33,865 nucleotides of DNA from Bdellovibrionales bacterium (lineage in GTDB: Bacteria > Bdellovibrionota > Bdellovibrionia > Bdellovibrionales > UBA840), in NCBI GenBank assembly GCA_037969075.1, contig JBBKWS010000024.1, forward strand, positions 1 to 33,865, given 5' to 3'. The notes beneath the pieces were generated by a model, which saw only the letters and a list, made by a program, of their open reading frames with translations, was not told the origin of the DNA and did not search any database. Positions 1-33,865 of this stretch are shown here, piece after piece. The number at the start of each line of letters is the position of its first letter. The stretch's first letter is position 1. The position numbers and the translations under genes were made by a program.

Positions 1-947
1 CTCCACTGGCCCGAGGCCATGAATGCATTGCCAAGATTACCAAGGGTCTGATTGCTATTTAACTCAATCGTTATTTTTGCATCAGAGAATGGGACGACTT
101 TAATTTTTTCAAAAACTAAACCATCGAAAGCTGTTGGGTAGCCACGTTTAATTTGCCGCTTCATTTCTCTAAGCACAAGGCCAGCTGCCTCACTGTCGTC
201 GGTTAACTCTACAGGTAAAAAGGAAATCCACTGAGAGCATAAAAAATTCTCAGGATTTCTGTAGAAGCTTCCAAATAGCGGTATTGCATTCTCAGTACTA
301 CCTGTTAGCAAATGATCTTTATCAAGATTCACATCTTGCTCTTCGTGTTTAACGTTAAGTTCAAGGCGCGTCCAATAGTTAGTTTTGGCCAATTTTTGAA
401 AATTCTTTTTACCGATGTGGTCTGGTTGAAACCAATCGACCAATCTCTCATTTTGATTGGCAAAGACAAAGGCAGTGGCTTGAATAATTCTTGAGTCATT
501 AACAGTGATACTTTGAATTTTTTTATCGGCGACCTCAAAACCTGATATTTTGGCCTTGTAAATGAAATCACTTTGCAAACCAACAGTCAGAGTATCTATG
601 TATTTAGAGAAAGATACATCCCATCGATGTTTTATATGTTTTAAGTAGGGCTCAATGGCCGCTAAAAACTGAGGTGGCTGATTTCCAAACCCTAGAAACG
701 CTTGCCACTTAGCAGACTCAAAGGTTTGAATGTCTTTTTGTGTCTCAGTGCTTACTAAGCCAAAATCACTCTCAGACTCGGATAACAAGTGAAAGTTATG
801 TATAACATCTTCAAAAATACTTTCTGCTAGCTCGGCATTTTGGTCGATTATTAGTACGCTTTTACCGGCGGCTTTTAGTTTGGTCGCGATTAAAAGTGCC
901 TCAAGTGTGTTGCCAATAAATACTGCATCAAATTTATTTTTTGCCAT
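1..947 (-). CDS. Hypothetical protein with degenerate N-terminal FAD/NAD(P)-binding Rossmann motif; 3' end runs off the window
   Basis: Not in the ORF track because there is no stop in the window. Manual translation from ATG 947 is open for 315 codons: MAKNKFDAVFIGNTLEALLIATKLKAAGKSVLIIDQ...FESAKWQAFLGFG...MKRQIKRGYPTAF. Beta-alpha-beta pattern with terminal acidic residue, but GxGxxG reduced to GNTLEA. Confidence 0.8.
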   Translation of the reverse strand, partial: MAKNKFDAVFIGNTLEALLIATKLKAAGKSVLIIDQNAELAESIFEDVIHNFHLLSESESDFGLVSTETQKDIQTFESAKWQAFLGFGNQPPQFLAAIEPYLKHIKHRWDVSFSKYIDTLTVGLQSDFIYKAKISGFEVADKKIQSITVNDSRIIQATAFVFANQNERLVDWFQPDHIGKKNFQKLAKTNYWTRLELNVKHEEQDVNLDKDHLLTGSTENAIPLFGSFYRNPENFLCSQWISFLPVELTDDSEAAGLVLREMKRQIKRGYPTAFDGLVFEKIKVVPFSDAKITIELNSNQTLGNLGNAFMASGQW

Positions 948-964
948 GCTTCAAAATAGTAAAT

Positions 965-1828
965 TTAGCTCTTGTTGTTCAAGTTGAATCTTACTGCGAG
1001 ACGCAAGGCAATAGGGCGTAAAAACTGTCTAGTTGCAGAGCGAAGACGGGGACGGGTACGTATAAAGTTAGCAATTGGCGGTGAAACTACGTAATAGGTG
1101 CTCACAAAGACTCTGCCCAGCCTAGATTTAAGTAGAACTCGGTCCCTGAAGGTACGTAATAAGGTGACTTCTTCGGCATCTACCGACCCAAAGGCTGCGG
1201 TGGCGACAAAGCATTTAGATCCTTGTTTCTTTTTTGCCTCTTTAATAAAGTTTTTTATGGTAGATGCGTTGTTTGCACTTCTATAAAATCTCTCAGCACG
1301 ATGAACAATGTCGTTTGAATTTTCTAACAGAGGGATTACTTCTAGTAATTTTACTGCTGTTACTTCGGTTCTTTGTTTATAAGCAGGGTTTGAATCATAA
1401 ATACGAATTAAATCCCAGTATACTGAAGCTAGAACTGTTAGTTCTTTTTTAAAAGCTGGGGTCGAAAACATTTTAAGATCTAATCTGCCGGCGGGTTGAT
1501 CTTGTGAAATTTCTAGGGTTCGAATGTACTTCTCATAAAGTACAGATGCCTCGGCATACGCCTTTACGACCATTCTTTCTCTAGCACTTTTCACAAGTGA
1601 CACGCGGTTTTTCCACAAAACCTTTTTATTGTGATCTTTTGCATTAATTTCTGCGCGAAGCTTTGCGCCTTGTGAAACCGTTGAGCTCATATCGCGAAAG
1701 CAACTCACGCAAACCTCAGGTGGAATTTGCGATTCGCCACCGTTTTCTTGAATGCGTAAGCGAAGGCCCGCCTCTATTTTAATAAGATCATTTGCTGCGC
1801 TTCCACAGATAGGACATTTTGTAGACAT
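965..1828 (-). CDS. CFI-box-CTERM domain protein with N-terminal CxxC...CxxC putative zinc ribbon and TPR-like helical middle
   Basis: C-terminal KCFVATAAFGS..EVTLLRTFRDRVL...GRVFVSTYY..SPPIA matches the CFI-box-CTERM pattern; N-terminal CPICG and CVSC. Confidence 0.85.
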   Translation of the reverse strand: MSTKCPICGSAANDLIKIEAGLRLRIQENGGESQIPPEVCVSCFRDMSSTVSQGAKLRAEINAKDHNKKVLWKNRVSLVKSARERMVVKAYAEASVLYEKYIRTLEISQDQPAGRLDLKMFSTPAFKKELTVLASVYWDLIRIYDSNPAYKQRTEVTAVKLLEVIPLLENSNDIVHRAERFYRSANNASTIKNFIKEAKKKQGSKCFVATAAFGSVDAEEVTLLRTFRDRVLLKSRLGRVFVSTYYVVSPPIANFIRTRPRLRSATRQFLRPIALRLAVRFNLNNKS

Positions 1829-1868
1829 GGGATTAGAATATTTTTAAATGTTTCGAAGGTAAAGGCTT

Positions 1869-3848
1869 TTAGCCCATTTGCACAGGGTCAATATCGATTA
1901 AGACTTTGGTCCCCGCTACTTGTAGTGCTTCATGGTTTTGTAACTGCTGAATCAAATAGCTTAAGTGACTAGACTGGGAGGCTTTTAGTAGAATTTGATA
2001 ACGGTACTTTCCTCTTAATTTAGATAGAGGCGCTTCGCTTGGACCAAGGATACGAACATCTTCAAATTTTTCATTCGTACTTGTAAGTTTCTCAAGAAAC
2101 TGCCGAACTTGTTCAGCAAGACGTAGTACCGAGGCCTTATCTAAGCCCTGCAATCGCAAGCAAGCTAGTTTACTGTATGGTGGATAAAAGAGTTCGCGCC
2201 TAAATTCTAATTCTTGTGTTGCAAAGGATTCGTAATCAGCCTTTTCTACGTAGGCAAGAACAGGGTGCTCCGTATTGTAGGTTTGTAATATGACCTCACC
2301 CTTAATTTGGTGTCTACCGGCTCTCCCACTAACTTGAGTAATCAACTGAAAGCTCCTTTCGTTAGCGCGAAAATCCTGAATATTAAAGCCAACATCGGCC
2401 AATACAATTGCAACCAAACTAAGGTTAGGGAAATCTAACCCCTTGGCGATCATTTGGGTGCCAATCAGAATGTCGATTTTATTATCCATCATATCTTTGA
2501 TTAGATCTTCCATGCTTTCACGTCGGTCGATTTCATCTCTATCGGCCCGTGCGAGCCTTGCGGTTGGAAATAACCTTGTAATGTCTTCTTCAATTTTCTC
2601 TGTTCCTAGTCCTAATGGGATCATTTCGCCGGTTTTACATTCACTGCAGAATTCTTTGTAATTTTCATGATAATCACAATAGTGGCAATGTAAGTGCGAC
2701 TTAGAATGCAGAGTTAAGGTGACAGCACAGTTAGGACAATCTTTTTTAGTGGCGCACTGATTACAAATTACGGATGGAGCCATGCCACGTCGATTTAAAA
2801 ATAAAGCACACTGCTCGCCTTTTTCAAGACGATCAGAAATTTTTTCAAAAAGCATTGGTGTCATCCAAAACGGTAAATCTTCGGACTTGTTTTGCTTTAA
2901 ATCCAAAATATAAATTTCAGGAAGAGCCACGTTATTGATGCGTTCACTTAACTTGTGTAGCTTGTATTTTCCGGTGGTAGCATTATACCAAGTTTCTAGG
3001 TTAGGTGTTGCAGATCCTAGGATAATGGGGATATTGCTTTTTTGCGCCAGCACTATAGCGGCATCCCTGGCATGATACTTTAGTTTTTCTTCTTGCTTGT
3101 AAGAGCCTTCGTGTTCTTCATCGATAACAATCAAACCAAGGTTAGGGATGGGGCAAAAAAGAGCGGACCTTGCGCCAATTAAAATTTTGGCTTCTCCTGT
3201 AGCTATACGCCACCATTGATTAGTTCTTTCTCGATCGGTGAGTTGTGAATGTATAACGGCAAGCTCATCGCCGAATCTTTTTGCAAATCGATAGATCAGC
3301 TGGGGAGTTAAAGAGATCTCTGGTAGTAAAAACAAACCCTGCTTTCCCATTGCCATACAATCATCAAAGCACTGCATATAAACTTCTGTTTTACCAGAGC
3401 CAGTTACTCCAAATAAAAGGTGTGGTTGAAAGGTATCGAGAGAAATATCATCAACTACTTTTTTTTGTATAGTGCTAAGGACGGGAGGAGGTAGTTTTTC
3501 GACATCTGGTATTATACTCTTTTTTTTCGACGCACGCTTAGTATTTTTACTGAGACCAGGAAAGGCCAAGCTCATCACTTGTCCAATAGGGTGCTTGTAG
3601 TAATCAGATACCCATGAAAGCCACGATAAAAAAATTTCGGTTAATGGCGGATGCTCTTCTTTGAATAAGATGTCTTTGGTTTCATAATCAGGTTTTTCAG
3701 TTTGCCCAATTACGACCGCTGCAACTTTGCGATTAGCTCTTCCTAGTTGGACGACAACGTGTGAGCCGATAGTAATATCTAAATCTGAAGAGTAGGTTAA
3801 TGGCTTTGATAGGGGCGCATTAACTGCAACTAGCCAATACTGTTTCAT
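1869..3848 (-). CDS. priA: Primosomal protein N' (replication restart helicase)
   Basis: GVTGSGKTEVY, LLPEISLTPQ, DEEH, LGSATP, LNRRG, two CxxC-pair Zn modules, IGTQMIAKGLDFP, QVSGRAGR. Confidence 0.98.
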   Translation of the reverse strand: MKQYWLVAVNAPLSKPLTYSSDLDITIGSHVVVQLGRANRKVAAVVIGQTEKPDYETKDILFKEEHPPLTEIFLSWLSWVSDYYKHPIGQVMSLAFPGLSKNTKRASKKKSIIPDVEKLPPPVLSTIQKKVVDDISLDTFQPHLLFGVTGSGKTEVYMQCFDDCMAMGKQGLFLLPEISLTPQLIYRFAKRFGDELAVIHSQLTDRERTNQWWRIATGEAKILIGARSALFCPIPNLGLIVIDEEHEGSYKQEEKLKYHARDAAIVLAQKSNIPIILGSATPNLETWYNATTGKYKLHKLSERINNVALPEIYILDLKQNKSEDLPFWMTPMLFEKISDRLEKGEQCALFLNRRGMAPSVICNQCATKKDCPNCAVTLTLHSKSHLHCHYCDYHENYKEFCSECKTGEMIPLGLGTEKIEEDITRLFPTARLARADRDEIDRRESMEDLIKDMMDNKIDILIGTQMIAKGLDFPNLSLVAIVLADVGFNIQDFRANERSFQLITQVSGRAGRHQIKGEVILQTYNTEHPVLAYVEKADYESFATQELEFRRELFYPPYSKLACLRLQGLDKASVLRLAEQVRQFLEKLTSTNEKFEDVRILGPSEAPLSKLRGKYRYQILLKASQSSHLSYLIQQLQNHEALQVAGTKVLIDIDPVQMG

Positions 3849-4669
3849 CGCAAGTCTTGATAAAACTTCTTAATGTTTTCGCCCAGAGCTGTTTTTATAA
3901 ATGTATTACCTTGTGTATCTTGTTTGGCGCGAGTATTTAACATTTCTTTAAAAGACTTACTATTTTTTATAGCATTAATACTTAAAGTGCGAATTGTAAC
4001 TTTAGTACCGTTGGTATTAATAATTCGAGTTCTAGGAAACTCCAAACCATTTGAGTACCCTTCGTAGTCATCGGCCATAACCTCATTACCTGATTTAAAG
4101 CGCAACCTTCTAACTCTAAAAGTATCTTGTTCAATCCAAAGTGAGGGCACGTTTGAGGAATCACCAGTAACGGTTTGTCCAAAAGCATAGGCGATCGTTC
4201 CGTTGGTTCGAGCCAAGCGAAGAAAGCTTTGCGGTTTGTAATCTACATCTTTCAATTGGCCAAATCTTCTTTGTGGGGACAGGATTTCACTAGTGGTAAT
4301 ACCGCTTCGTAATATGGCGCGAGCAAATTCGTTTACGTTTCGAAAGTGAAAAAAGCCTTCAAAAAAATCTGATCCCACTTTGCTGGCAGTGATTTTTCCT
4401 GTTGGTTGAATGGCATATCTAGACTGCTCTTCATAAAGTGCTGTGTAAATAGTTTGGGGCCCTTTCGCCTCTAGGTACATATGGTTACCGCCGGTAACCC
4501 ACCATGTTTCTTGAATCACGGCCCTATCGTCTGCAGTTTGAAAGATGACCTCTTGTAGAACTTGGTAAATACCTTTTCCGTGCGTGTCCGAGGACTTTTT
4601 TAAAATAAAATGACTATGAGGAATATATGAAAAACCAATCCCGGTGAGAATGAGTAGTAATTTTATCAT
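3845..4669 (-). CDS. Hypothetical exported, beta-rich protein (possibly LolA-like fold)
   Basis: 274-aa ORF with hydrophobic N-terminus; ATGA overlaps with both galU and priA. Fold is a guess from the LWIEQDTFRVRRL-type strand pattern. Confidence 0.75.
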   Translation of the reverse strand: MIKLLLILTGIGFSYIPHSHFILKKSSDTHGKGIYQVLQEVIFQTADDRAVIQETWWVTGGNHMYLEAKGPQTIYTALYEEQSRYAIQPTGKITASKVGSDFFEGFFHFRNVNEFARAILRSGITTSEILSPQRRFGQLKDVDYKPQSFLRLARTNGTIAYAFGQTVTGDSSNVPSLWIEQDTFRVRRLRFKSGNEVMADDYEGYSNGLEFPRTRIINTNGTKVTIRTLSINAIKNSKSFKEMLNTRAKQDTQGNTFIKTALGENIKKFYQDLR

Positions 4670-5547
4670 AAACGTCCTTTGAGTTGCTTTAAGTATTGTT
4701 TCAGTGCGCCACCAATTTGTGGATGGCTTAGCCCCATTTCAATGTTTGCAATTAAATATCCTAACTTATCTCCGGCGTCGTAACGAGTGGCTGCAGTGAT
4801 TAGTCCAAGCATACGTTCTTTTTTTGCCAAAGCATCCATGGCATCAGTTAACTGAATTTCACCGTTACGTCCTGGGGCCAAGTCTTGTAATTCTTCAAGT
4901 AGGCGAGCGGTAAACACGTAGCGGCCAGGTAGTGCATATCTACTGGGTGCATCTTCAGGGCTAGGTTTTTCAACAAGTCTTTTTATTTCATAGATAATAT
5001 CATTAATTTTAGTGCCATCAATGATTCCATACTTACTTACATTTTCTTTTTCGACTTCCATAATAGCAACGCAAGAGCACAGTTCTTTTTCATAAAGCCT
5101 CACCAACTCCTCAGTGGTTTTTACTGGTCCCGCGCTTAGCTCATCCCCTAGTAGTACAGCAAAAGGATCATTTCCGATCACGGGTTTAGCACAAAACACA
5201 GCGTGGCCTAGCCCTAGTGGTTCTTTTTGCCTTATGCTAATGAAGTTAGCTTTATTTCTAATGGCTACCAAGTCTTGTAATAAATCCGTACGATTATCTT
5301 TTTCAAGAACCTTTTCTAGTTCAAAGCTGACATCAAAGAAATCTTCAATAGCCTCTTTGTTTCTGCCTGCAATAAATATGATGTCTTCAATCCCCGCTTC
5401 AATAGCTTCTTCTACAATATACATAATCGTAGGCTTATCTACGATGGGTAGTAGCTCTTTAGGGACAGTTTTAGTCGCCGGTAAAAAACGAGTGCCTAGG
5501 CCGGCTACAGGAATAATGGCTTTTTTTACTGATTTCATCTGGCTCAT
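4666..5547 (-). CDS. galU: UTP--glucose-1-phosphate uridylyltransferase
   Basis: KAIIPVAGLGTRFLPATKTVPKELLPIVDKP, RQKEPLGLGHAV, VEKP, GRY, GEIQLTDA, YDAGDKLGY. Confidence 0.97.
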   Translation of the reverse strand: MSQMKSVKKAIIPVAGLGTRFLPATKTVPKELLPIVDKPTIMYIVEEAIEAGIEDIIFIAGRNKEAIEDFFDVSFELEKVLEKDNRTDLLQDLVAIRNKANFISIRQKEPLGLGHAVFCAKPVIGNDPFAVLLGDELSAGPVKTTEELVRLYEKELCSCVAIMEVEKENVSKYGIIDGTKINDIIYEIKRLVEKPSPEDAPSRYALPGRYVFTARLLEELQDLAPGRNGEIQLTDAMDALAKKERMLGLITAATRYDAGDKLGYLIANIEMGLSHPQIGGALKQYLKQLKGRL

Positions 5548-5554
5548 AATAGTT

Positions 5555-5758
5555 AAGCTTTAGGTAATGGTCCAGCAAAAGTACCTGCTTCCTTTTCGGA
5601 ATCAGCCGAGATTATCCACAAACCGTTTACGCCAAATGTAAGTGCTCTAAAATTCACCCTATAATGCAGGATGGCTCAGCTCTTCCATAGATATTGATGG
5701 TGCCAGCACCCCAAGCGCCGTCCATGAGTTTTAAGCTCACGACAGTTTTCTTAAGCCC
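5555..5758 (-). ncRNA. Candidate structured RNA or cis-regulatory leader upstream of galU (family unknown)
   Basis: Hand-folded stems at 5718-5745, 5655-5673 and 5559-5636 rely on G-U pairs available only on the minus strand; no convincing ORF. Confidence 0.35.
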
Positions 5759-5764
5759 GAAGAA

Positions 5765-5878
5765 TTAGAAGAGTTTAGTTAAAAGTATTATTTTCCGGAT
5801 TAAATAATTTAATGTTTTTACGACCGACTTTAATATTTCTAACTTTTTTCGATAAGAACAATATCTTTTACTGCTCAT
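5765..5878 (-). CDS. Small 37-aa cationic amphipathic peptide (type I toxin-like)
   Basis: MSSKRYCSYRKKLEILKSVVKTLNYLIRKIILLTKLF; GGAGG 4 nt upstream of the ATG; internal start within the 77-aa track ORF. Confidence 0.45.
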   Translation of the reverse strand: MSSKRYCSYRKKLEILKSVVKTLNYLIRKIILLTKLF

Positions 5879-5970
5879 ATGGCCTCCATTTCTGGATGCT
5901 CTTCCATAAACCTCAAATTTGTTTGAGGCGCTGGCTTGAGACTCTAGAGCAAAGTGGGGGCCATTTTTTT
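5879..5970 (+). ncRNA. Long imperfect hairpin followed by T7 tract (candidate antisense sRNA or terminator)
   Basis: ATGGCCTCCAT(5879-5889) pairs with GTGGGGGCCAT(5954-5964); inner TTCTGGA/TCTAGAG and CCTCAAA/TTTGAGG stems; T run at 5964-5970; G-U wobbles favour the plus strand. Confidence 0.45.
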
Positions 5971-6168
5971 GTAAATAAATTTGATGTGATAGATTCATGT
6001 CCGGTTTTCATCTTATTTATCGGTTCACCGGAAATTCATACAGAAATTTTAACGCAAGGCTTCGCTGACACTAAGTTGACTATAGTAAGAGTATTGTATT
6101 TTCGTGCTAATTTCTTGTTGAAACACGACTCGAAGACTGATTACATCACTCCATAAAGGTGGGCCCTT

Positions 6169-6957
6169 ATGCTGAATTTTCTTGAATTATTTGTAGTGTT
6201 CTTATTGGCAGGTCAGATTGCAGTCGCAGATCCCTATCCCACTGTTGGCCTCGAACCTCAGCGTATAAAATTTGATGGCAATATAGATATTGATGATTTT
6301 ACTATTTATACATTATCCCCAGTTTACGGCGTAATGTTAACTCCAGATCCTCTCGCGACTGTTCATGAAAAATATTATAAAATGAGCTCCCTATTGCGCG
6401 ATAACATTAGTGGACACAGTTTTTTCACTTTTCTCTGTTTTGGCGCATCAACCTCTATGCAAATAGAAAGTGCTCAAGCAGTGTACTTCAACGCCTACAC
6501 GACATGCTGGTCCGTAAAAAAAGAGTACACACAAAAAATTGATGATTACGTTTCAACATTGCCGGAGTTTGAATTTTATAATGGCAGAAGAATGAAATGG
6601 TCTAAGCCTAAAATTCTAACCTATAATATTGTGTTTGATGTTATTTCTGAAACACCAAACAAACGAATAAGCATTTATAAAGAATTAACTTCTGAAGAAG
6701 TCAAAAATTTAATTCACAATCTAGACAGAGCTATAAGCTCCGAAAACTCAAACAAAGAAGAGCTTATCGGTTTGATTAAACCTCTCGGCGTTAGCGACGA
6801 ACAATCGATCGATCTGCTTAAAATGATCACTCTTGAAAAAACACTAGAGATTTCTTTCTGGGCAATAGTGAACGACTCATTGTATCTTCCTTATTATAGT
6901 CCCGTCGGCATAAGCTATGAATTTGAATGCCCAGCTCTAGGATGTTTTAAACAGTAG
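6169..6957 (+). CDS. Hypothetical secreted protein
   Basis: 262-aa ORF with signal peptide-like N-terminus (AVA|D) and AAGGTGGG upstream; no recognisable family. Confidence 0.75.
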   Translation: MLNFLELFVVFLLAGQIAVADPYPTVGLEPQRIKFDGNIDIDDFTIYTLSPVYGVMLTPDPLATVHEKYYKMSSLLRDNISGHSFFTFLCFGASTSMQIESAQAVYFNAYTTCWSVKKEYTQKIDDYVSTLPEFEFYNGRRMKWSKPKILTYNIVFDVISETPNKRISIYKELTSEEVKNLIHNLDRAISSENSNKEELIGLIKPLGVSDEQSIDLLKMITLEKTLEISFWAIVNDSLYLPYYSPVGISYEFECPALGCFKQ

Positions 6958-6988
6958 AGGCGATATGTTTATCTAAGGATAAAAAACC

Positions 6989-7003
6989 GTCTCAAATTGA
7001 GAC
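6989..7003. promoter_or_regulatory. Perfect dyad GTCTCA-N3-TGAGAC, candidate transcription-factor site
   Basis: GTCTCAAATTGAGAC about 45 bp upstream of the sigma28-like promoter at 7047. Confidence 0.5.
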
Positions 7004-7046
7004 AAAACCCACCAAAAACTAAGATTCAAACAATAATGATACGTAC

Positions 7047-7074
7047 TAAAGTAATACGCCAAAATTACCGATAA
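7047..7074 (+). promoter_or_regulatory. Sigma28 (FliA)-type promoter, leaderless transcript predicted
   Basis: TAAA-N16-ACCGATAA versus consensus TAAA-N15-GCCGATAA; the ATG lies 7 nt after the -10 and there is no SD. Confidence 0.6.
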
Positions 7075-7081
7075 AATTGAT

Positions 7082-8188
7082 ATGAAGAAAGTAACCTACT
7101 TATTAGCAGCTATTGGTGTTTTGACGATAGTTTCATATCAAAATTGCAGCCAAGAACTAGGTCAATTAGGTGGTGCAACGAAAGCAAGCGGCGATGGCAT
7201 TCCATTTCCTATTGATGCAGATATAGACACCATTGCAAGGATGTCTTGTTACAATAATAATAACAATAATAGTGGCACTTATTTTTCTTATAAAGCTATC
7301 GCGAATGGTCCGACAACGAGTGGGGCTAAAAGATCCGCTGAATTTGATGCGTTTGTTGTAGGCAAGGGTGGAAGTGTTTATGAGAATAGACGGAAATTTT
7401 TAAATCAATCCACAAAGCTAGTGGGTTTGCAAATGCAACTAAGTTTAAAGTATCCAGGTGATTTACTTTTAAATGACAATAGAAATAGTAATAATTTTTT
7501 ACATACAGATTTAAAAGACCCTATGTTTATTGAGGGTTTAATTAATTTTGATACACCGGTAAGCTTAACAAATGGCAGTTACCTAGCTTCGCAGCTAGAT
7601 TTTAGAAACGTAAATATTACAGGTGCAGATGATTTTTATGAAATAGACAATAGTGGTCCACATGTAACACTCACGCTGGATTATATTGATATCAGTAAAC
7701 CAGAAAACTCTGTTGGTCCAATTACTTTTGGTGATAGCCAAAATAAAAACCTAATTTATGGAAACAAATATAAAATCCATTTAACAGATAAATCTGCAAA
7801 CGCGCCAGAAAAAACAATAGCTTCAATAAAAGAATATAGTTCTCTAACAAATGAGCCTCGCTCAAGTGTTAATTGGTCTTGTACTGAATATACAATTGTA
7901 AGAGTTGGAGATAGCACGAGTTCATGCGGTGGAGGCAGTGGCGTTGCGATTGATCAATCTACTTCGGAGCTTTCGAAATTATACAAACTATTGGGTCCTG
8001 GTTGGAGAAAATATGGAGGCTGCGTTAAACACGACAGCTTAGCGGGCTGTTACAACGAAGGCAGCAACTCTACGATGCCGATAGAATACAACGCAAGTAA
8101 CATAGCAAATGGCGTTTGTAGTGATGCGAATGGTTCAACTCGCTTGTGCGCAAACTTTTTAAGTGTTTGTAGTAAGAGTGCATTCTAA
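7082..8188 (+). CDS. Cys-rich predicted lipoprotein with YQNC-type lipobox
   Basis: MKKVTYLLAAIGVLTIVSYQNCS; multiple Cys in the C-terminal third. The [FY]QNC signal motif is familiar from Bdellovibrio-like predators. Confidence 0.8.
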   Translation: MKKVTYLLAAIGVLTIVSYQNCSQELGQLGGATKASGDGIPFPIDADIDTIARMSCYNNNNNNSGTYFSYKAIANGPTTSGAKRSAEFDAFVVGKGGSVYENRRKFLNQSTKLVGLQMQLSLKYPGDLLLNDNRNSNNFLHTDLKDPMFIEGLINFDTPVSLTNGSYLASQLDFRNVNITGADDFYEIDNSGPHVTLTLDYIDISKPENSVGPITFGDSQNKNLIYGNKYKIHLTDKSANAPEKTIASIKEYSSLTNEPRSSVNWSCTEYTIVRVGDSTSSCGGGSGVAIDQSTSELSKLYKLLGPGWRKYGGCVKHDSLAGCYNEGSNSTMPIEYNASNIANGVCSDANGSTRLCANFLSVCSKSAF

Positions 8189-8254
8189 CTCCCATTAAGA
8201 AATAATTTCATAGAGCGTAAACTTCCTTAAAACCAAGAATTCAAAGATAAAAAA

Positions 8255-9373
8255 TTAGTTAATATTTAATTTCTTAGTTGCAGAAACGCGGTGGTCTTCT
8301 ACCTTGTTGCGCTTATGATAGGGGTAGGGTTTTACAAACTTTGATGGGTCCTTAAAGCGCCCATTTTCTTTTACCGCTAAATGTAAATGAGCCTTTGTGC
8401 AATATCCAGTGCAACCAACAGCTGCGATATGTTCACCTGGCTGTACATACTGTCCAGGGGAAACATTGCTCTCTGATAGATGGTTATAAAAGCTCTCTAT
8501 TCCGTTTGAATGCTTAATAACAACATAGTTACCAGCGCCGCGTGTTCTGCCAGTTCTTAACACCTTGCCAGCTGCCACTGAAAACACCGGTGCTCCAGTC
8601 GGCAATTCAAAATCAATTCCCATGTGTGGAATAACTCGCTTTGTGATCGGATGACGCCTTCTTGGTTGAAATATGCTAGAAATATTTAAATATTCTACCG
8701 GGGCATACAAAGGCTTTTTACTAAGTCCAAGCGGATCAATAAACGCGCCACCATTTTTAAAAGTAACAAAGTCTCTTTTGATCAGCTCCCTGTTTACTTC
8801 TAAACTAGTTTGTAGAACTTCGCCGTATTTAATAAAACGATCGCCCAAATATTTCTTCTCGTAAGTTAATGAAAACGGAGAGTTTCGTTGTAGGGTTTTT
8901 CTAAGGTTAAAATCTAAAACATAGGCATTCATAAAGCGTTGTGCAATAGCGGTGCTTGGTACTTTTTGCATAATACTTGCTTGTAGTGAGCCTACAACCT
9001 TACCTTTAGCGCTAAGAGTCCTAACGTTATAATTTAATTCTTCATAAGAAATTTTTGCACTACCTTTTGCTTTTTCGAAAACCAGCGCATTATCACTTTC
9101 TGCTTCAAAAAAAATGACCCAAGTGACAGTTTTATTTTTACTAACGTAGTACTCTTCGTTTGGATAAAGAACAAAGCTGGTTGCCTCTTTGTGTTGCAAG
9201 ATGGTGGTTATATCAGATTTTATCCATCCATTTTCTGTAAGAACTGAGATTAGTGTGTCTCCTACCTTTACAGATTGAAACTTGCCGTTGGCTGGTAGCT
9301 CCAAACTAAAGGCTTGATTTTGTGGGATAAACACGTAAAAACAACAGGTTATGATAAATATTAAGTTCTTCAT
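8255..9373 (-). CDS. M23 family peptidoglycan DD-endopeptidase (MepM-like)
   Basis: RRHPI...HMGID (HxxxD), YNHLS, VGCTG..TKAHLH (HxH) zinc motifs; signal peptide. Confidence 0.93.
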   Translation of the reverse strand: MKNLIFIITCCFYVFIPQNQAFSLELPANGKFQSVKVGDTLISVLTENGWIKSDITTILQHKEATSFVLYPNEEYYVSKNKTVTWVIFFEAESDNALVFEKAKGSAKISYEELNYNVRTLSAKGKVVGSLQASIMQKVPSTAIAQRFMNAYVLDFNLRKTLQRNSPFSLTYEKKYLGDRFIKYGEVLQTSLEVNRELIKRDFVTFKNGGAFIDPLGLSKKPLYAPVEYLNISSIFQPRRRHPITKRVIPHMGIDFELPTGAPVFSVAAGKVLRTGRTRGAGNYVVIKHSNGIESFYNHLSESNVSPGQYVQPGEHIAAVGCTGYCTKAHLHLAVKENGRFKDPSKFVKPYPYHKRNKVEDHRVSATKKLNIN

Positions 9374-10199
9374 ATGCTTACCATTGTATTTGATTACAGC
9401 CCTTTGTGTAGTAAAAAATGCAGAAGCTCAGACCTACGCAGGACCTTTTGCCTCAGGTATGGGAGGAGCCGGTAGAGCAGTGGTTGGTCCTATAGAGGCG
9501 GCATATATGAACCCGGCTCAGCTAGGATTTATTAGTAAAAGTCACATTTATGCTTTTTTTCAAGATGCCGAGATCAGGGGGCAGGATCAAAGAGATCTAG
9601 GAGTGGTAGTTGTTGATACTACTACCAGCGAATTATTTCCTGGCGCTATCACATTTACCGATAAAAAAATAAAAACTGCCGCTGGCGATGTAAAAACTAA
9701 AAACTACGAATTTTCCATTGGTAGAAGAGAGTATGACCGAGTCTCTTTTGGTGCAACTTTTAAAAGACAAGAGTGGAGCGAGCCGACAGACGACGGGGCC
9801 ATTCACGATATTAATCTAGGTGTAACATTTGTTCTAATGAAAGAGCTGGGATTGGCCGTCGTTGCCTATAACATTCTAGAAGACGGTGATGAAAGAGCTC
9901 CAAGAAAGTACGCCATTGGCTCTCATTATATGTGGGACACTTATATGAAGTTTGCCCTAGATTTTGCTTACCAAAAAGAAAGCAATGAAAACCACGGAAT
10001 GGATATAATGGGCGGCGTTGCCCTGCCATTTGCGTATTTTGATGTTTTATTGGGTTATTCCAAGTTATCAGTGATAAATGAGGAGTTTTTTACAACCGGT
10101 TTAGTGTGGAATGGCCCCAGATTGTCTTTGGCGTACTCCTACCAAAATGGATCTAAGGACTCAGTTGTTCATAACATTGACTTTGGCATCTTTTTTTAA
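9351..10199 (+). CDS. Outer-membrane beta-barrel protein (PorV/FadL-like N-terminus)
   Basis: Signal peptide (AEA|Q), GMGGAG..A...NPA motif, alternating beta strands, C-terminal Phe (DFGIFF). Start uncertain. Confidence 0.7.
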   Translation: MINIKFFICLPLYLITALCVVKNAEAQTYAGPFASGMGGAGRAVVGPIEAAYMNPAQLGFISKSHIYAFFQDAEIRGQDQRDLGVVVVDTTTSELFPGAITFTDKKIKTAAGDVKTKNYEFSIGRREYDRVSFGATFKRQEWSEPTDDGAIHDINLGVTFVLMKELGLAVVAYNILEDGDERAPRKYAIGSHYMWDTYMKFALDFAYQKESNENHGMDIMGGVALPFAYFDVLLGYSKLSVINEEFFTTGLVWNGPRLSLAYSYQNGSKDSVVHNIDFGIFF

Positions 10200-10227
10200 T
10201 AATTAAAGTCTTCCTCAAGGAGTTATC

Positions 10228-10359
10228 ATGGGATCAAAATCAAAGAAGTTAGAAACTATTCGCAGAAGAAAGAAAGCTAAGGCGGGTAATAAGCGCAAAG
10301 CTACTAACAGAACTGAAGGCACTACTAAGTCTGCAAAAGACCTATTTCAAGATAAGTAA
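10228..10359 (+). CDS. Small basic protein, 43 aa
   Basis: AAGGAG SD then MGSKSKKLETIRRRKKAKAGNKRKATNRTEGTTKSAKDLFQDK; fills the gap exactly up to the tonB stop; below the ORF track cut-off. Confidence 0.8.
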   Translation: MGSKSKKLETIRRRKKAKAGNKRKATNRTEGTTKSAKDLFQDK

Positions 10360-10360
10360 T

Positions 10361-11200
10361 CTATTTACCGCGTCTTAATTGGCTAGGGGCTTCTTCAGCC
10401 TGACCTGTTAATTTAAAATTATAATTCTTTGTAAACGTTCCGGTTTTGCCGGGGCGATAGCGCCATTTTTCATGGGCCTTTACGGCAGATGCATCTAAGC
10501 CTTCAAATCCTGATGACTGTGTCACTCTTGAGTTAGCGACACTTCCATCCTGTAAAACCTCAAACTGAACGACAGTTACACCTTCTTGCCGACGTAGTCT
10601 TGCCCACATTGGATAATCAGGGTTTTTGTTTCCAGGAACTGCGCTTAAAGCAGAATCAGATTGCACCCCAGAAGATGTGCCGTAAGCCGCTTCATTGTCT
10701 GCGCTTTGTCCATCAACAGGATTTTCTTCTTGAATTTGTTCTTGGATAGCTTCGTCCGCCAAAGGTTTTTCTTGCGAGCTTTCTTGCAAATCCTCATTTG
10801 TTGCGGGTGGCATGTCTTCTTCAGCAACTTCTTCTGTTATAGGTTCAACTATTTCGGGCTCATCTACTTGCGGTTCTTCGGCCGCGACTACTTCGGACTC
10901 GCTGTTTGCATCAGCAACGTTTGCTGGTGGCAAAGCCACAGGTTTTGGCGCGGGCTTCGGCGGTGGAGGCGGAGGGGGAGCGGCCTTTGTTTCTGCAACA
11001 TGATCAGCAACTTGCGAAGTGTCTTCAGTCTGTGAACCTTGTGGAATTGGTGCAGCAGTATAGCTAATCTCTGTTGATGTAACAGTTCCTTCTGGTAGGG
11101 CCATATCAAGACCAGTGTAGACTACGGCGACTGCCAGTAATGTATGTATTAAGATTGAAAGAAAGAAGGCTAGTGAAGATTTTGTATTTTCGTTACTCAT
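10361..11200 (-). CDS. tonB: Energy transducer TonB family protein
   Basis: N-terminal TM with SxxxH (SILIH), Pro/acidic linker, C-terminal PDYP..AR...EG.TVV.F.V..DG......SSG...LD..A.......W.Y.P. Confidence 0.92.
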   Translation of the reverse strand: MSNENTKSSLAFFLSILIHTLLAVAVVYTGLDMALPEGTVTSTEISYTAAPIPQGSQTEDTSQVADHVAETKAAPPPPPPPKPAPKPVALPPANVADANSESEVVAAEEPQVDEPEIVEPITEEVAEEDMPPATNEDLQESSQEKPLADEAIQEQIQEENPVDGQSADNEAAYGTSSGVQSDSALSAVPGNKNPDYPMWARLRRQEGVTVVQFEVLQDGSVANSRVTQSSGFEGLDASAVKAHEKWRYRPGKTGTFTKNYNFKLTGQAEEAPSQLRRGK

Positions 11201-11894
11201 TATTCTCTGCTACCGCTAGGATTGAAGATCTATCAATAGGATTATCAATGATTTGCGTCTGAAAATGAAAAGATTTTTGAAACTTTTTAGAAATCAGTGC
11301 TTCTTTACATGGACCTAGGTCGTGAATACTTTTGTCAGCAAGAAGTAAAAGTTTTGCGGTATCAAATTGCAGTGGCGTTTGAAAGTCATGGGTTGTAACA
11401 AAAATGTATTTGTATTTAGACTTTTGCAAATAATTTACCAGTTGCTTTTGGGCCCACCAATCTAAGTGGTTAAACGGTTCATCAAGAACTAAAGAATCCT
11501 TAGTCTGATTTAAAATGATAGTGATAAGTAGCCTTTGTAGCTCGCCGCTGGATAGCTCTCCGATGCGAGAAGTCGAAGACAGGTCAGCCAGCAACATTTT
11601 TTGGTAAATACTACTTTTTATAAACTCATCCCAACTCAACTCGTAAATTTCGACCACATCTCTTATTTGTAAGTGTGGGTTTATCTGGTAGCTAGTTGGC
11701 AAGTAGGCGGTATTTTCGATATCAGTGATGAGCCCATCAGTTTTTGTCCAACCGGCTAGTAAATGAAGAAGTGTTGTTTTGCCGCGTCCATTTTGCCCCA
11801 CAATAAAATAAAACCCTGGCTCAATAGTAAGGCTTACATTTTCAAAAACTGTATGGCTGCCGTAAGAGAAGCTACATGTTTCTAATTGAATCAT
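11193..11894 (-). CDS. ABC transporter ATP-binding protein (iron chelate/cobalamin type)
   Basis: Walker A GQNGRGKTT, signature LSSGELQR, Walker B LVLDEPFNHLD, H-loop THD. Confidence 0.9.
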   Translation of the reverse strand: MIQLETCSFSYGSHTVFENVSLTIEPGFYFIVGQNGRGKTTLLHLLAGWTKTDGLITDIENTAYLPTSYQINPHLQIRDVVEIYELSWDEFIKSSIYQKMLLADLSSTSRIGELSSGELQRLLITIILNQTKDSLVLDEPFNHLDWWAQKQLVNYLQKSKYKYIFVTTHDFQTPLQFDTAKLLLLADKSIHDLGPCKEALISKKFQKSFHFQTQIIDNPIDRSSILAVAENNE

Positions 11895-12840
11895 TCGGCC
11901 CCCTTACAAGTAAATAGAGTAAAAATGGTGTACCAAAAATGGCGATGATGCCACCAGCAGGAATGTCAGCCATAGGAAAAAGAACCCTAGCTATAATATC
12001 TGAAAGAAGTAATAAAATAGCGCCCATCATTGATGAAAGCGGCAAGATGTATTTATAGCGGACAGTTTTAAATAAATACAAACACAGGTGCGGCGCCATC
12101 AGGCCAACAAATGCAATCACCCCCGCAAGAGTAACGGTAATGGCAGTTAAAATTGAAACTAATAAAATCGCTATGATTCGAGTTTTATTTTTTTTACTAA
12201 AGCTTAAAGAAAGTTTTTCTCCAAGGTGATAATACTCAAGCTCTTTGGATTTGATAGAAAGATAAATATATGAGAAAAAAAATGTCCCCGCCATTAATGG
12301 CCACCACATGTCTCTGTCTTCACCAAACCTTCCCATCAGCCAACGGACTGCCAGTCCAATCTCACTTGGCGCAAGGGCGCTTACACTGATGTAACTTATA
12401 GAGTTACAAAAATAAGACAGTATTACGCCGGCCAAAATAAGACTTCGTTGGCTCCAGCCCCCCAATTTTTTTGCTAACATAAAGATAAAGACAGTAACAA
12501 GTATACAGCAGATGCCGGCTAATATGGGTAAGCTTAACCATAGGGGATAAATTGAAAATAAAATGGCGGCAGAAACACCAACTGATGCTCCGCCAGAAAT
12601 ACCTAGAGTATAAGGTTCGGCTAGAGGGTTTTGTAGTATGCTTTGTAAAAGAAATCCTGACATTCCAAGGGCCATTCCAACAAACGTTATAGATAAGGCC
12701 CTAGGAAGTCTAATTTGGTAAAAAATCACAGAGAAGTTTTTTGAATCCATTAGAGTTTGCAAATCCGTACTGCCCACTAACAGAGAAATGATTACTAAAA
12801 AAACTAAAGCAAAAAATGTGATTAGAAGATTACGTTTCAT
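11872..12840 (-). CDS. FecCD/BtuC family ABC permease
   Basis: IRLPR, QNPLAEPYTLGISGGA, GVIAFVGLMAPH, GTPFLLYLL. Likely start at ATG 12840, overlapping the upstream stop. Confidence 0.93.
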   Translation of the reverse strand: MKRNLLITFFALVFLVIISLLVGSTDLQTLMDSKNFSVIFYQIRLPRALSITFVGMALGMSGFLLQSILQNPLAEPYTLGISGGASVGVSAAILFSIYPLWLSLPILAGICCILVTVFIFMLAKKLGGWSQRSLILAGVILSYFCNSISYISVSALAPSEIGLAVRWLMGRFGEDRDMWWPLMAGTFFFSYIYLSIKSKELEYYHLGEKLSLSFSKKNKTRIIAILLVSILTAITVTLAGVIAFVGLMAPHLCLYLFKTVRYKYILPLSSMMGAILLLLSDIIARVLFPMADIPAGGIIAIFGTPFLLYLLVRGPNDSIRNM

Positions 12841-13861
12841 TTTCACTAAGTAATTTGGCAATATCTTTTCGAAGCTCAGGTATACGGGTCATAGTCATCG
12901 TAGTTCTTAAATAATCTCGCATTGGCTGTAAAGGAAATCCGCCGTAAGCGCCTGGCTTGGAGATATCTTTTGTTACACAACTTATACCGGCAACCTGAAC
13001 CATATCACAAATTTGAATATTGGGCTGTATATGTGTTCCGCCGCCACAAACAAAGTGATGCCCCGTTGTAACATTGTGTGAGATACGAAGACCTGCGGTC
13101 AAAAAACTATGTGGTCCAATGTTGGATTCACTGCCAATAAAAATTCGATTATCTAACTTAGTGCCGGTTTGAATAATGGTTTGGTTGCTAGCGCCTCTTT
13201 CGATTACGTTACCAGCGCCAATTTCGACACGATCTTCAAGGGTAACTCCGCCTTTTGCTGACAATAAGACGCCCTTGGTGTCATAACAATAAGGTTCTGC
13301 TCCTATGGTATTTTGCGATAGTATGCGCACCTGGGATTTGATAATCGTATTAGGACCAATATAGTTATTTGCATCTATATGCGAATTAGCTCCGACAATG
13401 CACGATTCAGCAATGTAAGTGTTAGGCCCGATGCTTGCATTTTTTTCTATATGTACATTGTTTTGTATCACAACATTGGGGCCAATTTTAGCGGATGGAT
13501 CAATAACAACATTGTCACCCATAACAACTGAGGGATGCACACCACTTGCTAAACTAGGGTTTGCCGGGGTATCGAAATAGGCTTGTAGAATTTGGGAAAC
13601 CAGAACATCAGATTTTTTTGCAAAGATATAAACTTTATGTGGATCAATAGTTACTTTTTCTTTTAATTTATCAGAGACAATAATAATATTAGCTTTGGCT
13701 GTAGTGGCTGCAGCAAGAGCCTTATCATTATGTATAAATATAAGAGAATCTTCGGCTGAATGGTTAAATGAAGAAACGGCAGAAAATGTTTTGTTTACAT
13801 CGCCTACTACAGAGGAAATTGCATCTGCAAACTTTAACTGTAACTCACTTATGGATATCAT
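12830..13861 (-). CDS. lpxD: LpxD-like protein B: full length with N-terminal uridine-binding domain, catalytic His absent
   Basis: N-terminal LpxD domain (SLIFIHNDK), hexapeptide repeats, KLDN, VTKDISKPGAYGGFP and C-terminal helix; QIAHN replaced by FIGSE. Confidence 0.8.
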   Translation of the reverse strand: MISISELQLKFADAISSVVGDVNKTFSAVSSFNHSAEDSLIFIHNDKALAAATTAKANIIIVSDKLKEKVTIDPHKVYIFAKKSDVLVSQILQAYFDTPANPSLASGVHPSVVMGDNVVIDPSAKIGPNVVIQNNVHIEKNASIGPNTYIAESCIVGANSHIDANNYIGPNTIIKSQVRILSQNTIGAEPYCYDTKGVLLSAKGGVTLEDRVEIGAGNVIERGASNQTIIQTGTKLDNRIFIGSESNIGPHSFLTAGLRISHNVTTGHHFVCGGGTHIQPNIQICDMVQVAGISCVTKDISKPGAYGGFPLQPMRDYLRTTMTMTRIPELRKDIAKLLSENET

Positions 13862-14580
13862 TTAGCTGATCCTTTTAGATGTAAAACTTTTTTTCTTAAA
13901 TCATATAGCTCTTTAATGCACTCTAGTCGCTCGTCAAGCGTGTCGATTGGCTGATGCGGAAAACCAAAATAGTGACCTGAATTATTCTCAGCATTATTCA
14001 CGGAGGAGCAAGCGTGTAAATGAACTGAATCAGCAACATTTATGTGCCCAGTGATTGCATTCAGCCCATCGGCTTTAAAATTATCTCCAACAGAGGTTGA
14101 GCCTGCAATCATAAAATCACAGTATATGCGAGCATTTTTACCAACAGAAGAGTTGTGCCCGATATGCGAAAAAGGTCCAATGTGTGAATTTTTACCGATC
14201 CTACTAGTGTCAAGTGCAGCGCGGTCGATAAAAGAAGAAGGCCCAAAGTGTACGCCATCATGTAAAACAGCATTGCCGATCTGCGGAATGTAGTGATGTG
14301 TTCCAATAGCATCTGTCGCGTAGCCAAAACCCAGCGAACCTATAGCTGATTGTGGATAAATGTGTACATTGTTGTGTATGCTGCAGCCATTATAAATCAT
14401 TACATGTGGATAAACGATAACGTCAGAACCTAGTTTAGCATCAGCCTCAATAGTTACAAAGGCCATGAGTTTTGTGTTTTCACCAATAACGACATTTTTG
14501 CCAACAAAAGAGTAGGGACCAACACTTACATTGGCTGCTAGTTTAGCTGAGGGATCAACGACCGCCGTTTTATGAATCAT
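13858..14580 (-). CDS. lpxD: LpxD-like protein A: lacks the N-terminal domain, retains the catalytic His
   Basis: Starts directly at IHKTAVVDPSA hexapeptides; GSLGFGY, IPQIG, IDRAA, IGHN, IAGS, TGHI, YFGFP. Confidence 0.8.
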   Translation of the reverse strand: MIHKTAVVDPSAKLAANVSVGPYSFVGKNVVIGENTKLMAFVTIEADAKLGSDVIVYPHVMIYNGCSIHNNVHIYPQSAIGSLGFGYATDAIGTHHYIPQIGNAVLHDGVHFGPSSFIDRAALDTSRIGKNSHIGPFSHIGHNSSVGKNARIYCDFMIAGSTSVGDNFKADGLNAITGHINVADSVHLHACSSVNNAENNSGHYFGFPHQPIDTLDERLECIKELYDLRKKVLHLKGSAK

Positions 14581-14702
14581 GGTATTATTTCTAGCATAGT
14601 TACGGATGTCGGTATAGTTACCTTTTTTGGTATTCTATGTAATTTTAGGGTCTTTGGTTAATGCCCGTTGCCATTACAATGCGTTATGATACTACCTTTT
14701 GG

Positions 14703-15563
14703 ATGAAGCATTACGCACTTCTTGTTTTAGGTACCAGCATCTGGGGCTTTGGCTTTATTGCCGCCAAATGGTCGCTAGAATTGTATGGGCCTTATTGGGC
14801 CAATACATTGCGTTTTTTGATAGCCTGTGCTTTTAGTATTCCTCTGTTTATTCAGCACAAAACATATAGACGAGATTATAAATACTTTATTCCACCGCTG
14901 ATTGCAGGAACCTTGATTTATTTTGGCATGCACTTTCAAACCCTTGGTTTAAATTTTACCAGCGTAGCGAAGTCGGGATTTCTGACAACATTTTATGTAA
15001 TCTTTATTCCACTTTTTGCGATATTGTTTCGAAAAAAAGTATATTCTTTTGCATTTTGGTTTTACGTGTTTATGGCCTTAATTGGCGTGGCTCTTCTTTG
15101 TGAGTTAAAATTTAGTGGTTTCAATATTGGAGATTTTTATACTCTTCTTTGTGCCCTATGTTTTGCGGGTCATATTTTGTATGTTGATACGATTACAAAA
15201 AATTATAATTCGTTTGAATTAAATGGAATGCAGTTTGTGACTGCACTCCTTTGGGGTGTGCCACTTAGTTTTATGATGGAGGGGGGCGTTGATATATCAT
15301 TGATGCTGCTACCAGAAAATTACTTGGCCCTATATGGAATATTGTTTTTAGGAATTTTTTCTTCTGTATTGGCGTTCTCTATTCAATTGATCGCACAAAA
15401 AAAGATAGCGCCACATGTGGCAGGATTCTTCTTTTTACTAGAGTCACCCTTTGCAGCCATCTTTGCCTACTTTGTATTAAGTGAACACCTTGGGCAAATG
15501 CAGATATCTGGATGTTTGCTTATCTTAGTTTCAGTGATAGCTGTACAGAGGCGAGCCTCATAA
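14703..15563 (+). CDS. DMT/EamA family transporter
   Basis: IWGFGF, FQTLGLNFTS..KSGFLT, GD..TL.CA..FA.HI, LESPFA; about 10 TM segments. Start at MKHY chosen; the track starts at 14661. Confidence 0.92.
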   Translation: MKHYALLVLGTSIWGFGFIAAKWSLELYGPYWANTLRFLIACAFSIPLFIQHKTYRRDYKYFIPPLIAGTLIYFGMHFQTLGLNFTSVAKSGFLTTFYVIFIPLFAILFRKKVYSFAFWFYVFMALIGVALLCELKFSGFNIGDFYTLLCALCFAGHILYVDTITKNYNSFELNGMQFVTALLWGVPLSFMMEGGVDISLMLLPENYLALYGILFLGIFSSVLAFSIQLIAQKKIAPHVAGFFFLLESPFAAIFAYFVLSEHLGQMQISGCLLILVSVIAVQRRAS

Positions 15564-15686
15564 GGCAGGATTTACTTTTCACTAAATGTAAATATTTTTT
15601 TGATAAGGTCTAGATCTTTATTTTTTATAACCATTTAATAATCTTCCTTGTCCTATTAATGGGGTCATTTAAATAGGGGAGGATGT

Positions 15687-17204
15687 TTGTTAAAAGTAAT
15701 CCAAATGATTTTATGGTTGGGAACGCTGGTTGTATTTACTGCCTGTGCAGATCAAATAGATTCTATAGGTCAAAATACAGATCAAACTGCGCAGTATATA
15801 GTGGTGTTTAAATCGTCTTCTGACAAAATGCAGATCAGTAGTGCGGACAAGGACATTCAAGTGCAAAGCCAACTTAAGGCCTTGTCAATTGAGTATAACG
15901 TGGTTGAGTCACTTAGCTTCTCTAGGGTGTTAGCGGGTGGAGTGTATCGACTTAATAAAAGTCAGTTAGAAAAAATTAAAAAAGATCCTATGGTTGCCTA
16001 CGTTGAACCAGATTATATTGCCACAATCAACGAGAGCCAGACGAACCCATCTTGGGGTCTGGATCGTATCGATCAAGCTGGTTCAAGTTTAGATAAAACT
16101 TATAGCTATCAAGTCGCAGGAAAAGATGTGAATGCCTATATTATTGATACAGGAATAGTTACGAATCATGTGGATTTTGGATCGCGTGCTGTGAGCGGTT
16201 ATGATGCTGTAGATAATGATAACGACGCGGCTGACTGTAATGGTCACGGAACTCATGTGGCAGGAACAGTTGGCGGAACTAAATACGGGGTGGCAAAAGA
16301 GGTAAATTTAATTGCTGTTCGAGTTCTTGGCTGTTCAGGATCTGGAAGTTATTCGGGAGTTATTAAAGGGATCGAGTGGGTTACTAAAAATCATAAAAAA
16401 CCCGCGGTAGCGAATATGAGTTTGGGCGGTCCTGTATCACAAGCTCTTGAAGATGCAATGAAGGCATCCATACAAGCAGGGGTGACTTATGTTGTGGCTG
16501 CAGGAAATGAAAAAACAGATGCGTGTAACTCTTCTCCTTCAAGATTAGCAGAGGCAATTACTGTTGGAAGTATTGAAAAAAATGACAAGCGGTCAAGTTT
16601 TTCAAACTGGGGAACTTGTTTAGATGTGTTTGCCCCCGGCACAGATATCTTGTCCGCTTGGTACACATCAAGTACAGCAACAAATACAATTAGCGGTACC
16701 TCGATGGCGGCGCCTCATGTGGCTGGCGTTGCAGCGCTAGTGCTGTCAGTCGAGCCAGATCGGTCACCGGCGGAAGTCGCAGATATAATAGTTAAAAATA
16801 GTCTTAGTGATAAGATTTCAGATGTAAAAACGGGCTCACCAAATAAACTTGTAAACACTGAGTTTATTAAACTACCGGTTGTTGACCCACCGGTTGATGA
16901 TGATTCTTTAAAAGTTGGCGATGTGATTGCAGATTTATCTGGGGTAAAAGGTGAGGAGCAATCGTATAAATTAGTGGTTCCTAAAGGGTTGGATCAAATA
17001 GAGGTCATTATATCTGAGGGTAGCGGAGACGCAGATCTTTACGTTAAAATCAACGATGTACCCAGTTTAACAAGTTATAGCTGTAGGCCTTACGCGTGGG
17101 GTAACTTTGAGCGCTGTACGTTTAAAAATCCCAAAGAAGGTACGTACCATATAATGCTACGAGCATATTCGAACTACGGCGGAGTAAAATTAAGCATTCA
17201 GTAA
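15687..17204 (+). CDS. S8 subtilisin (proteinase K/aqualysin-like) lipoprotein with I9 propeptide and C-terminal PPC domain
   Basis: Triad IIDTG, HGTHVAG, GTSMAAPHVAG; SWGLDRIDQ; GDADLYV PPC motif; lipobox FTAC; GGAGG SD before a TTG start. Confidence 0.95.
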   Translation: MLKVIQMILWLGTLVVFTACADQIDSIGQNTDQTAQYIVVFKSSSDKMQISSADKDIQVQSQLKALSIEYNVVESLSFSRVLAGGVYRLNKSQLEKIKKDPMVAYVEPDYIATINESQTNPSWGLDRIDQAGSSLDKTYSYQVAGKDVNAYIIDTGIVTNHVDFGSRAVSGYDAVDNDNDAADCNGHGTHVAGTVGGTKYGVAKEVNLIAVRVLGCSGSGSYSGVIKGIEWVTKNHKKPAVANMSLGGPVSQALEDAMKASIQAGVTYVVAAGNEKTDACNSSPSRLAEAITVGSIEKNDKRSSFSNWGTCLDVFAPGTDILSAWYTSSTATNTISGTSMAAPHVAGVAALVLSVEPDRSPAEVADIIVKNSLSDKISDVKTGSPNKLVNTEFIKLPVVDPPVDDDSLKVGDVIADLSGVKGEEQSYKLVVPKGLDQIEVIISEGSGDADLYVKINDVPSLTSYSCRPYAWGNFERCTFKNPKEGTYHIMLRAYSNYGGVKLSIQ

Positions 17205-17280
17205 TTAGTGGACATAGGTTATGACATGGGCTCAACTTAAACTGTAATTATCATGATATTACGGTACGAGAGGGTGGCCC

Positions 17281-17637
17281 ATGACAAACCTATTATATTA
17301 TATTGCCCCTATAATCGGGCTTACTACACTAGCCATCGGAGTTATGGCTGTACTTCGTCCAAAGCCTATGTCTAAAAAATTTGGCATTTCAGTTGATGGC
17401 GACGCCCTTCCCTATGTTATTGCCACCGGCATACGTGATGTTTTTATGGGGCTCACCATTTTTATTTTATTTTATCTGCAAGAGTGGGTAGCGCTTGGCG
17501 CGATTAATCTGTGTGTTGGGATTGTTGCTATCTCTGATTTTTTAGCTGTTCGAAAGCATGGGGATAAAAAAACATCAATGGTTCATCTTTTTGGAGCAAT
17601 TGCAGTGATTGTGTACGGAGCATGGCTACTTTTATGA
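17281..17637 (+). CDS. DUF4267-like small membrane protein
   Basis: Four hydrophobic segments with FG, GIRD..MG, D and H residues typical of DUF4267. Confidence 0.75.
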   Translation: MTNLLYYIAPIIGLTTLAIGVMAVLRPKPMSKKFGISVDGDALPYVIATGIRDVFMGLTIFILFYLQEWVALGAINLCVGIVAISDFLAVRKHGDKKTSMVHLFGAIAVIVYGAWLLL

Positions 17638-17654
17638 TCAGCTAATATGTTTGG

Positions 17655-19424
17655 CTAAAAATAAAAACTATAATCCACAAAATATTTACGCAGTGGCTCC
17701 GGGTAAGCTACATCAAAAACTTTTTGCTCGGCAAAAATATTATCCACGCCTAAACCGATTTCAAAATTCTTAAATCCATAAGTGCTTACATGTAAATTGG
17801 TCGTTGTCCAATTGTCGGCTCGCCTTAAACCATTGGTAAAATCTTGCAAATAATATTTATACCAAGTTTGTACTTGCGGCTGAATTTTAATAAAACCGTA
17901 ATAATACGTTAGACCAATCGATGTCTGTAGTCTTGGGCTTAGTGGCAGGGGTTCACCGCTAGCATTTTTAGTTTTCATGTAATTTGCAGATAGATCGATA
18001 TCAAAATGCAAAGTCTTTATTTTAGATTCTGCCTCTATCCCTAAACTCGTAGCCTTGTCCTCATTTTGAGTTTTATATTTACCGCCAGTTAAAACGGTTT
18101 TAAAAATATCTTGGTAATCAATGCGGTAGGCTTTAATTTTATAAAAATCAGCAGTTTTTCCAATTTCAATTTGATGAGATGTTTCGGGGTTTAAATCAGA
18201 ATTTTTAGTAGAAAAAGAATCCTCTAAAAACAATGCATTCAATGTAGGGCTTCTATAGCCTTCAGTGTAAGCTGCGTAGCATGTGTTTTTGCTAAGAGTA
18301 AGGCCCTTAAGCCAAGCCTGGTATTTTTCTAGATAGCGAACTTGCGGTTCGATTATTAGCCCAAACTGTTGGTGCGCTTGTTGTATACCAATATCTAATT
18401 CGTTCTGATCAAACCTAGTAATAGCAGAGTATTCATTTCTTAAATGACTGTTGTTATACTGCAACTGCAGTAAATTGATAAAGTTGTCATTGATTAGACT
18501 TTCTAAGTGTAAAACAGCATTGGTGTTTTGATTTTGAATATTCGAGTAACTACCTGACTGCAAATTCTCATTTTCGGTTTTTAGATAGGAGACTTGTCCT
18601 TTAATTACGTTATTGGCATTTACATTTATTTCATTGTAATGAGTTACAAATAAAGCTTGTTGATTGTAATTGTTTTCAGAAAAACCAAGGACTGCTGGGG
18701 TCATTCCATTTTTTTTACCAAATAAGATCGAGGTAAAAGATTCTTTATAAAAGTAGGTCGCAGATGCTCGTCTCCAATCGGATTGATTTGGCTTCCACCT
18801 ACCATCACTAAACCCTAATCCCGAGTCGTGATCATAAGAATTATTAAAGGTTTCACTAAAGTATGTAAGCTGCAATTGTGAGTCTTTGGTTTTTAAAGGA
18901 CTGTATTTTACTGATCCAGAGTATTGATCAAAACTACCGGCAAATAATTTTATTTTATTTCTATCATCTCTGCTTGGTAAAAACCTAAATGCCCCGCCCG
19001 TTGCCTTTGACCCAAAATATAAAGAGGCTGGACCTTTATAAACATACATAGAATCAAAAATCTCTTCACCCAAAAGTACAAAGGCGGGGCCGCTACCGTC
19101 CCCAGCTTGCAGCGGTGCTAAGCCAAAAAGTGTGAGAGTGCGATCTGCCGCAAGAGAGCCGCGAATGGATAAAGATGGCGATCCGTTTGATCTGGCTTGC
19201 AGGCCACCTTGTTTTTGTAGTGAGTCTATAAATGAAAAATTAGTATTAGTGTCTAGCTCTATATGGTCTGCGCTGCGAGTAGTGAATAGATCAATAGGGT
19301 TTCCAAGAATTAAAGTTTCTTGCTTTATCTCTGCCGCATGGGCAGCAGAGATAAGAATGCTAAGTACTAAGACCTTCAGGAATACGCATTTCGCGCACAC
19401 TCTCGGCAATAGATTTGTGTTCAT
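17655..19424 (-). CDS. TonB-dependent outer-membrane receptor (BtuB-like size)
   Basis: Plug motifs SLSIRG and YKGPASLYFGS.A.GG; EGYRSPTL..L, N.DLNPE, GVDNIF; C-terminal YSFYF. Start uncertain (19478, 19424 or later); overlaps the nagZ 3' end. Confidence 0.88.
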   Translation of the reverse strand: MNTNLLPRVCAKCVFLKVLVLSILISAAHAAEIKQETLILGNPIDLFTTRSADHIELDTNTNFSFIDSLQKQGGLQARSNGSPSLSIRGSLAADRTLTLFGLAPLQAGDGSGPAFVLLGEEIFDSMYVYKGPASLYFGSKATGGAFRFLPSRDDRNKIKLFAGSFDQYSGSVKYSPLKTKDSQLQLTYFSETFNNSYDHDSGLGFSDGRWKPNQSDWRRASATYFYKESFTSILFGKKNGMTPAVLGFSENNYNQQALFVTHYNEINVNANNVIKGQVSYLKTENENLQSGSYSNIQNQNTNAVLHLESLINDNFINLLQLQYNNSHLRNEYSAITRFDQNELDIGIQQAHQQFGLIIEPQVRYLEKYQAWLKGLTLSKNTCYAAYTEGYRSPTLNALFLEDSFSTKNSDLNPETSHQIEIGKTADFYKIKAYRIDYQDIFKTVLTGGKYKTQNEDKATSLGIEAESKIKTLHFDIDLSANYMKTKNASGEPLPLSPRLQTSIGLTYYYGFIKIQPQVQTWYKYYLQDFTNGLRRADNWTTTNLHVSTYGFKNFEIGLGVDNIFAEQKVFDVAYPEPLRKYFVDYSFYF

Positions 19425-20466
19425 CACAGCCCACAATCTTATTAACTTCATCTTTTGGTAATGGTCCAACATGCTCAATTCTTTCAGCTTTTAATTGAAT
19501 CATTTTATCGTAGTTTTTCTGAATAACTTCAAGGGGTATTTCTTTGTTTTCCACGGCCTTTATTACTGCCTCTAATCCAATCTTATGTGATTCGGGTTCA
19601 TTGCAATATAATAGTACATGCGCACCAGCCTTTAGAGACTGCACAGGAATTATTTTTCTGTCGTAGTGATTTGTAAGAGCCTTCATATCTAAATCGTCAG
19701 TGATTACTATTTTTCTAAAACCTGTTTCTTTGATTAAGTCTTGTAAAAATTTCTCAGATAAAGTCACAGGCCACTCTGGATCAATATTGTTAAATTTAAT
19801 ATGTGCTGTCATTACCATATCTACACGGGCGCGAAATGTTTTTTTGAAAGCCTGGATTTCGCGAGCTGATAACTCTTCCCAAGTTAAACTCTCTTCTGGC
19901 AAGGCCTCATGGCTATCGATAATAGTGTTGCCGTGACCAGGAAAGTGTTTAGCACAAGTGATAATGCCAGCATTGATGTAACCTCTAACAAGTGCAGATC
20001 CATGTTTTCCTACGATGTCTGGATCTTCACCAAGAGAACGGTCACCGATAAGTACGTTCTGTAAATTCGTTAATACGTCTACACAAGGAGCAAAGTCTAA
20101 ATTTATTCCCACGGCATTTAGTTCTCGTCCCATGCACTCGGCGTATTTAAAAGTAAGAGCCGCAGAATCAAGGTCTCCCAGCTTGCGAACGGGAGGCCAA
20201 ATAGTAAATGGTTCTTTTAACCTTGCTACGCGGCCACCTTCCATATCGATTGCGATAATTAGAGGAGCATTATTAGCAGATTTTAATCTTGTGTCTTGAA
20301 TTTCTTGTATTAACGAACAAATTTGTTCTAAGGATTCAATGTTTCTACCAAATAGAGTTACTCCGCCAATATTATTTTCTGTTAAGAATTTTTTTTCTTC
20401 AGTGCTTAGGGTTTTTCCTTGCACACCGATCATCATGATATTGCCAACTAATTCATTTATCTTCAT
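19360..20466 (-). CDS. nagZ: Beta-N-acetylhexosaminidase (GH3), cytoplasmic
   Basis: GGVTLFGRN, DMEGGRVARL, KHFPGHG...DSH, MTAH, ITDDLDM; no signal peptide. Confidence 0.96.
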   Translation of the reverse strand: MKINELVGNIMMIGVQGKTLSTEEKKFLTENNIGGVTLFGRNIESLEQICSLIQEIQDTRLKSANNAPLIIAIDMEGGRVARLKEPFTIWPPVRKLGDLDSAALTFKYAECMGRELNAVGINLDFAPCVDVLTNLQNVLIGDRSLGEDPDIVGKHGSALVRGYINAGIITCAKHFPGHGNTIIDSHEALPEESLTWEELSAREIQAFKKTFRARVDMVMTAHIKFNNIDPEWPVTLSEKFLQDLIKETGFRKIVITDDLDMKALTNHYDRKIIPVQSLKAGAHVLLYCNEPESHKIGLEAVIKAVENKEIPLEVIQKNYDKMIQLKAERIEHVGPLPKDEVNKIVGCDEHKSIAESVREMRIPEGLST

Positions 20467-20478
20467 ATCTCATCCGCA

Positions 20479-21300
20479 TTAAGAAGTTTTCTTAGGATCT
20501 AGTATATCTCGTAAACCATCCCCAAGTAAATTAAAACCAAGAACTAAAAGTACAATGAACAGACCAGGAAATATACTTATGTGAGGTGCATCTAAGAGGG
20601 CCTGTCTGCCAGAGTTTAGTAAAGCCCCCCAACTAGGCACATCTGGAGGTACCCCTAAGCCTAAAAAACTTAAACCAGATTCAGAAATAATAGTGCCGGC
20701 CATGCCAAAACTTATTTGTACAATTAGTGGGCCCAATAGGTTGGGCCAAATATGCCATACAAGTATGCGAGGAACTTTGGCGCCAATGGCCCGTGCTGAT
20801 TGCACATACTCTCTAGTTTTCAAATGTAAAACTTCGCCTCGTACAAGCCTTGCGTACCCTGTCCAGCCAGTAATACATAGAGCAAATATTAAATTTCTTA
20901 ATGATGGTCCAAGTACAGCAACAACAGCGATCGCTAATAAAAAACCAGGAAAAGCATAAAGCATATCAATGATACGCATCAATAGTTGGTCAATTTTTCC
21001 GCCGTAATAACCCGCGATAGACCCAAAAATTAAACCTAAAAACATAGAGATGCCCACAACAAAAATGGCAACTAATAAACTAACTCTGGCACCAAAGACC
21101 ACCTTACTAAACACATCACTTCCATTTTGATCCAGGCCAAAAATATGATTGGCAGAGGGCGATAGAAAACGCTGTGATAAATTCATAGAATTTGGGTCTT
21201 GCGAGCTAAACAGTGGAGCAAAGATTGCCATGATTAACATGGTTAAAATAATAAAGCTGCCCACATAAATAAAATAATATTTTTTATTTAATAATTTCAT
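20479..21300 (-). CDS. Peptide/nickel ABC transporter permease (DppC/OppC-like)
   Basis: HIFGLDQNGSD, GARVSL, EAA loop EYVQSARAIGA, ESGLSFLGLG, FNLLGDGLRDILDP. Confidence 0.95.
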   Translation of the reverse strand: MKLLNKKYYFIYVGSFIILTMLIMAIFAPLFSSQDPNSMNLSQRFLSPSANHIFGLDQNGSDVFSKVVFGARVSLLVAIFVVGISMFLGLIFGSIAGYYGGKIDQLLMRIIDMLYAFPGFLLAIAVVAVLGPSLRNLIFALCITGWTGYARLVRGEVLHLKTREYVQSARAIGAKVPRILVWHIWPNLLGPLIVQISFGMAGTIISESGLSFLGLGVPPDVPSWGALLNSGRQALLDAPHISIFPGLFIVLLVLGFNLLGDGLRDILDPKKTS

Positions 21301-22217
21301 TCGTACCTAACTTTAGGGTTCGCCCACGCGTAGGCTAGATCAACCAATAAATTTACTAGTACATAAGTCACTGATATAAATATAATGCAGGCCTGTACCT
21401 GTGGATAATTGCGCTGTTGTATACCGCTGAATAATAGGGTTCCAACGCCCGGCCAATCAAAAATAGTTTCAGTAATTACGGTTCCTGTAAGGAGTGCCCC
21501 AAATTGTAATCCAATAATAGTTATGATTGGCATCATTGCATTTCTAAGGGCGTGTTTAAAATAAATAGTTCTCTCGCTTAATCCCTTGGATCTAGCTGTA
21601 CGAATGTAATCTTCTTTGATAACTTCAAGCATTGAGGCCCGGGTCATCCGCAATAAAATTGATCCCAGGGCAAGTGCTAAGCTGATCGCGGGCAGAATTA
21701 AATGTTCAATGCCGCCCCTCTCACTTACGGGTAGTAGGTCTAACTGTATCGAAAAGACCAAAATTAACATTGGTCCAAGCCAAAATCCAGGGACCGACAT
21801 ACCCAAAAGTCCCACCGACATAATGATCTGATCAAACAGCGAGTGTTGTTTGACAGCTGCAATGGTACCTAAAGGAAGGGCAAAGAAAATGGCGATTAAC
21901 ATAGCGGCTATCGTTAGTTCGGCAGTTGCCGGAAAACGCTTTGCAATTTCTTCTACCACAGGCCTGCCGCTTTGTAGCGATCTACCAAGATCAAGACGAA
22001 CAAGACCTTTTAAGAAATGACCATATTGGACAGCGATTGACTGATCTAAACCTAGTTCTTTGCGAAGAGAGATTTTTTCTTCTAAAGACGCTTGCTCACC
22101 AAGCATAATGTCTACGGGGTCACCTGGAATTAGGTGAATTAAAAAAAATGATATTGTGCAAACACCAAATATTAGTGGAATCGTTAATAATAGACGCTTG
22201 ACGATATATTGTAACAT
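21297..22217 (-). CDS. Peptide/nickel ABC transporter permease (DppB/OppB-like)
   Basis: PGDP, LGLD, DLGRS, PGFWLG, DYIRTARSKGL, HALRNA, ETIFDWPGVG, NPKVR. Confidence 0.95.
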   Translation of the reverse strand: MLQYIVKRLLLTIPLIFGVCTISFFLIHLIPGDPVDIMLGEQASLEEKISLRKELGLDQSIAVQYGHFLKGLVRLDLGRSLQSGRPVVEEIAKRFPATAELTIAAMLIAIFFALPLGTIAAVKQHSLFDQIIMSVGLLGMSVPGFWLGPMLILVFSIQLDLLPVSERGGIEHLILPAISLALALGSILLRMTRASMLEVIKEDYIRTARSKGLSERTIYFKHALRNAMMPIITIIGLQFGALLTGTVITETIFDWPGVGTLLFSGIQQRNYPQVQACIIFISVTYVLVNLLVDLAYAWANPKVRYE

Positions 22218-22936
22218 TATTTTTTAGAAACCTCTGGAACTGTCCCAAATAAAGTTTTCAAAATAGCTTCTGGATATGGAATCTCTCCAACAGCTTCTTT
22301 TTTAGTGGCAACCCATTTTGTTGTTAACTTTGTAATGGGGTTATCGGTCTCCATGATGACACCTTTTGGATTCATATAACTATAAAACCGATTTTGCTTA
22401 AAATCGTTTAGAATTCGGTAGGTGTCATTTTTTTGCTCTAAAATTTCTACCTTACCCTTGCTAATTTGCCCATCTTCTTCAGCAATAGCCTCATAGTTAT
22501 AGTTTTTTCCCTGTATAAGGCCGCGCTTAAGCATTTTTTGTGTTAAAAACGCCGAGAAAAATACATCTTTGTTAGGGTCAAGTTTGGTCTGAATTGTTCT
22601 TTTGGCCTTATCTTCAGTGATTGTACCGTACAAGACATTCTTTCTAACTACACTGTCTATTGTTTTTGTCTTTTTACCAACCAACAGGGTGTATTGATAT
22701 GAAATAGGTTCTGACTTTTCAGCAGTTGCGTAGGCCTTTAAACTCTCTGTAATACTTCCGCCGGCATCATTGGTTTTGGTGAATGTGGTTATAATGAATT
22801 GGTTTTTATCAGAGATAAACTCTTCTCGTATTATGGCATAACCGATGTGTGATCCTGAAGATTCGATCTTTTGGTAGTATTCACTTACAATACTTGCGTG
22901 TACAAAGGTGTTTAAAAGTAGGCAAATAAAAAGCAT
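22217..22936 (-). CDS. Hypothetical exported protein translationally coupled to the DppB-like permease
   Basis: GAGG SD before ATG 22936, signal peptide (VHA|S); the stop overlaps the permease start by 1 nt (TAATG). Confidence 0.8.
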   Translation of the reverse strand: MLFICLLLNTFVHASIVSEYYQKIESSGSHIGYAIIREEFISDKNQFIITTFTKTNDAGGSITESLKAYATAEKSEPISYQYTLLVGKKTKTIDSVVRKNVLYGTITEDKAKRTIQTKLDPNKDVFFSAFLTQKMLKRGLIQGKNYNYEAIAEEDGQISKGKVEILEQKNDTYRILNDFKQNRFYSYMNPKGVIMETDNPITKLTTKWVATKKEAVGEIPYPEAILKTLFGTVPEVSKK

Positions 22937-23059
22937 GGGTACCTCACTAGGGTTAAGTCTGAGATGAAAGGAGGTATAAGTCAAAAAAAACTACTAGTCT
23001 TTTGTAGGGGATGCAGAATGAAACATACCTCTATTCATAGATTTTATTACAATAGGTTT

Positions 23060-24970
23060 ATGCGCAGACAACACGGGCAGATGACCATCTTTATTGCTTT
23101 TATATTTCAGATTCTATTCGTATTTTTTGCGATGACTATCAATGTAGGTATGATGGTGCATGATAAGATTAATTTGCAGAACTCCATTGATCTGGCTGCA
23201 TTTTACGGAGCTCAACGCCAAGCTGAGGTTTTAAACGTTATTGCCCATACAAATTACCAAATCAGACAATCTTGGAAGCTTCTTAGCTGGAGAATCAGGG
23301 CAATGGGTGATGTCGGTAGAGGGGGACACCCTGGACAAGGAAACCTTAGGGTCACATTTAATGGAAATGATACCGCATGGGCAGGAGCAGTAAGGGGTGT
23401 CGACTCTGACTTAGGAATTTGTGTGACTTTTGATAAGTGGACGTTTCCTAGATCAGTGGAGAATATTTGCGGTAAGGGTGGTAACAAGATTAGTGTGCCT
23501 GATATTCCACAACTGCAAATTGCGTTCTTTCCATGGGATTTTTTAACTCAAAATATTTTATCTGATCTTAGAGATGATTTTTTAGATCAATGTAAAGGGA
23601 TGGGACAATACAATTTTTATATGGGAGTAAGGTGGCTTGGAACCTACAGAATGAATATTGGTATCAGGCAAAAGCTTATTAATAAAATGGCCGAATTTTT
23701 AAAGGACTTTAAAGATATTAAGGGCGAGAGCATTGAAGAGGGAATGCTAGCGACCTTTAGAGCGAATTTAACAAGAGCTAACCTGGAAAGCTTGGATAAT
23801 AATACCGGTGAATTTCAAATTTTAAATTCGATGGCATCCGTTGAAAAAGACGATTGGCTTCCCAACGTAAAAATAATCCCTTTTGTGCCATATACAGATA
23901 TTTTTCAGGGCGCTAGCGGGTGTGGTGGAGCGATTAAGCACGTAACCTTTCCTCCAAAAGATACCCCTGATGTTGCGCGGGGTCAGTATGAGGGATATGT
24001 CTACGAACCACCAAACGGCTCAGATGAAGATTTCCATTCTACAAAAGGTGTAGAAAAAAACCCGTGGTATATTACCTACACAGGCGCTAAGGCAACCACT
24101 GCGCCAAGAAAACCATTTTTTCCGTTTGGAACGCCAGTAAATTTAGAGGCAAGAGCATTCGCGCAGCCTTTTGGCGGAAGAGTAGGCCCTTGGTCAAAAA
24201 AAGCATGGTTGAGAGAAGCGGGGCATAAGCAAAGTGGGGATACAGTAGACAAACTTTTGCCTACCGAATTTACTGCTGGGAGTACATCGAACACTTTTGG
24301 TGTAGAAAATATTCCTAACTATTCTAGATTTCCAAATGATGAGATTGGTATTAAGTCAGCCGCAAGTTTAGCCACGTCACTTTTTACTAAAGGAACGAAT
24401 CAAAATTTTAATGTAAAACTATATGATCATTTGCCCGACCAAGCAACTATTGATCCTTTGGCAAAAAAAGCTAGGTCAGATGACTGGCAAAGAAGATATG
24501 AGATTTCTGTAATTTCTCCTGATCTTTTTGATATTCAATATTACTCTATACAGCCCAAGTTTTACGAATCCTATCTTAAAAAAATGGAGCCGATATTTGA
24601 CAGGCAGCTTGTGATGCCACTAGATTACGGGTCAGACGAAAATATTAAATTTAGCGTGCAGCAGCAGGTGGCAACGGCAACGGCGATTAGTGTGTTTAGA
24701 CAGGCATACTTTATAATTAATAGTTGGGAGCAGGTCCTAACATCGTGGGTGCCCGCGGGGACTATAGATTACTCATTTCCCTCTGAAAAATTTGGAAAAT
24801 GTCCCGTTGTCCCAGATAAGATTGCTACTGATAGCAACTGTATCGCAGGCGGTAGATCAGGGTATTCTGTTAAGATAGTGTCTAGGGGTTTTTTAAATAG
24901 TAAGGAACTATCATTGGGAGGAGACCCAAATATAAAGGGGCCCATTTTTAATGCTCCAGCAGATTTTTAA
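23060..24970 (+). CDS. TadG-like Flp/Tad pilus pseudopilin-related protein
   Basis: N-terminal RRQHGQ-hydrophobic helix-LQNSIDLAAFYGA Tad motif; likely start ATG 23060, preceded by TACAAT. Confidence 0.8.
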   Translation: MRRQHGQMTIFIAFIFQILFVFFAMTINVGMMVHDKINLQNSIDLAAFYGAQRQAEVLNVIAHTNYQIRQSWKLLSWRIRAMGDVGRGGHPGQGNLRVTFNGNDTAWAGAVRGVDSDLGICVTFDKWTFPRSVENICGKGGNKISVPDIPQLQIAFFPWDFLTQNILSDLRDDFLDQCKGMGQYNFYMGVRWLGTYRMNIGIRQKLINKMAEFLKDFKDIKGESIEEGMLATFRANLTRANLESLDNNTGEFQILNSMASVEKDDWLPNVKIIPFVPYTDIFQGASGCGGAIKHVTFPPKDTPDVARGQYEGYVYEPPNGSDEDFHSTKGVEKNPWYITYTGAKATTAPRKPFFPFGTPVNLEARAFAQPFGGRVGPWSKKAWLREAGHKQSGDTVDKLLPTEFTAGSTSNTFGVENIPNYSRFPNDEIGIKSAASLATSLFTKGTNQNFNVKLYDHLPDQATIDPLAKKARSDDWQRRYEISVISPDLFDIQYYSIQPKFYESYLKKMEPIFDRQLVMPLDYGSDENIKFSVQQQVATATAISVFRQAYFIINSWEQVLTSWVPAGTIDYSFPSEKFGKCPVVPDKIATDSNCIAGGRSGYSVKIVSRGFLNSKELSLGGDPNIKGPIFNAPADF

Positions 24971-25008
24971 TTTTTTAGCCAATAAAATAAAAGCATAGGA
25001 ACTTATAA

Positions 25009-26091
25009 ATGAAAACGATAAAGAATATTTTAGGTATTATGAACGGCACTTCGTTGGATGGAATTGACTTGGTTTTATGTAAAAAGACTGGCAATAAAAA
25101 TATTTCCTATATGTCCCATGCGGGCATTAAGTTTCCACCCCTACTGAGAAAAAAATTATTAAGTGCTACGCAAAATACATTAACGTCAGGTGAAGCTAGT
25201 CTATTAAACCATGAATTGGGACGTTATTACGCTGAGTCCATAAAGAAAATAGTAAAACGTAAAAAATGGAAAGTTGATTTAGTTGGGCTTCATGGACAAA
25301 CAATATTTCATAAATCAGGTAAAGCGAGTCTTCAAATAGGAGAGGCAAGTTATTTAGCACAAACTTTAAATTGCAGAGTGGTTTCAGATTTTAGGCAAGC
25401 AGACATTGCTGCTGGAGGAAGAGGCGCACCAATAGCAGGGATATTTCATCAAAAGGTTGTGGATACAAACAGAGCTGTTGCCCTTCATAATATTGGTGGC
25501 ATATCTAATCTAACCTTCATTAAGAATAAGCGTGTGGAAGCCAGTTTTGATACAGGCCCAGGGAATTTATTGATGGACTCTTTTTGTCAAAAATATTTAG
25601 GAATCTCCTTTGATGAAAATGGGGGGCTGGCAAAAAAAGGATTGATACGCGTAGATCTTTTACTAAAATTACTTCGTCATCCGTATTTACAGCAAAAGCC
25701 GCCAAAATCATGTGGCCGTGAAGAGTTTGGCCCTAACTTTTTAAAGCGCTTTGATGGAATTATTAAAAAGATGAAAAAGCAAGATGTCTTGGCCACTCTC
25801 ACTGAGTTTACTGCCCTTACCGTTGCGGACGCATATAAGAAAAATAAAATTCTCCCAGAAGTCATATATTTTTGTGGCGGGGGAGCAAAAAATAAATTTT
25901 TACTCAGTAGGATTTCGTATTACCTTCCTGAAATACAAGTTACCACAACTCAAGATTTAGGCTGGGACCCGCAACACATTGAAGGGGCGGCGTTTGCGTA
26001 TTTAGCCCTTCTTGGTATCAACCGCGTGCCGGGTAATATACCGAAGTGTAGCGGAGCTAAAAGGCCAGTGGTTCTAGGAAAAATTACCTAG
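25009..26091 (+). CDS. anmK: Anhydro-N-acetylmuramic acid kinase
   Basis: GIMNGTSLDGID, HGQTIFH, DFRQADIAAGGRGAP, NIGGISN, FDTGPGN, PPKSCGRE, CGGG..N, EGAAFA. Confidence 0.97.
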   Translation: MKTIKNILGIMNGTSLDGIDLVLCKKTGNKNISYMSHAGIKFPPLLRKKLLSATQNTLTSGEASLLNHELGRYYAESIKKIVKRKKWKVDLVGLHGQTIFHKSGKASLQIGEASYLAQTLNCRVVSDFRQADIAAGGRGAPIAGIFHQKVVDTNRAVALHNIGGISNLTFIKNKRVEASFDTGPGNLLMDSFCQKYLGISFDENGGLAKKGLIRVDLLLKLLRHPYLQQKPPKSCGREEFGPNFLKRFDGIIKKMKKQDVLATLTEFTALTVADAYKKNKILPEVIYFCGGGAKNKFLLSRISYYLPEIQVTTTQDLGWDPQHIEGAAFAYLALLGINRVPGNIPKCSGAKRPVVLGKIT

Positions 26092-26094
26092 AGT

Positions 26095-27066
26095 TTATAA
26101 AATAAGTTTATCACGAATAGTGGTTCCAGGCTCAATAACTACGTTTTCAGAAACTACTGAATTAGTGATACTGCACCCGGCACCAACTTTTGCGCCCTGC
26201 TGCAGCCACACAAATCCATCAAATTCGGCGGATTCATCTACATCAACGCTTCCTTGTTTAAAAAGTAAAGGGGACTGCTTAAGTATTTCAGGAGTTATTT
26301 GTAAATACTTTTTTAATATTGATTTAAAGTGTGCAGATTCAGATAGTGCATCTACTTTATTAAAGACCTCTTGGTGTGCCAAAATATAATCAGCTTCGTT
26401 TCCTGTTTCATACCACTCACAGTTTATTGTCTGAACGGCCACGTGTTCTTGCTTTAAAAGAGGGGTTAGAGTGTCATACAGAATATTTGTTTCCTTTAAA
26501 GGGACTTGTTGCATGACCCTAGAGTTAAGGATCATTGTACCGACATAATGCTTAGGGCTAGCATTAGCAAAAGGCTGTTTTCCGAACCCAACTACGCGGT
26601 CCTCCTTGTCAACCCATACCGCACCAAATTTATTTCCGGCTTCTTTGTGATTCATCACAATAAGGGTAGCTAAACGCTCTTCTTCGTTATGTTTTTTGAT
26701 AGCTTCTTCTAATGTATTATCAAACGGAAAGTAAACCTCATCGCCATTGTGCAAAATAAAATTTTCATTTGTATCTAAAAATTGAGAGGCCGCCTTGATA
26801 GCCCCCGCACTTCCTAAAATTGTTGTGGTCTCATCGCTAAAATGAATAGGAAATTCTGGTTCAGCGTGTTTGATGATTCCAGATTTTAATTCTGCAGGTA
26901 GGTGGTGTAGATTAAAAATATAATTTTTAACACCCATACTTTTTAGTAGCTCATAGCCATAAAGATATAATGGGATCCCTAGGAAGGGGAGCAGTGCCTT
27001 AGGAGTTTTATTTGTATGCGGCCTAAATCTCGTCGCAAGACCTGCAGTTAAGAACAGTGCTTTCAT
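26095..27066 (-). CDS. murU: Nucleotidyltransferase, likely MurNAc-alpha-1-phosphate uridylyltransferase
   Basis: KALFLTAGLATRFRPHT..TPKALLP, NLHHL, ILGSAGAI, NGD, WYETG; ATGA-coupled to an amgK-like kinase. Specificity inferred from context. Confidence 0.75.
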   Translation of the reverse strand: MKALFLTAGLATRFRPHTNKTPKALLPFLGIPLYLYGYELLKSMGVKNYIFNLHHLPAELKSGIIKHAEPEFPIHFSDETTTILGSAGAIKAASQFLDTNENFILHNGDEVYFPFDNTLEEAIKKHNEEERLATLIVMNHKEAGNKFGAVWVDKEDRVVGFGKQPFANASPKHYVGTMILNSRVMQQVPLKETNILYDTLTPLLKQEHVAVQTINCEWYETGNEADYILAHQEVFNKVDALSESAHFKSILKKYLQITPEILKQSPLLFKQGSVDVDESAEFDGFVWLQQGAKVGAGCSITNSVVSENVVIEPGTTIRDKLIL

Positions 27067-28103
27067 AGCTCTTTAAACTTTGGATGATTAAGAACCTTTT
27101 CTTGAAGCACCTCAGCTAAATACGAATACTTATTATTTTTAGTAAGCTCACTTAAAACCGTGTCAGTTGTTTTTCTTAAATATTTTAAATACCTAGTGTC
27201 ACCTCTAGTATTATGAAAACTCGCAAAGCTGCCACAGGCTTTAAAGCATCTTTGAACGATTTGCGTCGAATAGATTTCATCAAAATGGGATCTCTCGACG
27301 CTATTTTTTGTAAATGCAGAGGCTTTAGAGAAGTAATATTTTAAAATTTCCTCTTGTATGCGTGGGTTTAAGTTTACGTAAGAGTCTTTTAATAGTGAAA
27401 CTAAGTCGTATTGAATTGGTCCAAGCCTTGCATCTTGAAAGTCAATTACATACATTTTTCCCATTTTAAACATTAAATTTCTCGAGTGGTAATCTCTGTG
27501 GCAAATAACCTTTGGCTCATTGTGAAGAGCGGCAGAAATCTCTAAAAATGTTTCTTGTAATTTTTTAGATTCATTTTCAGAAAAAGTTATCTGTAAAAAT
27601 CTTTCTAGAAAATGCTCTCTTGCATAGTTTAATTCCCAAGTAAATTTATCAACATCAAAAGCTATGTTAAATGCCGTACAGTCTTGCTTGTCGCCAGTGG
27701 CCACATAATGAATTTTAATGATTTCATCAATGGCTGATTGATAAAAAGGTAGTACAGAATCCTGGTTTGTAGATTCCCAAAATTTTCTTTCTAATGTTAG
27801 ATCACCTAGATCTTCTAATAAAACTAAACCCTTTGTGGGCTCTTTTGCGATGACTGCGGGCACGTGCACTTTAGATTCTTGAAAATGATGAAGGACACTT
27901 AAAAATGGATAGTCATTATTATCAATGAAAGGCTCCCAGCTCATCAGAACATAGGAAGCGCCTTTATCAACTATGCGATAGTACTTACGGTCTGATGCAT
28001 CGCCTGCTAAGGCAAAAACCTGAAAGGTATCAGATTTTAGGCTCTCTGCTAAAAAATCATTTAAATCACTCTGTATAAGCTCGCTCTTAGTTATTGCATT
28101 CAT
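27063..28103 (-). CDS. amgK: Aminoglycoside phosphotransferase-family anomeric MurNAc/GlcNAc kinase
   Basis: LAGDASDRKYYR, LEDLGD, HRDYHSRNLM, IDFQDARLGP..YDLVSLLKD, QR..KA.GSFA. Confidence 0.88.
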   Translation of the reverse strand: MNAITKSELIQSDLNDFLAESLKSDTFQVFALAGDASDRKYYRIVDKGASYVLMSWEPFIDNNDYPFLSVLHHFQESKVHVPAVIAKEPTKGLVLLEDLGDLTLERKFWESTNQDSVLPFYQSAIDEIIKIHYVATGDKQDCTAFNIAFDVDKFTWELNYAREHFLERFLQITFSENESKKLQETFLEISAALHNEPKVICHRDYHSRNLMFKMGKMYVIDFQDARLGPIQYDLVSLLKDSYVNLNPRIQEEILKYYFSKASAFTKNSVERSHFDEIYSTQIVQRCFKACGSFASFHNTRGDTRYLKYLRKTTDTVLSELTKNNKYSYLAEVLQEKVLNHPKFKEL

Positions 28104-28159
28104 TCCTTAAGCCTATTGAAAATAGGGGATGAAAACAACAAAAATTATCAGCAGATATT

Positions 28160-28570
28160 TTAGTGTAGCTCGCGTGGTCTAAAAGGTAAAATATTTGATG
28201 CCTGCCCTAGTTGTGCCTCTAGGTATGTTTGCCTTTGTTTTATAAGATTTTTTTGTTCTTTCAAAAGATAAAGATCATTAAATACAAGCTCAATGCAGTC
28301 CTTAATTTGCAAAATGTCATTTGGCAGTAGGTTGTGTGAATTCATAATCTCAACAGAAACAATGGTATCTCTGGCTCGGTAAATAGGAAAAATAATAGAA
28401 TCACTGTTAACAATAAATTTAGCCATTCTGTTGCGGTATACAGATTTAAACCGTTCGTCCCAATCAGGATCTTCTTCTCCATCTAGAGTGTTGAGAGTAT
28501 GTATTTCCACGTCACAGTTGTAACGCTTTCTTAGAATTTCTAGTAATCTTAGTTCTGATCCATCAAGCAT
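28160..28570 (-). CDS. Hypothetical protein (GAF-like fragment plus coiled coil)
   Basis: GAGG SD; 136 aa; IIFPIY strand followed by a helical C-terminus. Fold is a guess. Confidence 0.75.
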   Translation of the reverse strand: MLDGSELRLLEILRKRYNCDVEIHTLNTLDGEEDPDWDERFKSVYRNRMAKFIVNSDSIIFPIYRARDTIVSVEIMNSHNLLPNDILQIKDCIELVFNDLYLLKEQKNLIKQRQTYLEAQLGQASNILPFRPRELH

Positions 28571-28595
28571 GTTTACCTCTCATCATATATTTATA

Positions 28596-28611
28596 TCCAA
28601 AACTAGTGCCA
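28596..28611 (-). promoter_or_regulatory. Sigma54-type -24/-12 promoter (variant -12)
   Basis: TGGCAC-TAGTT-TTGGA versus consensus TGGCAC-N5-TTGC(A/T), 25 nt upstream of the 28570 ATG. Confidence 0.5.
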
Positions 28612-28871
28612 AAAATTGGCAACTTTAGAAGATAATTAAATCTTCTAACTGAGAGCGGGGATGCGATGTGTTCGATTTAGTGCGAGGTTTTGAGAAAGGC
28701 TTACATGGTTGCTAAGCCTATATACAGGCCTATTTCTTCTGGCGTAAAACTCACTAGAAAAAAATTCATGCCTCTGTATAAAAGTTCTCTAGGCTTGTGT
28801 TTATATGTAAAAGCCATTTAATTAATCAAATAATTAATGTAGTTTTAGTCAACCCTGTAAGTGGAGCTAGT

Positions 28872-29342
28872 ATGTTAAAATTTCTAATTGGTTCATTGGT
28901 TTTGTTGGCTGTACAAATGTTAATGAATGACTTTGCGTACGCCGGTGAGACGGGAACTCGAAATAGTGTTGTTTTAAGAGCTTGGACTTCGGAATCCCCT
29001 GTGACCCAAATGCTAAAAGAGAGCGGTGTTCTGAGGACATTTACGCAGTCACTGGTAGCTAGCTTATTACAGGATGATCAATTTAAAAATCTTACATCTA
29101 TTAATTTTCAATCGATTCAAGAGGGTGACTCTAAAGATTCAATGGTAGTTAGGTTTACGGCAGTAGATACATCTTGGTCACACGTGGGCCCAATTGTTTT
29201 TGATGCCGAAGTGAGGTCTTTAAATAGTGGCGTGATTTTAAGTGCGACTATTACTACGTGGATGGCAAAGAGTGTAAGTCAAAGAGCGTTTAGTGATAAT
29301 AGCCCTAGATACGATGTACCAAGAGCTATCATTATAAACTAA
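28872..29342 (+). CDS. Hypothetical secreted protein
   Basis: GGAG SD before ATG 28872, signal peptide (AYA|G); the stop abuts the convergent regulator stop. Confidence 0.7.
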   Translation: MLKFLIGSLVLLAVQMLMNDFAYAGETGTRNSVVLRAWTSESPVTQMLKESGVLRTFTQSLVASLLQDDQFKNLTSINFQSIQEGDSKDSMVVRFTAVDTSWSHVGPIVFDAEVRSLNSGVILSATITTWMAKSVSQRAFSDNSPRYDVPRAIIIN

Positions 29343-30902
29343 TTATCTAGCGTTTCTACGCTTATCTAATTGGTATTTTTCAACTTTCATAATTAATCCA
29401 GCGCGACTAATTCCTAACTCTTTTGCAAGTTTAGATTTATTCCAACCGGTTCTTCTTAAGCCTTCAAGAATCATATCTTTTTCTAATTCTTCAAGAGCGT
29501 CTTTCAGTTTTCCATGAATCCTTGCGCCTTGCACCTTTGATTTTTCACCAACTTCTAAAATTCTAGGGGATAGCATTTCTGGCGTAAGTTTAGTTTCGTC
29601 GCCTGCTAGAACTACAAGTCGCTCGATTTCATTTTGTAACTCTCTGATATTACCTGGCCAAAAATGGTCATAAAGTTTCTCTAAGGCTTTTTTGCTCATG
29701 GTTTTTTTGCCACCACCATGATTTTTCCCCGAGGCTTCTAAGAAATGCTCAATCAACACAGGAATATCTTCTTTTCTTTCTCTTAGAGGAGGTACCTTTA
29801 TATTAATCACATTTAAACGGTAATATAAATCCTCTCTAAAAGTCCCTTCATCAATCATCGCTTTTAAGTCTTTATTTGTAGCGGCTATGATTCTGACATC
29901 AACTCGTCTTGGCTCAGTAGCACCAACAGGAGTAAATGTACCTTCCTGTAGAACACGTAAGAGTTTTACTTGCATAGAGGGTGAGGTATCACCAATCTCA
30001 TCTAAGAAAAAAGTTCCTTTGTCAGCGATTTCAAAAAGACCTTTTTTATCTTTTACAGCCCCAGTAAACGAACCCTTAACATGACCAAATAATTCAGACT
30101 CTAATAAGTTATCATTAAAGGCAGAACAGTTTTGCACTACTAATTGCTTGCTCTTTCTTGGAGAGTTGTAATGGATAGCTTTTGCAATCAACTCTTTACC
30201 TGTACCATTTTCGCCTTGCACCAGCACAGTACTTTCGGTGCTCTTGATTTTGTCTAACAACGAATACATATCTTGCATGGGCTTAGACTTACCGATCATA
30301 TTGTCGTATTTGTATCTGCCACCCAACTCTTTATTTAACTGGTTGATACGATCGTCACGAGTTGAGATTTCTAAATGAAGTGTTACAACTTCTTGTCCTA
30401 CTAAATCTACTAGTTCGCAAAAATGCTCGCGATCTTCTGATTTTAAAACTCTAATTTTTGGAATTGCACTATCAATTACCTCAGCGGTTGCGCCAAAAGC
30501 AGCCAGCCTCTCTCTTACTTCGGCGTGTCTTTTTTCTAAATTTTCATTGTCAAAAAAGAATCCCATGGCAACAACGGTTCCTAGAAAGTCATTATCAATA
30601 ACGACAGGAAATACGGCGATATCAAATCCAGCCATTTCAAATTTTCTGATAGTATATTTTTTGTCAGTTTGTCTTAATTCATTGATGGCTTTGCCGATGG
30701 CTTCGGTGAGCATTTCTTTGCCAGTTTCTTTTGATAAGAAAAAATTAACAGCAGGGTTTGTATGGTTATACCCGTCTTTGCTAAAGCCTCTTAGATAGCC
30801 ATTCTCCTCTGTAAATACCACATCTATGTTCCACCAAGAGCTAAGAATTTGTTTTAGCTTTTTAATTACATGTATGTGTTCAAAGTCATCCCAACGAATC
30901 AT
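29343..30902 (-). CDS. Sigma54-dependent enhancer-binding activator with PocR/GAF-like N-terminal sensor and Fis-type HTH
   Basis: GENGTGKE, ESELFGHVKGSFTGA, FLDEIG, AATNKDL, FREDLYYRLNV, WPGNIREL, WNKSKLAKELGISR; GAGGAG SD before ATG 30902. Confidence 0.95.
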   Translation of the reverse strand: MIRWDDFEHIHVIKKLKQILSSWWNIDVVFTEENGYLRGFSKDGYNHTNPAVNFFLSKETGKEMLTEAIGKAINELRQTDKKYTIRKFEMAGFDIAVFPVVIDNDFLGTVVAMGFFFDNENLEKRHAEVRERLAAFGATAEVIDSAIPKIRVLKSEDREHFCELVDLVGQEVVTLHLEISTRDDRINQLNKELGGRYKYDNMIGKSKPMQDMYSLLDKIKSTESTVLVQGENGTGKELIAKAIHYNSPRKSKQLVVQNCSAFNDNLLESELFGHVKGSFTGAVKDKKGLFEIADKGTFFLDEIGDTSPSMQVKLLRVLQEGTFTPVGATEPRRVDVRIIAATNKDLKAMIDEGTFREDLYYRLNVINIKVPPLRERKEDIPVLIEHFLEASGKNHGGGKKTMSKKALEKLYDHFWPGNIRELQNEIERLVVLAGDETKLTPEMLSPRILEVGEKSKVQGARIHGKLKDALEELEKDMILEGLRRTGWNKSKLAKELGISRAGLIMKVEKYQLDKRRNAR

Positions 30903-30981
30903 GATTATCTCCTCAAAGTACTCAATGCCGCGTGCTAGACAATATATTGCTGAGCAAAATCGGTTGTTTGTGTACAACTAG

Positions 30982-31008
30982 TTATCGTCAATTGTTTATA
31001 CAACTTGA
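30982..31008 (-). promoter_or_regulatory. Sigma28 (FliA)-type promoter for the sigma54 activator
   Basis: TCAA-N15-GACGATAA with canonical spacing. Confidence 0.6.
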
Positions 31009-31052
31009 TTACTAGTTAGAGACTTTACAGAGATTTGGACTAGACAAAGGTA

Positions 31053-33818
31053 TTATGCCTTTAAGAACTTGGCTGTGTGACTAGACTTAAGGCCGATAAA
31101 ATTTTGCAAGTTTCCTTGGTATAAAAGATCGCCTCCAGCTCCTCCGCCTTCAGGACCTAGGTCTATGATATAATCAGCGTGTTTTATGACATCTAGATTG
31201 TGTTCAATGACAACAACTGTAGCGCCACTTTCAACCAGTCGATTTAAAATTTTTAGTAATATTTCAATCTCTCGAAAGTGCAGTCCGGTGGTCGGCTCAT
31301 CAAGGATATAAAGACATCCTTGATGCTTACTTATCGAAAATTCTTTGGCAAGTTTCAATCGCTGAGTCTCTCCGCCGCTAAGACTGGCAGATGACTGGCC
31401 CAATTGAATGTATTCTAACCCGACCTCACGCAGATATTGTAGGGGACGTCGAATGCTAGGAGTGGTAGTAAAAAAATGAATAGCTTGTTCAACGGTAAGG
31501 GTAAGAATGTCGTGAATATTTTTACCATCGATAGTGATTTCAAGAACTTCAGATTTAAAGCGCTTTCCTTTACATTCATCGCAAAGAATCTTTACCTCAT
31601 CTAAAAATTGCATTTCGATGGTTTCATAGCCCTCGCCTCGACAGGTGGGGCATCTTCCTCCGTCAACATTTAGACTAAATGTGCCGGGCTTGTAGCCGCG
31701 CCGTTTGGATTCCTTTGTGTCAGCATACATTTTTCTTATGTCATCAAATGCACCCATAAAAGTAACGGGGTTACTTCGGGCATTTTTACCTACTGATCTT
31801 TGATCAATTAAGTTCACAGACTTTAGATGGTCTGCACCAAAAATACTTTTACAAGGGAGGCTTTCTTTAAATTCTACACCTAGCGCTCGTGCCATTAGAG
31901 GATAGAGGGTTTGAGTTACGAGTGAGGATTTTCCTGAGCCACTAACTCCGGTGACAACAATAAGTCGATTTAGAGGAATCTTAATATCTATATTTTTAAG
32001 ATTGTGACCAGTGCAACCATACAGTTCAACATAGCGATCTTCATTAGTTGGTAGCACTCTATCTGGCGGTTTTATTTTTACTGTTGTGTCATCTAAAATA
32101 TATTTTGCCGTTAATGAATTTTTATCTTTTAAAAAAACAGATTTATCACCCTCAAACACAATGGTGCCGCCGTGCGAACCAGATCCTGGCCCCATCTCAA
32201 TGATGTAGTCCGCTGAATGAATTACATCGTGGTCATGTTCAACCACGACTAAGGTGTTTCCTTGTTCTTTTAGTTCGTGTAGTATTTCGATTAGTTTTTG
32301 GTTATCTCGTGGATGCAAGCCAATTGTGGGCTCATCAAGCACGTAAAGTACTTGCGATAAGCCCATCCCAAGTTGAGTGGCCAAGTGAATCCTTTGGTAT
32401 TCTCCGCCTGACAATGTGCGGGTGGCGCGGCTTAGAGTTAAGTATTCGACGCCGACTCTAAGTAAAAAACTTAGGCGAGAATGCAGTTGTTTTAAGACTT
32501 CAGCAGAAATAGTTTTTTCTGCTGGCGTAAGGCGAATGGATTTAATAAAATCAAATAGATCTTGTAAATTAATATCAGAAATTTCTGCAATAGATTTTTC
32601 CATGATTCTTACGGCACTTACTTCTGGTTTAAGTCTTGTGCCATTACAGGTCTTACATAAAAAAGGGCTTTTGTAGCGAGCCAAAAAAATCCTGACATGC
32701 ATTTTATATTTTTTAGTCTCTAAATATTTAAAATGCCCCATGATTCCATCAAACGTACCTTTACCATTCCAAATATCTTCTTTTTGTTTGTCATCTAAAA
32801 GGTTCCATGGAGTGTTTAAATCTATTCCCTCTTTTTTGGCAAATTTTCTGAGTTGGGCCTTTTCTGCAGTGGTTGAGGGCATATGAAAAATACTTACAGC
32901 CCCTTTTGCAATACTTAATTTATCATTTGGAATAACTTTATGTTTGTCGATCGTAAGCGTATTACCAAAGCCGCTGCAATCCGTGCAGGCTCCAACAGGA
33001 GAGGCAAAACTAAAAAGTGCTGGCGTAATTGTCGGCAAGCTAAATCCACAAATAGGACAGGCAAATCGTTCGTCTAACTTTAGATCTTCGCCATCAGTTG
33101 AGATCACATAAGCTTTGCCAAATATTTCGTGGTTATATTTTTGATAGGCCTCATAACAAGTTCTTAATGAGTCAGTAACTCGTCCTCTTGATTCTTCGTT
33201 GATCGCTAATCGATCTACGAGAATATAAAAACCGATTTTATTGATTTTTGTTTTAGGATTAATTTCAATGATTTCTTTAGTGGCTGTATTGTAAAGGCGT
33301 CCGTAACCGTCTTGCAATAGTTGGGCGAGGGCTTCTTTGGGTTTTAGTTTATTGCCAACGGGGCATAAAAAATAAACTCGCTTTTCAAGAAATTGTTTAA
33401 AAACTTTTTCAGTTGCAGTCCCAAGGCTGTCTGACTCGATAGGTACATTATGAGTTGGGCATTTTGCTTTTCCAATTTTGGCATACAGAAGTCTCAGGTA
33501 ATCTAAAATTTCTGTTGTAGTGCCAACGGTTGATCTTGAATTTTTGACATGATTTTTTTGTTGTAAGGCGATAGCTGGCGGAATGTTTTCAACTCTATCT
33601 ACATCAGGCTTGGGTGCTGTTTGCAAAAACTGTCTGGCGTAGTTTGAAAGGCTTTCGATGTAGCGGCGTTGTCCCTCTCCGTATAAGCTTTCAAAAGCAA
33701 GGGAGCTTTTTCCTGAGCCACTGGGGCCACAAATAACAGTAAATTTTCCTACAGGAATCTTAACATCAATATTTTTAAGATTATTTTGTTTTACACCAAA
33801 CAGTCGTATCGAATCCAT
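31053..33818 (-). CDS. uvrA: Excinuclease ABC subunit A
   Basis: Two ABC ATPase modules (GPSGSGKSSLAF, GVSGSGKSSL, LSGGE twice, LDEPT twice), Zn fingers, EGQRRYIESLS. Confidence 0.97.
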   Translation of the reverse strand: MDSIRLFGVKQNNLKNIDVKIPVGKFTVICGPSGSGKSSLAFESLYGEGQRRYIESLSNYARQFLQTAPKPDVDRVENIPPAIALQQKNHVKNSRSTVGTTTEILDYLRLLYAKIGKAKCPTHNVPIESDSLGTATEKVFKQFLEKRVYFLCPVGNKLKPKEALAQLLQDGYGRLYNTATKEIIEINPKTKINKIGFYILVDRLAINEESRGRVTDSLRTCYEAYQKYNHEIFGKAYVISTDGEDLKLDERFACPICGFSLPTITPALFSFASPVGACTDCSGFGNTLTIDKHKVIPNDKLSIAKGAVSIFHMPSTTAEKAQLRKFAKKEGIDLNTPWNLLDDKQKEDIWNGKGTFDGIMGHFKYLETKKYKMHVRIFLARYKSPFLCKTCNGTRLKPEVSAVRIMEKSIAEISDINLQDLFDFIKSIRLTPAEKTISAEVLKQLHSRLSFLLRVGVEYLTLSRATRTLSGGEYQRIHLATQLGMGLSQVLYVLDEPTIGLHPRDNQKLIEILHELKEQGNTLVVVEHDHDVIHSADYIIEMGPGSGSHGGTIVFEGDKSVFLKDKNSLTAKYILDDTTVKIKPPDRVLPTNEDRYVELYGCTGHNLKNIDIKIPLNRLIVVTGVSGSGKSSLVTQTLYPLMARALGVEFKESLPCKSIFGADHLKSVNLIDQRSVGKNARSNPVTFMGAFDDIRKMYADTKESKRRGYKPGTFSLNVDGGRCPTCRGEGYETIEMQFLDEVKILCDECKGKRFKSEVLEITIDGKNIHDILTLTVEQAIHFFTTTPSIRRPLQYLREVGLEYIQLGQSSASLSGGETQRLKLAKEFSISKHQGCLYILDEPTTGLHFREIEILLKILNRLVESGATVVVIEHNLDVIKHADYIIDLGPEGGGAGGDLLYQGNLQNFIGLKSSHTAKFLKA

Positions 33819-33824
33819 TTAGCG

Positions 33825-33853
33825 AAGGTAGCAAAGATATTAACATTTTACAA
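33825..33853 (-). promoter_or_regulatory. Sigma70 promoter for uvrA, leaderless transcript predicted
   Basis: TTGTAA-N17-TACCTT with extended TG; ATG 6 nt downstream; no SD. Confidence 0.55.
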
Positions 33854-33865
33854 AAGAAAGCCATT

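Follow-up and report, generated by a model that had tools for sequence, protein, structure and literature searches.

Two tandem LpxD paralogues in Bdellovibrionales with complementary active-site walls: a probable obligate heteromeric LpxD

The analysed window, a 33,865-nucleotide stretch of a Bdellovibrionales contig, carries two adjacent lpxD-like genes on the reverse strand. Gene A (LpxD-A; 13858..14580, minus strand) encodes 240 amino acids that comprise a beta-helix and a C-terminal helix without a uridine-binding domain, and contributes what we call the catalytic wall. Gene B (LpxD-B; 12830..13861, minus strand) encodes 343 amino acids with the full three-domain organization of LpxD without the catalytic residues, and contributes the non-catalytic wall. 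A previous sequence-only reading of this DNA had described a tandem, ATGA-coupled pair of LpxD paralogues, and we found both open reading frames where it had placed them. Their stop and start codons overlap in an ATGA (13858..13861, minus strand), an arrangement that would couple the translation of A and B. When compared with the sequences of solved structures, each protein had LpxD as its best match, and the two are 25% identical to each other. Both score below the TIGR01853 cut-off of 242.5 (199.7 for A and 212.4 for B), while the PRK00892 subfamily cut-off of 207 is exceeded by B (225.5) and not by A (199.2). A single gene broken by frameshift or truncation was ruled out, as both frames are open and conserved in seven genomes. 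A uridine-binding domain or gene hidden upstream of A was also ruled out: the open frame of A spans 258 amino acids, and there is no hidden domain because just 80 bases separate this frame from an oppositely oriented gene. A scan for promoters and terminators returned chance-level results (9 found versus 13.9 expected), and a scan of metagenome loci returned 80 loci with matches 29–38% identical to A.

Gene A retains one side of the LpxD active site. Apart from that of the catalytic His, the residue roles used here are those we take to apply in E. coli LpxD. In an alignment to the E. coli protein (3eh0), D119, H142, G160 and H179 of A fall opposite D216, H239, G257 and H276, as had been proposed. 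The GFGY and IPQ motifs were also found, at residues 84–87 and 98–100, within an inserted loop (residues 84–101; 14278..14331, minus strand) that A retains and that has degenerated in B. H142 (14155..14157, minus strand) is present in 14 of 14 A-type proteins and corresponds to E. coli H239 and to P. aeruginosa H242, which is named as the catalytic His in a passage of PMC6820557. The rest of the His wall, running from A159-G160-S161 (E. coli 256–258) to G178-H179 (E. coli 275–276; 14044..14106, minus strand), is invariant in A-type proteins. At the same time, the otherwise invariant D232-N233 pair is replaced by G135-P136 (14173..14178, minus strand), confirming the loss described earlier, and Gly occupies position 232 in 13 of the 14 A-type proteins. 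The uridine-binding domain, reported missing from A, is absent from all 14.

Gene B shows the reverse pattern. Residues 1–100 (13562..13861, minus strand) correspond to the uridine-binding domain, with F42 and N45 kept; the PF04613 match to residues 27–90 is weak (E 4e-4) and below the family cut-off. All 12 B-type proteins have this domain, and all of them lack the catalytic His. The position of E. coli Y47, presumably the second uracil-stacking aromatic, holds Ala in B of the source genome and Phe or Tyr in 6 of 12 B-type proteins. The stretch K235-L-D237-N238 (E. coli 230–233; 13148..13159, minus strand) is preserved, with K, D and N in all 12, and G273-G274 (P. aeruginosa A271-G272; 13040..13045, minus strand), part of the neighbour-subunit wall of the acyl pocket, is invariant in B-type proteins. 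The substitutions previously listed at the catalytic positions of B were found as described (E221, S244, H262 and N281). S244 (13130..13132, minus strand) stands where the catalytic His would be, a position that holds His in none of the 12 B-type proteins in the main alignment. The loss of GFG was likewise borne out, with PYCY replacing GFGY in a shortened loop. The C-terminal GFPLQPMRDYLR helix region (12833..12940, minus strand) is net basic, as in intact LpxD, and its counterpart in A is acidic: mean net charge is +2.0 in B, +1.7 and +2.1 in two intact sets and −1.9 in A. This is the region of LpxD that docks the acidic ACP, according to a passage of PMC6820557. Overall, the catalytic His, G257, H276, D216 and the GFGY loop are all on A and none is conserved on B; the D232-N233 and G269 wall is all on B, and D232-N233 is gone from A.

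Reciprocal loss was seen across LpxD-like proteins. In a census of 275 distinct proteins (two near-duplicates counted), 243 carried His239, Asp232 and the N-terminal domain. Fifteen retained the His and lacked both the Asp and the uridine-binding domain, and 13 retained the Asp and the domain and lacked the His. The remaining four comprised three proteins with His, Asp and a gap at the domain marker and one with Asn for Asp; none of the 275 lacked both His239 and Asp232. A wider search added 140 proteins, of which 128 scored as having His, Asp and domain, four were without the domain marker and eight were B-type, these eight including two family members already counted. One of the 128, P0244, lacks the remainder of the His wall and clusters with B.

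The main alignment (14 A-type, 12 B-type and 101 intact rows) contains 49 columns that are conserved in intact LpxD. Thirteen were kept by A only (G182, G184, P196, D216, G226, H236, A238, H239, N240, A256, G257, S258 and H276) and nine by B only (V201, G228, K230, D232, N233, G268, G269, V283 and V291), with five kept by both, four by neither and 18 mixed. Together, A and B at least partly keep 45 of the 49. Orthologues of A or of B from different genera are mostly 26–44% identical, and so the partition is old. Position 293, which we take to be an ACP contact, lies in the register of the His wall and is Lys or Arg in 10 of 12 B-type proteins and Asn in 13 of 14 A-type proteins; this position and the 18 mixed columns count against a clean two-wall partition.

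These residue patterns bear on whether A could function by itself, as a self-sufficient trimmed homotrimer, with B a catalytically dead partner that serves in another way, as regulator, substrate carrier or scaffold. No catalytic residue is missing from A, which also has invariant features of its own (N195 and A122), and mutagenesis in E. coli is said to show that D232 and the uridine-binding domain act by tuning binding, not catalysis. However, all 101 intact rows have D232, all 14 A-type proteins have lost it, and B retains exactly what A has lost. The acidic C-terminal helix of A and the reappearance of the reciprocal pattern in a second genome, G284 (described below), also count against a self-sufficient A, which we regard as very unlikely.

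The active sites of LpxD lie between subunits, where the uridine-binding domain and D232 of one chain are opposite the catalytic His of its neighbour. The proposal that the residues kept by A and B segregate to opposite faces held up, with the His wall on A and the opposite wall on B. By our own assignment of the 18-residue register, 12 of the 13 A-only positions occupy one corner of the beta-helix, its flanking strand or loops, and the six B-only surface positions occupy the corner and strand before these (Fisher p 3e-4, or 1.5e-3 including inward residues, with neighbouring residues not independent). Passages of PMC6820557 describe LpxD as a homotrimer with sites at the subunit junctions and place P. 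aeruginosa G272 and G278 in one site, on adjacent monomers. The first of these corresponds to G274 of B, found in 12 of 12 B-type and 7 of 14 A-type proteins, and the second to G178 of A, found in 14 of 14 A-type and 0 of 12 B-type proteins.

A model of two B chains and one A chain (B2A1) scored 0.89 and the best of three controls 0.00, a score that may reflect memory, since LpxD trimers have already been solved. Among solved complexes, 116 of 157 reach the mark used for such models, as do 2 of 215 mismatched pairs; intact LpxD made up 63 of 77 and 65 of 77 rows of the B2A1 alignments. The score is thus weak evidence that A and B bind, and the model serves here for its geometry. Contacts agreed by 94% between runs, and partner pLDDT was at least 89. 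In the model, the uridine-binding domain of the first B copy (residues 29–34 and 82–103) contacts A, as do G233, K235, D237, N238, T255-G257, G274 and G292 of the same copy; its best-resolved pairs are with A residues 25, 43, 61 and 117, part of a stack running on to H139. The second B copy sets its dead wall (F241, R259, H277 and C295) against A residues 22, 58, 76, 114 and 136. The domain and D237 of one chain thus lie opposite the His wall of its neighbour, the geometry given in the earlier account. Our assignment of the chain that would supply D232 and the uridine-binding domain rests on this model, one passage of PMC6820557 and general background on LpxD. AlphaFold2 monomers built from shallow clade alignments (mean pLDDT 70 and 66; 13–15 Å rmsd to LpxD) were left unused.

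An A–B heteromer could also be an AB dimer, with one site, two exposed dead faces and no closed trimer. One interface would suffice for activity, and the non-catalytic wall of A is highly variable among A-type proteins. However, the C-terminal helix bundle retains its hydrophobic pattern in both chains, and in the model, for which AB2 was the sole stoichiometry used, the bulky dead-wall residues (F241 and C295 of B and Y153 of A) meet across the second interface. We consider the dimer quite unlikely.

The genomic context is consistent with a co-dependent pair. The source genome (2.50 Mb in 211 contigs; 90% complete, 5.7% contamination) belongs to a family represented by seven genomes from five genera, all of them drafts and 85–98% complete. 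The sequence-only reading had called for a search for a third, intact lpxD and for a check of A/B co-occurrence in relatives. No third lpxD was found in the source genome, where the next match was LpxA, or in the six relatives. At E<=1e-30, every one of the seven genomes gave exactly two matches, and no LpxD scored above the cut-off in any of them, and lpxA and lpxC were above their cut-offs in all seven. In the source genome, lpxD is absent from the bamA-skp-fabZ-lpxA-lpxI-lpxB-lpxK run (names read from the open reading frames). The adjacent A/B pair was present in seven of seven family genomes. A directly precedes B with a stop/start overlap in six of them, and in G001 the A–B order spans two contigs that share an exact 150-base overlap; a btuC-like gene then follows B in six of six relatives. 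Because the residue pattern is found in all seven genomes, we do not attribute it to chance or decay. Among titled records, the close homologues of B are Bdellovibrionales MAGs. One genome, G312, has a B-type gene with no A found, and this gene starts 22 bases from a contig end, so the lone B speaks neither for nor against co-occurrence. There was no sign of LpxA as a degenerate third subunit: in seven of seven genomes it scores above the cut-off for LpxA and its His-Asp pair is preserved.

Both genes appear to be maintained. In two pairs of close genomes, dN/dS was 0.21/2.1 and 0.09/2.3 for A, and dN was 0.14 and 0.11 for B, for which dS was saturated. Neutral evolution, which had been named as evidence that would tell against a heteromer, was not what we found: both A and B are under purifying selection. 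This selection also bears on the idea that an intact lpxD is simply missing from the assemblies, with A and B being decaying or unrelated acyltransferases. All seven genomes are drafts, and that of the source is 90% complete. However, assembly gaps would hide an intact copy in all seven with a probability of about 1e-9, taken as the product of the incompleteness values and assuming independent losses. Given also the recovery of lpxA and lpxC in every genome and the lack of an intact copy in G284, which is 96% complete, we regard a missing lpxD as extremely unlikely.

The partition of residues, their conservation, the co-occurrence of the genes, the lack of an intact copy and the intact lpxA and lpxC all support the earlier claim of an obligate heteromeric LpxD. 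We estimate a probability of roughly 85% that A and B form such an enzyme, with one working site per trimer. A would provide the wall that carries both His residues (catalytic and second), the oxyanion Gly and the GFGY loop. B would bring the opposite wall, with K230/D232/N233 and G268/G269, as well as its uridine-binding domain and its basic C-terminal helix. A full site would form solely where the His wall of A meets the wall of B, and neither homotrimer would be expected to work. By geometry, an AB2 or A2B ring would have one complete cleft out of three and two dead ones. AB2 is our guess, because two basic helices resemble the ancestor.

Assembly would proceed through the beta-helix and the C-terminal bundle, with acyl-ACP docking largely on the basic helix of B, the uridine held by the B domain and the acyl chain lying between the H139/G178 side of A and the D237/G274 side of B. 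The chemistry of LpxD, known from work in E. coli, involves deprotonation of the amine and stabilization of the intermediate. In the heteromer, H142 of A would deprotonate the amine and G160 would stabilize the intermediate, such that the complete cleft acylates the UDP-3-acyl-amino sugar from acyl-ACP. F241 and C295 of B and Y153 of A, all bulky, may plug the second cleft.

The split may have arisen from duplicates that kept mixing, each losing the wall that its partner could supply. This kind of complementary decay within a mixed oligomer, for which no new function is needed, is the likely cause. In a quick tree, A and B each formed one clade (SH-aLRT 100 and 99), and a tree joining A and B was not rejected (p-AU 0.70) and came out 8.3 log units higher. 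This allows a single A/B duplication, with sisterhood of the two clades compatible with the tree, and the duplication was probably at the base of the source family. Across 21 non-independent pairs, identities between A genes correlate with those between B genes (Spearman 0.67).

Reciprocal loss was also seen in one genome outside the family. Twenty-four other genomes of the order had at least two LpxD matches, and 23 of these were aligned, G161 being left out with two fragments at contig ends. In 22 of the 23, the copies keep both H239 and D232 wherever covered. The exception, G284, belongs to another family and is 96% complete in about 10 contigs, with intact lpxA and lpxC. It has two unlinked, sub-threshold LpxD copies and no intact one. 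The His-type copy (L154:1483-2529) keeps the His wall and has Q-G-A for K230/D232/N233 and G-E for G268-G269. The Asp-type copy (L159:1477-2604) keeps K-D-N and G-G, with H239 replaced by Gln, AGS replaced by GGF, and GFGY absent. With active-site columns removed, the two copies were sisters in two trees (support 98 and 92), nested in one clade with the three intact proteins P0381-P0383 (53–56% identical to both copies; support 97). A shared origin of this pair with A and B was rejected, as were trees uniting the pair with A or with B (p-AU 0.039 and 1e-5). The split in G284 is younger and incomplete: an N-terminal domain persists in the His-type copy, as does H276 in the Asp-type copy. These sequence comparisons indicate a separate, younger duplication with reciprocal loss, in one genome. 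Neither this second origin nor the count of one site per ring was part of the sequence-only reading.

The split could instead be adaptive and recurrent, with separately tuned walls that give the mixed enzyme an acyl-chain, sugar or ACP preference, or control by the A:B ratio, beyond the reach of a homotrimer, and with the plugged dead clefts and the non-catalytic B subunit regulating lipid A synthesis. We find this possible but doubtful; if true, a regulatory layer on lipid A synthesis would have evolved at least two times in Bdellovibrionales. Nothing in our results favoured the earlier suggestion of altered acyl-chain or sugar selectivity. The suggested tie to the atypical lipid A of Bdellovibrio was also unsupported, with an LpxD above the cut-off in 306 of 384 genomes of the order.

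Compared with known systems, the A/B pair has the three-part build of LpxD, the UDP-3-O-acyl-glucosamine N-acyltransferase (TIGR01853, PRK00892; PDB 3EH0, 2IU8, 4IHF, 6UEC). Known LpxD, as described in part of PMC6820557, is a homotrimer with three equal sites, whereas in the proposed A/B ring neither chain is complete and there would be one site. Judged on sequence, A and B each fail LpxD membership alone, and the pair would work like LpxD. Francisella has duplicate intact lpxD1 and lpxD2. Leptospira lpxD1/lpxD2, according to a section of PMC8558515, are also two paralogues per genome, like A and B. Intact duplicates, including those of the two-copy Bdellovibrionales genomes above, differ from A/B in that they can be separate homotrimers.

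The nearest precedent lies in the gamma-carbonic anhydrases (gamma-CA), which share a left-handed beta-helix fold with LpxD. In the portion of PMC8290278 considered here, gammaCA1/gammaCA2/gammaCAL2 of plant complex I form a paralogue trimer likewise derived from a homotrimer with inter-subunit sites, with the full ligand set at one of three interfaces. The likeness is one of organization only: gamma-CA is a zinc hydratase that is eukaryotic in this case and a structural module of complex I, its activity there is unproven, and both CA subunits retain active-site residues, with no strict two-way split. Against the gamma-CA model NF050158, B scored 25.2 (cut-off 250) and A had no listed match. 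A more distant precedent is heterobacterioferritin Bfr1/Bfr2, in which, as presented in part of PMC12867745, the two functions that one ancestral chain held are divided over co-dependent paralogues with fewer working sites; that protein has another fold and divides two cofactor sites rather than the walls of one cleft. Duplicates in E. coli mostly remain homomers, according to a passage of PMC7480870.

We found no heteromeric LpxD in the literature searched, which left out most subscription papers; if the proposed enzyme is real, it would be the first that can be found there. It would represent an essential homo-oligomeric enzyme divided at the active-site cleft into two genes that depend on each other, in one ancient event and one recent one. 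A/B and the G284 pair could together provide a clean natural test of how a homomer becomes an obligate heteromer through complementary loss in bacteria, with the intact relatives P0381-P0383 at hand for the recent pair. A one-site LpxD would also be a probe for the walls that bind uridine, acyl chain and ACP and for coupling among the normal three sites. For annotation, two sub-threshold lpxD matches in a genome should not be scored as a missing step.

The adjoining paralogues LpxD-A and LpxD-B sit inside a gene block (window 10361-12861 and 17655-22217) that is conserved across the family, the seven Bdellovibrionales genomes carrying the A-B pair. The block is made up of oppB/oppC, nagZ, a gene for a receptor-like or binding protein, A, B, a btuC-like gene, an ABC ATPase gene and tonB, and no functional tie to lipid A was evident. 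In the window, the receptor-like gene is separated from A by genes for an EamA-type transporter and a subtilase and by an ORF of 118 aa (14661-17637); among the six relatives, the transporter was seen adjoining A in G001 only.

A second, independent lpxD duplication, with reciprocal loss as in A/B, was found in G284, a genome of another family (L154:1483-2529 (-) and L159:1477-2604 (-)). The nearest relatives of this pair, P0381-P0383, are all intact LpxD proteins. Additionally, A-type proteins (His239 kept, Asp232 and the uridine-binding domain lost; E. coli LpxD numbering) and B-type proteins (the reverse) matched in longest-contig size (63209, 41182 and 34227) for P0008/P0125, P0011/P0245 and P0015/P0246, which suggests three additional candidate adjacent A-B pairs. 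One B-type gene grouping with the B clade occurred outside the family, in G312 (L186:1498-2529 (-)), 22 bases from a contig end, and may reflect a mis-binned contig or transfer.

Five genomes contained second lpxD-like copies of ~300 aa (L245, L246, L247, L248 and L216), with H239 and D232 present, H276 absent and Pro at 269. These copies are probably a divergent acyltransferase subfamily alongside an intact LpxD.

Searches of genomes of the same order returned zero matches to lpxD (E<=1e-30 to 1e-35) in G023, G032, G040, G283 and G286, and zero to lpxC in all five. These genomes are 90-99% complete, four being assembled in 1-2 contigs, and are possibly Bdellovibrionales lineages without lipid A synthesis.

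Elsewhere in the window, a gene at 965-1828 (-) encodes a 287-aa protein with a domain match to CFI-box-CTERM.
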